Source: a virus (taxonomy: Duplodnaviria > Caudoviricetes). Taken from it: DNA of 46,323 nt. The notes below the pieces were generated by a model. It made no database searches. It had not been told where the DNA came from and saw only the letters and a program-made list of their open reading frames with translations. Position numbers and translations under genes: made by a program. The DNA lies in the IMG/VR virus record IMGVR_UViG_3300012352_000462, positions 1 through 46,323 of that record; one strand, given 5' to 3'. Below, one piece after another: positions 1-46,323 of this stretch. The number at the start of each line of letters is the position of its first letter. The first letter of the stretch is position 1.

Positions 1-378
1 TAGGTTCTGCTCTAGGACTTCCTTGCGGTTGATGTGCTTGTTGCCATACCACTCACTCTGGTTTGGCTTCTTTGGCTCAGTCGGCTTGACAGGGAAACCA
101 ACAATCTTGTCAGAGTCAAAGGTCAGTTCCAAACGCCCGTGATAGTTAGTTGTGATACGGATTAGGTCGCCAAACTCATAACCAATCTTGTCCACATTCT
201 TGCTAACAAAATCAGTAATAGCCTTGGCAACCTCAGTCTTGTAGATTGCTAGGTCTGCCTCATACTTCTCGTAGTCAGCAGGGTAAGACGCAACATCAGC
301 GTCAATCTTCTGAATCGCTTCCTCAATCTGAGCGATTACAGCAGCGGTTGGAACTTTTACGGATAGCGAACGAGCCAT
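1..378 (-). CDS. Hypothetical early protein, 3' end runs off the window (MARSLSVKVPTAAVIAQIEEAIQK...)
   Basis: Own translation: ATG at 378, open to position 1; AGAAAG SD and TGTCAG-N10-TATAAT promoter upstream; absent from the ORF track because there is no stop. Confidence 0.85.
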   Translation of the reverse strand, partial: MARSLSVKVPTAAVIAQIEEAIQKIDADVASYPADYEKYEADLAIYKTEVAKAITDFVSKNVDKIGYEFGDLIRITTNYHGRLELTFDSDKIVGFPVKPTEPKKPNQSEWYGNKHINRKEVLEQNL

Positions 379-409
379 TTTTATCTACTTTCTTTGGGGT
401 TGTGTATTT

Positions 410-431
410 ATTATAGGGGTAGGGTCTGACA
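410..431 (-). promoter_or_regulatory. PafBC/RecA-NDp-like promoter 1
   Basis: TGTCAG-ACCCTACCCC-TATAAT. Confidence 0.75.
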
Positions 432-440
432 TTTATTGTG

Positions 441-467
441 GGGTAGTTTATTGTGATACCCAGCACA
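441..467 (-). ncRNA. Compact H-type pseudoknot, copy 1, just after a stop codon
   Basis: UGUG-CU-GGGUA-U-CACA-AUAAAC-UACCC; covaries with the copy at 1178-1205. Confidence 0.6.
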
Positions 468-472
468 TTCCG

Positions 473-706
473 CTAAAAGATTCCTAGAATCTTCTTGCGT
501 GGAACAGTAACAGTCTTAGTAACAACCTTTTCGATTACCTTAGCCTGTGGCAGAGGAATGAAGCGAGTTTGGTTAGTAGAACCATCAAAAGTTCCATTAG
601 GATTACGGACAACTGCCTTGAATCCCTCACCAGACTTAGTTACCCAAATCTCGGTGCGAACATCTAAGCGTTGATTTTTTCTTTCAGCGATAATCTTTCC
701 AGACAT
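473..706 (-). CDS. Hypothetical early protein, 77 aa
   Basis: ORF track; purine-rich SD and own promoter at 737-758. Confidence 0.8.
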   Translation of the reverse strand: MSGKIIAERKNQRLDVRTEIWVTKSGEGFKAVVRNPNGTFDGSTNQTRFIPLPQAKVIEKVVTKTVTVPRKKILGIF

Positions 707-736
707 CTTTTCTCTTTTCTTCTTCAGGATACTTAT

Positions 737-758
737 AGTTTATCAGTAGGGTCTGACA
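737..758 (-). promoter_or_regulatory. PafBC/RecA-NDp-like promoter 2
   Basis: TGTCAG-ACCCTACTGA-TAAACT. Confidence 0.75.
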
Positions 759-768
759 TTATAGATAG

Positions 769-809
769 TTGGGGGGATAGAGAAAGGATAAGAAACGCTA
801 TCCCCCCAA
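769..809 (-). ncRNA. Stem-loop with 17-nt anti-SD-like loop
   Basis: 12-bp perfect inverted repeat TTGGGGGGATAG/CTATCCCCCCAA; minus-strand loop CGUUUCUUAUCCUUUCU. Confidence 0.55.
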
Positions 810-819
810 GTCTATTTAT

Positions 820-972
820 TTACTTGACAGTAGTCCAGCGTGGCTGACCATTCACATCTAGGCGAACACGGCTTGAGCCATTCTTGTTCAGGACTACTTC
901 CTGAATGATACCTGAAACACCACTCTTAGCGGTGGTGAACTGTGAGCCAACAGTTAGAGTTGCGTTTGACAT
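820..972 (-). CDS. Small beta-rich hypothetical protein, 50 aa (MSNATLTVGSQFTTAKSGVSG...RWTTVK)
   Basis: Own translation; GAAGGAAG SD; canonical promoter upstream. Confidence 0.8.
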   Translation of the reverse strand: MSNATLTVGSQFTTAKSGVSGIIQEVVLNKNGSSRVRLDVNGQPRWTTVK

Positions 973-1039
973 TTGCTTCCTTCACCTAATCAGCATTAGG
1001 ATTTTTCTCGATTTATTTATCAGAACTTCTGATGTATCT

Positions 1040-1068
1040 ATTATGGGGCATAAACGAACTAATGTCAA
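1040..1068 (-). promoter_or_regulatory. Housekeeping-sigma promoter
   Basis: TTGACA-N17-CATAAT. Confidence 0.7.
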
Positions 1069-1177
1069 GTCCAAATGCCACTTTTTAGATGTTTTTTTCT
1101 ACAAAGTTTTGGGGGATTTTTTGTAGCTTTCGTAACTTGACAAATGGGGAGGCTGGGGGATCGGTACCACAAAGTGG

Positions 1178-1205
1178 GGACAGTTTAACGTCGTGTCCAG
1201 GACGT
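1178..1205 (-). ncRNA. Compact H-type pseudoknot, copy 2
   Basis: (A)CGUC-CU-GGACA-C-GACG-UUAAAC-UGUCC; same loops as copy 1 with compensatory stems. Confidence 0.6.
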
Positions 1206-1236
1206 AGGTCCCCAGAAAGGATATAAGAGGGACCTA
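1205..1236 (-). ncRNA. Stem-loop with 16-nt anti-SD-like loop
   Basis: TAGGTCCC/GGGACCTA stem; minus-strand loop UCUUAUAUCCUUUCUG. Confidence 0.55.
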
Positions 1237-1258
1237 GTGCACGTACCCCTACGTACAG

Positions 1259-1978
1259 CTATTTTTTGCTTGCACTGAACAAAATATCATTGCGAGCAAA
1301 TACACATTGCGAACATGCAACACATGCAGAACCCTTTTCGCTAATCAGCTGCAACTTACGATTATTTTCAGGGCATGGAATGGCAGACTTGTCTTGAATA
1401 GTCTTGAAGTCCGCCTTACCTGTAGCAAAGTCTTTAGCAAGATAAGCAAGCTTTACATCATACTGTTGCTTTAGTTCGAATCCTAGGTCCTTGTTGGCCT
1501 CATCCGTAGAAAAGTATAGGCTAAGGTTGTCAATACCAATAAGCATTGGGATAGCAAAGTCTGAACGAGTATATGCCCAAAATTGAACGGTATTGTGCTT
1601 TAGGATTACATCCTTCCATGCATTAGTGTAATCAACATTGAAGAAGTCACCGTCCCAGTGAATGCGGAATAACTTTTCTGCATTACGCTTGTCACACTCT
1701 GCAACAAATTCGGTAATCATATCATCGATTAGGTTATACATGGTAAGGTAATCAGCGTCTTTTACCTGTTCCCAGTTCTTAGTCAATACCTCACGAACAC
1801 CCTTGAATACACGCTCTAGGTTACCTGCATAGCAAATCTTTTCACATACGGTAGTTGCTCCAGGGCATGAGTAAGCTTTTCCGCTAGGTAGGCCAAAGGT
1901 ATTGGCCATGGTTGGCTGCTTGCCTGCCTTGTTAACTTGGTTGGCAACTTTTCTATCTTTTGAACGAATTAGGGGCAT
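1259..1978 (-). CDS. GP88-family phage protein (Cys-rich, radical-SAM-like motif spacing)
   Basis: Motifs FGLPSG..SCPGA..VCEKICYA, FRIHWDGDFF, FWAYTR and C-terminal CPE...CVACSQC are typical of actinophage gp88-like proteins. Confidence 0.75.
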   Translation of the reverse strand: MPLIRSKDRKVANQVNKAGKQPTMANTFGLPSGKAYSCPGATTVCEKICYAGNLERVFKGVREVLTKNWEQVKDADYLTMYNLIDDMITEFVAECDKRNAEKLFRIHWDGDFFNVDYTNAWKDVILKHNTVQFWAYTRSDFAIPMLIGIDNLSLYFSTDEANKDLGFELKQQYDVKLAYLAKDFATGKADFKTIQDKSAIPCPENNRKLQLISEKGSACVACSQCVFARNDILFSASKK

Positions 1979-2002
1979 TGGGGTATCCTTTCAACTATTA
2001 AA

Positions 2003-2031
2003 AGTATACAGCTGGGGTAGGACATTGTCAA
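2003..2031 (-). promoter_or_regulatory. Composite promoter: -35 plus PafBC-like -26 element (promoter 3)
   Basis: TTGACA-A-TGTCCT-ACCCCAGCTG-TATACT (17-nt and 10-nt spacers). Confidence 0.7.
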
Positions 2032-2120
2032 GGATCCTGGGGGAGTTTCTTAAAGTTTCTTAATTTGACATTTAGATCAAGAAGTGATCGGCCCCCTTTC
2101 GGGGACTTTGTCAAGTCTAT

Positions 2121-2393
2121 TTAGTATTCCTCATCCAACTCAACCCAAGGCTGAAGGTGGTGCTGATAGATTATCTCATCGCTAGGGGCAAACTTGCTTC
2201 CTCGATAGGTAACGCCTTCTGGCATTTCAACCATTTTCATCCAGTCACCTGCGAGGGCATTGTCAATAGCCTCTAGGCAAGCGTCAATCATTGAAGACGG
2301 AACTGGTGGATAGTGATTAGACTGAAGGTGCCAGCCAATAGCGGTACGAGTGTCTAGCATTTCTGCCATCTCTTGTGCTTGTAGTGAACCCAT
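2121..2393 (-). CDS. Hypothetical early protein, 90 aa (WHLQSNHYPPVP motif)
   Basis: ORF track; AAAAGGATAA SD. Confidence 0.85.
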   Translation of the reverse strand: MGSLQAQEMAEMLDTRTAIGWHLQSNHYPPVPSSMIDACLEAIDNALAGDWMKMVEMPEGVTYRGSKFAPSDEIIYQHHLQPWVELDEEY

Positions 2394-2408
2394 TTTATTA
2401 TCCTTTTC

Positions 2409-2591
2409 TTATCTAACTAATCCGCTGTTGTAACGGTGTGTAAAACTAACAACTACCTCTTCATAGGTAAGGTCTTCATCAGTGCCTTCGTCATACCCAT
2501 ACTGAGCGATAAACTCTTCCAGCTCTTCCGTAGGGTTGTCGCTTTCTACTATGCGTAGCAACTCTTGTGTCTGGTCTAGTGATAGAAACAT
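2409..2591 (-). CDS. Small acidic hypothetical protein, 60 aa
   Basis: ORF track; AGAAAG SD; promoter at 2630-2651. Confidence 0.75.
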   Translation of the reverse strand: MFLSLDQTQELLRIVESDNPTEELEEFIAQYGYDEGTDEDLTYEEVVVSFTHRYNSGLVR

Positions 2592-2629
2592 CGTGTCTAC
2601 TTTCTTGCTGAGGGGTGTCCAACTCTAAT

Positions 2630-2651
2630 AGCATAGCAGTTGGCACAGACA
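2630..2651 (-). promoter_or_regulatory. PafBC/RecA-NDp-like promoter 4
   Basis: TGTCTG-TGCCAACTGC-TATGCT. Confidence 0.7.
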
Positions 2652-2711
2652 TTTATTGTTTTGATAGGGAATAGATTTTTAGTTAGTTTATTACAATCAA
2701 AGCAGTTGTAT

Positions 2712-2849
2712 TTACTCATACTTTACCAAGCCCAAGTGAACCTGAATGACAGCGAATTCCATTAGGGTTTTCTCTAGGTCAGTTAGTTCACGGCTAACAA
2801 CCTTTTGAGCCTTAGCGATTACCTTGTCTGCGATTTCCTGAGTGTCCAT
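2712..2849 (-). CDS. Microprotein, 45 aa (MDTQEIADKVIAKAQK...)
   Basis: Own translation; AGAAAGGATAA SD. Confidence 0.75.
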   Translation of the reverse strand: MDTQEIADKVIAKAQKVVSRELTDLEKTLMEFAVIQVHLGLVKYE

Positions 2850-2875
2850 TTAGTTATCCTTTCTTAGTTAGTTAT

Positions 2876-2897
2876 AGATTACCAGAGGGGTCAGACA
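2876..2897 (-). promoter_or_regulatory. PafBC/RecA-NDp-like promoter 5
   Basis: TGTCTG-ACCCCTCTGG-TAATCT. Confidence 0.75.
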
Positions 2898-3020
2898 TTA
2901 TAGGAATTCGAATGGGTCACGATCTTGAAAGATCTCTTCGAAGTCTGCGAGGGTATACTGTTCAGGGTTAGCTAAGTAGTCTGCTAATGCTTCCTGAATC
3001 TCTAGTGCTTGCTCATCCAT
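2898..3020 (-). CDS. Acidic microprotein, 40 aa (MDEQALEIQEALADYL...)
   Basis: Own translation; GAGAGGA SD; TAATG coupling to the upstream gene. Confidence 0.75.
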   Translation of the reverse strand: MDEQALEIQEALADYLANPEQYTLADFEEIFQDRDPFEFL

Positions 3021-3178
3021 TAGTTGATATCCTCTCTAATAGCCTTAGCTTTGTTGCTTTGGCGTGTGCCTTTGAACTTGTCTGGGGTAACAATCTGTTT
3101 CTTTCCTGCCTTTAGCATAGAGTGGAACAGAGCCTGTGATTCTGCTTTGCGTCTTGCTTCGTTTCTTTTACCTATCAT
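3020..3178 (-). CDS. Basic microprotein, 52 aa (MIGKRNEARRKAESQ...), probably leaderless
   Basis: Own translation; ATG lies 6 nt after the TAGAAT -10 box. Confidence 0.75.
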   Translation of the reverse strand: MIGKRNEARRKAESQALFHSMLKAGKKQIVTPDKFKGTRQSNKAKAIREDIN

Positions 3179-3513
3179 GCTGCTATTCTATCACTAGGGA
3201 CTGACATTTTACCAATGACTCTACCAATACGCCTAAACTCTTTGAACTGCTCAACTGTGTGAATGATGTGGCAGTTAGCACAGATAATACGGCACTTAGC
3301 AATCTCAGCCAAAATCATAGCCTGTGAGTAACTTGTCATAGAGCCTGGGTTTCTTCTCTTACCTGTGGCAGTAATGTGCTTAGTGTCAGGGTCAAGGTGG
3401 TCAAACTGTAAAGCGGCTGGGTTAGCGTTGTATCCACACTCACAGCAACCTTTGTCAGTCTTGATTTTGTCAAGCATCTTGCGGTTGTCAATCTGGCGTT
3501 GTGATAGAGGCAT
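3175..3513 (-). CDS. HNH endonuclease (Zn-binding)
   Basis: CCECG...LQFDH...EIAKCRIICANCH. Confidence 0.85.
   Translation of the reverse strand: MPLSQRQIDNRKMLDKIKTDKGCCECGYNANPAALQFDHLDPDTKHITATGKRRNPGSMTSYSQAMILAEIAKCRIICANCHIIHTVEQFKEFRRIGRVIGKMSVPSDRIAA
3185..3206 (-). promoter_or_regulatory. PafBC/RecA-NDp-like promoter 6, inside the 3' end of the HNH gene
   Basis: TGTCAG-TCCCTAGTGA-TAGAAT. Confidence 0.75.
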
Positions 3514-3540
3514 TTGGGGTAATCCTTTCTTCTAATAAAA

Positions 3541-3569
3541 AGTATACAGGATTGGGGACTTTTTAGCAA
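3541..3569 (-). promoter_or_regulatory. Housekeeping-sigma promoter
   Basis: TTGCTA-N17-TATACT. Confidence 0.55.
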
Positions 3570-3628
3570 GTTTCTTAAATCGTGTCGTAAATAAAATTCA
3601 AGGGCAGGGCCGATCACACATCTGACGT

Positions 3629-3823
3629 TTAGTCAAATGCATAGAGAGAAGCATACATCTCTCCGATAGCCTCCTCCTCACGGACACGTGCTTCCGCCTG
3701 GCGAAGGTATTCCTTCTGCTCAGGGGTACGAGCTGCCTCCTCAGCAGCAATCTCAGCCTGCCAAGCGAGGAACTCCTCAAACTCAGCCTGCAACTCTTCT
3801 TGGGTCATCTCTGAATCAAACAT
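3629..3823 (-). CDS. Acidic helical hypothetical protein, 64 aa
   Basis: ORF track; GAAAGGATAA SD. Confidence 0.8.
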   Translation of the reverse strand: MFDSEMTQEELQAEFEEFLAWQAEIAAEEAARTPEQKEYLRQAEARVREEEAIGEMYASLYAFD

Positions 3824-3846
3824 GCTTTATCCTTTCAACTAAGACA

Positions 3847-3875
3847 AACATATCACAAATCTGGGGAAAAGTCAA
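3847..3875 (-). promoter_or_regulatory. Housekeeping-sigma promoter
   Basis: TTGACT-N17-TATGTT. Confidence 0.6.
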
Positions 3876-3976
3876 GGGCTTTCTTAAAATCTTTCGTAAA
3901 TAAAAAGATCACGATCAGGGGCCGTTACGGTCCCACAAACCAGGAACCTTGTCAAGTCCCTGGCGTGGCGTGTCGT

Positions 3977-4096
3977 TTAGAACGGTGGCTTGAATAGTTC
4001 CTTAGCCTTGCGGTATCCAACACCGTGAGCCATTAGGTAAACTACGGTAGCAAGTAGAATGTCTACTAGAAGGTTGAAGCCGTTGTAAAAAATCAT
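3977..4096 (-). CDS. Single-TM membrane microprotein, 39 aa (MIFYNGFNLLVDILLATVVYLMAHGVGYRKAK...)
   Basis: Own translation; AGAAAGGA SD; TTGACA-N17-TAAAAT promoter at 4124-4152. Confidence 0.75.
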   Translation of the reverse strand: MIFYNGFNLLVDILLATVVYLMAHGVGYRKAKELFKPPF

Positions 4097-4131
4097 TTGA
4101 GTTTTTCCTTTCTTGTTAGTTTTATTTTAGA

Positions 4132-4293
4132 CTATGGCAGGTAGTCTGTCAAGTCTTGCTCTAGGTAAGCCTCGGCATCAGCGACAGGCATTAGACCCTT
4201 GTAGTCCCCACACTCTGGGCAGATGTAGGCGTGGGTAGTGGTGTAGCAGAAGACGCAGAATCGAAGGTCCTTGTCTGGTGTAGTGTAAGTCAT
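4132..4293 (-). CDS. Zn-ribbon microprotein, 53 aa (CVFC...CPECG)
   Basis: Own translation; AGAAAGGAAG SD. Confidence 0.75.
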   Translation of the reverse strand: MTYTTPDKDLRFCVFCYTTTHAYICPECGDYKGLMPVADAEAYLEQDLTDYLP

Positions 4294-4316
4294 TTTGACT
4301 TCCTTTCTTTTTTATT

Positions 4317-4338
4317 ACTCTAGCAGAGGGGTCTGACA
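4317..4338 (-). promoter_or_regulatory. PafBC/RecA-NDp-like promoter 7
   Basis: TGTCAG-ACCCCTCTGC-TAGAGT. Confidence 0.75.
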
Positions 4339-4339
4339 T

Positions 4340-4507
4340 TTATTTCATTACAGCGTCAATAAACCGCTGGTGGTCAAATCTTGGGTTGTCCTTTGAAAAC
4401 ATTTCTGAAAACTTTTCAGCAACATCAGACAAGATTAGAAAATCTACATCATCAGCCATTGAGTTTAGAATGTTTGCGGTTTCTACATAGTCCTTGCGAG
4501 TCATCAT
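4340..4507 (-). CDS. Phage microprotein, 55 aa (MMTRKDY...DNPRFDHQRF)
   Basis: Own translation; AAGGATAG SD; the motif pattern is recurrent in phage early regions. Confidence 0.8.
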   Translation of the reverse strand: MMTRKDYVETANILNSMADDVDFLILSDVAEKFSEMFSKDNPRFDHQRFIDAVMK

Positions 4508-4519
4508 TATTTTCTATCC

Positions 4520-4669
4520 TTAGTTTTGGTGGGTTAGGGTAAAGGTAAAGTAGCCATCACGCTTGCTTGCTACCTTATGGTGAAACATTGGGTTGCCGTA
4601 TAGGTCTGGGGCAAACAAGCCCAAGCCCTCGCAGGTTTCGCACTTTACTAGTTCTGAATCTTTATACAT
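4520..4669 (-). CDS. Microprotein, 49 aa (CETC motif)
   Basis: Own translation; AGAAAGGA SD. Confidence 0.7.
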   Translation of the reverse strand: MYKDSELVKCETCEGLGLFAPDLYGNPMFHHKVASKRDGYFTFTLTHQN

Positions 4670-4694
4670 TTAGTTTTCCTTTCTTAGTGGTTCT

Positions 4695-4716
4695 AATCTA
4701 ACACAGGGGTCAGACA
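4695..4716 (-). promoter_or_regulatory. PafBC/RecA-NDp-like promoter 8
   Basis: TGTCTG-ACCCCTGTGT-TAGATT. Confidence 0.75.
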
Positions 4717-4717
4717 T

Positions 4718-4897
4718 TTATCGTGTCTTGTTGAGCAACAAATCCATGTATCGCTCTTGAGCGTGTTCTGGCAGGGCATTGAAAGTGTTAGTGTTCATGT
4801 ATCGCTTGCCATCACGAATCATGGCAGGGTTGAAGACGATAGCGTTTACACGCTCCATGAAAGCCTTCTCGGTCTTGGTCATTCTTGGTTTTCTCAT
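4718..4897 (-). CDS. Basic microprotein, 59 aa (MRKPRMTKTEKAFMERV...)
   Basis: Own translation; AGAAAGGT SD. Confidence 0.75.
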   Translation of the reverse strand: MRKPRMTKTEKAFMERVNAIVFNPAMIRDGKRYMNTNTFNALPEHAQERYMDLLLNKTR

Positions 4898-4921
4898 TAG
4901 TTTACCTTTCTTATTACTACA

Positions 4922-4943
4922 AACTTAGCACAGGGGTCAGACA
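4922..4943 (-). promoter_or_regulatory. PafBC/RecA-NDp-like promoter 9
   Basis: TGTCTG-ACCCCTGTGC-TAAGTT. Confidence 0.75.
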
Positions 4944-4993
4944 TTTTAGCTACGACACGCCGTTACCGTTATAAATCCGTTACAAATCTGGGG

Positions 4994-5040
4994 ATCCAAG
5001 ATCTTGTGTCTTAAACCGTAAAAGCTACTATATGTGGGGG
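4994..5040. promoter_or_regulatory. Tandem NrdR-like boxes, pair 1
   Basis: Cores CAAGATCTTG (4997) and CTATATGTGG (5028), 31 bp apart. Confidence 0.55.
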
Positions 5041-5092
5041 CCGTATACGATCCCAGGCGTATCCACACTTGTCAAGTGCGACACGCCGTAGA

Positions 5093-5266
5093 TTACATAT
5101 TTCTTAGCATTTCGTTATAGTCTGCCAATGCCTTGGCATAAATCTCAGGGTATTGCTGAGCAAGTCCCTCTAAACGCTTATCGCTATCCTTCATCTCTTG
5201 GAAGGTTCCACCCCAGTGAGCAGAGTGGTTAGATGAAACTTCTTTTAGCATTTCGTCATAAGTCAT
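5093..5266 (-). CDS. Microprotein, 57 aa (MTYDEMLKEVSSNHSAHWGG...)
   Basis: Own translation; AGAAAGGATAA SD. Confidence 0.75.
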   Translation of the reverse strand: MTYDEMLKEVSSNHSAHWGGTFQEMKDSDKRLEGLAQQYPEIYAKALADYNEMLRNM

Positions 5267-5279
5267 TAGTTATCCTTTC

Positions 5280-5423
5280 TTAGCAGTGAATCTCTAGAAT
5301 CTCTGCGATTTCTGATGAAGTCCTAGCGTAGACTTCTTCGTTACATTCAGGGCAGTTGCCTGAGTAGAAACGGTCATCCCAGTGTAGTGGAACAACCTTA
5401 CCAGTAGTTAGTGAAACAATCAT
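5280..5423 (-). CDS. Metal-binding microprotein, 47 aa (CPEC...HC)
   Basis: Own translation; AGAAAGGATAA SD. Confidence 0.75.
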   Translation of the reverse strand: MIVSLTTGKVVPLHWDDRFYSGNCPECNEEVYARTSSEIAEILEIHC

Positions 5424-5446
5424 TTGTTATCCTTTCTTATAAGTTT

Positions 5447-5468
5447 AGATTAGCAGTAGGGACTGACA
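5447..5468 (-). promoter_or_regulatory. PafBC/RecA-NDp-like promoter 10
   Basis: TGTCAG-TCCCTACTGC-TAATCT. Confidence 0.75.
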
Positions 5469-5469
5469 T

Positions 5470-5604
5470 TTAGTTACAGTCGCCGTATGCTTCGTAGCAT
5501 AGTTCGCAACATTCTTGTCCGAACTCTTCGACATACACTCTTGGAGTGTGGTTGTCGCAAATCTCGCAGAAACCTAGGTCTAGAACATTCTTTAGTGAAA
5601 ACAT
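5470..5604 (-). CDS. Zn-ribbon microprotein, 44 aa (CEICD...CCELCY); paralogue of 6455-6565
   Basis: Own translation; AGAAAGGA SD. Confidence 0.75.
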   Translation of the reverse strand: MFSLKNVLDLGFCEICDNHTPRVYVEEFGQECCELCYEAYGDCN

Positions 5605-5723
5605 CTTGTTTTCCTTTCTTTTATCTTTTTCTTTATCTATATATATTCAATCAGATAAATAGTCATTTGTCAAGCACATTTGGTAACAAATTTATAACGG
5701 ATTTTTTGTAGGGATTCTACAGG

Positions 5724-5771
5724 GGACTATATATAGTGGTCTTAAGGGGCTTTAGCTACTACATCTGGGCC
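5724..5771. promoter_or_regulatory. Tandem NrdR-like boxes, pair 2
   Basis: Cores CTATATATAG (5727) and CTACATCTGG (5759), 32 bp apart. Confidence 0.6.
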
Positions 5772-5833
5772 GTGTAACGGTCCCACATGGGGAGCACTTT
5801 GTCAAGTACATTTTGGTAACATTTTGATAACGG

Positions 5834-5896
5834 TTAGTTGGTTAGCCATGTGAACAGGACGGCCAGGGCAACGAGTACATAGATTACTTCAGTCAC
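5834..5896 (-). CDS. Hydrophobic 20-aa micropeptide (MTEVIYVLVALAVLFTWLTN)
   Basis: Own translation; GTG start overlaps the end of the upstream ORF; AAGGGA SD. Confidence 0.5.
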   Translation of the reverse strand: MTEVIYVLVALAVLFTWLTN

Positions 5897-5969
5897 AATC
5901 TATTCCCTTGTCATCAATAAGCATGATATCAATCAGTCCAATTAGGTATTCTAGTTCTTGCTTATCCAT
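5889..5969 (-). CDS. Acidic 26-aa micropeptide (MDKQELEYLIGLIDIMLIDDKGIDCD)
   Basis: Own translation; TAATG coupling with the upstream ORF. Confidence 0.55.
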   Translation of the reverse strand: MDKQELEYLIGLIDIMLIDDKGIDCD

Positions 5970-6142
5970 TATAGAACCTTGCCTTCTGCTACTACTGAAC
6001 CATTGTCAAAGCGGATGACATAGCCAGAGATGCTACCCTTTGCTACTAGGTCAGAGTAGAAAGACTTTACTGCTTCCTTGTGCTCTGGTGCGTATGATGG
6101 GAAAATCTGTGAGTTGTCTAGGTTCTGTACTACTACGTTCAT
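5969..6142 (-). CDS. Microprotein, 57 aa (MNVVVQNLDNSQIFPSY...)
   Basis: Own translation; AAAAGGATAA SD. Confidence 0.75.
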   Translation of the reverse strand: MNVVVQNLDNSQIFPSYAPEHKEAVKSFYSDLVAKGSISGYVIRFDNGSVVAEGKVL

Positions 6143-6176
6143 TTGTTTTATCCTTTTCTTCTTTGTTTGTACTATT

Positions 6177-6205
6177 AGTTTATGTTATAGGTCAGACATT
6201 GTCAA
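6177..6205 (-). promoter_or_regulatory. Composite promoter: -35 plus PafBC-like element (promoter 11)
   Basis: TTGACA-A-TGTCTG-ACCTATAACA-TAAACT. Confidence 0.75.
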
Positions 6206-6240
6206 ATCTATTTGATAACGTTTCTGTAACGTATATGTCG

Positions 6241-6399
6241 TTAGCACTTGCACCTAACGATCTCAATGTGATCCTTATACACCTTGATAGCACCGAGGGT
6301 ATTACAAGACTGGCAAGCCAATACGCTTATCTTTGGCAACTTACCCAATGCCTTCTTTGCCATTACTGCTTTAGTGATTAGTGCTAGACCTACACCCAT
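6241..6399 (-). CDS. Basic Cys-containing microprotein, 52 aa (MGVGLALITK...CQSC...CKC)
   Basis: Start moved from 6504 to 6399 because an AAAAGGATAA SD and a promoter lie directly upstream of 6399. Confidence 0.75.
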   Translation of the reverse strand: MGVGLALITKAVMAKKALGKLPKISVLACQSCNTLGAIKVYKDHIEIVRCKC

Positions 6400-6426
6400 T
6401 AGATTATCCTTTTCCTTAGTAGTCTT

Positions 6427-6448
6427 ATTATAGTCTATGGCTAGGACA
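6427..6448 (-). promoter_or_regulatory. PafBC/RecA-NDp-like promoter 12
   Basis: TGTCCT-AGCCATAGAC-TATAAT. Confidence 0.65.
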
Positions 6449-6454
6449 TTTATC

Positions 6455-6565
6455 CTAGTGGATTTCTCCATACTCTGACCAGCAGATTTCGCAACCATAC
6501 TCATCAGCCTCCTTGATGAAAACCTTCTCTACTACTACATCGCATAGTTCGCAAACTGAAAACAT
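6455..6565 (-). CDS. Zn-ribbon microprotein, 36 aa (CELCD...CEICW)
   Basis: Own translation; AGAAAGGAAG SD. Confidence 0.75.
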   Translation of the reverse strand: MFSVCELCDVVVEKVFIKEADEYGCEICWSEYGEIH

Positions 6566-6610
6566 CTGTTTACTTCCTTTCTTTTTATTTCTATTTCTTT
6601 ATCTACTTAT

Positions 6611-6650
6611 ACATTAGTCGAAGGGTCAGACAAAGTCAAGACGACACGCC
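6611..6650 (-). promoter_or_regulatory. First promoter of the array: GACAC box plus -35 plus PafBC-like element (promoter 13)
   Basis: GGCGTGTCG-TC-TTGACT-T-TGTCTG-ACCCTTCGAC-TAATGT. Confidence 0.75.
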
Positions 6651-6870
6651 GATGAATCTAAAATATTTTTTGATGGCCACCCAGTGTGTGCGGACTATAA
6701 ATTTGACTTTTATTCTCCAGATCGTGTATCGTACATCTTTGCAAAATATTCAGATTTTCACAAATCTCATTTTTAAAATTTTTTTCAGATTTGCCATATA
6801 ATAGATATAGAAAGCGGAAGACCCAAAGCTGTGGGGGCACCAATTAATTAGCTGCAGCAGGTGATATTTA

Positions 6871-6915
6871 ATGGATTGTAGTTGCGATAACTGCTCATGT
6901 GGCAAGACTAACTAA
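6871..6915 (+). CDS. Putative 14-aa metallothionein-like micropeptide MDCSCDNCSCGKTN
   Basis: Own translation; AGGTGA SD upstream; CxC-x2-CxC. Confidence 0.45.
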   Translation: MDCSCDNCSCGKTN

Positions 6916-6929
6916 GTTATAATTAGTTT

Positions 6930-7895
6930 GTGCTATTTAATAAATTCTCTAAGAAAATCTTTGTATCCATAGCATCGCTAATGGACCTAGAACTAGAGCC
7001 TACTGTCATTGACATAATTGAAAAGGCAGACAACCCAGAAAGCCTATTTATCTCGGTATTCTCACAAGATGACAAACATCCTGATCTGGAATCTATTTTT
7101 GAGAAATATGGCATAACCAAATACTCCTATCGTAAAGTTCACTATAAAGAAGCTCGTGGTCTAGGATTTGCTAGATTTATGACATGGGCAGGGAATAGCA
7201 TTGAAGACTATAGATACTATCTTCAAATAGATAGCCATATGCGTTTTGACCAGGGATGGGATACAAATCTTATAAAATCCTATGAAAGACTAAAGCCTAT
7301 TTGGGGAGACTACGTCTTTAGTACATATCCACCATCGTACGAATATGATGAAAATGGCGAGGTACTTTTAATGAATGGACCTATCCCTCCCTGTCTAGAA
7401 TTAGTAAGAACTAAGGACTATCTAAAATTCGAAGCAAAATACTCTGAGTATCGTGGTGGGGATATTGGACAAGAAACAGGATATCTCTGTGGTGGATTTT
7501 CTTTTGGCTATTCAAAGATCTTCAATCTGGTGAAACCAGATCCTCTTATCTATTTTAATGGTGAAGAACACCTTTTAGCTATAAGATTACATCAAAATGA
7601 CATCAAAGTTGTATGTCCTCCATATGTGCCTATCTATCATGATTATGAGGGGGTACGAAGGAAGCGTGTTTGGGAAGTAAATCCCGAAAAGGAAAATATG
7701 CAACAAATGTCAAAGAGAAGAGTATTAGAATTCTATGCTGACATGCTTGATGACGAATTCGGGATTAAAGACCGTATGAGATATACAAGTTTCTTCTACA
7801 ACTTCGTAAGAAGATTTCCTTCTGAGCATGCACAATTGGGATTAGATGATCCTATGTATGACGAATGGATTGAAAAGTATCCTCACAAAGCGTAG
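6930..7895 (+). CDS. Glycosyltransferase, GT60/Gnt1-like polypeptide GlcNAc-transferase family
   Basis: IFVSIAS..D.EL, A.NPE, EARGLGFAR, YYLQIDSHMRFDQGWD, IYFNGEE motifs; leaderless TATAAT-N6-GTG. Confidence 0.8.
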   Translation: MLFNKFSKKIFVSIASLMDLELEPTVIDIIEKADNPESLFISVFSQDDKHPDLESIFEKYGITKYSYRKVHYKEARGLGFARFMTWAGNSIEDYRYYLQIDSHMRFDQGWDTNLIKSYERLKPIWGDYVFSTYPPSYEYDENGEVLLMNGPIPPCLELVRTKDYLKFEAKYSEYRGGDIGQETGYLCGGFSFGYSKIFNLVKPDPLIYFNGEEHLLAIRLHQNDIKVVCPPYVPIYHDYEGVRRKRVWEVNPEKENMQQMSKRRVLEFYADMLDDEFGIKDRMRYTSFFYNFVRRFPSEHAQLGLDDPMYDEWIEKYPHKA

Positions 7896-7981
7896 AACTG
7901 AATCTGACGGCTTTTTAGTATCTTTTGATATAGATTAGTGTCGAAACGCTTCTGAGGCATTCTGAGACGTTTGAGAGCTAT

Positions 7982-8182
7982 TTACCATTTGTCTAGAGGA
8001 CACTTTGCTTCATGCAAAGTAGTCTTCAATTTCATAAAGCAGCCACATTTCTTACACTTCATTAAGTTCTTATTTAAGAATGGGCATTCATTACATATAG
8101 CTAGACGTTCTTCTATTAGTTCTTTGTTACTTCTAGGTTCCCTCGGATCGAAGAGGTCAAAGAAAGTTACGTCTTTTGTCAT
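7982..8182 (-). CDS. Small Cys-rich protein (DUF6171-like), paralogue 1
   Basis: R..ICNECP...CKKCGCFM.LK......CP..KW. Confidence 0.8.
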   Translation of the reverse strand: MTKDVTFFDLFDPREPRSNKELIEERLAICNECPFLNKNLMKCKKCGCFMKLKTTLHEAKCPLDKW

Positions 8183-8868
8183 TCCTTAATTATATCAGTA
8201 TTTCTTCTGGAGACTATACCGTCTTCATCCCAGGTTGCTGGCTGCAAAATACTCTGTATTCCAATATGCCTAACTGTTTCTAGCTTATAGTTTGGGATTA
8301 TTACCTTTGTTCCCCTAACCATTTTGCCAAACCTGGCTTCATGGAATTCACCAAATGGATACTCGATGTCAAAGATACGCTTATTAAAGATCGATGGGTT
8401 CCAGGAGAAGAACCATGGATTATCAATCTTTGCATTATTTAGCACAACAGAATCATCGACAATACTGTATTCATACTTATCCATCGTATACTCCATATAT
8501 TTTTCATTTCTAGCAAATTTAACTTGGCACACATCTTTGTTTATTAGCGGTAGCAAGTTGTCAACATTAAGCTCATTTACTATCTCCCAGTCTTCCTCAA
8601 AAAATACAACGTTTTCATAAGGCAGCTGCTTAAATAACTTAAACATTATTCTTAGCACTGTAGAGTGTCTATCTTCTCCATAGTTAAAACCAAAGGATGG
8701 AAACTTAAGTGTGTGGTACCCATCATAATTTATTGTAGGTCCATCAGAGTTATCTATAATAAATTTTTTAGATATATTACCTTTTAGATTTTTGTTCAGT
8801 GAGGATATGGTTTTATCAAGGTAGTCTAATCTACCAGCTGTCAAAACTATCAGGCATGTATTGTTCAC
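8179..8868 (-). CDS. GT-A fold glycosyltransferase (GT2-like)
   Basis: LTAGRLDYL..TI.S, FIIDNSD, VVFFEEDW, FSWNPSI, VRHIG; leaderless TGCTAAAAT-N6-GTG. Confidence 0.75.
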   Translation of the reverse strand: MNNTCLIVLTAGRLDYLDKTISSLNKNLKGNISKKFIIDNSDGPTINYDGYHTLKFPSFGFNYGEDRHSTVLRIMFKLFKQLPYENVVFFEEDWEIVNELNVDNLLPLINKDVCQVKFARNEKYMEYTMDKYEYSIVDDSVVLNNAKIDNPWFFSWNPSIFNKRIFDIEYPFGEFHEARFGKMVRGTKVIIPNYKLETVRHIGIQSILQPATWDEDGIVSRRNTDIIKE

Positions 8869-8988
8869 TTACCAATTTTAGCATGGGACATGCTTTTGTT
8901 TGGTATAAAGACCTCTTATACCGCCGACCTTTACCGCCGAGCTAAAAAAACAAAAAGTTATCAAAAAGTAATTTATAATTGTTATATT

Positions 8989-9288
8989 ATGACCCCAGCC
9001 GAGACACTAAACATGCTTCTAGGAATTGTTATTTCTTTAGGAACAATCATCTCAATATCTGCCCTGGGAGTAAGATGGCTTGTTAAGCACTACTTTGATG
9101 AAATCAAGAAAGAGTTGAAGCCAAATAGCGGATCCAGCATGAAGGATCAGGTAACTCGTCTTGAAGCTCGTATGGATAAAGCAGATACTCTTAGAAAAGA
9201 TACACATGCAAGAGTTGAAAAGCTAGAAGGAAAAGTAGACGAGCTTTATGACAAACTTATTGAATACTTGTCTAGAAATAATAAGTAA
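8989..9288 (+). CDS. Membrane protein with N-terminal TM helix and coiled coil (holin-associated type)
   Basis: MTPAETLNMLLGIVISLGTIISISALGVRW...ELKPNSGSSMKDQVTRLE; start reassigned to 8989, downstream of TATAAT. Confidence 0.7.
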   Translation: MTPAETLNMLLGIVISLGTIISISALGVRWLVKHYFDEIKKELKPNSGSSMKDQVTRLEARMDKADTLRKDTHARVEKLEGKVDELYDKLIEYLSRNNK

Positions 9289-9533
9289 TATATATTATAT
9301 ATATTAAAGATATATATTAGTAAATTCAATAAACTCTTTACAGAGTTAATATGAATTAATAAATATAATAATCAATCAACCCTTTTATATCGTATCAATC
9401 TTTTAACCTTTGTCAAGTACTTTTTTAGTAACTTTTTTATAACGATTGTATATATAATAGATAATCTACAAAATAAAGTTCTTATCTCTTGATGTTTTAT
9501 ACAAAAACTATACTCTGACACTCGTTACATTTA
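9289..9533. other. AT-rich non-coding segment, candidate replication origin or control region
   Basis: Long TA runs, no ORF; minus-strand TTGACA-N16-TACGAT with an upstream GTAAC-N6-ATAAC box. Confidence 0.35.
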
Positions 9534-9547
9534 TGTTATAATTTAAT

Positions 9548-9603
9548 AAAGATCAGTATCTGGAACTCTCTCATACCCACCTTCCAGATGCTGGTCTTTT
9601 TTT
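9548..9603 (+). ncRNA. Stand-alone hairpin small RNA with C/U-rich loop and U-tail terminator
   Basis: TGTTATAAT at 9534-9542; 18-bp stem with G-U pairs; loop CUCUCUCAUACCCACC; poly-T follows. Confidence 0.6.
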
Positions 9604-9628
9604 ATTTTAATGATATAATGTAGTTACT

Positions 9629-10024
9629 ATGACATCTTCCTGTGGACCCGAAACTTTTGGTGCTGACCCAGTCATTCTAAAATGGCAGGTAGTCAGAGGC
9701 GATACTTCGCCATTACGTGTTCAATTTTTTGAAAACGACGAGTCCACAGCTTACGACACAGATTCCTGGGTATATGAATCATTTGTTTACGATGCCAAGG
9801 GAGACGTAGTCACAGAGCTTGCTACCGTTGCTGGTGACGGATATGTAGATATTATTGCAGCACCAGAGATTACACAGCTATGGGGTACTGGATATGCACC
9901 AGTCGTAGCTGAATTGGCTTTTGATTTGCAAGTCACAATTGATGGGGAAACCGTATGGACACCAGTTATTGGTACCATTGTTGTGCTTGGAGACGTTACA
10001 GGAGGTTTAAATGCCAACTATTAA
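9629..10024 (+). CDS. Virion-associated protein, Ig/BppU-N-like (VVRGDT motif)
   Basis: ORF track; resembles 12188-12595 (YYKGDT...YDVEI); first gene of the fibre cluster. Confidence 0.6.
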   Translation: MTSSCGPETFGADPVILKWQVVRGDTSPLRVQFFENDESTAYDTDSWVYESFVYDAKGDVVTELATVAGDGYVDIIAAPEITQLWGTGYAPVVAELAFDLQVTIDGETVWTPVIGTIVVLGDVTGGLNANY

Positions 10025-12149
10025 GATTGTACCAATGCCAGGAGTTTCAGTACCTGGCCCACAGGGACCAGCAGGTCAGCCAGGACCAGCAGGGCCAGCA
10101 GGCCCATCTGGACTATTTGAGGCAGTAAGAGTTGAAACTGGTGCCTACATACAACAAGAAACTACAAATATGAGCTTTGTAGTTTATCCACCATTAAGTA
10201 GTGGTTGGTCTATTGGACAAAGAGTAAGACTCTGGCATACAGATCTACAAGGACTCCATGTAGACGGAACTATAGATTACATAGCTGCAGAATTTAGAGA
10301 CTCATTTAGTATAGTTATTGATACCTATAATCTAAGTGGTATGGATACCCTAGAATATGATATGACATTGCTAACTGCTGGAACAGGTGCAGTAGATAGC
10401 CATGGAGACTTCCAGTTCACTGCTGCAACCGCTAATGTCAACAACTCACAATCACTAAGGCTGGAGTCTAGAAGGTGGGATGGAACACAGGCTTCTGCTT
10501 TAATTCTTAGTCCAGGTGATCCTTCTGCAGTTATTAATGCGACTAATATGCAGGGGTATCCATTTAGTAATCAGTGGTCTTCTGCTACTTGGAGTGGAGA
10601 AGCAGTTGATATTTTAGATGCCACAGACATTGTTGATTGGTTAAACCAAATAACTGGATACTCAAACATACAGCGTGTGATTATCAACCAAGGCACACCA
10701 ATAAATGTTACTGGTTTGAGCTGGACTCCAACAAATGTTCAGCTTGCCGTTGCTGTGCCAGCTGAAGACGTGACACAGATAACAGACATTACTTTTATAT
10801 ATTCAACTACATCTCAAATACGTGTTGATTATGATAATGATGCTATTGACATTATTGGAAACAAAATGGGCATCAACCTTACAACTACACAAGGTAGAGA
10901 CATTAACGTCACATCTTCTGACGATTTGCTTATTCAAACAGGAGATGATACATCTATTAGATCAGGTGGACATATTAACTTTGTGTCATCAGCAGATAAC
11001 AATAACTATGAGTGGAGAATGGAATCTAACGGTACTCTTGAATTTCCTGCTCGTGGACGGCTCAGGAACCCTGCAAACTCTTCTGGAGATGGAAACGGCT
11101 ATGATACATTTGAAATAATCCCAGACTTTAGTCGTTATGAATACGATCAATACCTAATCGTAGACCCTACTCAACCAAACCACATCCACATTCGCCCTGG
11201 CGGAACACAAGACGCATCTCTTGCAGAGCTTATCTTGGGTGGAGAATATACAAATGTCCGTGTCTCTGACTCTGGCGACAATGTAGTGATAAGCACACTT
11301 GGCACCGATGGCCCTCAGATTACAAATAATTACACAAATATAAATACAAGCAATGGTAACTTCATTACCTACGACTCAGCCGACATTCGTGTTGGTGGTT
11401 GGGTGTCTATAGATAGTGTTGATTGGGTAATTGCCGAGGTAATTCCTAACACACCATCAGCAGGACTAATAACTGTTGTAGCAGGTTCTGGACCAGGATT
11501 TGAGGCAGGAGCATCATACGATTTTACGTATGTAACAAAATACTCAAAAGAGTGGCAATTTACAAATAACGGATACCTAAACCTTCCATCAGGAAATCCA
11601 GTAATATCAAACCTGGCAGTACCAGGAGACATTACCATTGGTGCTTACAACGGAGTGAAGCTTTCTTTTGCAGATGTTCCAGGTGCAGGACTAAAATTCC
11701 CTGACGATACCGTTCAAACAACAGCTTATCCAGGCCCAGGGGCACTATTCCCACAGTCAGTAAACTGGACACCAGAAGTATCTGGAACTGGTTTTGTACA
11801 GACATCAAATCAGGCAACTGGTACATACCTAAAGTATGGCTCTATGGTTGTAGTAAATATGCTAGTTCCATTTACATCTGTCACTGATTTTGGTACTGGG
11901 CAATATTCCGTTACGCTACCGTTCGCTGCAAAGCAACATGCGGATGTCTTTGCTGGATCAATTCACAATACTGGACCAACAACAGATCACTACAGCCTAA
12001 AGGGTCACCTTTCTGCAGGGAATACTATAATGACATTGTGGTATATTTCTGGTAGTTCTAAGGATGAGCCATTCAAGCACAATGCACCAATTACTGTAAA
12101 CACAACAGATTTATTCCACATGCACTTCATTTATGAAATTCAGGAATAG
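10011..12149 (+). CDS. Tail fibre protein with N-terminal collagen-like repeat
   Basis: GPQGPAGQPGPAGPAGP; GLKFPDDTVQTTA linker; beta-rich C-terminal domain. Confidence 0.75.
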   Translation: MPTIKIVPMPGVSVPGPQGPAGQPGPAGPAGPSGLFEAVRVETGAYIQQETTNMSFVVYPPLSSGWSIGQRVRLWHTDLQGLHVDGTIDYIAAEFRDSFSIVIDTYNLSGMDTLEYDMTLLTAGTGAVDSHGDFQFTAATANVNNSQSLRLESRRWDGTQASALILSPGDPSAVINATNMQGYPFSNQWSSATWSGEAVDILDATDIVDWLNQITGYSNIQRVIINQGTPINVTGLSWTPTNVQLAVAVPAEDVTQITDITFIYSTTSQIRVDYDNDAIDIIGNKMGINLTTTQGRDINVTSSDDLLIQTGDDTSIRSGGHINFVSSADNNNYEWRMESNGTLEFPARGRLRNPANSSGDGNGYDTFEIIPDFSRYEYDQYLIVDPTQPNHIHIRPGGTQDASLAELILGGEYTNVRVSDSGDNVVISTLGTDGPQITNNYTNINTSNGNFITYDSADIRVGGWVSIDSVDWVIAEVIPNTPSAGLITVVAGSGPGFEAGASYDFTYVTKYSKEWQFTNNGYLNLPSGNPVISNLAVPGDITIGAYNGVKLSFADVPGAGLKFPDDTVQTTAYPGPGALFPQSVNWTPEVSGTGFVQTSNQATGTYLKYGSMVVVNMLVPFTSVTDFGTGQYSVTLPFAAKQHADVFAGSIHNTGPTTDHYSLKGHLSAGNTIMTLWYISGSSKDEPFKHNAPITVNTTDLFHMHFIYEIQE

Positions 12150-12187
12150 CATCTTTTGACGTGCTATAATAACTAGAGGAGTAAAAG

Positions 12188-12595
12188 ATGGCATTTCCAG
12201 GTACATATAATTTTAACTATTACAAAGGCGACACCTTTGAGTTTAAAATCTACCCAAAAACTGCATCAGGTGCAGTGTTCTCGATGAGTGCCTATAATCC
12301 AACCAGCGGTGCAAAATTTGTTATTGCTGAAGAGCGTGGATCTGCAGGTTATGCATCTCAGATTCCATGTACTGCAGTTATTTCTCAGGATGGAACATAT
12401 CTTACTTGTATCATTCAGCCATCTCAGGGTGCACAGCTAGATTCATCTATCGTATACCAGTATGACGTTGAGATTAGTCGTGTAGACCAGAGTTCTGGAA
12501 CTCCAATTACTTATACCTATACTCTACTTAATGGCTCTATCTCTGTAACCGATCAGATTGCTGGAGCAACACCACCATCTGGTAGTGGAGGATAA
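12188..12595 (+). CDS. Virion-associated protein, BppU-N-like
   Basis: YNFNYYKGDTF...YQYDVEI...LLNGSISV. Confidence 0.6.
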   Translation: MAFPGTYNFNYYKGDTFEFKIYPKTASGAVFSMSAYNPTSGAKFVIAEERGSAGYASQIPCTAVISQDGTYLTCIIQPSQGAQLDSSIVYQYDVEISRVDQSSGTPITYTYTLLNGSISVTDQIAGATPPSGSGG

Positions 12596-12597
12596 TC

Positions 12598-13584
12598 TTG
12601 GTAGACGTTTCTCAGACATCAAGCGATATATCCTTAGTTGGTGGACCATCAATAATTAATCTTGTTGTGGATGCAGGACCTGCTGGTCAGCGAGGTAGTC
12701 AGATTTATACTGGCCCTGGAAACCCAACTGACGCTATCGTTCAACTACCATCTGTTCAGATTAACGATATGTTTATCAATCTAAATCCAGAGAGCGGTGA
12801 CTACCTATACCTTTGGCAGTATAATAGCCAGGATGGAGTTATAGCTTGGAGAAAAGCACTTAGACTTATTCCAAACACAATCTTGGTTAATCCAGTAATT
12901 AAGTTTATAAATGGAATAGCACATACTACGGTAAAGTATAATGGCCTATTCGTAGATGTAAAGGGTATATATTTCCCATTGGCAGCTTTTGGTGAAACCA
13001 CAGACATTGAAAACATAAACCCAAGAGACTTTAACGTGCAGCTAAATCTAATTTCAGAAAAGGCTTCTGCATATTCGATGAACTTAAAAGAGATTTCTAA
13101 CCAGGTAGACATTGAGTACTTATACATTAATCCACTTAATCCACTAGATCCACTAAATGGAACATATCAAACGGTTACCAATTTTGACTTCCAGGCAAAC
13201 GTTCTAACCGCTGACCTAAATGCTGTTGAATACAATGGTACTGCTATGGCACCAATAACTGGCTATAGAATTGTCCATATCCTAGCAACTCTGGGTGGAA
13301 AGTCACAGACCCTACTTGAGTTTGATATTACAAATGTTAATGAAACACTAGAGCTTATCTCTATTCCAAACCACGGACTAGAGACTGGAAGCAGAGTTGT
13401 ATATCTCAAGAACCCAGTAGGAGCCTCTATAGGCGGTCTAACCGATCAAGACGAATACTTTGTATCACGAATAGACGAAGATACTATTATGTTGCTGAAT
13501 GATATGCTTCAGCCAGTTAACCTAACAATTGGTGCTGCAACAGGAACTCATTCGCTATCTATCCTAGGAGTTGGACTACAGTGA
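12598..13584 (+). CDS. Minor tail/baseplate-associated protein
   Basis: GPAGQRGS..Y.G.G.P motif; C-terminal PNHGLETG..VVY...IGGL....YFV repeat unit common in phage virion proteins. Confidence 0.6.
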   Translation: MVDVSQTSSDISLVGGPSIINLVVDAGPAGQRGSQIYTGPGNPTDAIVQLPSVQINDMFINLNPESGDYLYLWQYNSQDGVIAWRKALRLIPNTILVNPVIKFINGIAHTTVKYNGLFVDVKGIYFPLAAFGETTDIENINPRDFNVQLNLISEKASAYSMNLKEISNQVDIEYLYINPLNPLDPLNGTYQTVTNFDFQANVLTADLNAVEYNGTAMAPITGYRIVHILATLGGKSQTLLEFDITNVNETLELISIPNHGLETGSRVVYLKNPVGASIGGLTDQDEYFVSRIDEDTIMLLNDMLQPVNLTIGAATGTHSLSILGVGLQ

Positions 13585-14060
13585 CAGTAAATATTAACCC
13601 TAACTACGATCCAAATATCACTGGTAATGAGCTTTATAATACTCAAATACCAGCCCTCTCTGAAAACGCTAATATTCAAGAAGCTTTGAGAGTTTATCAC
13701 TATGGTGTAGGAACTGGTCTTCCAACAACTAATAGTCAGATTCAAGAGCAATCAATTGCAGGTCACCTTAAAAAGATTAAGACAGATATTGTAACTTTGC
13801 AAAACAAGGGGCTAGGATCTTCTTATGCCTCAAGCGAACCAACATCGATAGACAATGGTTATATTTGGGTAGACGCAGATTCTGCAGCTCCAATTTTTGG
13901 ATCACCACCAGCAACAATTCCATCTGTAGCTAGATATCAGAATACTGCTCCAAATACTAATTTAGTAGATGGAATGCTCTGGGTAGATAAAGACTCATCA
14001 CCATTAAAAATGTATGTGTATGACCTGTCAACTACTACTTGGAAAGAGATAGGTGCATAA
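13581..14060 (+). CDS. Tail fibre-associated protein
   Basis: Two P....G.IWVD-type repeats (EPTSIDNGYIWVD, APNTNLVDGMLWVD). Confidence 0.65.
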   Translation: MTVNINPNYDPNITGNELYNTQIPALSENANIQEALRVYHYGVGTGLPTTNSQIQEQSIAGHLKKIKTDIVTLQNKGLGSSYASSEPTSIDNGYIWVDADSAAPIFGSPPATIPSVARYQNTAPNTNLVDGMLWVDKDSSPLKMYVYDLSTTTWKEIGA

Positions 14061-14716
14061 TGTCAACAATTAGCAATATTGGAAAAATAGCATATATTTA
14101 TAATCAGTCAACAGATACCTGGCATCCAGTAGCAGGTATGACTGACACTTCTGCAGACTTTACTTGGACTGGAGATCACACATTTGCTACTTCAAGTGAT
14201 GTAATTATAAATAAGACAGTTGTAGCAAAGAATGGTGTAAATAACTTTACTAACCAGGCAGAAAGAAACACAAAGATACCATCACCAACCGATGGAACTG
14301 TGGCACTGTTTATCAATGGAACATCTATGTATGTTCAGTATTATCATGCAGGTGCCTGGAGACTTTACGGTAGCGACTCTTATATCGAAGAGCGTACATC
14401 TGCAAATATGCCAGACGGAGTTAATTACACGATTCAGGCATCTGACGCAGGTAAGACACTAGATATGAATCTTGTAACTGCACACACGATTAAGGTGCCA
14501 TTAGACTCTACAGCTAATCTGCCAATCGGTTCACAGCTAGCCTTCATTCAGGCAAATACTGGTCAGACAGCATTCGAAGGTGAAGCTGTTGGCATCAACT
14601 CGGTAACTATTCTAAGTAAGAACTCTAACAAGAAGATATCAGCCAGATATTCTCAGGCACTTCTGATTAAGAAGGCAGCAAATACTTGGTATCTAATGGG
14701 TGACCTAACGGCATAG
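14060..14716 (+). CDS. Tail fibre adaptor, cassette 1
   Basis: C-terminal Q..TGQ....ARYSQALLIK.AANTWYLMGDL domain, paralogous to 23498-23908; start set at the TAATG overlap. Confidence 0.7.
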   Translation: MSTISNIGKIAYIYNQSTDTWHPVAGMTDTSADFTWTGDHTFATSSDVIINKTVVAKNGVNNFTNQAERNTKIPSPTDGTVALFINGTSMYVQYYHAGAWRLYGSDSYIEERTSANMPDGVNYTIQASDAGKTLDMNLVTAHTIKVPLDSTANLPIGSQLAFIQANTGQTAFEGEAVGINSVTILSKNSNKKISARYSQALLIKKAANTWYLMGDLTA

Positions 14717-14723
14717 GATAGCG

Positions 14724-15593
14724 ATGTTAGGAGTAGGCGGAAAGTTTGCAGCATCTAAAGGAATGGTACTAGTACCAGATCTATCTGGAAAAACCGTATC
14801 TGAAGCAAATCAAGCACTTTCTGCAGCTGGTCTTGTTGTTGGAACTACATCATCAACAGTCAGAAATGATAGTCCATCATTAGATAATAAAGCTTACTCT
14901 CAATCAATTGCAGCAGGGACCTCTGTTGACTATGAAACGGTTATAAATTTTTCTTATTGGACATATGTTTATGTCCCTCCTGCTGCACCACCAGTAACCT
15001 ATTCTCCATGCGGTAGTTGTGGTGAGCAGATAGATCAAATAGATCAGGCTAGTGGTTGTAGTGGAACTAGCTACTGGGAAAGCTTTACGGCTGTCAATAA
15101 ACAGCCATACTGTAGAGATGACAACGGTCAGTTTGCATTTTATTCAGAATGTGGTAGAGAGCCATACTATAGTTCAAGTGTAGTGCCTGGACTTTGTGGT
15201 GCACCAACATGTTCTGGATCTTATAGGGACAATGTTGGATTCCCTGGATCATGTTCTGGTGGACAAAAGTGTACATATTATAACTGGTATGACTCTTGTG
15301 GAAATTATCTCAAAACCACTGAGGGTGGATGTACCTCTTGCTGTACCGCAGGCCTAGTTTCTTGTAGTACTGTAACGGTAGCTTCTGGCGTATATGTCAA
15401 GACATGTACGTACCGTAGAGCAGATTGCTCTACTTATACCGATAGCACAACTACTTGTTCGACAACATCTTCTACGTCTTGCGGAAGCTGTGTTTACGCT
15501 GGATATACAATAGGCTCCTATAAGAGCTGTACAACAACCACAAGAAGTTCATCATGTACGACATCTACATCTACAAAATCTGTTAAGTGTTAA
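14724..15593 (+). CDS. PASTA-domain protein with Cys/Ser/Thr-rich C-terminus; putative receptor-binding tip
   Basis: VPDLSGKTVSEANQALSAAGLVV...SQSIAAGTSV (PASTA pattern); 22 Cys after the Pro linker. Confidence 0.7.
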   Translation: MLGVGGKFAASKGMVLVPDLSGKTVSEANQALSAAGLVVGTTSSTVRNDSPSLDNKAYSQSIAAGTSVDYETVINFSYWTYVYVPPAAPPVTYSPCGSCGEQIDQIDQASGCSGTSYWESFTAVNKQPYCRDDNGQFAFYSECGREPYYSSSVVPGLCGAPTCSGSYRDNVGFPGSCSGGQKCTYYNWYDSCGNYLKTTEGGCTSCCTAGLVSCSTVTVASGVYVKTCTYRRADCSTYTDSTTTCSTTSSTSCGSCVYAGYTIGSYKSCTTTTRSSSCTTSTSTKSVKC

Positions 15594-15608
15594 TGATATA
15601 ATATATCC

Positions 15609-15863
15609 ATGAGTGAAGATATTAAATTTAAAAAAATAGCCTTTATGGTTGGTAATGAAGTTTTCTATGTGCTAAACATACCACAAGCCCCACACATGTC
15701 TGGGGTATATGAAGGGATGCTTTCTGGTCCAACCCTGGTAGACGTAACTGATAACGATCTTTTTGTAGAGCCTGGAACAAGACTAATTGACGGAGAGTTC
15801 TACGTTCCAGTTTCAAAGTTTAAAGCATCAGAAGTTCAAGAGCCAGACTACGAGGTAGAGTAA
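15609..15863 (+). CDS. Hypothetical protein, 84 aa (putative fibre chaperone)
   Basis: ORF track; leaderless TGATATAAT-N6-ATG. Confidence 0.75.
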   Translation: MSEDIKFKKIAFMVGNEVFYVLNIPQAPHMSGVYEGMLSGPTLVDVTDNDLFVEPGTRLIDGEFYVPVSKFKASEVQEPDYEVE

Positions 15864-16118
15864 ATGTCAAACAGCCCATTCCAACAATGGAAAGAAAATC
15901 TTGGTGACAGTAGGCCATGGGATTTGCTAAATCCGAAGACAGAGTTTGTAGATAAGGATACCGCACAGGCTAGATATGACATTTGCAAAGAGTGTCCATT
16001 TTTGCTAGCTACAACTCAGTGTTCAAAGTGTGGATGTTTTATGAAGGCTAAGGTTAAGATAGCTCATTCAGAATGCCCAGAACATAAATGGGGCAAGGCT
16101 ACCCAGGAAAATCACTAA
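15864..16118 (+). CDS. Small Cys-rich protein (DUF6171-like), paralogue 2
   Basis: RYDICKECP...CSKCGCFM.AK......CP..KW. Confidence 0.8.
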   Translation: MSNSPFQQWKENLGDSRPWDLLNPKTEFVDKDTAQARYDICKECPFLLATTQCSKCGCFMKAKVKIAHSECPEHKWGKATQENH

Positions 16119-16611
16119 TAATTTTTAGTGCACTATTTTCGGTAGACCAGGCAGACCAGTTCTTTCCACCATTAGACATTTGATATGCAATCTTTGCATT
16201 AGTAAATGGATCAAATAAGTCTTTTTCAGAGTTAAGGTTATATTTTTCAACTCTATTTGTTCCAAGAGATCCAGACATGTTAATCTGGAAAAGACCATAG
16301 CAGTCGCTAGAGTTGTTGTATGCCATAGGACGCTTTGTAGATTCTTTTACTGCAACTGCCCAAGCATACTTTAGTCCATATCCAGAAAATCCAGCTTGCT
16401 TAAGTATAGATATAAGCTCAGCATCAGACATCATTGTCTTTGCATCTCGCTTAGCTTTTACAATCTTATATGTTCCACGCTCAAAGCTAACCTCCTGGCT
16501 AGCTGGCACAGTAAAGCTCTGAAGGTTGGACTCAGTAGGTTGCCCCATAATGCTAGAGGCAGTCAACGAGACAACCATGCTGATCGATCCAAATATTATG
16601 TTGCTATTCAT
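16099..16611 (-). CDS. Secreted lysozyme-like lytic transglycosylase
   Basis: Hydrophobic N-terminus; AWAVAVKES, YGLFQIN, LFDPFTNAKIA, GGKNWSAW. Confidence 0.85.
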   Translation of the reverse strand: MNSNIIFGSISMVVSLTASSIMGQPTESNLQSFTVPASQEVSFERGTYKIVKAKRDAKTMMSDAELISILKQAGFSGYGLKYAWAVAVKESTKRPMAYNNSSDCYGLFQINMSGSLGTNRVEKYNLNSEKDLFDPFTNAKIAYQMSNGGKNWSAWSTENSALKIISDFPG

Positions 16612-17234
16612 TATCCCACCAAGTTAGAGTCAATAAAATTTCTATATGTAATATCAGAATAGTCTCCACCAAAAGTTTCGATATTCTCTACCCTAGTTAG
16701 GTGTCCCTTTTTAGGTGCGTGAATCATTTCTCCATTACCGATATAGATGCCAACGTGATAGGCATCCTTGTTTCCGTTATAGTGGAAGACTACTAGATCG
16801 CCAGGCTTTGGGTCTTTGGTTGCGGTACCGCTTGTGTCCTGCTTAGATGCTCTATGCTCAAGCTCAATGTCAAGTTGCTGGAAAAACCACATGGTCAGAC
16901 CAGAGCAGTCCCAGCCAGAAGGCGTGGCACCAGAAAATACATACCAAGTTTTACCAACATGGCTTTTTAGCTTTTCAATAGCTTGCTTCACTTTGCCAGT
17001 ATTTTTAGCAAGGATAAGGTGTTTTTCAAAAGCCTTACTATTGGCTTCCTTTTCTAGACTATCTGACAGCTTAGCCATAGATATTTCACGCATAGCTTTA
17101 TTATTAAAATTACTCAACGCAATTGCATTGTTGCTCTTTGAGATAGATTCTATGGGGCTTATAGCTCCAAGAGCAGGGGTGGAACCAGTTGTTAGCGTCA
17201 AACAAATAACGCTTATTGCAGCAATATACTTCAT
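16611..17234 (-). CDS. Secreted NlpC/P60 cell-wall peptidase
   Basis: YVFSGATPSGWDCSG, PGDLVVF, HVGIYIGNGEMIHAP; signal peptide MKYIAAISVICLTL; AGGAGG SD before ATG 17234. Confidence 0.9.
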   Translation of the reverse strand: MKYIAAISVICLTLTTGSTPALGAISPIESISKSNNAIALSNFNNKAMREISMAKLSDSLEKEANSKAFEKHLILAKNTGKVKQAIEKLKSHVGKTWYVFSGATPSGWDCSGLTMWFFQQLDIELEHRASKQDTSGTATKDPKPGDLVVFHYNGNKDAYHVGIYIGNGEMIHAPKKGHLTRVENIETFGGDYSDITYRNFIDSNLVG

Positions 17235-17299
17235 TGCTACCTCCTTTTTATTCTTTTCGTTGTTACGGCTCTTACACAGCCTTGGCGACAATATTTTTA

Positions 17300-17374
17300 T
17301 TAGTGCGATAGCAATAAAATTGTCTGTTTTTTAGAGTTAGTACTCAATGTCACTTTGTTGTCACTCTGTTTCAT
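17300..17374 (-). CDS. Putative 24-aa leader peptide (MKQSDNKVTLSTNSKKQTILLLSH)
   Basis: AGGAGG SD 7 nt upstream; lies between the TGGTAAAAT promoter and the NlpC/P60 gene. Confidence 0.45.
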   Translation of the reverse strand: MKQSDNKVTLSTNSKKQTILLLSH

Positions 17375-17508
17375 CGTTTGTCCTCCTAGAACAAAAAACT
17401 TCCTTTAAAGGGAAGTCGTTCTAATATTTTACCACTTTTTATGGCTTTTTGTCAAACCATGGTATATTTTAAAAAATATGGTATTATAGAAAAGAATAGG
17501 AGAGGTAT

Positions 17509-17793
17509 ATGTACACTTACCAAATTGGTCCAAACAACACAGTTCTAGTGTTTGCAGAAGGACAAGAGGCACCATTCTTGGCTCAGGCAAAGTATCCAAA
17601 TGGAGATGCTTGGGAGAGTCTAAAAAAGGCAGAGGCCTGGGCAAAGCTATTTATTGCATCGCTTGAGGATGACGCAGCACCTTATGCTCCAGAGGGCAAG
17701 GGTATTGCAGGCAAGCCAAAGCCAACTCCAGAAGAGATTGCAGAACAACTAGCTGCAATCTATGGAGACAACCAACCTCAAGGAGAAAACTAA
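17509..17793 (+). CDS. Hypothetical protein, 94 aa (fibre-cassette partner)
   Basis: ORF track; AGGAGAGG SD. Confidence 0.8.
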   Translation: MYTYQIGPNNTVLVFAEGQEAPFLAQAKYPNGDAWESLKKAEAWAKLFIASLEDDAAPYAPEGKGIAGKPKPTPEEIAEQLAAIYGDNQPQGEN

Positions 17794-18875
17794 TGACAAC
17801 CTTTAAGCATGCTTTAGGATACAACAAGGATGGTATTTTGGGTGTAGCAGGAATCCTCGGTTCTGGCGGATCATCGCTTGAGCAGTCAGGAATTCTTGTT
17901 TGGCCACGAAGCTGGTCAGCAAGCTTAGCTAACTTTAAGTTCCTATCAAACTTTGATGCAGACCCTGTTACTTCAGCACAACAGGTAAACCCAGTTTACT
18001 TCCAGACAATTGCTTCTGGAAACGGCATAATTGCACTTGGATTTGGCAGTTCATATACCTCTGTGGGATCATCTGTTATCAAGATAGTGAACTCAGATGC
18101 AACCATTACAGACGTTGAAATCCCTGGAGTAAATACTATTGCCAATGGTGGTATGTATGGCCCACCGCCTATAAGCATTAGCACCATTCTTTTTGCTAGC
18201 AATAAGTTTATTATTAGCTACTATGAGCCAGGCTCAATGCAATATCGCTATATTGTGACCGAAGATTTCGAGACATTCTCTGGACCATACGCCCATCCTA
18301 GCAATGGCTTCTACTATGCACATCCTAAGTCAGATGGTGGAGTGGTTGCTACTAGTGGTGGAATGGCTTATATTTCATCAGATTTTGTTACTTGGACAAC
18401 AGTTTCTACAGATTATGGCAGCCTAGAATTCCTAGGGTCGCTGTCAGACGGAAGAAAGTTGTTTAAGTCAGGAAGAAATGTAATCTCTACAGATGACTCT
18501 ACAGCTGCTGGAGATATATTCTCAGACCCTATGCTAATCACTTATGTAGGGTTTATGAACACAACAGAGGTTGCGTTTGGCAAGGCTGTTGTCATAGACG
18601 ACAAGATTGTTGGTGGAGGTTATGTGGGTGGCTATAGAGTCTACGTGGTTGACCTAAACATGAACGAGATCTCTTATACAGACTTCGGAAGCCCTCAGTC
18701 AAAGACTCTGATCAACCTAAATGGAACTCCAATTATTTGGTATAACGAGATGAGCTATGACACCACTTTGGTTAGACTAAACTCTGTAGCTGGTGATGGC
18801 ACTATCGCATACGATACTAAGCAAATCACTGGATTCGGATCAATGTCTGGCATTTCACAAAACGTATACGCTTAG
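17793..18875 (+). CDS. Putative beta-propeller receptor-binding/virion protein
   Basis: Asp-box-like repeats (SSDFVTWT, TEDFETFS); beta-rich. Confidence 0.6.
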   Translation: MTTFKHALGYNKDGILGVAGILGSGGSSLEQSGILVWPRSWSASLANFKFLSNFDADPVTSAQQVNPVYFQTIASGNGIIALGFGSSYTSVGSSVIKIVNSDATITDVEIPGVNTIANGGMYGPPPISISTILFASNKFIISYYEPGSMQYRYIVTEDFETFSGPYAHPSNGFYYAHPKSDGGVVATSGGMAYISSDFVTWTTVSTDYGSLEFLGSLSDGRKLFKSGRNVISTDDSTAAGDIFSDPMLITYVGFMNTTEVAFGKAVVIDDKIVGGGYVGGYRVYVVDLNMNEISYTDFGSPQSKTLINLNGTPIIWYNEMSYDTTLVRLNSVAGDGTIAYDTKQITGFGSMSGISQNVYA

Positions 18876-18886
18876 TAAATACTAAG

Positions 18887-18929
18887 AATGCCCCCTAGTG
18901 CCTAATAGGTATTGGGGGGTATTTTTTTT
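18887..18929 (+). terminator. Intrinsic terminator
   Basis: AATGCCCCCTAGTGCCTA/TAGGTATTGGGGGGTATT hairpin followed by a T-run. Confidence 0.8.
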
Positions 18930-18951
18930 ATAAACATGCTATAATAAACAC

Positions 18952-19215
18952 ATGGCAAATCACTCAGTTAAGACAGTTTCTAGCACACCAGTGCTACTAT
19001 CTCCAACTCCAGCACACTCTGGAGCAGACGTTGTTATTCAGAACAACTCCTCAGTGGACATTTTTATTGGCGGTAGCAACGTTACCGTAAGCGAGTATGG
19101 ATTCAAGCTAGCAGCTAATGCAGCAATTTCACTAAGACTTTCTGGTAGAGATACAATCTATGCTGTTGCAAACTCTACAGCTACAGTTAATGTGCTTACA
19201 GTAGGGCTGGCATAA
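18952..19215 (+). CDS. Small beta-sandwich virion protein, 87 aa
   Basis: VVIQNNSSVDIFIGGSNV...G..L pattern; leaderless start. Confidence 0.7.
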   Translation: MANHSVKTVSSTPVLLSPTPAHSGADVVIQNNSSVDIFIGGSNVTVSEYGFKLAANAAISLRLSGRDTIYAVANSTATVNVLTVGLA

Positions 19216-19218
19216 TGT

Positions 19219-20856
19219 ATGGCCAGGTTTATTAATCAGTCATCATTTATTGGTAGAAACTTTTATTTTAAGATAAATCCAGACGGATCAGTAACCCCTC
19301 CACCTCCGCCCCCACCATCAGAAGAGATTTCATTACTTGGTGTCAGGACCTATGATGCAACCTCATTGGATGCAGTAAAATCAATATCAGATCTTGAGCA
19401 GTATTCCTCACAGATCACATCCACCTATGGCTATCTAAGATACAACCTAAAGAGATCATCGGTTCTTGGTGGAGACAAGGTTATCACAGTACCATTTTAT
19501 AAGAACGTAGATGGAAAGCTTTGTCAATCAGCATTCTCACTAACTGACACCAATCAATTTTTATCAAACCAAACATCAATATTTAATTATGGAAATGATG
19601 ACCACGACACCTTAGCGATGAGAGCAAATGGAACTGGTTTTATATCTGTTTATAATAGTGGAAACTGGGCAAATGGAAACAACTATTCTATTTTCCGAGG
19701 TGCAACAGAGCTAGCAAACTTTACTGGTTTCCCAGGGCAGTTTGGTACTACAGTAGAGTCGTTTGTAAGTAATACTACTGCACACTTTATATCATTTCCA
19801 CAGTCTGGAGCAGAAGTTTGGATCAGATTTAATGACCTAGCAATGCTTATGGATGGATTCTCAACAGAGTATGACTCAATCTTTAGCTACCTAGGAAATA
19901 ATAGTCCAACGAATAGTCTATGGTCAATATCAGACGGCGTAAATGCAGCACTGATTGGAAGATGGGGCAACAATTCTGCCATTTATGTAGAGTTTGACCT
20001 AACAAACGGTAGAGTTTATAAGTCAGATCTGGTATCCTACAGCCCTGGTTATCAGTATAACTCTACAGAAGAAGACGCTAACGGAACAGCAATGTTTGCA
20101 GTTAATGCAAAGAACGCATTCCATGCAAATGGACTGTTTAACTATGAGCTGCTTGATAACAGCTATTCTGTTGGTTGGAGATTTGCTGGAGGCATGACTG
20201 CAAATGGAATGCAAGCAATATCTATTGGAAACAGTACACAGACCGACATGGATATCTTCGGATCAATTGATTCGAATGGAAATGTATGGTTTGCAGACTG
20301 GGGTCACGACGACGGCGGACTATTTGGTGTTGGAAATGACAATACGCTAGGTGTTGCGAAGACAAAGATAAGACTATCTGCCCCTTCAGATATAGATGGG
20401 GTACCTGCTATAGAAGAACAGCCTGGATCGCTAACGCTCTTTAACTCTACAACATATCCAGATAATACAGTTACTGGCGGATGGTACACCTACATTACTG
20501 GCGGATACGGAACACCAGTATTTGGAATTTCTAGCAACGGAATTAGCCTCAGAGCACCATACTGGCAAGATGGCGTAGCCTCTACTAATAACAATATTGA
20601 TTTGAGTGGGGCAACATCCATAACAATCCAGATATCGTCTAGCGTACCTGACCCATCATACTACTACTCATCAATACAGTGGCCAACATCAACAGGATAT
20701 ACTGGATATCAAATAGCTAATCCGTCTAATTATAACTTCACGAATAGAGAAATAACCATTCCAATAACTGATGGTAGCGTTGGTCAATTTAGGCTGGTAG
20801 TTACCAACTCAGGAGATGGAACTCTCACTCTACACTCTGTCGTGGTGAACTACTAA
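19219..20856 (+). CDS. Putative virion/receptor-binding protein with poly-Pro linker
   Basis: ORF track; TPPPPPPPS linker; beta-rich; ends in Tyr. Confidence 0.6.
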   Translation: MARFINQSSFIGRNFYFKINPDGSVTPPPPPPPSEEISLLGVRTYDATSLDAVKSISDLEQYSSQITSTYGYLRYNLKRSSVLGGDKVITVPFYKNVDGKLCQSAFSLTDTNQFLSNQTSIFNYGNDDHDTLAMRANGTGFISVYNSGNWANGNNYSIFRGATELANFTGFPGQFGTTVESFVSNTTAHFISFPQSGAEVWIRFNDLAMLMDGFSTEYDSIFSYLGNNSPTNSLWSISDGVNAALIGRWGNNSAIYVEFDLTNGRVYKSDLVSYSPGYQYNSTEEDANGTAMFAVNAKNAFHANGLFNYELLDNSYSVGWRFAGGMTANGMQAISIGNSTQTDMDIFGSIDSNGNVWFADWGHDDGGLFGVGNDNTLGVAKTKIRLSAPSDIDGVPAIEEQPGSLTLFNSTTYPDNTVTGGWYTYITGGYGTPVFGISSNGISLRAPYWQDGVASTNNNIDLSGATSITIQISSSVPDPSYYYSSIQWPTSTGYTGYQIANPSNYNFTNREITIPITDGSVGQFRLVVTNSGDGTLTLHSVVVNY

Positions 20857-20863
20857 GGAAATT

Positions 20864-21184
20864 ATGAGTATTTTTGCATACATAGACGATATCTCAACGA
20901 TCATAAGAATAGTTGATGCAGACAACGAACAGTCAGCAATAGATACTTATGGACTAGATAGTGGACTATCCATTATAGACATAACAAATACCACAAAGTG
21001 TGAAAATTTTTATGCAGTCGGAAGAATCTACATTGCTGATTCAGACGCAGTGTTGCCAGCAAAGGTTTTTCCTTCATGGGTAATGTCTAGCGATGCCAGA
21101 TCCTGGGTATCACCAGTTGCACAAACCGACTCTAATACCGTTTGGGATGAAGAGTCACAAATCTGGGTATTACCAAACAGCTAA
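20864..21184 (+). CDS. Fibre-assembly chaperone-like protein
   Basis: FPSW......W.SPV......WDEESQ.W motif, shared with 24972-25571. Confidence 0.65.
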   Translation: MSIFAYIDDISTIIRIVDADNEQSAIDTYGLDSGLSIIDITNTTKCENFYAVGRIYIADSDAVLPAKVFPSWVMSSDARSWVSPVAQTDSNTVWDEESQIWVLPNS

Positions 21185-21220
21185 TTTTGATTGCCATAAC
21201 CTGTGGTATAATTAATCATT

Positions 21221-21886
21221 ATGGCAGATACTTATAAGCGTCTTGGAAGTGTTACCTTTGCGGTAAACAATGAACCTAAAATTCTATACCAGACAGCAGT
21301 TGGCAAATCTGCAATCCTGTCAAACATTACTCTAGTCAATACCAATACTTCTGTTGCAAAAGAAGCATTAATAAGTATAGATCCTACTTTTGTACCACAA
21401 CCTCAAATGAGTGGTTACGTTCAAGCAGATGCTCAAAGAATATACCTAGTTACTCTTCAACCAGGAGAAACCGTAATTTTAGAGCCAGGCATCACCATAG
21501 GCGACGAACATACAATTATTGTAAGCGGTCTGATTGACGTAGTTGTTTCTGCATTTGGCCTAGAGACTGATGACACTCAGGGTCACTACAAGATGTTTGA
21601 AATGCTTGATGGCGGTGAGGGAAAGTACGTCCCAGTGCCGTTGGGCATGCAGCACCTATATCGATCAATACTGTTACACAATAGTGCAGCGTCAACAGAT
21701 GAGGTTAGCCTCAAGATGGGTACAGCATATGGAGAGAGCACTGGAACATTTATATATTCTTTACCAGTTGGTGCAGGAGAGACGGTCGCAATAAAGCTTG
21801 GTATTGGAGCAGCCAGCCAGCAATCATTAATAGTTAGTGCCCAATTATCAAACATAAAGGTTTTTGGGGTAGAGTTAAGTGGCTAG
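21221..21886 (+). CDS. Virion protein with two internal repeats
   Basis: YKRLG...LY...I...N...PGETV..G....FGLE unit repeated twice; same unit in the next gene. Confidence 0.65.
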   Translation: MADTYKRLGSVTFAVNNEPKILYQTAVGKSAILSNITLVNTNTSVAKEALISIDPTFVPQPQMSGYVQADAQRIYLVTLQPGETVILEPGITIGDEHTIIVSGLIDVVVSAFGLETDDTQGHYKMFEMLDGGEGKYVPVPLGMQHLYRSILLHNSAASTDEVSLKMGTAYGESTGTFIYSLPVGAGETVAIKLGIGAASQQSLIVSAQLSNIKVFGVELSG

Positions 21887-23498
21887 CACCAATTATAAGA
21901 GATTAGCATATGTTGAGTCAGAATATATGGTGGAAAAAACCATTTACACTGCTCCTCAATCAGGGTCAGTATTTGTATCCACTATAACTGCAGTATCATT
22001 TGACCCATCAGTGACAACCTCTTTTAAAGTTTATGTAAATGGTATAGTTTTATTTAATTCTCTATCAATTAATCCATTAGAGTCACATACACTAGTATTA
22101 GACAATCTTGGAATAACCTTAGATCCTGGATCAACGATATCTGTTTATAGTGGACCAGGACCAAACGTATTTGTAAGTCTATTCGGTGCAACATCATATG
22201 GCGAGACAGTATCAATAGTGCAATCTGGGCCAGGGCTTGTCTATGATGCACCTGCTGACAAAGACTTTATTTGTAATGGTATTGCAATATCAAATAACTC
22301 TTCCACACCTGCATCAGTTCAGGTTTCGGTAGTAGATGACGCATACACGACAGAAAATGTTTTTGCTTTTGTTCCGTTGGGTCCATATAAGCTATACAAG
22401 ACAGATAACTTTAATTCATGGGTAGCGTACGACCTTCCAGCAGCAACATACTCCCCATCATCAATATCGTATATCGATGGAACCTATGTGTTTTTTTCAA
22501 CTCCAACAAAAAAGGTTTACACTTCAACAGATCTAATCTCCTGGACAAATGTTTATACAATTACACAGTCATCAAGTGCACAGGGTGTAATGAATGTAAG
22601 CTATGGAAATGGAATACTTGCTATAACTTTGTATGGCGGTAACTCATTACAAGTCCTTTATAGCTCAAATTTAGTTAACTGGACATTTTCAGACTATGGA
22701 TATTCAATATATAGAGGCCTATTCATGTATGAGTCAACTAGCCTTAATGCATTTATCAGGATTGATGGTAACTATGTCATGAAGTCCACAGATTTGATTA
22801 CTTGGACAAATACAGGAATCTACGTACCTGGAGAACTGTCAGTCCTTCAGTATAGAAGTCCAATACTAAACAAATACTATGGATTTTATGACGGAGGGAG
22901 CTATTCAAAATATTCACTATACATATTTGACTTCCTGGCTATTGACGAATACGACAATATGCCATTCAACACTATAGACTTGCCACCTGTTTCAGAGTTT
23001 AATAATTTTACAAGAATTTTTAAATCAATAGCGTATGGTAATAATACTGGGGTAATTATTGCAAAGTCTGCTGTCAATGATAGTAACGGACAGTTTCAGT
23101 CAGCACTAGCAACAGGATACGTGTCTACCGACATGGAAAACTGGACAGCAGTAACAATGCCAGCAGTTTCATACAAGAGTGACATTGTGTTTTCCAATGG
23201 CTTGTTTGTATTTTCATACTATAATTCAACTTCATGGTTTGTATCTACAGATGGTATTACCTGGGAGATGAAGTCCAATGGGCCAAATGGACATCAAGAC
23301 ACTAGGGGGTCGTCGCTATCATATTCAGAGACTGTATCAGCAATCCCAACCAGCTCTGACATTGTCGCTAACCTATCTATAGGTCCAGCAGAAAGCGTTT
23401 TAATAAAATCAGGGTATACTTTAAGTAGTAATAGTGGCATAGTTGTTAGTTCAGATAACAGCAACATAGGTGTCGGAATTTTTGGAGCTGAAATATAA
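21879..23498 (+). CDS. Virion protein with an Asp-box beta-propeller inserted into a repeat unit
   Basis: STDLISWT, SSNLVNWT, STDLITWT, STDMENWT, STDGITWE. Confidence 0.65.
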   Translation: MASTNYKRLAYVESEYMVEKTIYTAPQSGSVFVSTITAVSFDPSVTTSFKVYVNGIVLFNSLSINPLESHTLVLDNLGITLDPGSTISVYSGPGPNVFVSLFGATSYGETVSIVQSGPGLVYDAPADKDFICNGIAISNNSSTPASVQVSVVDDAYTTENVFAFVPLGPYKLYKTDNFNSWVAYDLPAATYSPSSISYIDGTYVFFSTPTKKVYTSTDLISWTNVYTITQSSSAQGVMNVSYGNGILAITLYGGNSLQVLYSSNLVNWTFSDYGYSIYRGLFMYESTSLNAFIRIDGNYVMKSTDLITWTNTGIYVPGELSVLQYRSPILNKYYGFYDGGSYSKYSLYIFDFLAIDEYDNMPFNTIDLPPVSEFNNFTRIFKSIAYGNNTGVIIAKSAVNDSNGQFQSALATGYVSTDMENWTAVTMPAVSYKSDIVFSNGLFVFSYYNSTSWFVSTDGITWEMKSNGPNGHQDTRGSSLSYSETVSAIPTSSDIVANLSIGPAESVLIKSGYTLSSNSGIVVSSDNSNIGVGIFGAEI

Positions 23499-23908
23499 TG
23501 GGAATTAAATACTACCCAGACAGAATTAATACAATAACTGACTCAGTGTCAACAATTGAATCATCTGTATCAACGCTAGAGTCTAGTTTATTACTAAAAG
23601 AGCCAGCAATTCAAACAATTGTGGATAAGTCTGCAAACTTTACAATTCAATCATCTGACGCAGGAAAGCTGTTCCGTGGAGTTAACGTTTCTGGAAATGC
23701 AGCTCCATTTACTGTGACTGTATCAGACGTGTTGCAAAACGGACAAAAAATTGATTTCCTGCAGGCAGGAACTGGTCAGATAACGTTTTTTGGATCTGGT
23801 ATAACTATAAACGCAGCCGATGCAAAAGTTAAAACCGCAAAGCAGTATGCAGCTGCAACCATATACAAGGCAGGCGGAGCCTACTACCTGATAGGAAATC
23901 TTGGTTAA
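23498..23908 (+). CDS. Tail fibre adaptor, cassette 2
   Basis: Short coiled coil plus QAGTGQITF...KQYAAATIYK....YYLIGNL. Confidence 0.7.
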   Translation: MGIKYYPDRINTITDSVSTIESSVSTLESSLLLKEPAIQTIVDKSANFTIQSSDAGKLFRGVNVSGNAAPFTVTVSDVLQNGQKIDFLQAGTGQITFFGSGITINAADAKVKTAKQYAAATIYKAGGAYYLIGNLG

Positions 23909-24972
23909 TGTCACGACTTCCATTTGGTATTTTATCTAGTAGCTCTGGAGGGTTAACTGTGACGGCCACTAAGGCCACACTAACATCAGATGCAGATTAC
24001 TATTATCTAACTTATACAGATACTACTCCAATTTCTGGAACAACTACTGGGCTATTAGAGGTTACTGGTGGCGTTGTTCCAATTAGCTATTTGTTGGTTG
24101 CAGGAGGTGGAGGTACTTCTGGGATTTCTAATGTTGGAACGGCGTATACCCAATGGAATTGCTATTATCATAGCTATGGCTGCGATTGGGACGGCAATTG
24201 TTTCTATTATAATTATTACTGCGATGATGCTCAAAATATTTCTATTTATCGTTCTGCATCTGGCGGTGCTGGTGGAGTACATAACGGAGATATCACACTT
24301 AATCCTGGATCATACAGCTTTGTAGTAGGTAAAGCAGGTCGTGGTGCACCAGACGGACTAACTGGGGAGCAGGGAAAGAACAGTTCTGCATTTGGGGCAA
24401 TAGCACTTGGTGGCGGTGCTGGGATTGTTAGCTCAGTGTCCAACTCACTAAGAGATGGTGGATCTGGAGCTTCGGCAGGTGGCCTCGCCCTAACCCAAAC
24501 ACCTATTGTCGGAGGTACAGCTCGTGGCAATAATGGATCTAGTGGTAACTTCGATGCTCCTCAGAGTATAAAACCTTACGGAAACATTTCTTGCGTCACT
24601 GCAGTATCTTATGGATATTTTAATAGTTATAGCTCTAATAGCTGCTATGAAAGTCAGGGCACTGGCGGTGCACCATTGGGTTCTGGAGTTGGCTGGGGCT
24701 TGAGTCCTTATGCACATAGCAGTGCCCCTCTTGGTTCTCAAAATTGGATTTCAGCACCAACTACTATATTAGGTATAACACTTCTTGGAATGACAGTTGG
24801 GGTTGCTGGCAGCTCTCCAGACGTTTATACTACTACAGATGGACCTGGACAGACAATATATCCAGGATCTGGGGCTGGAACTAATCAGAATTCAAACCAG
24901 AGGGCAACCGATGGGGTAATTAGGATAAGAATTGCAAAATCAACTAATGCACAGGTAACGGTGACATCTTAA
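23908..24972 (+). CDS. Glycine-rich receptor-binding tip protein with Tyr/Cys-rich inserts
   Basis: YLLVAGGGG...GGAGG...Y...VG..G, NSSAFG..A.GGG, DGVIRIR frame of phage Gly-rich domains. Confidence 0.7.
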   Translation: MSRLPFGILSSSSGGLTVTATKATLTSDADYYYLTYTDTTPISGTTTGLLEVTGGVVPISYLLVAGGGGTSGISNVGTAYTQWNCYYHSYGCDWDGNCFYYNYYCDDAQNISIYRSASGGAGGVHNGDITLNPGSYSFVVGKAGRGAPDGLTGEQGKNSSAFGAIALGGGAGIVSSVSNSLRDGGSGASAGGLALTQTPIVGGTARGNNGSSGNFDAPQSIKPYGNISCVTAVSYGYFNSYSSNSCYESQGTGGAPLGSGVGWGLSPYAHSSAPLGSQNWISAPTTILGITLLGMTVGVAGSSPDVYTTTDGPGQTIYPGSGAGTNQNSNQRATDGVIRIRIAKSTNAQVTVTS

Positions 24973-25571
24973 TGGGTAATAATTTCTTGTACATTCCAGA
25001 ATCAGATAGCTGGAATCCAGTCGAAATATCAGAGTCTGGACTACCACTCACACCAGAAATAATAAAAATAGTTGAGCAAAGAGATGCTCCAGCTAATATA
25101 GATCAAAACCTTATAGAAGGTATTCAAAGAAATTGTGAAGAGCTTGCCAAGAGCATACCATTACCAGTTGGTTCGATTATGGTCACATTTGACTGCGATT
25201 CTGGTGAGTGGGTTGCTAACGACAGACTTTCTTTGGTAGACTATCACTCTTCGGACATTCAGGAGTGGCCATCTTGGACCCAAAAAGATAACAGTAGATG
25301 GTACGCACCAGTAGATCCAGAAGACTCAAACTTTCCACAAGCTTGGGATGAGGTAGAACAATCTTGGTATGAGATGCACCCACCTAAAACATTCGAAACC
25401 ATAAAATCAGCAGATATTCAGTTGTTTCCATCTTGGAGTTTATCAGAAGACGGTCTTTGGCATGCACCAGTAGATCCACCAAGCAATGATATACTGTATA
25501 TCTGGGATGAGTCAAACTCCGAATGGCTCACTGTTAGTCAGGCAAGAGAAAGATACGGCGATCGTGGTTGA
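24972..25571 (+). CDS. Fibre-assembly chaperone-like protein, duplicated motif
   Basis: PSW......W.APVDP......WDE..Q/S.W twice. Confidence 0.65.
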   Translation: MGNNFLYIPESDSWNPVEISESGLPLTPEIIKIVEQRDAPANIDQNLIEGIQRNCEELAKSIPLPVGSIMVTFDCDSGEWVANDRLSLVDYHSSDIQEWPSWTQKDNSRWYAPVDPEDSNFPQAWDEVEQSWYEMHPPKTFETIKSADIQLFPSWSLSEDGLWHAPVDPPSNDILYIWDESNSEWLTVSQARERYGDRG

Positions 25572-25800
25572 TAACTTTATAGATATGTCTAACCTAGAAG
25601 CTAATCAACCAAAATCAATAGTAAAGATTCTCAGGTTTACTCAAGAGAGAGACTTTGTTATAGAGGTTGCAGGGGATGTTTCTGACGAAGATGTAATAAA
25701 TGATTTCAAGTCAGGTAGGTACTCTGAGTCAGATGCAACATTGATAACCCAAAGAGTTCCAATAGAAAGCATAATAATCGAGAAATCATATAGGTGGTAA
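25564..25800 (+). CDS. Hypothetical protein (start uncertain)
   Basis: 3' part of ORF 25486-25800, filling the gap in the cassette. Confidence 0.55.
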   Translation: MVDNFIDMSNLEANQPKSIVKILRFTQERDFVIEVAGDVSDEDVINDFKSGRYSESDATLITQRVPIESIIIEKSYRW

Positions 25801-25802
25801 CT

Positions 25803-25976
25803 ATGGAAAACAGAGTTGACATAGGCGTAGCAACAGATAGATTGAAGACTTGCTACTCTTGCGAATTCTTTTCTAAGGAAACAAAAACTTGCGATAAGTG
25901 CGGATGCTTTATGCTGCTAAAAGTAAAAGTTCCATCAGCAGAGTGCCCTGTTCATAAATGGGCAAAGAGTGACTAA
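25803..25976 (+). CDS. Small Cys-rich protein (DUF6171-like), paralogue 3
   Basis: RLKTCYSCE...CDKCGCFM.LK......CP..KW; AGGTGG SD. Confidence 0.8.
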   Translation: MENRVDIGVATDRLKTCYSCEFFSKETKTCDKCGCFMLLKVKVPSAECPVHKWAKSD

Positions 25977-26022
25977 GAGTTTTCATTGCTGTTTTGCCAA
26001 ACAAATAGGGTATAATTAAACT

Positions 26023-26874
26023 ATGTTAGTTAGAATTCAGCAAAGAAGGGGTCTGTCTACAGAATGGACGGCATCTAATCCAATTCTTGCAGACGGAGAA
26101 ATCGGTATTGAAACAGATACTGACAAGTACAAAATTGGTGATGGTACGTCAACCTGGTCTACACTACCATATAACGTAAACCTTGCCTATATTGCTGCTA
26201 ACTATATCCCAATCATTGCTGCAGGTCAGCCAACTGGAATAGCCACACTAGACGCAACTGGAAACATTCCTGTATCTCAGCTAGGCAACGTAATTGACGG
26301 TGCACCAGCTTTGCTAAATACTTTAAATGAGATAGCCCAAGCTATTGACGACAACGCAAACTTTGTTGACACAATCGAAGGAATGATTAACCTAAAGGCA
26401 AATGCTGCATCTCCAGTATTTACAGGAAGCCCAGATTTTACTGGAACAACATCAGTCTTAGGAATCTCTCAGGTTCCTGCACAAACATCATCAGATAAGT
26501 TTTTATATACAAATGGAACATCAGCTTCATGGATTGATCTTAATCTAGACACGGTTAAGAATGTAGATCTATCAGCACAGGTAGCACTCACCGATGGCGA
26601 TGTTCTATCTTATAATGGATCTACCCAGAAGTGGACAAACTTTCCGCCATCATCACTGGTTGGACCAGAAGGCCCAGTTGGCCCTGGAATCGCTATCTTA
26701 GGAACATTTGATTCATATGCTCAGTTAACTGCTGCAGTACCATCTCCAAGCAAAGGAGATGCCTATAGAGTTCTAGATAACGTGTATAGCTATAGTGGTA
26801 CTGCGTGGATAAATGCTGGACCTTTGCTACAGGGTGCGTTTGCTATTAACCCATTATTTTTTGCTGGCTGGTAA
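26023..26874 (+). CDS. Tail fibre protein with Mtd/hyaluronidase-type N-terminal anchor domain
   Basis: IQQRRG...EW...NPILADGEIGIETDT.KYKIGDG...W..LPY; GAPALLNTLNEIA. Confidence 0.8.
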   Translation: MLVRIQQRRGLSTEWTASNPILADGEIGIETDTDKYKIGDGTSTWSTLPYNVNLAYIAANYIPIIAAGQPTGIATLDATGNIPVSQLGNVIDGAPALLNTLNEIAQAIDDNANFVDTIEGMINLKANAASPVFTGSPDFTGTTSVLGISQVPAQTSSDKFLYTNGTSASWIDLNLDTVKNVDLSAQVALTDGDVLSYNGSTQKWTNFPPSSLVGPEGPVGPGIAILGTFDSYAQLTAAVPSPSKGDAYRVLDNVYSYSGTAWINAGPLLQGAFAINPLFFAGW

Positions 26875-26901
26875 TCAGCTTTCGTGTGGTAAAATATATC
26901 T

Positions 26902-29900
26902 ATGTCCACATCATCTAACCTGTATGCCGAAAAGGTATTTGCAGAGCATCCAATCGCCATGTGGGCATTTGACGAACCTATCGATTACATATCTCTTATA
27001 GATGAATCGGATAGGAACATTTCTTCTTGGACCATTCAAAATGGATCAGTAATATCTCAGCCACAGTCATCACTTTTAAAGCAGATGAAGCCATTCACCG
27101 ACAGCTCCCTGCTGTCATTTTCTGGTGCAGCTGGTCCAGTTCCATTCAAGGACATCACGCTGATAAGCCAAGATCTGTTTTCTACCTCACAGCTTGACCA
27201 ATCCAAAGAAACGTTTACTATTGGAACATACATGTACTCCGCAAGTCCATATGTTATGGGGTATGAGATTGGTTATGAGTATACGGTTTCAGGTCAGACA
27301 AAGCAAACACTGCGTTTCTTTAATTCAACCATCTATGATCAGTGGCTATTTATATCAGAAACATTTAAGATTCCTCAGCTAGCAACGAATATTAGAGCTG
27401 TAATTAAAGCCAGGTATTCTATTGATCCATCCAACCCACTACCTGCATACGTATTCTTTATGAATGGTTTGTCTATTGGGCAGTGGTCTGAAGAGTTCAA
27501 CACATATTCTTTGGGTGTAAACCCATCACAGTATTCTACAATATCCACACCATCATTTTCTGGCACTGGAGTTAAGGCATATGCTTATGGCAAGGAAGAT
27601 AAGTATGGATATTATATAGCAGACTCACAAAAGCTATATGCTAAGAATTTCGGTGTTCCACTAGTTTTTGGTTCTGGTAATGTTACCAGGGTTTACCCTA
27701 ATGGCAGTAATCCATCCATAATAGTACCAGGTAATGGATTTCTAAATGATTCAGGTAGATTTCAAGAGTATACTCTAGAAGCCTGGGTTAGAGCTAATCC
27801 AAACAGCAATAGCCTTATTAGAATTATTGGACCACTTGGCTCAACAAACGGTATCTACATAAATGGTCCTTTTGTCACGCTTGTGATTGGAGATAGTGTA
27901 CAGTCTCATTATGTTGGTCAATGGTTTAGACCAATTCTACTAGACTTAAAGCTAGGTATAGACTATGCAAATCTTTCTGTTAACTCAGAGCAGGTAATCT
28001 CAATATCTTTTGATACCACGACTCTAGACATGAATGCGATCGATAATGACTGGATTGGTATTTTTGGACATCAAGATCTGCCATTGCTAGAAGTAGATGT
28101 TCTTGGAATTTATCCATATCAGGTACCAGGAATTTTGTTAAAGAGAAGGCTTGGATACGCACAAGCTGTAGAGTCACCAGAAGGCGTAAACCGTGCATAC
28201 GGTGGCGTTGTAGCTGCTATTGACTATAAGTTTGCAGATTATACAAATAATTATTCATACCCACTAACTGGAAAGTGGAGTCAGGGTATCCTAGAGAATG
28301 TTAGTGTAGACATGGACATACTCGGACCGCCAAAGTACTCTGACCCAGAAATAGTACTAGAGTCAAATGATTATGCTTCGTGGATATCATCTCAGAATAT
28401 TGCAGCTAATGGTCAAAACTCATTTATTAAGTTTGGCTCAAGCACATCAGATGGATATGCTTACATAGATTCTTTTAGGCTTCCATTTCAAGAGATATCG
28501 GCAATATACGGAATATTCAAGGTAGCATCGCTAGATCAAAATACAACAAAGACCCTGATAAGGATTGAGAATCAGCTAACCAATAGCTCATTCTTGGTTC
28601 AGCTTGTTGGTGGCTCAGTACAGTACAAGTTCACTTCTTGGGGGCAAGAAAGAAACCTATACTACAAAAATGGAATTCTGGCAAATACCATGTTCTTTGC
28701 TGGCGTTAATATTAAGGATGTATCAGACTTCTTTGGTGAAGATCTAGAGTCATTCTTTGCCAACAGGCAACAGCTTAAGATATACGTTGGTAACGATAAA
28801 AATCTATCCAGCCAGTTCGATGGACAAATACACAAGATTGGTGTATGTACCTATAGAAACTCATACAAGATATCAGATCTGTTTGATAATATCGAGCTAG
28901 AGGCAACAGATGTTTATGCAGATGGTGGTCAGCCAGGAACAGAGTCGTGGGAGTATGTAATCGATGGCGGTACACCAGAGTCATTTACTGACGAGCAACT
29001 ACTTTCTCACATAGCCAGTTATACAGTAATAGCAAAGAGTAATTTTGGCAAAACGTATTTAGATATTGAGACAGATTCGTACTGGGAAGACTACATTCCA
29101 CTTACCTATTTTGGACAATACGTTAGCGACATTTTTGACAAGAAGTATTATGACCTAGACTTTATTCAGTTTAACATTGACTATCCTGTATTTAAGAAGT
29201 TTAATGGATCAGTTTATAACACAGAGGATAGTCTAGTAAAGACATATGTCTCATTCCAATACATAGCTTCTGGTGCAAACGCTAGCGTAGAATATTTCTC
29301 TTCAGTAGAGGGAATGCCTAAGAATGGTGTAGTTATTCCAGGTGAAGACTGGATGCACACAAAGTATGAAGTCATAGACGGTGCAATTATTTATCCACCA
29401 AAGGATGTATCCATTGAGTCACTAGCTCTAGTTACTCACCTAGAGATGTCTGTTAGTGGAATTAAGACTAACCCAGTTGGAATCAAAAAGGTAGAGTACG
29501 CATCAGAGGCGTTCAATGACTTTACAGCTAACCCAGTTGGAACTAAGTATGGCGTACCACTTTATCCATACAGCCAGTACGCATCACAGTTTGACTATAA
29601 GTCTCAGAATCCATTTAGAATTTATAAGGGAACAACACCACACCTATACCTGACAAATGATAGTGGTATTAATCGTGTTGGAGATTATAGCTCAATTGTT
29701 CCAAAGGGTATATCTATACCAATAAACCAAGGCTCCGCTGAGCAGTACAGGGTTATTGCTATGCAAATGTTTATGCTTTATAATAAGGATGCTTTCTCGT
29801 CACAGGCAATCCAGCTGTTTGAGATTTCTGGAACAGACAAGTACCTCAGATTCTATGTAAAGGCAAACGATAGAACTGGTAAGCGAGGAAGGTTGTATGC

Positions 29901-30399
29901 TGTAAATGCCAGCACAGGTACAACAGAGGACGGAATTGCATTCTATATTAATGGTAACTTGGTTAGAGATCCAGTGATTTCCCTAAATGAGTGGACATCT
30001 ATTGGAATTTCGTTTGCCACGACATTCTCCTTTGATGAATACCCAGGAGCAATCAGGCTAACAGATACAGTGCTGTTTAACAATGTTGCTTACTACGAAT
30101 CCACAAGCTTGCAAGAAATTCAGCGTCAATCAAAGAGAACCTGGTCTAGAGTTTTCACAGAATATGAAGACTGGCTAAACCTGTTGCAGGCATCCCTTAC
30201 AGGTAACTTCTTGTGGAATGATGTTCTAGTTACATCATCAGTTAGCTTCTTTGGCATAAGTCCTGGGGATATCTATAAGGCATATATTGGTATCAATAAG
30301 GAATTAGTAGAGGGTGCAGAAGAGCTTCTTATTGGCGATGCAGAAGTTAGACTGTTTACTGACGTTGAGTGGTCCACAAATACAATAACTCCAGTATAA
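26902..30399 (+). CDS. Large minor tail/baseplate protein, 1165 aa (lectin/LamG-like segments likely)
   Basis: ORF track; EHPIAMWAFDE and YTLEAWV motifs; leaderless start. Confidence 0.65.
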   Translation: MSTSSNLYAEKVFAEHPIAMWAFDEPIDYISLIDESDRNISSWTIQNGSVISQPQSSLLKQMKPFTDSSLLSFSGAAGPVPFKDITLISQDLFSTSQLDQSKETFTIGTYMYSASPYVMGYEIGYEYTVSGQTKQTLRFFNSTIYDQWLFISETFKIPQLATNIRAVIKARYSIDPSNPLPAYVFFMNGLSIGQWSEEFNTYSLGVNPSQYSTISTPSFSGTGVKAYAYGKEDKYGYYIADSQKLYAKNFGVPLVFGSGNVTRVYPNGSNPSIIVPGNGFLNDSGRFQEYTLEAWVRANPNSNSLIRIIGPLGSTNGIYINGPFVTLVIGDSVQSHYVGQWFRPILLDLKLGIDYANLSVNSEQVISISFDTTTLDMNAIDNDWIGIFGHQDLPLLEVDVLGIYPYQVPGILLKRRLGYAQAVESPEGVNRAYGGVVAAIDYKFADYTNNYSYPLTGKWSQGILENVSVDMDILGPPKYSDPEIVLESNDYASWISSQNIAANGQNSFIKFGSSTSDGYAYIDSFRLPFQEISAIYGIFKVASLDQNTTKTLIRIENQLTNSSFLVQLVGGSVQYKFTSWGQERNLYYKNGILANTMFFAGVNIKDVSDFFGEDLESFFANRQQLKIYVGNDKNLSSQFDGQIHKIGVCTYRNSYKISDLFDNIELEATDVYADGGQPGTESWEYVIDGGTPESFTDEQLLSHIASYTVIAKSNFGKTYLDIETDSYWEDYIPLTYFGQYVSDIFDKKYYDLDFIQFNIDYPVFKKFNGSVYNTEDSLVKTYVSFQYIASGANASVEYFSSVEGMPKNGVVIPGEDWMHTKYEVIDGAIIYPPKDVSIESLALVTHLEMSVSGIKTNPVGIKKVEYASEAFNDFTANPVGTKYGVPLYPYSQYASQFDYKSQNPFRIYKGTTPHLYLTNDSGINRVGDYSSIVPKGISIPINQGSAEQYRVIAMQMFMLYNKDAFSSQAIQLFEISGTDKYLRFYVKANDRTGKRGRLYAVNASTGTTEDGIAFYINGNLVRDPVISLNEWTSIGISFATTFSFDEYPGAIRLTDTVLFNNVAYYESTSLQEIQRQSKRTWSRVFTEYEDWLNLLQASLTGNFLWNDVLVTSSVSFFGISPGDIYKAYIGINKELVEGAEELLIGDAEVRLFTDVEWSTNTITPV

Positions 30400-30417
30400 T
30401 ATGGTATACTTGTGGTT

Positions 30418-30795
30418 ATGATAAACAATAAACCACGCTTTCCTGGTCAGGTTGGCGACACAAAAGTACAGGTTATTAAAGAAAATTTCTCAAATTTTGG
30501 CACATATGTCTGGGTAAAGCCAAACGGTAAGCCATTTACAGATGGTCAAGGCAATGCTTTGTCTATCGAAGGTATGAAAGATGATACCTCAAGAATTAAA
30601 GAGCTTGCGGATGCAGCAAGATACTGGGGTCAAGAAGAGGGCCGTGCAGTATTCTACCCAAACATGCGTAAGATTTCTGACGAAGAGCACTCTGAGCAGG
30701 TAGACCGCATGAAGCAAGGTCTTATCCCTAGCATGAATGACCTAGGTGCAGTGATTGCTGCTAAGAAGACTCTAGAGCTTTATGGAGATGAGTAA
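30418..30795 (+). CDS. Hypothetical protein directly upstream of portal
   Basis: ORF track; TGGTATACT-N7-ATG; TAATG coupling to portal. Confidence 0.75.
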   Translation: MINNKPRFPGQVGDTKVQVIKENFSNFGTYVWVKPNGKPFTDGQGNALSIEGMKDDTSRIKELADAARYWGQEEGRAVFYPNMRKISDEEHSEQVDRMKQGLIPSMNDLGAVIAAKKTLELYGDE

Positions 30796-32417
30796 TGACT
30801 GAGTATGTGATTGGTGCTAGCCTTCCAGATTTTGAGCAAGAGCAAGACATTTTTAAGGCTCGTGACCCATTTGTTAAGACATGGGATAACCTAAAGAGTT
30901 TTTCAGGACTAGACAAGAATTTTAAGAGACGCTCAGAAAGAGTATCAAAGGCATTTGAATCAGCTGTTCCTAATGGCGTAAACGTTAATGACCTAGGATA
31001 TATCGATTCAGCTTTGGCGATTCCTTCAGGCATTGACGGTGCAAAGTCAAAGGAAATTAATCCAGGAACAGTTTACAGCAATGGCTACAGCATGTTCGAC
31101 GTTATTACTCCGCCATGGAACTTGTATGAGCTAGCGAATTACTACGACACATCGTTTGCTAATCACGCAGCTATCGATGCTAAGGTAGAAAATATTGTTG
31201 GCCTAGGATATGACTTCCATATCTCAGACAAGACTACGTTAAGGCTAGAGGCTGAGGATGACTCTGATAAGGTACGCAGAGCTAGAAAGCGTATTGAAAG
31301 ATCAAAGATTGAGCTTCGTGACTGGCTAGAAAACCTAAACAACGAAGAGTCATTTACAACAATCATGACTAAGATTGTTACAGATCTGCAAGCAACTGGC
31401 AATGGCTATATGGAAATTGGTCGTAAGACTAATGGCGACATCGGCTACATAGGCCACATCCCATCTACTACAATGCGTGTGCGTAGATTGCGTGACGGAT
31501 TTGTTCAGATTATTGGACAGAAGGTTGTTTACTTCCGTAATTTCGGGGCAACTAATGCAAATCCAATTACATCTGACCCACGTCCTAATGAGATTATTCA
31601 GTTTAAAGAATACTCTCCTCTAAATACTTACTATGGTGTGCCAGACATTATGTCTGCTATTTCGTCTCTACATGGCGATCAGCTGGCATCTCAATACAAC
31701 ATCGATTACTTTGCTAATAAAGCAACTCCAAGATATATCGTTACCCTGAAGGGTGCAAGACTTTCTGCAGATGCAGAAGATAAGCTATTTAGATTTTTGC
31801 AAACAAACCTAAAGGGCCAGAACCACAGGACCCTGTATATTCCACTTCCTGGAGACTCAGACAGCAACAAGGTCGAGTTCAAGATGGAGCCAATTGAGAA
31901 TGGCGTACAGGAGGCATCGTTCAAAGAGTATCGTAAGCAAAACCGTGATGACATCCTGATTGCCCACCAAGTACCACTTTCTAAGATTGGTGGTGGAGAT
32001 TCAGCTGCCATCGCTGCTGCTTTGTCACAGGATCGCACATTCAAGGAGCAGGTAGCTAGACCAGCACAGAAGACTCTAGAAAAGATGATCAATAGAATTG
32101 TTCGTGAATATACAGATATCCTAGAGCTTAAGTTTAACGAGCTAACTCTAACAGACGAGATTGCACAGTCACAAATTCTTGAGCGTTATGTTCGTAACCA
32201 GATTATGGTTCCTAACGAGGCTCGTGAAGTTCTTGGCTTGCCTCAGCGTAGCGATGGAGATGACCCATTTGAGATGACATCTAGACAGGCTACAGATGCA
32301 AGAGCAAACACCGCAGAAACTAGAAATAGGGATGCAGAGAGGGTTGCTGGTCAGTCAGATGGTGAAGCCACTATTGCTGGAAGAAATCCTCAAGGTGAAG
32401 GTGCACGTAATCAATAA
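30795..32417 (+). CDS. Portal protein
   Basis: DLQATGNGYMEI, EIIQFK.YSP...YYGVP, YNIDYFAN.ATP, ILIAHQVP..KIG, MVPNEAREVLGLP. Confidence 0.9.
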   Translation: MTEYVIGASLPDFEQEQDIFKARDPFVKTWDNLKSFSGLDKNFKRRSERVSKAFESAVPNGVNVNDLGYIDSALAIPSGIDGAKSKEINPGTVYSNGYSMFDVITPPWNLYELANYYDTSFANHAAIDAKVENIVGLGYDFHISDKTTLRLEAEDDSDKVRRARKRIERSKIELRDWLENLNNEESFTTIMTKIVTDLQATGNGYMEIGRKTNGDIGYIGHIPSTTMRVRRLRDGFVQIIGQKVVYFRNFGATNANPITSDPRPNEIIQFKEYSPLNTYYGVPDIMSAISSLHGDQLASQYNIDYFANKATPRYIVTLKGARLSADAEDKLFRFLQTNLKGQNHRTLYIPLPGDSDSNKVEFKMEPIENGVQEASFKEYRKQNRDDILIAHQVPLSKIGGGDSAAIAAALSQDRTFKEQVARPAQKTLEKMINRIVREYTDILELKFNELTLTDEIAQSQILERYVRNQIMVPNEAREVLGLPQRSDGDDPFEMTSRQATDARANTAETRNRDAERVAGQSDGEATIAGRNPQGEGARNQ

Positions 32418-32471
32418 AACATGTTATAATATTTTTATAATTAAATAAAAAGCGTGTATAATTAAGGTAGT

Positions 32472-33815
32472 ATGACTATAGCAAAAGCCCAATGGAATAC
32501 AGACGGAGAAGATGTCCGTCTGTCTATGCCTTTTAGTAAGGTAGATAAGGAACGTCGTATCGTTTCTGGCTTTGCTACACTCGATAACGTAGACAAGCAA
32601 AATGACATTGTTACTCCAGAGGCATCTCTAAAGGCCTTCCAAAAATTCCGTGGTAACATTCGTGAAATGCACCAGCCAATATCTGTAGGCAAGATGGTAT
32701 CATTCAAGGAAGACAAGTACTTTGATCCAGAAACCAAGAAGATGTATTCTGGAGTTTACGTTTCTGCATATATTTCAAAGGGTGCTCAAGACACCTGGGA
32801 AAAAGTTTTGGATGGAACCCTATCTGGATTCTCTATTGGTGGTAGAATGAATAAGTGGGATGATGCCTTCAATACAGAAATGGACAAGCAGGTAAGAGTT
32901 ATTAAAGATTATGACCTAACCGAGCTATCTCTTGTAGATAATCCAGCTAACCAGTTTGCGAACATCCTATCGATTCAAAAAGTTGATGGGGTAGATGTGC
33001 TTAGTGGAGATGTAACCGATACGGTTATTGAAAATGTATTTTGGGATAAAGATTCCAACCTTGTTATGCTATCTGAGAATGACAGCGAAGTAAGTCCAAC
33101 CACTGGTAAGCCAATGGAAAATATTGGATTTGTTGAGAAGTCTGACTCAGGCAAGCAAGACATGATAAAGTTCTTAGTTGATAGTGCTAAAGGCATTGAT
33201 CTTTCTAAGATGACAGAGGAGGTAGGTCCTATGACTGAAACAACTGAAAATACAGTTGAAGAGGTTGCAGCAGAAGAAGTTGCAATCGAATCAGCAGAGG
33301 TCGCTCCAGAGGCAGAAGCTACAGCTGACGATGTAGTAGTCGAAGACACAACTGACGTAGAAAAGTCAGATGATGTTGAAGCTACAGCAGATGCAGAAGA
33401 AGCTGCAACTGTTACAGAAGATGCTAGTGAAGCCACTTCTGATGCTACTACTGAAGTTGAGGCTGACGTAGAAAAAGCTGAGGATGTTAATGCTTTGGTT
33501 TCTGAAATCAAAGATGGTCTAGCATCAGCCTTTAGCGATCTATCAGCAGTCGTTAAATCATTAAATGATGAACTTGCTGAACTAAAGAAGTCAATCGGAG
33601 GTGTTGAGACTCGCCTGAACGCAGTTTCAACTGACGTTAACACCGTAAAGAATGACTTTGGTAATATTGGAAAGCGTGTAGATGCCGTTGAGGCAGACAC
33701 AGCTTTTCGTAAATCTGGCGATCTAGGCGAGATCGTACAGGACAGTCAGATAGAAAAATCTGACAAATCCCCATGGGGCGGACGTTTCCTCAAAACTGCC
33801 GACTTATTTCGATAA
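32472..33815 (+). CDS. HK97-type prohead protease fused to an acidic coiled-coil scaffold
   Basis: IVSGFA..DNVDKQNDIV, IREMH, GTLSGFSIGG, ELSLVDNPAN. Confidence 0.9.
   Translation: MTIAKAQWNTDGEDVRLSMPFSKVDKERRIVSGFATLDNVDKQNDIVTPEASLKAFQKFRGNIREMHQPISVGKMVSFKEDKYFDPETKKMYSGVYVSAYISKGAQDTWEKVLDGTLSGFSIGGRMNKWDDAFNTEMDKQVRVIKDYDLTELSLVDNPANQFANILSIQKVDGVDVLSGDVTDTVIENVFWDKDSNLVMLSENDSEVSPTTGKPMENIGFVEKSDSGKQDMIKFLVDSAKGIDLSKMTEEVGPMTETTENTVEEVAAEEVAIESAEVAPEAEATADDVVVEDTTDVEKSDDVEATADAEEAATVTEDASEATSDATTEVEADVEKAEDVNALVSEIKDGLASAFSDLSAVVKSLNDELAELKKSIGGVETRLNAVSTDVNTVKNDFGNIGKRVDAVEADTAFRKSGDLGEIVQDSQIEKSDKSPWGGRFLKTADLFR
33231..33815 (+). CDS. Nested in-frame scaffolding protein (internal start)
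   Basis: GAGGAGGT SD 7 nt before an in-frame ATG at the start of the acidic region. Confidence 0.6.
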   Translation: MTETTENTVEEVAAEEVAIESAEVAPEAEATADDVVVEDTTDVEKSDDVEATADAEEAATVTEDASEATSDATTEVEADVEKAEDVNALVSEIKDGLASAFSDLSAVVKSLNDELAELKKSIGGVETRLNAVSTDVNTVKNDFGNIGKRVDAVEADTAFRKSGDLGEIVQDSQIEKSDKSPWGGRFLKTADLFR

Positions 33816-33840
33816 AGTTAAATCACTTAGGAGGTGACAA

Positions 33841-34953
33841 ATGTCGGAAGAAATTATGAATAATAATACAGAAATTGCAAAGGACGCTGCTTCAGGTGCC
33901 TTTGCTTCTGGTGGTATTGGTGGTATCGTGGATCCAGGTGCAGAAACACTTGGAAACATTCCTACCGCTAATTTCGGTGTAACAACTGGACCAAATGCTA
34001 CCAACCCTTCTGGTGATGCAGGTAGTGGCATCCTACGCCCTGAACAGGCACGTCGTTTTATTGACTACGTATGGGATGCTACAGTTCTCGCCAAAGATGG
34101 TCGCCGTGTTACAATGCGAGCAAACACTATGGAACTTGAAAAGGTTAACGTAGGTGAGCGTGTAATTCGTGCTGCTGCTCAGGCAGATCCAACCTACACC
34201 AACACTGGTGCGACATTCAGCAAGGTGGAGCTTACAACCAAGAAGATTCGTCTTGACTGGGAAGTTTCAGCTGAAGCACTAGAAGATGGCATTGAGGGTG
34301 GTGCTCTAGAGGACCACTTGGTACGCTTGATGACAAACGCATTTGCGAATGACATTGAGGACCTAGCCATCAATGGTGACGCTGGTTCGGATCCATTCCT
34401 TGGAATTATGAACGGTTTCGTAAACCGTGTTAAGACCAACGGAGATGCTCACGAAGCAGTTGTTACAGTTGCTGACAACGCATGGACACCAGATGTTCTA
34501 CAGAGCGTAATTCTCGCTCTACCACGTAAGTATCGTGCACTTAAGTCTAACCTTAAGTTCTACGCTGGTACTGACGCATTCCAGGGCATTGTAAAGAACA
34601 ACGGTACTCTAGCTGACGCTATTGCTGAAGCTTTCGCTGGTTCTCCAGCAGGTACTCCAGCTAACCGTCAGGCTTACCTAGACGGTGCTGCACAGACATT
34701 CGGTGGAGCACGTACTACTCGTGTTCTCGGAATTGACGTACAGGAAGTTCCTTACTACCCTAATGGTTATGTTGACCTTACATTCCCTCAGAACCGTGTT
34801 TGGGGTTTCCAGAGAGACATCACCGTTAACCGTGAGTACAAGCCAAAGAAGGACACCATTGAGTACACCGTATTCGTACGTTTCGGTATTCAGTGGGAGG
34901 AAGAGGATGCAGTTGCATTCGCTGACGCAGATTCTTCGGATCTATACTACTAA
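33841..34953 (+). CDS. Major capsid protein (HK97 fold)
   Basis: GIL.PEQARRFID, VELTTKK, EALED.IEG, FANDIEDLAINGD; AGGAGG SD; position after protease; terminator follows. Confidence 0.92.
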   Translation: MSEEIMNNNTEIAKDAASGAFASGGIGGIVDPGAETLGNIPTANFGVTTGPNATNPSGDAGSGILRPEQARRFIDYVWDATVLAKDGRRVTMRANTMELEKVNVGERVIRAAAQADPTYTNTGATFSKVELTTKKIRLDWEVSAEALEDGIEGGALEDHLVRLMTNAFANDIEDLAINGDAGSDPFLGIMNGFVNRVKTNGDAHEAVVTVADNAWTPDVLQSVILALPRKYRALKSNLKFYAGTDAFQGIVKNNGTLADAIAEAFAGSPAGTPANRQAYLDGAAQTFGGARTTRVLGIDVQEVPYYPNGYVDLTFPQNRVWGFQRDITVNREYKPKKDTIEYTVFVRFGIQWEEEDAVAFADADSSDLYY

Positions 34954-34970
34954 AAACTAAATAAAGATTT

Positions 34971-35004
34971 GGGAGCAGGGATTATATCCTTGCTCCCTTT
35001 TCTT
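34971..35004 (+). terminator. Intrinsic terminator after capsid gene
   Basis: GGGAGCAGGGA/TCCTTGCTCCC followed by TTTTCTT. Confidence 0.8.
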
Positions 35005-35042
35005 ATTTGTCTGATATAATTGGTTTAGGAGGTAATGCTATC

Positions 35043-35537
35043 ATGGCAGAAAATAAACTAGAAAATGAAAGCACAGAAGCAGAGATTGTTGCTGTAGCAG
35101 AAGAAGCAGTTGCAGAGACTGTAGAGAATGTTGAAGAGGTAGCAGAAGTTCCTGCTGCTGAAGAGGCTGTTACAGAAGAGCCTAAAGAAGTAAAGAAGCC
35201 AGCTAAGAGCAAGAAGGCTGTAGAGAACGCAATCGTTTCTGAGTCTGCTGACAAAGAAGACGAAGACGTTGACGCACTACTAGATAGACTAATTGCTTCA
35301 GAGAAGAAGGCTGGAAATGTTATTGGGTCAGTATCTGCAGACAAGGTTACACCAGTTGCAGTAGATGCAGATGCAGCCAAGGTTGCAGTTTTCTCAACCA
35401 GAAATGCATCATGGGGAGGGTATGGCAGCGTCTACAAGGGATACAACATCCTAACAAAGACACGTGCAGACGCATGGCTATCTCGTAGCCACGTACGACT
35501 TGCTACTCCTTCTGAAGTAGCCCAACACTTGAGGTAA
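35043..35537 (+). CDS. Acidic low-complexity protein with small basic C-terminal domain
   Basis: Start reassigned to ATG 35043 after AGGAGG and TGATATAAT. Confidence 0.75.
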   Translation: MAENKLENESTEAEIVAVAEEAVAETVENVEEVAEVPAAEEAVTEEPKEVKKPAKSKKAVENAIVSESADKEDEDVDALLDRLIASEKKAGNVIGSVSADKVTPVAVDADAAKVAVFSTRNASWGGYGSVYKGYNILTKTRADAWLSRSHVRLATPSEVAQHLR

Positions 35538-35543
35538 ATATAA

Positions 35544-36422
35544 ATGCAAATATTGAGGGTTCCGTCAAGCACAATAGCTTACACGATTGACGATTTGGTT
35601 CCAAACGCCGAGTATGAGTTTTCTTGGGAAGACTTGGCGGATAACTCAATATTCTCTGGAACAGTAACTGCAAACCAGAACGGTATTGTAACTATAAGCC
35701 TTCCATCTAATAGAGATGGAGAATATGAAATCTTATTTGGAGACTTAGACGAAGTTGTCACGGTAGTTAGACCATATGTAGATCCAACCACAAAGGGTGT
35801 TACTGCTAGTGAGATATCACAGTACTCTAAGAACGAAGAGCTAGCCAGAGCAATCATCGACTCAGTAATCGATGAAGGATTCTATTATTCAAAGAAGGTA
35901 ATAGAAACTACTGGAAATGGTTCTGACTATATTCCACTATGGGTTAATGCAAGCAAGGTCTTAGAAGTTTATGAGAACAACGTTCTTGTATACGACGCAG
36001 AAAATCCATCAGACTATGAGTTTGCATATTCGATCACAAAAGACAAGACTGCAATTATTAAGTCGTATTCTGGAGAAGTTAATAGATTAGAGTCTGCAGA
36101 ACTAATCCTGCCAGCAGCAGCATCAGATATAATCGGCACACAGTTTGTTCATGGAACATTCCCAAAGACATACGACTATACAATTGTATTAGAGGTTGGA
36201 TACAAGAAGATCCCATCCGACATTGTAAGAGCAGCAGAGCTATTGATAGATGATATAGCGTGTGGCAAGCTAGACTATTACACCAGGTATGTATCTGACT
36301 ACAGCACAGACCAGTTTAAGATTAAGTTTGACACTAGATCATTCGAGGGAACAGGTAACATCGTAGTAGACAAGATACTTTCAAAGTATGGCAAGTCTAT
36401 TAGATCAATCGGGGTGCTATAA
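35544..36422 (+). CDS. Head-tail adaptor/connector
   Basis: Synteny; GYKKIPSDIVRAAELLI and VDKILSKY motifs. Confidence 0.7.
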   Translation: MQILRVPSSTIAYTIDDLVPNAEYEFSWEDLADNSIFSGTVTANQNGIVTISLPSNRDGEYEILFGDLDEVVTVVRPYVDPTTKGVTASEISQYSKNEELARAIIDSVIDEGFYYSKKVIETTGNGSDYIPLWVNASKVLEVYENNVLVYDAENPSDYEFAYSITKDKTAIIKSYSGEVNRLESAELILPAAASDIIGTQFVHGTFPKTYDYTIVLEVGYKKIPSDIVRAAELLIDDIACGKLDYYTRYVSDYSTDQFKIKFDTRSFEGTGNIVVDKILSKYGKSIRSIGVL

Positions 36423-36875
36423 ATGTCATGCCCGAACATAACTGATTTTGTCTTCCCAATGATGGCAGACATCTTTTATCCAATTGTAGAACAGGGTTCT
36501 CTTGGAAACATAACTAAGCACTGGGTATTCGATAGAACAATAGCTTGCAACTTTGCACCAGCAGGGGCAGGTAACAAAGAAGAGGTTGTTCCAAATATAG
36601 ACATAACCCTAGACTCGCTTCTTGTTGGCAGATCAAAGTCAGACATTCGCAATAGCAGCATAGAGTCATCAAACGCAATTACTAATATTATTATTACCAA
36701 CATCAGAGATGCAAATTGCAACCCAATATACCTAGAATCTTCTGGAGTCAGAAAGAACAGATCAACAATATTTGAGGTTGCTACCACGCAACCATTCATT
36801 GGTCCTTTCGGAGGAACCCCAGAATATTTTAGGGTGGTGCTAAGAAGATCTCAGAACCAGGGTGCTGACGTATGA
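36423..36875 (+). CDS. Head-closure/head-tail joining protein
   Basis: Synteny and size. Confidence 0.55.
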   Translation: MSCPNITDFVFPMMADIFYPIVEQGSLGNITKHWVFDRTIACNFAPAGAGNKEEVVPNIDITLDSLLVGRSKSDIRNSSIESSNAITNIIITNIRDANCNPIYLESSGVRKNRSTIFEVATTQPFIGPFGGTPEYFRVVLRRSQNQGADV

Positions 36876-37540
36876 TTATAAAAATGAACGGCACCCAATT
36901 CATTAAGGATATGAATAATATCATTAAGTACTCTGAGGGATTCTTAGAAGGCGTAGAGCGTGGAAAAGCACAAATGCTATCAAACGTTGGTAAGGCATCC
37001 ATTGAGGTAATCAAGCAATATATAGATTCTAGTGCTAGGGTAAACCCAGCAGCTCTGCACCACGTTTATGAATGGTATCAGGTTGGTAGCCCAGATGCCA
37101 GACTATTTGACATAGTATATAGCGTAAATGGTGCTGGTCTTTCTATTAGATCACAATTCAGACAGTCAACTGTAATTAAGAATGGATCTAAGGTTCCATT
37201 CTACGATAAGGCACGAATTATGGAGTCTGGGGTATCTATTACTATTAAGCCAAAGTCTGCCAACGTGCTTTCGTTTGATGTAAACGGAGAAAAAGTATTT
37301 ACTAAAGGACCAGTTACAGTTAACGATCCAGGTGGACCAGATGTGCAAGGATCATTTGAGGCAGCATTTGATTCATTCATGAGAGGTTATTTCTCTCAAG
37401 CTTTCTTGTCAAGTAGTGGTATACTATCTAAGTTGAATGATATTTCAATATTCAAAAAGAATATGTCTTCAGGTAAAAGATCTGGAAAGCAAAAAGGTAT
37501 TCAAACAGGTTATCGTTGGATAACAAGCGTAGGAGTTTAA
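36872..37540 (+). CDS. Neck/tail-completion protein
   Basis: Synteny. Confidence 0.5.
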   Translation: MIIKMNGTQFIKDMNNIIKYSEGFLEGVERGKAQMLSNVGKASIEVIKQYIDSSARVNPAALHHVYEWYQVGSPDARLFDIVYSVNGAGLSIRSQFRQSTVIKNGSKVPFYDKARIMESGVSITIKPKSANVLSFDVNGEKVFTKGPVTVNDPGGPDVQGSFEAAFDSFMRGYFSQAFLSSSGILSKLNDISIFKKNMSSGKRSGKQKGIQTGYRWITSVGV

Positions 37541-37544
37541 AAAA

Positions 37545-38111
37545 ATGGCAATGACATATCCACCAGTTCTTATTAATGCATATTTGGCTGAAAAGGTTGT
37601 TGAGGCTCTACCTGGCAGATTCGCTGGAGGTCTTTTCAGATTTTTCCCTACTATGCCAACAGACATTAATCAGCTAACTGAACAATTTCCAGATGCTGCA
37701 GGCGATGTTTTTGCGGTATACGACAGAATGTTTAGAATGCGAAATAAGCCATTTCCACACATTAAAGAAGAGCAAATCCTATACTACTTCTATAAGATGG
37801 CAAATGACCCAGTAGCACTAATAGAAGCTACACAGGCAGTCTACGACCTGCTGGACCGTGGTGACGAGTCAGCTGAAGATGTGAACAGATGGGTTGCTTC
37901 TAAGGTAAATGAGGATGGTCTAGTTGTTATTGCTGGCGACGAGTTTTATCCAGTCTATTTCCATGAATTTAAGATTTTCCAGTTAGAAGAAGCCAGAGAC
38001 ATAGTGGACTTCGGCACAGCCAGAACTTATGCTGGTAACAAGATTATTATTGATTATTGCTACCACACCAAGGGCTATTCGGCTGGCAAATATAACGGCA
38101 TTGCCTACTAA
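37545..38111 (+). CDS. Tail terminator-like protein
   Basis: Immediately precedes the tail tube gene. Confidence 0.55.
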   Translation: MAMTYPPVLINAYLAEKVVEALPGRFAGGLFRFFPTMPTDINQLTEQFPDAAGDVFAVYDRMFRMRNKPFPHIKEEQILYYFYKMANDPVALIEATQAVYDLLDRGDESAEDVNRWVASKVNEDGLVVIAGDEFYPVYFHEFKIFQLEEARDIVDFGTARTYAGNKIIIDYCYHTKGYSAGKYNGIAY

Positions 38112-38191
38112 TCTTATTTAATAAAAGCATGCTATACTGTAGTTGAGGAAACAACGCCCTCTAATTCCATAGAAGAAGAGGTGAGAAAAAT

Positions 38192-38827
38192 ATGGCATAT
38201 ACACGTGGTACTAGTGCTAACATCATTGTTGGTGCTGCTGCTTTGTTCACATACGAAAATGGTACATTGTCTGATGGAGTAATTCCATCATATGTTCCTG
38301 GTGTGAGCTTCAAGGATACCCTGGAGGACAATCCAGCTGGAGACTTCCGTAACGTTGGTTACACATCTAACGGTCTAGAAATCCAGTTCCAGCCAGACTT
38401 CGGTGAAGTCCAGGTTGACCAGGTTCTTGACGTTGCTAAGCTTTACAAGCAGGGTATGCAGGTTAACCTGAATACATCATTTGCAGAGGCTACACTAGAG
38501 AACCTAGTGTTCGCACTTGCTGCAAATGCTGATACCCAGCTAAGCTCAGTAAACGGCAATCCAACCCTAAACCTATCTGCTGGTGAACTCGGTGAGTGTC
38601 CAGTAGAGCGTGGTCTAATTGCGGTTGGTCCAGGTACTGGTGACTGTGACGCATCAAGCTCAATTGAGCGTGTTTACGTTGCATACCGTGCACTTTCTAT
38701 TGAAAGTGTTACAGTATCAGCTAAGCGTGATGAGGCAACAATGTTCGACGTTTCATTCCGTCTACTACCAAACGACGCAGGTTCGTATGGTAAGATTGTT
38801 GACCGCACAATCCCAGCTTACTACTAA
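38192..38827 (+). CDS. Major tail tube protein
   Basis: NIIVGAA, VGYTSNGLE..FQPD..EVQVDQ, FAEATLENL..AL; own promoter and terminator. Confidence 0.85.
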   Translation: MAYTRGTSANIIVGAAALFTYENGTLSDGVIPSYVPGVSFKDTLEDNPAGDFRNVGYTSNGLEIQFQPDFGEVQVDQVLDVAKLYKQGMQVNLNTSFAEATLENLVFALAANADTQLSSVNGNPTLNLSAGELGECPVERGLIAVGPGTGDCDASSSIERVYVAYRALSIESVTVSAKRDEATMFDVSFRLLPNDAGSYGKIVDRTIPAYY

Positions 38828-38842
38828 AAGCTAAAAAACTAA

Positions 38843-38881
38843 GGTACTGCTCAGGTTTACTCCTGGGCAGTACTTTTTTTT
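38843..38881 (+). terminator. Intrinsic terminator after tail tube gene
   Basis: GGTACTGCTCAGG/CCTGGGCAGTACT followed by a T-run. Confidence 0.85.
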
Positions 38882-38895
38882 GCTAAAATAGATTA

Positions 38896-39582
38896 ATGGC
38901 TACTAAAGTATACGACTCAGCTTACATAGAGTTAATGGATGGAACAGAGTTGTATATAACTCCGTTGAAGATTCGCTATCTGCGTGAGTTCATGGATGCA
39001 TTCCAGTTTGTTAAAACTGCCACCAATGATGATGAAGCCATATTCTTTCTGACGGAATGTGCAAGAATTGCCATGAAGCAATATTATCCAGTAATAGAAA
39101 CTATCACAGATTTAGAGGATAGCGTAGATCTTAAAACTGTGTATAAGATTATTGAGATTGCTGGCGGTATTTCGATAAAGAACAAAGAATCCGACATAGC
39201 AAAACAGGCTAACGAAGATGACTCTTGGGATAATCTAGACCTCGTAAAGCTAGAGACAGAGATTTTTCAGCTGGGTATCTGGAAAGATTATGAAGAGCTT
39301 GAGATGTCTATGTCAATGCCAGAGTTAGTAGCAACACTAGGCTCTAGAAGAGAGCTTGAGTACCAAGAGAAGAAGTTCTTGGCTGCTATACAGGGCGTAG
39401 ATCTTGATAAGAATTCTGGTAAAAAAGAAGAAGACCCATGGGAAAGAATTAAGGCGAAAGCCTTCAGTAAAGGCAAGGCAACTAGTGGAGACGATATTCT
39501 TGCATACCAAGGTGCCAACGCATCAAAGGCTGGTTTTGGTATTGGAATGGGACTTGGCTACGAGGATTTAACACAAAAATAG
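38896..39582 (+). CDS. Tail assembly chaperone, long (GT-like) form
   Basis: Between tail tube and tape measure; N-terminal half homologous to 39636-39953. Confidence 0.7.
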   Translation: MATKVYDSAYIELMDGTELYITPLKIRYLREFMDAFQFVKTATNDDEAIFFLTECARIAMKQYYPVIETITDLEDSVDLKTVYKIIEIAGGISIKNKESDIAKQANEDDSWDNLDLVKLETEIFQLGIWKDYEELEMSMSMPELVATLGSRRELEYQEKKFLAAIQGVDLDKNSGKKEEDPWERIKAKAFSKGKATSGDDILAYQGANASKAGFGIGMGLGYEDLTQK

Positions 39583-39635
39583 ACTTCTAGTATGTTATAA
39601 TTAATTTACCATACTGGTTATATAGAGAGGCAAAA

Positions 39636-39953
39636 ATGGCAACAACTATTAACGAAACAAAAGAGATTACTCTTATCGATGGAACTACTATTTCAGTTCG
39701 ACCATTGAAGATCTCTCTGCTCCGTCCTTTTATGAAGAAGTTCGAAGGAATCGCAGCAGTTGCAGAGGACAACGACAAGTCCATGAGTATTCTTATGGAG
39801 TGTGTACAGATTGCAATGCAGCAGTACAAGCCAGACTTGGCAGACGATCTCGCCAAATTGGAAGAAAACCTAGATCTTCCTACAGTCTACAAAATTGTTG
39901 AAGAGGCTTCAGGCGTAAAGCTTGGCGACCCTTCGGCACTTCTAGGTAACTAA
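39636..39953 (+). CDS. Tail assembly chaperone, short (G-like) form
   Basis: I.L.DGT....PLKI..LR.FM..F...EC..IAM.QY.P...LE...DL.TVYKI.E.A.G shared with the previous gene. Confidence 0.7.
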   Translation: MATTINETKEITLIDGTTISVRPLKISLLRPFMKKFEGIAAVAEDNDKSMSILMECVQIAMQQYKPDLADDLAKLEENLDLPTVYKIVEEASGVKLGDPSALLGN

Positions 39954-39985
39954 AACTATGGTGTAAACCAAAAGAGGTGTAGTGG

Positions 39986-42900
39986 ATGGCTGATGCCGAA
40001 TCAAATATTAGAATAGATATTGATGCGTCTGGTGCTTTAGCTTCCCTGAAAGCTTTACAGCGTGAGATTTCAGCCTTTCATTCTACAATGGCGAAGGGGT
40101 CAGCAGCTATGGCTGCTACCTCCGCCAACCTCCAAAAAGATTTAATTAATAATATAAATGCCACAAGGCAGTTCTCTGCCAACATGACAACTGTTCGATC
40201 TGGAACAGAGTCTTTTACAAAGGCATTAGAGGGAAACAAGCTTTCTCTTGGTCAATACTTTAGATACGCAGGTGCGTCTACCCAAAAGTTCGGAAGACTT
40301 TTTAAGGGCGAGTTTGACACAATTGAGAAGGTAGCTCGTGAAAGAGTAAAGACTCTACAGACCCAATACATTAAGATGGGTCGTGATGCCAACGGTGCTA
40401 TTAAGGCTATTTCGATTAGACCTCTAGCCCTTGACATGGAAAACCTGGCAACTAAGACACAGATGGCTGCAATGAAGCAGCAGATGTTTAATCAACTAGT
40501 TAAGCAGGGATCAACAAATCTTCTAAACTTTGGTAAGAATACACAGTGGGCTGGTCGTCAGCTCATGGTTGGTTTTACAATTCCACTGACCTACATGGGT
40601 GTTGCTGCTGGAAAAGCTTTCATGCAAATGGAAGAGCAGGCAATTAAGTTTAAGCGTGTTTATGGTGAAATGTTTACCACCGCTGAAGAAACTGATAAGA
40701 TGGTCAATGACATTCAGAATCTTGCTAAAGAGTTTACTAAGTATGGCGTTGCGGTAGTAGACACCATGGAGATGGCTGCCAAGGCAGCATCGATGGGTAA
40801 GACTGGAGCAGACCTACTTGCACAGGTAACAGAGGCAAACAGACTAGCTGTTCTAGGTAACGTAGAGCAAGCACAAGCACTTGAGACTACTATTTCTGTA
40901 ACTAACGCATTTGGTGTTGCTACAGAAGAGCTTGCAGGAAAGATAAACTTCCTGAACGCAGTAGAAAACCAGACCGTAACATCTATTGAAGACCTAACGA
41001 TTGCTATTCCAAAAGCTGGTCCAGTTGTTCAGCAACTTGGTGGAGACGTAGAAGACCTCGCATTCTTCCTGACAGCCATGAAGGAAGGTGGAATTAACGC
41101 ATCTGAAGGTGCTAACGCACTTAAGTCTGGTCTTGCATCCATGATCAACCCAACTAAGAAGGCATCTGAATTCTTGCAGGGATTTGGAATTAACCTAAAT
41201 GGAATTGTAGAGTCTAACAAGGGCAACGTAAAGGGTATTGTTGTAGAATTTGCAAAGGCTCTAGATACACTAGATCCACTTGCAAGGGCACAGGCAATTG
41301 AGCAGTTATTTGGTAAGTTCCAATTCTCACGTCTATCTACTTTGTTCCAAAACGTTGTTGCCCAGGGTAGCCAGGCATCACGTGTTCTTGAGCTAACAAA
41401 TGCTACAGCAGAAGAGCTAGCAATCCTATCTGAGCGAGAACTAAAGCGAGTCGAAGACTCTCCAATGTACAAGTTCAAGAAGGCTGTAGAAGACCTAAAG
41501 GTTTCTCTAGTTCCACTAGGAGAGGCATTCGTAAAGGCAGTTACACCAATTGTGGAATTTGCTAAGGATGTTCTAGAAAGATTTAACGCACTTGATGACG
41601 GTGCTAAGAGCTTTATCGTTGGACTAACAGCTCTATTGGGTGTAATTGGTCCAGTAGCACTTATGACATTTGGTCTTATTGCTAACGGTGCTGCTAACAT
41701 TATTAAGCTTTTCCAAGGTGTTGGCTCAATATTTGGCAAGGTAAGTGGAGATTCAAAGAGTCTAGGCCTATCTACTCAATACATGACCCAAGAGCAGCTA
41801 GAGGCAGAAGCAATTGCTTCATCTCTAAACCAGACCCACGCAAGACTGATTCAGACATTCACCTCTGAGGCTGGAGCTGTTGATAAGCTAACGGCTGCAT
41901 ACAATAGATCTATTGCAGCACAGCAAAGAGCTATGCCTGGAATGGCAGTAAAGGGTGCACCTGTAAAGAAGTACGCTGATGGTGTTATTTCTGTTCCTGG
42001 TCCAAAGGGTGCAGGCGATGTTGTTCCTGCTATGCTATCTCCAGGAGAAGCAGTTATTCCTGCCAAGTTTGCAGAAAAGTATGCTCCATTAATCAATGCA
42101 ATGGTTTCTGGAAACATTCCAGGATTCGTAAAGGGTCGTGGAACTCCAGAAAAGAACATTACTGTTCAGTCTCAGATGGCTAGAGACTATAAGCAAGTTT
42201 ATGGAGAAGAAAAGGGTACAAAGGTTCTATCCGCAGCTCAGAAGGCAATTGCAGCTGAAACTAGAGCTATTACAAAAGAATTTAAGGCTAGCCAATTACT
42301 TGCTAAGGATAACGCTACCAACCAGGTTAAGCTAAACCGTGAGCACCTAGCTCAAGTAGATAAGAGCATCAAGGATGCTAGGCTGTGGCAGCTTGGCTCT
42401 GTGACACGTCCTGGAGCAATGGTTTCTAACAACCTAGTCCAGACTATGCAGTCATCTCCAAAGAATCTAAAGAGCTTTGCTACCTATCTAGCCAAGGCTG
42501 GTGCTACTGAAGCTCAGAAGTCAAACATCACCAAAATGCTTGCCTCTGGAAGATCGCTTACTGGAAAAGATGAACAGCTATACGGAAAGGCTCTCGGTCT
42601 AGTTGACAAGGACTTGAAGTCTGGCAAAGCAACTATGGGTAACCGCAAGGGAGATGCCTTCACTAGTGGAATGCGTTTTTCTGGTGCTGTTTCCAAGGGA
42701 ATTGATGCTAGATATGCTGCTCTTCAAGGTGTAGACCCATCAATCAAAAAGGCTGTAGTTGGAGATCCAGTACAGGCTCAAAAGATTGCAGACAAGGTTG
42801 CCAAAGAGCACCAAGACGCTAAGTCAAAAGATACAAAGGCTACCAAGGAGTCTACAAAGGCTACTCAGCAAGCAACAGCTACAACAAAGCAAAGACAGAA

Positions 42901-45900
42901 GTTTGACAACGCTGCTATTGCCGAAGCTAAAAAGAACAAGGAAGCTAGATCAGCATCAGCCAAGAAGGGCTGGGAGACTAGAAGAGCAAATGCAGCAGCT
43001 ACCCCTACGACTGCTGCTACACCTACTCAGTCTGGCAGAGGCATGGCTGGTCGTATGGGCGGAGCTGCAACTACAGTTGGTATGGTAGCAATGGGTGCAT
43101 CGATGATGGGTGGCCCAGTAGGAGAGGTTGCTGGCCAAGTAGCAGGACCACTGATGATGGTAGGTATGCTATTCCAGATGCTTCCAACACCAATCGCAGC
43201 CGTAGTAGCTGGACTAGGGCTGATCGCAGTAGCAGGATTTGCACTAAAGGGTGCATTCGATAAAGCACAGGATTCAGCTTTGAAGCTGTCAGACACTCTT
43301 GGTTCTGGAGAGAACGCAATGCGTGGCTTTGCAAACTTTGCTGGAAATGTCAGTGCTGGCGAGATAATGGACAAGAGACGAAAAGATGAGCTGTCTATGT
43401 TCCAGGTACAGACTGGAAAGACTACATTTGGCGAAAGCTATGTTCAGGGTGAGCAGGGCAAGGCAATGGTTTCTGGTGTTAAGCAGTCAATGTCAACAAT
43501 GGGAAATGCAGCTACTCAGGCACAAATGGTTAACCAGATGGGTACAGCAATTGCATCTGGATCGCTAGACTTTGCTCAAGCTAAGAGTATTGTTGCAAAT
43601 ATTGCTAGCGAGCTAAACAACGAAGCTTTTGGAATTAACGTCATTGGTAAGCTTGAGCAGATGCTTGGTCCAAATGGAGAAGATCTAGCAAAGAGTCCTC
43701 TAGAAGTAAGAACTAAGCTAATACAGGAAACCCAGAATAACGTTAAGACTCAGGGTGCAAATATGCAGAAGGTAGCAGACCCAATCGCTACCCTTGGCAA
43801 GGCAGCACTGCTAACAGGTGAGCTAGCTGCAACAGGAGCACTAATAGGTTCTGCAATATTCCCAGGAATTGGAACTGCAGCAGGAGCAGTAGTTGGAACA
43901 GTGGCTGGTATAGCTACACAAGCAGGTAGCGTCGTTGACTCATTCACCAAGATGGGAACTGCTAGCGGTGCAACTGTAGCTACAGGAATCATGGCACTGC
44001 AGCAGCAACAAGAAATGCTAGATTCACTAGAACTTGACTACCAAAAGAGAATTGCAATTGCAAATGCAGCAGGCGATACCGCAAAGGCAGAAGAGCTACA
44101 GAATAAGCTAATAGAAGATAGAGCTGCAATTCTTGAGCAGAATAAGACAACAACTAAGGCTGTGCTAGACTCATATACAAATGCAGGTTGGGCTGGTCAG
44201 GGTGCCATGGGACAAGCTGTTGACAAGGCCATTGAGCAAAAGTATGCAGACGATCCACTAATGCAACAGGTAGCAAACAGTGCAAAGGACCAAATAGTTT
44301 CTGCATCTGGACTTGACCAAACTCAAGAGTACCAGATGAAGCTTATGCTTGCCACAGGAGATCTCGATCCGCTTACTGCACAAAATCTAATTAATACATT
44401 TGGTGGCGACAGCAAGACAATGACAAACGTCCTTGACGTTATGACTAACCTTGGTACCGCAGAAGGCAATCAAGCACTTCAAGTAATGAACATGTTTGTT
44501 GACGAAAATGGAAATCCAAAGCCAGAGCAACAGGCCAAGTTCATGGCTGACCTTGCTGTAAAGTCACCAGGAGATGCATCTAAGTATATAGACTTATTCC
44601 TAAATGCCAAGAATATCGGAAACGTCATGCCACTTGACGTTGTTATGTCATTCTATCAAAAGAATCCAAAGGCAGCAGAGGCCTGGCAAAAGCAGCTAGA
44701 CCAGATTAATGCTGTAGATGGCAAGATGTCTATGGACTTTGTTCAAAACCTAATCGGTGCAGAACAGTTTGAGGTTTTTAAGCAAAATCAAGCATATTTC
44801 GACTCTCTAGATCCACAACAGCAAAAAACCTATATGTCTACCTTTACAAACTTCATGAACATGGAGGGTGACCCAGACATGATGAAGGCGTACAAGGCAT
44901 GGCTAGCTGAGAATGGGTTCTCCGAAAAAGATAAGCCATTTGAAAGTTTTGCTGTGACAAAGGCCGTCAAGGTAACTAAGGATTCTGTAGATACTAGTTC
45001 AGCAGGTGGTACCACAACAAAGGCACCAAGTACTGGTGGCGGTGGAAAGAAAGACGATCCATACGAAGACATCCTAAAGCGTTTAAAGAACGTCCGTGAC
45101 GCATCTATCAATGCCCAGGGTGGACTAAAGGAGCTGTTGAGAGTTGCTGGCAAGGGTAAAGACATAAAGATTTTCCAGGGTGTTGAGCAGCAGCTATCTG
45201 GCAAGGGATTCTCTTCTGAGTTTGTTCAGTATATTGCAAATGCTGACAAGGCTACTCAAAAGCTAATGTATACCATGAAGAATGGTAAGGTAACCCTAAC
45301 CAGTACTGGTGTTGCCATGAAGAATGCCTTTAATGAAGCTATTATTGGTGAGTTCCAGGCAAAGCTAAAGCAGGGCACTGCAGACCTAAAGGCACAGGCA
45401 TCTGGATTCAAGTTGCTTCAAAAGTTTGGGGCATCAGCAGCAGAAGCACAGGAAATGACTGCAGATGCAGCATTTGCATCAGCATTAGCAAATGCAAAGT
45501 CTAAGACAGAAATTCAAAGACTTATTGCTGCACAAAGAGAGTATAACAAGCTTAAGAAAGAGCAAGAAGAGCGTGACAAGAGAATTGCTAAGCTTAAGTC
45601 AGCACAAGAAGGTGTTCAGGAAACTAACACAGGCTTTGCAGACCAACAAGCACTTCTAAAGAAGCTACAGGCAGACAAGACACTAACAGAAGAGCAAATT
45701 AAGGCAATCTTGAGTGATCCTAATTTGCAAACGCTTTACTTAAATCCAACAGTTGGAAATGCAGCAGACCTACAGAAGGCACTAGATAATGCCAAGCTAA
45801 AGGCTAAGGTAGAGCTAGATATAAAGAAGCTAACCGTAGAAGGCATGCAGGAAATCTTTGATGACGGATTTAACAAGGCTATGGAGGCATTCTCTGCACA

Positions 45901-46323
45901 GGAAAAGAAGATTGAGCTAAAGTTCCAGTCAGACAACAAGGGGCTTAACGATCTTGTAGAAGACACAGAAAGCAAGATTGCTGGTATTAATTATCAAATA
46001 GATGACTATCAGGCTGGCCTCAAGTTAATAGAAGACCAAGAAGAAGAGATAAATAAGAAGTACGATACCAAGCTGGATGCCCTAGATAAGATTGCCAAGG
46101 TTAATGATAAGATTGGTCGCCAGGCTAAGCAACAGCTATCTCTTGCAGATGCACTATCACAGGGTGATGTCTCTGCTGCAGCACGTGCAATGCAAGACGT
46201 TAAGTCTCAGCAAGCACAAGACGCACTTGACTCACAAAAAGATGCTATTGAGGCCAACAGAAATAGAGATCTTGCTGGAATAAATACAATTATAAATGGC
46301 AAAAAGCTAAGCAGGGTTCAGAT
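39986..46323 (+). CDS. Tape measure protein (>2100 aa, truncated by window end)
   Basis: ATG 39986 with GAGGTG SD, same frame at the window end; Ala/Gln/Lys-rich helical sequence; core KEGGINASEGANALKS; GPKGAGDVVPAMLSPGEAVIPA motif; absent from the ORF track because there is no stop. Confidence 0.9.
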   Translation, partial: MADAESNIRIDIDASGALASLKALQREISAFHSTMAKGSAAMAATSANLQKDLINNINATRQFSANMTTVRSGTESFTKALEGNKLSLGQYFRYAGASTQKFGRLFKGEFDTIEKVARERVKTLQTQYIKMGRDANGAIKAISIRPLALDMENLATKTQMAAMKQQMFNQLVKQGSTNLLNFGKNTQWAGRQLMVGFTIPLTYMGVAAGKAFMQMEEQAIKFKRVYGEMFTTAEETDKMVNDIQNLAKEFTKYGVAVVDTMEMAAKAASMGKTGADLLAQVTEANRLAVLGNVEQAQALETTISVTNAFGVATEELAGKINFLNAVENQTVTSIEDLTIAIPKAGPVVQQLGGDVEDLAFFLTAMKEGGINASEGANALKSGLASMINPTKKASEFLQGFGINLNGIVESNKGNVKGIVVEFAKALDTLDPLARAQAIEQLFGKFQFSRLSTLFQNVVAQGSQASRVLELTNATAEELAILSERELKRVEDSPMYKFKKAVEDLKVSLVPLGEAFVKAVTPIVEFAKDVLERFNALDDGAKSFIVGLTALLGVIGPVALMTFGLIANGAANIIKLFQGVGSIFGKVSGDSKSLGLSTQYMTQEQLEAEAIASSLNQTHARLIQTFTSEAGAVDKLTAAYNRSIAAQQRAMPGMAVKGAPVKKYADGVISVPGPKGAGDVVPAMLSPGEAVIPAKFAEKYAPLINAMVSGNIPGFVKGRGTPEKNITVQSQMARDYKQVYGEEKGTKVLSAAQKAIAAETRAITKEFKASQLLAKDNATNQVKLNREHLAQVDKSIKDARLWQLGSVTRPGAMVSNNLVQTMQSSPKNLKSFATYLAKAGATEAQKSNITKMLASGRSLTGKDEQLYGKALGLVDKDLKSGKATMGNRKGDAFTSGMRFSGAVSKGIDARYAALQGVDPSIKKAVVGDPVQAQKIADKVAKEHQDAKSKDTKATKESTKATQQATATTKQRQKFDNAAIAEAKKNKEARSASAKKGWETRRANAAATPTTAATPTQSGRGMAGRMGGAATTVGMVAMGASMMGGPVGEVAGQVAGPLMMVGMLFQMLPTPIAAVVAGLGLIAVAGFALKGAFDKAQDSALKLSDTLGSGENAMRGFANFAGNVSAGEIMDKRRKDELSMFQVQTGKTTFGESYVQGEQGKAMVSGVKQSMSTMGNAATQAQMVNQMGTAIASGSLDFAQAKSIVANIASELNNEAFGINVIGKLEQMLGPNGEDLAKSPLEVRTKLIQETQNNVKTQGANMQKVADPIATLGKAALLTGELAATGALIGSAIFPGIGTAAGAVVGTVAGIATQAGSVVDSFTKMGTASGATVATGIMALQQQQEMLDSLELDYQKRIAIANAAGDTAKAEELQNKLIEDRAAILEQNKTTTKAVLDSYTNAGWAGQGAMGQAVDKAIEQKYADDPLMQQVANSAKDQIVSASGLDQTQEYQMKLMLATGDLDPLTAQNLINTFGGDSKTMTNVLDVMTNLGTAEGNQALQVMNMFVDENGNPKPEQQAKFMADLAVKSPGDASKYIDLFLNAKNIGNVMPLDVVMSFYQKNPKAAEAWQKQLDQINAVDGKMSMDFVQNLIGAEQFEVFKQNQAYFDSLDPQQQKTYMSTFTNFMNMEGDPDMMKAYKAWLAENGFSEKDKPFESFAVTKAVKVTKDSVDTSSAGGTTTKAPSTGGGGKKDDPYEDILKRLKNVRDASINAQGGLKELLRVAGKGKDIKIFQGVEQQLSGKGFSSEFVQYIANADKATQKLMYTMKNGKVTLTSTGVAMKNAFNEAIIGEFQAKLKQGTADLKAQASGFKLLQKFGASAAEAQEMTADAAFASALANAKSKTEIQRLIAAQREYNKLKKEQEERDKRIAKLKSAQEGVQETNTGFADQQALLKKLQADKTLTEEQIKAILSDPNLQTLYLNPTVGNAADLQKALDNAKLKAKVELDIKKLTVEGMQEIFDDGFNKAMEAFSAQEKKIELKFQSDNKGLNDLVEDTESKIAGINYQIDDYQAGLKLIEDQEEEINKKYDTKLDALDKIAKVNDKIGRQAKQQLSLADALSQGDVSAAARAMQDVKSQQAQDALDSQKDAIEANRNRDLAGINTIINGKKLSRVQ

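Follow-up and report, generated by a model that had tools for sequence, protein, structure and literature searches.

Small-gene array and its promoter-like sites

The window, by which we mean the whole 46,323-nt stretch that was analyzed, begins with a run of small co-oriented genes (Table 1). Apart from GP88, none of the small proteins of this array matched a family above the curated cutoff. From position and analogy, the array is probably early and its products may be takeover microproteins; SPO1/T5-type early arrays are comparable small-gene arrays.

We found 13 TGTC-N12-TANNNT sites within 6.9 kb, all on the minus strand and each ahead of a gene. An earlier note had reported 13 minus-strand sites here, each identified by the final base of its TANNNT hexamer, and we recovered all of them at those positions. 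The upstream hexamers had been tallied correctly (TGTCAG 5, TGTCTG 6, TGTCCT 2), and the three copies said to carry a TTGAC −35 indeed have TTGAC(A/T) with a 17-nt spacer, at 6639, 6205, and 2031. Each site was also said to precede a small ORF. This is so at 11 of the 13 (36 to 77 aa); the site at 2024 precedes the 239-aa GP88 gene, and that at 431 precedes an ORF that extends past the window edge and spans 126 aa or more.

Table 1. Promoter-like sites and other features of the array
Feature	Position	Strand	Remark
Promoter-like site TGTCTG-N10-TAATGT	6611..6632	-	TTGACT −35 at 6634-6639; ahead of 36-aa ORF 6455-6565
Promoter-like site TGTCCT-N10-TATAAT	6427..6448	-	Ahead of 52-aa ORF 6241-6399
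Promoter-like site TGTCTG-N10-TAAACT	6177..6198	-	TTGACA −35 at 6200-6205; ahead of 57-aa ORF 5969-6142
Promoter-like site TGTCAG-N10-TAATCT	5447..5468	-	Extended −10 TG; ahead of 47-aa ORF 5280-5423
Promoter-like site TGTCTG-N10-TAAGTT	4922..4943	-	TG; ahead of 59-aa ORF 4718-4897
Promoter-like site TGTCTG-N10-TAGATT	4695..4716	-	TG; ahead of 49-aa ORF 4520-4669
Promoter-like site TGTCAG-N10-TAGAGT	4317..4338	-	TG; ahead of 53-aa ORF 4132-4293
Promoter-like site TGTCAG-N10-TAGAAT	3185..3206	-	TG; ahead of 52-aa ORF 3020-3178
Promoter-like site TGTCTG-N10-TAATCT	2876..2897	-	TG; ahead of 45-aa ORF 2712-2849
Promoter-like site TGTCTG-N10-TATGCT	2630..2651	-	TG; ahead of 60-aa ORF 2409-2591
Promoter-like site TGTCCT-N10-TATACT	2003..2024	-	TTGACA −35 at 2026-2031; ahead of GP88 gene
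Promoter-like site TGTCAG-N10-TAAACT	737..758	-	TG; ahead of 77-aa ORF 473-706
Promoter-like site TGTCAG-N10-TATAAT	410..431	-	Ahead of ORF starting at 378 and running off the window
GP88-family gene (PF17338), 239 aa	1259..1978	-	Array marker
Array of ~22 co-oriented ORFs, mostly 36-90 aa, several CxxC-rich	1..6565	-	Putative early region
HNH nuclease	3175-3513		Within array
Ordinary promoter-like TTGACT-17-TATGTT	3847..3875	-	Without TGTC
Ordinary promoter-like TTGCTA-17-TATACT	3541..3569	-	Without TGTC at −28; ahead of HNH gene
Ordinary promoter-like TTGACA-17-CATAAT	1040..1068	-	Without TGTC
WhiA-like GACACG/CGTGTC box	6643..6648	no strand	Just upstream of −35; motif from PMC10243135
More intergenic GACACG/CGTGTC copies	5080-5085, 4954-4959, 4722-4727, 3969-3974, 3581-3586, 1192-1197

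In 1000 dinucleotide shuffles of positions 1 to 6900, such sites occurred 0.39 times on average and 3 times at most, versus the 13 observed. A chance reading of the sites was ruled out by their intergenic or gene-end placement, fixed spacing to TANNNT, and own ribosome-binding sites; a reading of TGTC as a start codon (ATG-TC) was ruled out by the same placement and spacing and by the separate ribosome-binding sites downstream. A position weight matrix built from the 13 sites scored them at 23.4 to 36.8 and gave a best score of only 10.5 to any other position in the window. Thus, none of the sites lies ahead of the structural genes, in agreement with the earlier claim that late genes lack them, and the matrix found none elsewhere in the window.

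Strict TGTCRG was matched by 5 of the 13 sites and TGTCGG by none, while all 13 matched the looser tGTCgg(N10)tA(N3)T and carried the GTC triplet at −27 to −25. We found no −35 consensus at 10 sites; the other 3 retain one. Every site has an extra core feature, either an extended −10 TG (8 sites), TTGAC (3 sites), or a perfect TATAAT (2 sites). At the site at 3185 to 3206, an ATG lies 6 nt downstream without a ribosome-binding site, and the 52-aa ORF is predicted to have a leaderless start.

Related phage loci and cultured actinophages

In 80 related phage loci, we found 976 sense-strand sites with a gap of 10, compared to 70 to 187 at gaps of 7 to 9 and 11 to 13; the enrichment of TGTC/TANNNT pairs was confined to gap 10. 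Sixty-nine of the 80 loci had at least 7 sites, with up to 33 in a locus. A ribosome-binding site and start codon followed 540 of 762 gap-10 sites, versus 7 to 26% at other gaps. The distance to the ATG peaked 6 nt past the hexamer (57 of 759 sites), as expected if TANNNT is a true −10 element with leaderless starts.

Three or more mismatches to TTGACA were found at 478 of 578 phage sites. Upstream of the shared gp88 gene, 45 loci had only TGTC, 16 only a −35 box, 3 both, and 16 neither; TGTC and the −35 box alternate there. Ten of the 80 loci had four sites or fewer, and the inspected ones with clear promoters use −35 boxes. Some members of the phage family thus do without the TGTC box. We found no support for the idea that TG compensates for an absent −35 (TG in 34 of 62 sites with a −35 and 279 of 478 without; P = 0.68).

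The array resembles the terminal-repeat arrays of the Streptomyces BE/BK phages (Stanwilliamsviridae) in having one promoter per small gene, a GP88 homologue (found in the terminal-repeat block of BE-type phages), and an orientation divergent from the structural genes. In contrast, TTG-type −35 boxes predominate in the arrays of the cultured relatives. The Streptomyces phages Mildred21, NootNoot, and Coruscant each have 6 to 7 such sites in the homologous region, as weaker copies; TGTC occurs in a subset of their promoters and hardly in BoomerJR or Enygma. For the Rhodococcus phages Grayson and Trina and for BK-type Wakanda and Annadreamy, the portions that were read contained no TGTC cluster. 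The sites in cultured Streptomyces phages make the metagenomic pattern bench-testable. They could also show whether PafBC functions in Streptomyces; in S. venezuelae, the PafBC motif was reported not to be conserved (PMC9380542).

Whole-genome counts of motif and control did not separate in five cultured phages (20/26, 28/22, 14/6, 2/0, and 12/10) and were not enriched in two candidate hosts (21 versus 12 control; 13 versus 29), which indicates that the signal is local. Several of the whole-genome matches in candidate hosts precede non-repair genes.

The PafBC element in candidate hosts

PafBC promoters have the consensus tGTCgg(N10)tA(N3)T with the box at −28 to −23, and in the cryo-EM structure these positions are contacted by PafB (PMC8635444). 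The phage sites resemble the PafBC-dependent RecA-NDp/recA P1 promoters of actinobacteria, which work by sigma adaptation, in their TGTC at −28 to −25, 10 nt between hexamers, TANNNT, invariant GTC, and mostly missing −35 (PMC8635444, PMC11804915, PMC5656591). In a tolerance test of 278 filtered sites, there were 0 exceptions at G−27, 0 at C−25, 5 at −28, and 2 at −26. This pattern fits PafB; a looser set was mismatched at all four positions.

The likely host, we infer, belongs to the acI or Rhodoluna-type actinobacteria. Candidate hosts encode PafBC: WYL pairs were found in all 61 genomes of the family to which G006 belongs and in all five first candidates. The GTC-reading arginines R46 and R50 are kept in 15 of 16 PafB rows of candidate hosts. 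The same box with the same gap lies upstream of recA at 25 of 28 acI-family and 18 of 31 Rhodoluna-set loci, the other 13 Rhodoluna-set loci being without it. It also lies upstream of genes for a UvrD-family helicase, dinB, a DEDD exonuclease, and dnaX. A host-only matrix ranked the 13 window sites 1 to 7, 10, 11, 14, 16, 28, and 45 of 92,596, but we gave this little weight because the TGTC and TA..T columns are common to the search pattern.

The phage sites also differ from host PafBC promoters. They occur in 13 to 33 copies ahead of small unknown genes, not repair genes. Position −28 is mostly C at acI recA and T in phages, and window sites have CCC at −21 to −19, where host recA mostly has GG. 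The phage −10 is far stronger: an extended −10 TG was found at 338 of 578 phage sites versus 1 of 38 host recA sites, and a near-consensus −10 at 292 of 578 versus 0 of 38. The link to PafBC is drawn here from sequence.

PafBC as a putative booster and other readings

We propose, with a probability of roughly two in three, that the 13 sites are hybrid promoters at which host PafBC would boost the phage's probably early small genes. PafBC would read the TGTC box at −28 to −25 instead of a −35 box and raise transcription of these genes. Because the core elements of the phage sites far exceed those of host PafBC promoters in strength, PafBC is more likely a booster replacing the −35. Extended −10 promoters fire without a −35. 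The strong −10 and extended −10 would give basal firing that PafBC amplifies rather than gates, and the ssDNA would come from existing damage or from phage or host DNA processing during infection. At M. smegmatis recA P1, PafBC contributes even without added damage (PMC5656591). The PafBC reading of the earlier note is supported by the exact −28 to −23 geometry, by the family conservation, by the pafBC genes of candidate hosts and the element ahead of their recA and some of their repair genes, and by the failure to find a WYL or sigma gene in complete relatives; its description of the host alarm as an on-switch is not supported in that form.

Alternatively, a phage activator (the MerR-like HTH protein, the 50-aa HTH protein, WhiB, or an unrecognized small protein) could read TGTC, with the likeness to PafBC due to convergence or ancestry. 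T4 middle promoters (MotA box, AsiA, sigma appropriation) likewise combine a canonical −10 with an activator box replacing the −35 (PMC8635444), but T4 makes its own activator, whereas the reader predicted here is a host damage sensor. WhiB is encoded in 5 of 5 complete relatives, and both HTH proteins are conserved among the ones read from end to end, which makes a phage-encoded reader possible. Motif bases beyond the known PafB contacts are also conserved (CCC or GG at −21 to −19, AA upstream), and the window covers 46 kb of a ~110-kb genome, so the phage's own regulators may lie outside the view. However, all three proteins are also present in relatives, such as Wakanda, without a TGTC cluster in the stretches read, and they are encoded in the replication/late block, outside the array. 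In the five complete relatives, we found no WYL gene, no sigma factor (no sigma region 4 over the cutoff), and no PafB-like HTH; a pre-DnaB HTH protein had Atlas matches only to unnamed viral clusters. Convergence on the exact sequence and spacing of the likely hosts' element is improbable, and we consider a phage activator unlikely.

The on-switch in its strict form, in which promoters are silent without ssDNA-activated PafBC and infection needs the host alarm, is in our estimate quite improbable. Most sites do lack a −35, 46 of 578 combine a weak −10 with the absence of both TG and a −35, and holoenzyme alone does not read PafBC promoters (PMC8635444). In contrast to host recA sites, however, all 13 window sites have a feature that would aid the housekeeping polymerase alone, and ordinary −35 promoters lie within the same array.

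We give very little credence to another host reader, either ClgR or sigma-A holoenzyme with RbpA/CarD or WhiA/WhiB. ClgR was reported to bind the P1 motif (cited in PMC5656591), and the arrays are highly enriched for WhiA-like GACACGC boxes (395 versus 35). However, the structure assigns −23 to −28 to PafB, and WhiA binds upstream of the −35 in either orientation at a variable distance, not at a fixed −28 (PMC10243135). The GACACG box is separate from the TGTC box, which the WhiA/WhiB motif does not describe. It is least probable of all that the sites act mainly as decoys, titrating PafBC-polymerase from host repair or defense genes by many copies on the replicating genome: there are up to 33 sites per locus and PafBC is linked to phage resistance in one sentence of PMC12848934, but the sites are co-oriented and, like working promoters, each lies ahead of a ribosome-binding site or leaderless ATG.

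More tentatively, and at somewhat less than even odds, a widespread lytic actinophage family reaching from lake phages to cultured Streptomyces Samistivirus/Coruscantvirus may have made the ssDNA alarm PafBC the activator of its early program. WhiA/WhiB and LexA boxes would supply additional inputs, and infection would be launched by the very act of sensing incoming or damaged DNA in the cell. WYL-domain ssDNA sensors control DNA repair and antiphage defense. If this scenario is true, phage use of such a sensor as its own activator would invert that role, and infection of abundant lake actinobacteria would be tied to host DNA damage, e.g., by sunlight. In a literature search that most subscription journals lay outside, we found no description of phage promoters read by PafBC.

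Host LexA control of phage and prophage genes works by derepression and is found chiefly in temperate elements. The proposed use of PafBC is similar in tying expression to the host DNA damage response; it differs in that many promoters would be activated, in an apparently lytic phage. Taking the LexA box consensus to be CGAAC-N4-GTTCG, we found no box with 0 to 1 mismatch in the window. One-mismatch boxes in the arrays were not clearly enriched (17 versus 10.9). Strict boxes numbered 7 versus 0.33 expected, in 7 of 69 relatives' arrays, and a LexA-type box was also observed at host recA.

TGTC sites in the window and its relatives

A search for TGTC-N12-TANNNT found 13 matches on the minus strand of window positions 1 to 6900, where the earlier note had placed them; 1,000 dinucleotide shuffles averaged 0.39 and never exceeded 3. 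A matrix made from these sites found no comparable position elsewhere in the whole window (best score, 10.5, versus 23.4 to 36.8 for the sites), which bears out the claimed absence before late genes. The claim that each site precedes a small ORF held for 11 of the 13 (ORFs of 36 to 77 aa); of the other two, one heads the GP88 gene (239 aa) and one lies before an ORF no shorter than 126 aa. At the 3206 site, an ATG 6 nt past the hexamer without a ribosome-binding site points to a transcript with no leader. The array also contains three ordinary −35 promoters that lack TGTC. The unit repeated in the long spacers has TTGACAA without a clear −10 after it, followed by GC-rich and TAAC/GTTA-rich stretches; it may bind another protein or encode a small RNA.

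Features in and around the array and in related loci (L numbers)
Feature	Position	Remark
Inverted repeat, 21 nt, terminator-like	window 760-818	immediately upstream of 758 promoter
Repeated unit	window 3924-3957, 5774-5807, 1158-1191; also 4966-4990 with 5680-5704	in long spacers
GlcNAc glycosyltransferase gene (PF11397)	window 6930-7895	directly opposite array head
GACACG/CGTGTC WhiA-like boxes	window 1192-6648	seven intergenic copies upstream of promoters
Consensus LexA boxes	L001:5781, L007:7818, L009:8001, L034:6560, L036:6237, L037:6235, L038:6243, L066:6337, L073:5329	array spacers of relatives

This tailed phage, of which the window represents 46 kb, has head proteins nearest those of Streptomyces BE/BK phages and Rhodococcus phages; complete uncultured relatives measure 107 to 117 kb. 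We infer that the array is an early region from its position, as it diverges from the structural genes and five cultured BE-type phages have gp88 homologues within their terminal-repeat block. In the best 80 of 596 confirmed IMG/VR loci around gp88, we found 976 sense-strand TGTC sites at gap 10 versus 70 to 187 at other gaps. At least 7 sites were present in 69 of these loci and at most 4 in 10, and 16 of 20 gp88 clusters (80% identity) include a member with at least 7. A ribosome-binding site and start codon follow 540 of 762 distinct sites (7 to 26% at other gaps), and the commonest distance from the hexamer to a downstream ATG is 6 nt, with 57 of 759 versus 1 to 18 at each other offset. 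Many relatives carry TGTCRG-TGG, the published RecA-NDp consensus as quoted in PMC5656591. In three complete relatives, the sites cluster within a single block of about 8 to 12 kb. We concluded that the TGTC feature is real and family-wide.

Upstream of gp88, TGTC occurs by itself in 45 of these best 80 loci and a −35 by itself in 16; 3 loci have both boxes and 16 lack both. The two boxes thus replace each other there. TTGACA promoters serve those loci that carry gp88 but have TGTC sites rarely or not at all; intergenic spacers of Annadreamy instead have a repeated hairpin and then CAAGCT (loci L021, L025, L040-L043; L081). In the closest complete relative, L082:3426-5787 encodes RtcB and a pyrimidine-dimer glycosylase, which would fit a habitat exposed to UV.

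Among cultured Streptomyces phages, Mildred21, NootNoot, and Coruscant have 7, 7, and 6 minus-strand sites in the first 11 kb (expected, 0.35 to 0.51; highest, 2 to 4 in 500 shuffles), mostly upstream of terminal-repeat genes, and are cultured test cases for TGTC promoters. The Karimacvirus members BoomerJR and Enygma have 1 and 0. The five phages together have 102 candidate −10 boxes; 18 of these have TGTC at −28, and no other offset has it more than twice. These promoters mostly keep a partial −35, and RG after TGTC is rare. RecA-NDp promoters exist in Streptomyces according to PMC5087735, and PMC9380542 reports PafBC homologues in Streptomyces venezuelae, with the motif not conserved.

Host PafBC as the candidate reader

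In every sequence test, the TGTC promoters resemble PafBC promoters, and the box is most likely read by host PafBC, with a probability of roughly three in four. No description of PafBC acting on phage promoters turned up in the literature searched.

The closest complete relative has an NrdE that is 79 to 81% identical to proteins of Candidatus Nanopelagicus and other Actinomycetota and 76% to that of Rhodoluna. This host pointer is weak because a contig in a Beijerinckiaceae bin (L145, possibly a misbinned phage contig) tops the list at 84% nrdE identity and enterobacteria reach 72 to 75%. At least two WYL matches occur in each of 61 sampled genomes from the family of G006, a candidate host, and in all five first candidate host genomes. 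A G006 protein aligns with mycobacterial PafB (E = 2.7e-28), and R46/R50, the GTC-reading pair (PMC8635444), is retained in 15 of 16 aligned PafB rows. The pafBC genes that the earlier note proposed to confirm in the host are present in these candidate hosts.

We took recA loci from 30 of 53 and 30 of 40 matches plus two more, minus three with short upstream DNA. Among the matches listed, a YGTC box at gap 10 lies upstream of recA in 25 of 28 acI-family loci (the filter removed two further loci seen with the box) and 18 of 31 Rhodoluna-set loci; one YGTC match falls at any other gap. Rhodoluna-genus recA promoters L272-L277, L279-L281, L284, and L285 have no GTC at the PafBC position. Of the pattern matches in two single-contig candidate-host genomes, 5 of 21 in one and 4 of 13 in the other are upstream of recA, dnaX, dinB, genes for a UvrD-family helicase and a DEDD exonuclease, a gene divergent from a putative lexA, or a putative dnaE2-like operon. 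The remaining matches are inside coding DNA or upstream of unrelated genes, and whole-genome counts in these two genomes are not above control.

Alternatively, a phage-encoded protein might read the box. ORFs of at least 35 aa conserved in three genomes include a MerR-like HTH before dnaB, a 50-aa HTH, WhiB, and an FmdB-like zinc ribbon. Many Streptomyces phages also encode the MerR-like HTH, the 50-aa HTH, and WhiB; one of them, Wakanda, has no TGTC cluster in 60 of its 127 kb. A phage reader is thus possible but the less likely option. The scan for a phage WYL or sigma gene that the earlier note had proposed found no WYL domain in five of five complete relatives, no sigma region 4 over the cutoff in complete relatives, and no match to a PafB-HTH profile (best E, 2.7) among 18,071 six-frame pieces cut from the window, the related loci, and three relatives taken whole. 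A Pfam scan of the complete relative G001 took in 135 ORFs, all of at least 55 aa and lying within a single stretch, with most structural genes set aside; the conserved ORFs of at least 35 aa were examined in a second pass.

Booster or switch, and other inputs

Extended −10 promoters work without a −35. TG is present at −15/−14 in 338 of 578 phage TGTC promoters but in 1 of 38 host recA sites; the −10 differs from TATAAT at no more than one position in 292 of 578 versus 0 of 38. The window's 13 sites have TG in 8, a −35 in 3, as had been claimed for TTGAC, and a perfect TATAAT in 2. These features suggest that sigma-A would fire the promoters at a basal level and that PafBC would add to output. 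Host PafBC, kept as the reader, thus probably acts as a booster; the strict on-switch of the earlier note seems improbable, since the window's TG, −35, and TATAAT elements point to basal firing. PafBC requires ssDNA in vitro (PMC11804915), but according to PMC5656591 output from recA P1 drops by half on pafBC deletion even when no damage is added; from the latter, some PafBC may already be active when the phage infects.

Strict LexA boxes number 7 in the arrays of 69 relatives versus 0.33 in shuffles, limited to a few lineages, with none in the window. GACACGC, which contains the WhiA motif (as given in PMC10243135), was observed 395 times versus 35 in the arrays of relatives, and its 6-mer 9 times versus 2.3 in window positions 1 to 6900. 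Together with WhiB, encoded by five of five complete uncultured relatives, this enrichment makes a second host-plus-phage input possible. Upstream of promoters, WhiA-like boxes are thus strongly enriched in the 69 related arrays, and a GACACGC-like box lies upstream of 58 of 59 host recA loci among the matches listed.

Follow-up and report, generated by a model that had tools for sequence, protein, structure and literature searches.

A conserved phage RNA element whose loops are complementary to the phage's own early ribosome-binding sites

Two hairpins in a block of small phage genes display the same loop sequence on unrelated stems, and this sequence is complementary to Shine-Dalgarno (SD) sequences of the same genome. 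Is this an RNA element that acts on translation, and if so, which ribosome-binding sites (RBSs) would it address? The stretch of DNA analysed (the window) is a 46,323-bp viral record with 41% GC. Its portal, prohead protease and capsid genes lie on the plus strand; from 1 to 6600, small genes form a block on the minus strand. Judging from gene size, promoter density and position, this block is probably early. Its predicted promoters are several of the TTGACA type and 13 TGTC-type motifs; the latter, promoter-like copies of TGTC-N12-TANNNT, stand before early genes between window positions 431 and 6632 (minus strand). A PafBC reading of the early promoters was not confirmed: the strict TGTC-type pattern gave four uninformative matches in the stand-in hosts described below, and no PafBC consensus was found in the portions of PMC6789036 and PMC8223512 available to us. 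Intergenic elements at window 1135-1170, 2085-2120, 3915-3960, 5035-5080 and 5765-5810 carry GC-rich inverted pieces with GATC/GGTCC and the near-palindromic TTGTCAAGT, and three of them have TTGACA followed after 17 nt by GAYCGT in place of the -10 box. Elsewhere in the window lie a GlcNAc glycosyltransferase gene (PF11397; 6930-7895, plus strand) and an NlpC/P60 gene (16611-17234) with its own AGGAGG RBS, which is on the minus strand among late genes.

The host is probably an actinobacterium, because the GP88 family gene of the window is shared with mycobacteriophages and the RBSs fit the CCUUUCU rDNA tail. Assignment of the host via capsid homologues in genome bins was abandoned, as 8 loci led to 8 differently named and mostly implausible bins. 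We refer to two stand-in host genomes (G033 and G069), which were reached through two actinobacterial bins and from which the real host may differ. As relatives we used uncultured contigs from IMG/VR, the longest of about 107-125 kb; among isolated phages only short GP88 matches were found, to 8 mycobacteriophage records.

The first-pass annotation had described the two hairpins, both with UAUCCUUUCU in the loop on the transcribed strand, and our analysis bore this out, with the hairpins at the given positions on the minus (early-gene) strand (Table 1). It had also called the loops exact complements of early SD sequences. Indeed, AGAAAGGATA occurs exactly five times in the window, namely in the two loops and at 2855-2864, 5271-5280 and 5428-5437; hairpin 1 pairs over 11 nt with the three RBSs and hairpin 2 over 10 nt. 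When one mismatch was allowed, 19 matches were found in the window against 4.6 expected. The heptamer UCCUUUC (TCCTTTC in the DNA) is present twice on the whole minus strand of the 46 kb, both times in these loops, and GAAAGGA is present 12 times on this strand, 11 of them as RBSs at early starts. No such hairpin arose in 1000 dinucleotide shuffles of positions 1-6700, and the predicted unpaired probability of the loop is mostly above 0.9. At the level of the rDNA, as distinct from the mature rRNA end, the 16S tail reads ...ATCACCTCCTTTCT in 10/10 actinobacterial loci.

Table 1. Features of the window that bear on the anti-RBS hairpins
Feature	Position	Strand	Remarks
Hairpin 1	769..809	-	12-bp stem, 17-nt anti-RBS loop 781-797
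50-aa gene	820..972	-	conserved, function unassigned; transcript would carry hairpin 1
Predicted sigma-A promoter of the 50-aa gene	1040..1068	-	TTGACA-17-CATAAT
H-type pseudoknot	1178..1204	-	stem 1 1204-1201/1192-1189; stem 2 1198-1194/1182-1178
Hairpin 2 (B)	1205..1236	-	8-9-bp stem, anti-RBS loop 1214-1227
Hairpin A	1238..1257	-	short stem, G-run loop, directly after the GP88 stop
GP88-family gene (PF17338)	1259..1978	-	hairpin A, hairpin 2 and the pseudoknot expected on its transcript
Predicted sigma-A promoter of the GP88 unit	2003..2031	-	TTGACA-17-TATACT; overlaps a TGTC-type motif
Proximal early block of small genes	1978..6600	-	
Predicted target RBS	2854..2864	-	11-nt match to hairpin 1; 45-aa gene starting 2849
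Predicted target RBS	5270..5280	-	11-nt match to hairpin 1; 57-aa gene starting 5266
Predicted target RBS	5427..5437	-	11-nt match to hairpin 1; 47-aa gene starting 5423

Hairpin 1 (folding energy -20.8 kcal/mol, z -5.0) begins 10 nt past the stop codon of the 50-aa gene, is followed by no U-tract and adjoins the next TGTC-type promoter motif. Hairpin 2 (-12.6 kcal/mol, z -2.3) has 9 bp including a closing U-G and a 14-nt loop, or a 16-nt loop if the U-G is not counted; in the pseudoknot-free minimum-energy fold of the window sequence an alternative structure opens it. Neither hairpin was called as a canonical intrinsic terminator, the loops being 14-17 nt long and the stems lacking a subsequent U-run.

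Hairpin 2 is the middle module of a larger 3' element of about 80 nt (1178-1257), composed of hairpin A, the anti-RBS hairpin and a pseudoknot. Hairpin A is retained in 13 distinct elements, and its G-run may conceivably pair with a C-run between the SD and the AUG of GP88; the C-run is present in 6/7 clusters with hairpin A versus 25/67 without, a count that ignores phylogeny. A C-run at the same place is also seen in an HNH endonuclease-like early gene (3175-3513, minus strand). In an alignment of 30 pseudoknot sequences, whose rows were picked by a motif that leans toward the structure, 98% of the cells are paired and 6/9 pairs show two-sided change. Across 117 representative loci the pseudoknot was found 256 times in sense versus 2 times in antisense orientation, and 13 copies lie behind an anti-SD loop. 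It is an independent 3'-end module that is very common in the phage family, has no Rfam match and likely acts as a 3'-end protector.

The 50-aa gene was found in 88 relatives. Among 14 distinct hairpin 1 sequences, two-sided change was observed at 6/11 pairs, and AUCCUUUC is invariant in the loop. Downstream of this gene the relatives carry hairpin 1, the pseudoknot alone, a multiloop RNA or a short-loop hairpin, and the position is therefore a 3'-end slot. The multiloop RNA (L084:3150-3245, also in L085, L088, L091, L094 and L146) is conserved, probably pseudoknotted and without an Rfam match. In L142, L147, L148, L159 and L160 the same type of stem bears other pyrimidine loops lacking CCUUUC, and in L130 the stem is retained and the loop lost. 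A covariance model of hairpin 1, run with E values up to 1, gave no match in 920 kb of stand-in host sequence (46 loci); it also misses hairpin 2 of the window, so the two hairpins are not one structural family by alignment.

In the comparison of loop and stem conservation, a check proposed by the first-pass annotation, what the relatives share is the loop, which is kept on stems that are unrelated and compensating. Under strict criteria, 57 unique hairpins were found on the gene strand versus 1 on the opposite strand (160 loci plus the window, 1.38 Mb); with looser criteria the contrast drops to 124 versus 32. The internal non-Watson-Crick pairs in 48 stems comprise 38 G-U versus 3 A-C, which identifies the gene strand as the folding strand. 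Hairpins were called in 45/162 GP88-bearing groups, and 69/70 of them are downstream of the GP88 start, hence beyond the gene block to which they are complementary. The remaining 117/162 groups have no such hairpin in the fetched range, yet they use GAAAGG RBSs, and some hairpin-bearing genomes (L497) keep GAAAGG downstream of the hairpin. Tandem anti-RBS loops were met only in a few relatives (L454, L532). A third class, with long stems and 10-nt CCUUUCU loops, marks the distal limit of the early region, immediately ahead of AGGAG-led genes; examples (L555:17860-17925, L581:16475-16535 and L497:11480-11525) directly precede a TGATACAAT-type promoter. In the distal early region of L399, L411 and L414 there are 25-nt loops with two anti-leader pieces, CCUUUCCUU and AGUUAGU. 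We concluded from these sequence comparisons that the element is a real, conserved and previously undescribed phage RNA element; no published description was found in the literature, including passages of PMC10690425 and PMC5737381, motif supplements aside.

As to the RBSs addressed, loop 1 pairs over 8-11 nt with 15/18 listed proximal starts (6565 to 1978; start 3174 is mis-set) and over 5-6 nt with three distal starts (972, 706 and 378). By our own start calls, 0/37 late starts reach 8 nt, all of them pairing over 7 nt or less. The loops thus set proximal apart from distal genes inside the early region, as well as early from late genes. That late genes are spared mainly as leaderless was not supported: only 9/37 late starts look leaderless by the TANNNT rule, and the others have AGGAG/GGAGG or weak signals, so that AGGAG-type RBSs would be the usual way of escape. 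For 76 hairpins, pairing of at least 8 nt was found at 280/999 proximal starts (28%) versus 59/686 distal ones. Before loop constraints are taken into account, loop 1 is predicted to form duplexes of -13.7 to -15.0 kcal/mol with its three best sites, compared with -10.1 kcal/mol for the 16S tail; at weaker sites the predicted advantage of the loop is 0-2 kcal/mol.

In the stand-in hosts, 0/647 and 7/661 starts reach 8 nt with loop 1 and GAAAGG is present at 16/647 and 11/661 starts (800 kb of about 1.39 Mb each, 58% of the genome; ORFs of at least 130 aa). The proximal bias of the pairing and its near absence from the stand-in starts indicate that the loop mirrors a phage-specific RBS class, and AGAAAGGA, the class used by its proximal early genes, is the probable target. 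Of the suggested silencing of SD-led early or host mRNAs, comparative evidence supports the complementarity to the early RBSs of the phage, and silencing of host mRNAs is not supported, the tag being nearly absent from stand-in starts.

The complementarity to the RBSs reaches beyond the rRNA-like core, as judged by swap and flank-shuffle tests. From 212 groups, the 188 with at least 10 proximal starts gave 117 clusters, 30 of them with loops of at least 12 nt; one spurious loop and all shorter loops were left out of the swap test. Among the 30 dereplicated loop-bearing genomes the top-3 match to the own early starts was 10.3 nt versus 9.43 +/- 0.16 nt in swaps, a value that 0/10,000 permutations reached (p about 1e-4; not phylogeny-proof), and when the flanks were shuffled around the fixed core (60 shuffles) the match fell to 8.36 +/- 0.20 nt. 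The loop flanks thus appear to carry target information. Lineage-specific matches of 13-16 nt that extend past the core are seen in L224, L405, L137, L427 and L554. The share of GAAAGGAT among GAAAGG sites is 40% in 31 genomes with AUCCUUUC loops, 12% in 9 genomes with UUCCUUUC loops and 8% in 159 genomes with none called, a class that includes some true 7-bp-stem loops lost by the filter. In the 61/117 clusters with enough flank, GAAAGGA was counted at 75/171 proximal (44%) versus 22/106 distal sites (21%) in 15 loop-bearing clusters (p 9e-5) and at 111/499 (22%) versus 64/298 (21%) in 46 loop-less clusters (p 0.86). Strict kinship-controlled covariation between loop and RBS was not significant (6 independent pairs, p 0.125 or more; 5 pairs in a second test), and in 15 nearest-neighbour pairs the own match exceeded the cross match in 8, was lower in 5 and tied in 2 (Wilcoxon p 0.08). 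The most frequent loop variant, CUUACUUCCUUUCU (14 groups), fits other genomes as well as its own, over 8-9 nt, and equals the 16S tail at 11/14 positions.

This last variant, without a genome-specific match, is what would be expected if the loop mimicked the 3' tail of 16S rRNA and bound or decoyed a protein, such as a ribosomal protein, a maturation factor or a nuclease cutting the anti-SD; the match to the early RBSs would then arise because loop and RBSs are both tied to the same rRNA sequence. The invariant core of the loop and the final 8 nt of the rDNA tail are the same, and the class with 10-nt loops carries little beyond the core. We nevertheless consider such mimicry rather unlikely, since the flanks diverge from the rRNA toward leaders of the same phage, over up to 16 nt and including the side beyond the rRNA 3' end, the RBS composition varies with the loop type, and the proximal enrichment of the tag is found only with loops. 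A role confined to the 3' end, which the hairpins would either form as terminators or stabilise, with a loop that signals processing or is left over from an inverted RBS copy, accords with the alternative structures behind the 50-aa gene, which make 3'-end formation the shared role of that slot, and with the loss of the loop from the L130 stem. RNase E cuts at RN/CNU according to the part of PMC10641625 consulted, and AU/CCU in both window loops fits this site. The UUCCUUUC variants do not fit it at that position, however, and a cleavage site does not account for genome-specific complementarity of 13-16 nt or for the same loop on dozens of unrelated stems, so that this explanation is quite doubtful.

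Fold-back inhibition from the 3' end occurs in type I toxin mRNAs, and the loop could similarly fold onto the RBS of the mRNA that carries it when synthesis of this mRNA has ended, allowing one burst of protein per mRNA. The GP88 RBS (1984-1992) pairs over 9 nt with both loops, hence with hairpin 2 of its own transcript, and the G-run of hairpin A and the GP88 C-run are in the correct antiparallel order. However, the RBS of the 50-aa gene pairs only over 5 nt with hairpin 1, and pairing of at least 8 nt was found for the own upstream gene in 12/69 cases and for the next gene in 12/63, below the proximal proportion. Action in cis on the own or next gene was therefore ruled out as a general rule, and as the main function it is unlikely; it may be an added role of the GP88 element. 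That the RNA shuts off SD-led mRNAs of the host is very unlikely. The core is an anti-SD, and weak binding of U-rich variants to AGGAGG-type sites is conceivable through G-U pairs, but in the two stand-ins (800 kb each, 1.6 Mb in total, without an ORF length limit) plausible starts preceded by AGAAAGGA number 0 and 1 and those preceded by AAGGAG 32 and 34, and GAAAGG is as scarce there as given above. It is most improbable of all that the functional strand is the opposite one, with an SD or GGA motif in the loop, or that DNA is the active form. In the window itself, the stems are nearly as stable on one strand as on the other, but the excess of G-U over A-C pairs is on the gene strand, the pseudoknot also contains G-U pairs there, and the plus strand has no start codon at SD distance, by which an antisense ORF led by a plus-strand SD was ruled out as well; single-stranded DNA of the gene strand is less strictly disfavoured.

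The reading we prefer, with a probability of about 0.6, is that the loops pair in trans with the AGAAAGGA-type RBSs of the proximal early block and block ribosome loading once the RNA builds up. The established part comprises the structures, with their strand and conservation, and a complementarity limited to one class of RBS; since the loops mirror the tag of the first early block, which is rare on later and stand-in host genes, this block is likely turned down by base-pairing. Both hairpin units would be transcribed early from sigma-A-like promoters. The stems, together with hairpin A and the pseudoknot in the case of hairpin 2, would resist exonucleases, so that the loop-bearing RNA, which may be the entire mRNA or a decay product of some 40-80 nt from its 3' end, might outlast the early mRNAs and serve as a delayed timer, its loop competing with the 16S tail for the RBS. 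Repression of AGAAAGGAUAA-led translation would dampen the initial wave of small early genes. Their use of a different anti-SD register would spare the host genes, the middle and late genes, which have AGGAG or are leaderless, and the distal early genes, in which AGAAAG lacks a following GA. Since an early promoter is predicted for either unit, the device would work by negative feedback with a delay and not through a repressor made late; the early RBS would be the address label and the loop its reader.

By structure the element would belong to the functional class of anti-SD loop sRNAs that occlude RBSs, as a conserved unpaired anti-SD loop is displayed on covarying stems. RNAIII of S. aureus has UCCC loops and the cuckoo RNAs of Alphaproteobacteria have C-rich anti-SD loops (PMC4615179, as far as its text was available). 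Common to all three are variable, compensating stems, a conserved anti-SD loop and a modular build, and for the known RNAs occlusion of the RBS is shown or proposed in that text. The loop of the phage element is CCUUUCU, the 3'-most register of the actinobacterial tail, in contrast to CCUCCUCCC in cuckoo RNAs and UCCC in RNAIII (same text). The cuckoo motif CCUCCUCCC of CcsR/alpha-r14 is absent from the phage loops, which carry UAUCCUUUCU, and the window shows no set of 2-4 adjacent hairpins with the same loop, its two loops being 400 nt apart in separate units. Unlike RNAIII and the cuckoo RNAs, the element is phage-encoded, lies at the 3' ends of early genes, matches its own genome and not host genes, and is often capped by a pseudoknot. 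A search with Rfam 15 (c4, cuckoo, 6C, RNAIII and RsaE) at gathering threshold gave 0 matches in the window; window 600-1400 had only sub-threshold miRNA/snoRNA matches, and 11 related loci only tRNAs.

Two phage systems are also comparable. The T4 endoribonuclease RegB recognises the SD (GGAG) of early transcripts and shuts these down, sparing middle and late mRNAs (PMC3014915, in the part consulted). RegB is a protein nuclease that needs S1 and has been demonstrated experimentally, whereas here the reader would be an RNA loop and the selectivity would come from the SD register. The c4 antisense RNA, also encoded by phages, uses its loops to pair in trans at a phage RBS; it serves temperate immunity and has one target operon. 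The present element differs in that it would address a whole class of starts via the SD itself, and in having no Rfam match; c4 of phages P1 and P7 is Rfam family RF01695 (PMC2864571, in the part available).

The closest parallel in pattern is the start-associated sequence (SAS) known from cluster K mycobacteriophages and from Microbacterium phages of cluster EF. It is described in the text consulted (PMC3203893, PMC7302621) as a phage-specific, over-conserved RBS on one gene class that is rare in the host and would, as proposed there, be bound by some RNA or protein yet to be named. In four phages of cluster K1 a single reversed SAS copy lies away from any start (PMC3203893, text as available). 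Apart from figures and supplements, the text seen of PMC3203893 and PMC7302621 does not describe this copy as an RNA loop. Anaya and Angelica have 16-17 copies in forward orientation and one in reverse, and the reversed copy is predicted to be the 10-nt loop of a long stem (-42 and -47 kcal/mol in two close relatives, with no shuffle control). These stem-loops are at L593:2345-2400 (Anaya) and L594:2110-2165 (Angelica), and the Angelica copy overlaps the annotated gp92. The pattern of the window is similar, with 11 RBS copies, two reversed ones and rarity in the stand-in hosts. SAS differs in being a 13-nt motif with an AGGAG core, to which the shorter and more variable tag found here has no sequence relation.

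Early-gene shut-off in lytic phages is understood in few cases, and RegB and RegA of T4 are proteins; the hosts in question are not known to have Hfq. It is a tentative generalization, with the odds somewhat against it, that actinobacterial phages run an address-label system in which a private SD variant marks one gene class and exonuclease-proof 3' RNA modules display its mirror image, switching the class off at a set time without a protein regulator; the SAS of cluster K and its reversed copy might then be the same device, evolved independently. If so, class-wide shut-off by RNA alone, through reading of the SD register, would add a new means of timing the phage programme. It would also give a testable answer to the question, dating from 2011, of what binds SAS, in phages grown on M. 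smegmatis, and the reversed SAS hairpin of the cluster K mycobacteriophages offers a culturable test. Pairs of this kind could supply orthogonal RBSs and repressors for actinobacterial engineering. The loop element itself is common in an abundant phage family, which the titles of the genome bins place in freshwater.

Follow-up and report, generated by a model that had tools for sequence, protein, structure and literature searches.

A paired C-terminal tyrosine on phage capsid and tail tube proteins as a candidate acceptor tag for virion glycosylation

Results

The window – the whole stretch of viral DNA analysed here, 46,323 nucleotides in length (IMGVR_UViG_3300012352_000462:1-46323) – encodes on its plus strand a major capsid protein of the HK97 type (33841..34953; phrog_1623, E 8e-75; PF05065) ending ...ADADSSDLYY* and a tail tube protein (38192..38827) ending ...DRTIPAYY*. 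The latter was recognised from its structure model (pLDDT 85.6), which has the siphophage tube fold (best E 2.6e-9), and from its identity to the major tail proteins of Streptomyces phages (45-48%). The nearest cultured relatives are the Stanwilliamsviridae (Streptomyces BE/BK phages), which share the gene order and whose capsids are 41-42% identical to that of the window; unlike the window, the Stanwilliamsviridae phage Enygma has neither a Ser nor a Tyr tag, its capsid ending KIAA* and its tube RNIA*. Each of the two window genes closes with TAC TAC TAA, at 34945..34953 (plus strand) in place of the family's Asp-Ser-stop and at 38819..38827 (plus strand) in place of the family's Ser-stop or Ala-stop, and each is followed by a terminator-like hairpin recognised by consensus match (34971..34997 and 38841..38876, plus strand). 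The tube tag is predicted to lie outside the fold, because the last strand of the model stops at residue 207; as the tail beyond the fold is without Ser, tyrosine is its sole hydroxyl. The AlphaFold model of the capsid was too poor for use (pLDDT 43.8) and a sequence search for a solved structure of this protein gave no match; from what is generally known of HK97-type capsids, its C-terminal tail is predicted to be exposed to the outside.

Both endings, DLYY* and PAYY*, had been noted in a preliminary description of this DNA and are confirmed in the translations. A search of both strands of the whole window finds TACTACTAA at 34945 and 38819 only. The endings are no assembly error, because both are also carried by IMG/VR locus L081 and by Logan contigs of run X1 (0 differences at both stops). 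Their occurrence together on capsid and tube is more than chance: five of 2436 closed ORFs of at least 100 amino acids from 33 family records end in YY, and four of those five are the capsid and tube genes of two YY records.

The nucleotide-level likenesses that had been stressed alongside the endings carry no such meaning. Both ends are indeed spelled TAC TAC, but TAC is the Tyr codon that these genes favour anyway (TAC:TAT 10:2 and 7:3). The DNA shared beyond the stops, TACTACTAAAA.CTAAA, is present but incidental: in relatives, an A-rich AACT(A/T)A stands behind the stop of 60/116 tube genes and 7/116 capsid genes, and among YY contigs the bases 3′ of the tube stop vary with TAC TAC TAA constant. 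A shared post-stop motif as a selected element was rejected on both grounds.

Within its lineage the tyrosine pair is kept in all five capsid and all five tube sequences (86-100% identical). On the capsid it occurs in 5/5 true members of the 90% cluster – a count that omits three short unrelated proteins, P0124, P0125 and P0127 – with differing residues before it (DLYY or DVYY, SS or AS); on the tube it occurs in five proteins at identities down to 86%. Neither position is ever Phe or Trp (10 protein sequences, 4 contigs), and every YY record that holds both genes carries YY on both proteins, that is, the same residue at the tag position with Tyr for Ser. Beyond the lineage, terminal Tyr is found in 0/119 other capsid and 0/115 other tube nearest sequences, terminal Ser in 81 and 76 of them, respectively. 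Scans for further YY genomes gave two matches to the capsid pattern in IMG/VR, one of them real, and a single match to the tube pattern, the record already found by the capsid pattern; 23 metagenome matches included none from the phage family, and GTDB yielded 0. The pair is the property of one small freshwater lineage, and the absence of an independent repeat counts against reading it as a tag. Terminal Tyr can also arise on a single protein, as shown by a second lineage with capsid NPY* (13 loci) and tube W-(S/T/A/V) (9/9), and by locus L393 with tube RTY* and capsid AEA*.

These patterns bear on whether the pair is a near-neutral product of stop loss (TAA to TAC) together with a TCC to TAC change, perhaps aided by gene conversion between the two ends. 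One or two substitutions would be enough: Tyr lies one mutation from the TAA stop and from Ser TCC, a proximity that also counts against the tag reading. A post-stop Tyr followed by a stop is present in 4/116 capsid genes and a post-stop Tyr codon in 42/116 tube genes; the two gene ends share the DNA already described, one contig (depth 8.8) would read PAY*, and Ser ends flip between the near-identical relatives L034 and L048. Against this stand the absence of YY on both proteins from all others of 115 loci and its retention at 86% tube identity, including contigs with 13-15 differences per 131 bases, most of them just 3′ of the stop. Eight Tyr positions are unchanged, for which the chance is 0.08 at a pooled rate of 0.27, weak evidence alone. 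When the window is set against L081, neighbouring genes with weak bias show a difference of about 0.4 at their four-fold sites; the bases that follow the two stops are almost as well conserved as the YY codons, which again counts against the tag reading. On balance we consider a near-neutral origin unlikely.

The position occupied by YY is one at which relatives show a striking pattern of their own. Across 115 dereplicated related loci, terminal Ser on the capsid and terminal Ser on the tube are strongly associated (57/13/5/40; Fisher p 3e-14), Ser being present on both proteins in 57, on neither in 40 and on one in 18. Phylogenetically independent pairs changed in the same direction in 7 cases versus 0-0.4 in opposite directions (median p 0.016); in a smaller tree test, on 51 rows, significance was not reached (p 0.25). 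The association is no composition effect, and the ends of homologues of the neighbouring protein, that encoded at 37545-38111, do not co-vary (13/70 vs 9/45).

Terminal Ser also tracks a gene. A Stealth-like gene is present in 4/4 Ser-ending records that span a glycosyltransferase cassette region and in 0/13 others (p 4e-4, with the cassette-region criterion set after the data were seen); leaving out G098, which has no capsid gene, the counts are 3/3 versus 0/13 (p 0.002). In first gene-content screens no gene family matched the Ser ends cleanly; the link emerged once records without this region were set aside. The gene sits among glycosyltransferases, and its products give weak PF11380 (Stealth_CR2) matches in 4/4, below the curated cut-off. 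Independently found carriers end in Ser on 4/4 capsids and 4/5 tubes; G122 has the gene and a tube ending IGA. Homologues, annotated as hypothetical, occur in 53 cultured actinobacteriophage records, and the cultured carriers Fionnbharth, Gaia and TurkishDelight have Ser on 3/3 capsids and 2/3 tubes, the control phage TM4 ending PAA and ISV. A Stealth profile gave 0 matches in 77 further records, most of them fragments without the cassette region.

Co-variation of the Ser ends and their link to the Stealth-like gene together indicate an end-tag common to capsid and tube in this family, for which YY has been substituted on both. The cassette region, between the WhiB-like gene and the homologue of window gene 1-378, is placed 18-28 kb outside the window, past its left end. 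The two YY records (G000 and G001, 43% and 39% complete) hold 0/12 cassette markers and no Stealth-like gene in the part covered; because the sequenced part of no YY genome reaches the region, YY is left without a linked enzyme.

The window does encode a polypeptide-GlcNAc-transferase-like enzyme, as the preliminary description had it: 6930..7895 (plus strand) matches PF11397, the family of the Skp1-type GlcNAc transferase, at 143 bits against a cut-off of 21. Across 15 homologues its QIDSH and GEE motifs show little or no variation, and D101-S102-H103, which we take to be the DxH metal-binding motif, is invariant in all of them. A profile search for its structure returned only spurious RNA-binding matches. 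A single-protein scan gave one weak locus only; relatives were found by an alignment-based scan.

Is this enzyme, retargeted, what attaches HexNAc to the terminal tyrosines? It probably accompanies the YY lineage, because its two nearest homologues (71-72%) lie on contigs whose sizes, 34907 and 73503 bases, match those of YY capsids and tubes, and it belongs to a distinct clade of eight members (SH-aLRT 99), six of them with a common C-terminal extension. Co-inheritance within one lineage is nonetheless expected from descent, and the association of glycosyltransferase type with C-terminal residue, which holds for Ser and the Stealth-like gene, fails for PF11397, which tracks no tag. The family phages carrying its nearest homologues end DA/VA, DA/AA, DA/AV, DA/PV, DA/AS and DS; in the six with the closest homologues (38-49%) and a readable capsid end, 5/6 capsids end in Ala, and four have no hydroxyl residue at either capsid or tube end. 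The wider cluster stands at 4/11 Ser/Ser versus 7/9 non-Ser records. Five homologues carry a fused 2OG-Fe(II) hydroxylase domain of a type common in the family, which has 0-14 such hydroxylases per record; the fusions and the common hydroxylases point to hydroxyproline acceptors. Since its closest phage relatives occur mostly in Ala-ending phages, 6930-7895 is probably not the end-tag enzyme, and direct modification of the tyrosines by it is quite improbable. More likely it would act on other virion parts, for example hydroxylated prolines of a collagen-like fibre, or in chain extension; a fibre-like protein with a collagen-type Gly-Pro-X repeat (10011..12149, plus strand) is a candidate substrate.

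The second glycosyltransferase that had been claimed fares less clearly. The putative GT2-like protein at 8179..8868 (minus strand) has no Pfam or PHROG match; in the ESM Atlas its look-alikes reach 0.97-0.98, and in two of the top three clusters GT2 is present on 20-25% of members, which makes it a probable, not proven, glycosyltransferase. A homologue is found in 2/50 family records, the closer one in a Ser/Ser phage.

Discussion

The argument for YY as a replacement of the family's co-varying Ser tag leads us to favour, at a probability of roughly 45%, its being a tag whose tyrosine accepts virion glycosylation. In Ser lineages, hexose-1-phosphate would be placed on the last Ser by the Stealth-like protein, a priming step in the cytoplasm, after which glycosyltransferases encoded nearby would lengthen the chain and coat head and tail. 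In the YY lineage the Tyr-accepting initiator may be either a Stealth-like protein with a changed target or some other transferase from the mobile cassette, the second Tyr serving perhaps as a recognition aid or second acceptor. A more specific proposal has a Stealth-like enzyme, now directed at Tyr, attach sugar-1-phosphate to the final residue of capsid, tube and terminator, tag and enzyme having switched together from Ser to Tyr within one phage family. It is tentative and rather doubtful; if true, the two residues would form a portable tag for phosphoglycosylation on tyrosine.

Parallels exist with known systems. Mycobacteriophages such as Che8 and those of cluster O O-glycosylate capsid and tail tube with phage-encoded glycosyltransferases (PMC11600133, PMC11256854, PMC13445384). 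The window's phage is like them a siphophage, probably of actinobacteria, with capsid and tail tube as proposed targets and a common end-tag, and its own glycosyltransferases are represented by PF11397 at 6930-7895 and the probable GT2-like protein. The acceptor in Che8 and cluster O is reportedly the Ser of the end-tag, in work by Freeman et al. in 2023. The window differs in having Tyr-Tyr rather than an acceptor Ser, with no Ser in the tube tail, and in belonging to a family whose Ser tag tracks the Stealth-like gene and not a polypeptide HexNAc transferase, a relation read from sequence. As to the initiating enzyme, 6930-7895 tracks no end-tag, over half of the YY genome lies outside the sequence, and Che8 is compared here by description.

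Stealth proteins are proposed D-hexose-1-phosphoryl transferases, and their described acceptors are polysaccharides or glycans (PMC1285062). The family's Ser-linked gene resembles them in its weak Stealth_CR2 matches and its place among glycosyltransferases; it departs from them in the sub-threshold scores and is not in the sequenced part of YY genomes. Tyr is an O-glycan acceptor in Gram-positive bacterial S-layers, where an oligosaccharyltransferase transfers the completed chain, probably in the course of secretion (PMC2943079). The phage case would be unlike this, with a cytoplasmic enzyme acting on the terminal residue of virion proteins assembled in the cytoplasm, and none of 29 window proteins scanned is a membrane oligosaccharyltransferase of the S-layer type. 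The Skp1-hydroxyproline GlcNAc transferase family is matched by the score and motifs of 6930-7895, which differs in being phage-borne and in having no prolyl hydroxylase in the window or the sequenced part of YY genomes.

A second issue is whether the tyrosines are modified at all. With the Ser tag lost, YY could be an unmodified aromatic patch that binds non-covalently – to a decoration protein, an adjacent subunit or host surface sugars – or that avoids modification or C-terminal proteolysis. The Ser tag is dispensable, since 40/115 relatives lack Ser on both proteins; a single acceptor needs no two adjacent aromatics; the NPY lineage combines capsid Tyr with Trp near the tube end; and in distant tube homologues a Tyr or Phe frequently comes right behind the last strand. 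Such a patch leaves unexplained why the same dipeptide sits at the tag position of two unrelated folds and why neither Tyr is ever replaced by another aromatic, and no gene that the two YY records alone share lies in the head-tail operon. We think it rather unlikely.

Modification by other chemistry – O-sulfation, hydroxylation or dityrosine cross-linking – is distinctly improbable. Family records do hold sulfotransferases, an APS-kinase-like protein, many 2OG oxygenases and a halogenase, and the capsid pair is preceded by acidic residues, as is seen in sulfated peptides; an acidic run is absent from the tube tail, the sequenced part of either YY record holds none of those genes, and the sulfotransferases occur in both Ser and Ala phages, among glycan genes.

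Finally, LYY and AYY have been likened to HbYX tails (hydrophobic-Tyr-X at the C-terminus) that would dock on or jam a host 20S proteasome. LYY fits this motif and AYY does so weakly. WhiB-like genes in the family (read from sequence) and the likeness to Streptomyces phages make an actinobacterial host probable, and proteasomes occur within that group. It is the last Tyr, though, that is invariant, GIAY*, PAY* and NPY* having no penultimate Tyr, and actinobacterial proteasome activators carry a C-terminal GQYL. MAG placements of relatives are inconsistent, spanning unrelated phyla, and were set aside as host calls. Proteasome docking is very improbable.

To our knowledge virion glycosylation has been demonstrated for only a few mycobacteriophages. 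The present family is plentiful in freshwater, with an estimated 2200 or so capsid-bearing stretches in IMG/VR, and its Ser tag and Stealth-like gene suggest that coated virions are widespread in that habitat. Tyr-linked virion glycosylation was not found in the literature searched, which included few subscription papers; Freeman et al. 2023 may list non-Ser ends. If confirmed, the Tyr-linked variant in the YY lineage would be a natural switch of acceptor residue on two proteins at once, and would give phages both a chemistry new to them and a short tag, encoded in the genome, together with the enzyme that acts on it. The cultured carriers of the Stealth-like gene make the Ser half of the proposal testable now.

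How far the tag extends to other Tyr-ending proteins varies. The protein encoded directly 5′ of the tube gene (37545..38111, plus strand), by its position inferred to be the tail terminator, ends GIAY*; its L081 homologue keeps the Tyr as GISY* with a synonymous TAC/TAT change, and it may be a third member of the tag set. Two further Tyr ends in the preliminary description fall outside that set. At 9629..10024 (plus strand) ANY* results from overlap with the start of the next gene, and relatives mostly end GGSL or GGTL. The fibre-like protein with a poly-Pro run at 19219..20856 (plus strand) ends VNY*, as does its homologue in the Ser/Ser phage G006.

Tyr-Tyr ends on the capsid and tail tube

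The window record is a linear, 43% complete siphophage sequence of 46,323 bases (41% GC), whose capsid and tube are 41–42% and 45–48% identical to those of Streptomyces Stanwilliamsviridae; the predicted tube model (pLDDT 85.6, good) matches siphophage tail tubes. The host is probably an actinobacterium, and the runs holding the sequence (best holder X1, share 0.73) carry the label freshwater.

Both the capsid (33841-34953, ending ADADSSDLYY) and the tail tube (38192-38827, ending DRTIPAYY) close with Tyr-Tyr, as the preliminary description reported, and these ends are real and lineage-specific. TACTACTAA occurs in the window solely at the two ends; L081, the other record of the lineage, carries both (99% and 96% identity to the window); D-(L/V)-Y-Y closes all five true members of the 90% capsid cluster, and the five nearest tube proteins (86–100% identical) all end PAYY. 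We infer that such capsids and tubes belong together in four genomes (longest contigs 46323, 42229, 34907 and 73503). Among the nearest sequences outside the lineage no capsid (0/119) and no tube (0/115) ends in Tyr: Ser closes 81 and 76 of them, respectively, and the rest end mostly in Ala. In the first 80 IMG/VR loci, 78 capsids are closed and 55 of them end in Ser; of the 48 tubes that are closed 29 do, and neither protein ever ends in Tyr. In place of DS the lineage thus has DLYY, and in place of PAS it has PAYY. Such ends are rare: IMG/VR pattern scans gave one further record, and the metagenome and GTDB scans no further genomes.

The TAC TAC TAA and similar bases behind both stops, to which the preliminary description had pointed, are indeed present but incidental: TAC is the preferred Tyr codon of both genes, and the A-rich stretch between stop and hairpin is a trait of the family. 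Four of five Logan contigs spanning the tube stop keep TAC TAC TAA intact, with downstream bases differing or carrying indels; counter to this point, the bases behind both stops are nearly identical in L081 and the window. The fifth (run X13, record 5; one contig, depth 8.8) has a 4-base deletion at window 38824, and its tube would read PAY before the stop. Two other Tyr ends that had been drawn into the pattern are incidental, that of 9629-10024 arising from overlap with the next gene's start and that of 19219-20856 recurring in a Ser/Ser phage (G006); the third, at 37545-38111 – the putative tail terminator – held up better, its Tyr being kept in one instance through a synonymous change while the preceding residue changed.

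Several results tell against a straightforward tag. Tyr codons are mutationally close to Ser and to stop, and in 42/116 tube genes the next codon behind the stop already encodes Tyr; one locus (L393) joins a Tyr-ended tube to an Ala-ended capsid; 40 of the 115 relatives lack the tag altogether; and in a second lineage (13 loci) capsids end ANPY or SNPY and tubes W-(S/T/A/V) (9/9). Drift as the source of the Tyr-Tyr ends nonetheless seems quite improbable, and an unmodified aromatic patch, though somewhat easier to entertain, is still unlikely. The NPY lineage (L295, L298, L300, L314, L321, L323, L332 and others) is well supported and separate from the YY lineage; the coverage of its records excludes the cassette region, the family's mobile glycan-gene region.

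A shared end-tag

We examined 256 loci, of which 116 are distinct with both ends closed, 115 of them without YY. Among the matches listed – a non-random sample drawn from similarity and pattern scans – Ser closes both proteins in 57 of the 115, neither in 40, the capsid only in 13 and the tube only in 5 (p 3e-14). The ends of nine other structural proteins do not co-vary with them in this way (13/70 vs 9/45 for the 37545 homologue), and Ser is no more abundant in the protein bodies of Ser/Ser phages (0.275 vs 0.307). On a tree built from capsid and tube without their tails, independent pairs ran 7.1 in the same direction vs 0.4 in the opposite (median p 0.016, range 0.008–0.45) and 7.3 vs 0.0 in the reverse test; with a smaller set of 51 rows the tree test gave p 0.25. 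Judged by these sequence comparisons, the family has a common end-tag on capsid and tube.

In the virion glycosylation of Che8 and the cluster O phages the acceptor is the terminal Ser. Phage glycosyltransferases there modify both capsid and tail tube (PMC11600133, PMC11256854, PMC13445384). By analogy, the Ser tag of this family would be glycosylated, and YY would stand for that tag after a change of acceptor residue, alike in its proposed working to the mycobacteriophage system but differing in the use of Tyr; Tyr O-glycosylation in S-layers (PMC2943079) makes such an acceptor chemically plausible. We propose, at slightly less than even odds (about 0.45), that the Tyr ends are glycan acceptors served by an enzyme encoded beyond the window. 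Modification of the Tyr ends by other chemistry appears very unlikely, and a role as HbYX docking tails highly improbable.

The literature searched, with most subscription papers outside its scope, yielded no report of tyrosine-linked virion glycosylation; one study notes glycosyltransferases in freshwater actinophages and suggests that they act on DNA or the cell wall rather than on the virion (PMC10202952). If the chemistry holds, a Tyr-linked form would be new.

Candidate enzymes

The PF11397 glycosyltransferase at 6930-7895 had been put forward as the tag enzyme, a role its distribution speaks against. Among 33 clustered records (the window included, some with small gaps) its cluster is present in 4/11 Ser/Ser vs 7/9 non-Ser records. 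Where the capsid could be read, the nearest homologues in the family (six, 38–49%) come from phages with the capsid/tube ends DA/VA, DA/AA, DA/AV, DA/PV, DA/AS and DS, and in the tree its 8-member clade groups with enzymes of this kind. The PF11397 profile found 5/39 records, a closer profile 1/20 and 8/38. With homologues mostly in Ala-ended phages, the enzyme needs no terminal hydroxyl on capsid or tube; it lies within the window, yet action on terminal Tyr is distinctly doubtful. Its acceptor is more likely hydroxyproline in collagen-like fibres, to judge from sequence; five homologues carry a 2OG-Fe(II) hydroxylase domain in the same chain. Homologues of 8179-8868 occur in 2/50 records. 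Three small related Cys-rich proteins with a CPxxKW-like end (7982-8182, minus strand; 15864-16118; 25794-25976) are scattered among the fibre genes, and in relatives one such gene usually directly adjoins the PF11397 gene.

A Stealth-like gene tracks terminal Ser. Its cluster is present in 4/11 Ser/Ser, 0/9 non-Ser and 0/9 mixed records, and all seven Ser/Ser records without it have 0/12 marker genes of its region. By a post hoc criterion of at least five markers, it occurs in 4/4 Ser-ending and 0/13 other records (p 4e-4); one of the four is without a capsid gene, leaving 3/3 vs 0/13 (p 0.002). Copies tracking Ser lie at L503:12411-13103, L216:14053-14775, L230:4461-5159 and L464:18618-19313 (all minus strand), L607:1273-1959 and L609:5306-6016. 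For a forward test, 80 carriers were identified independently and the longest 19 were read: five had a capsid or tube gene, with Ser at 4/4 capsids and 4/5 tubes. Against the link, G122 has the gene and an Ala-ended tube. Relatives number at least 467 in IMG/VR and 53 in cultured actinobacteriophage records, those listed being annotated hypothetical. Three cultured carriers were checked: Fionnbharth (GSGS/GSV), TurkishDelight (STS/VAS, the gene directly behind the tail gene) and Gaia (SSGS/VVGS, with gp10 assigned as the tube by the way it ends); TM4 does not carry the gene at this position and has PAA/ISV. Pfam matches to Stealth are weak, the best of them reaching E 2.6e-7 and still lying under the cut-off; for Stealth proteins hexose-1-phosphate transfer has been proposed (PMC1285062). 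Past the gene in which the window starts, it is about another 18 kb (G007) or 28 kb (G109) to the Stealth-like gene, and both YY records stop short of that region.

Highly variable glycan cassettes occur in G007, G024, G038, G039, G069 and G109 (e.g. L229-L230, L261), with GT1/4, GT2, GT8, GT61, sulfotransferase and APS-kinase-like genes, and with carbamoyltransferase, methyltransferases and sugar epimerases; cassette-bearing records hold up to 14 2OG-Fe(II) oxygenases each.

Other features of the window

A GP88-family protein (PF17338, E 5e-51; 1259-1978, minus strand) lies amid small early genes, and a PASTA-domain protein whose C-terminal part is long and rich in Cys (14724-15593) amid fibre genes, a region that also holds opposite-strand transglycosylase-like and NlpC/P60 genes (16099-17291, minus strand). 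The TTG given as the start of 35007-35537 is probably an error, since the ATG at 35043 is preceded by an AGGAGG site and by a TATAAT-like box that lies behind the capsid terminator. Two related tail-chaperone genes of one protein cluster, the long one first (38896-39582 and 39636-39953), stand where a frameshifted pair would be.
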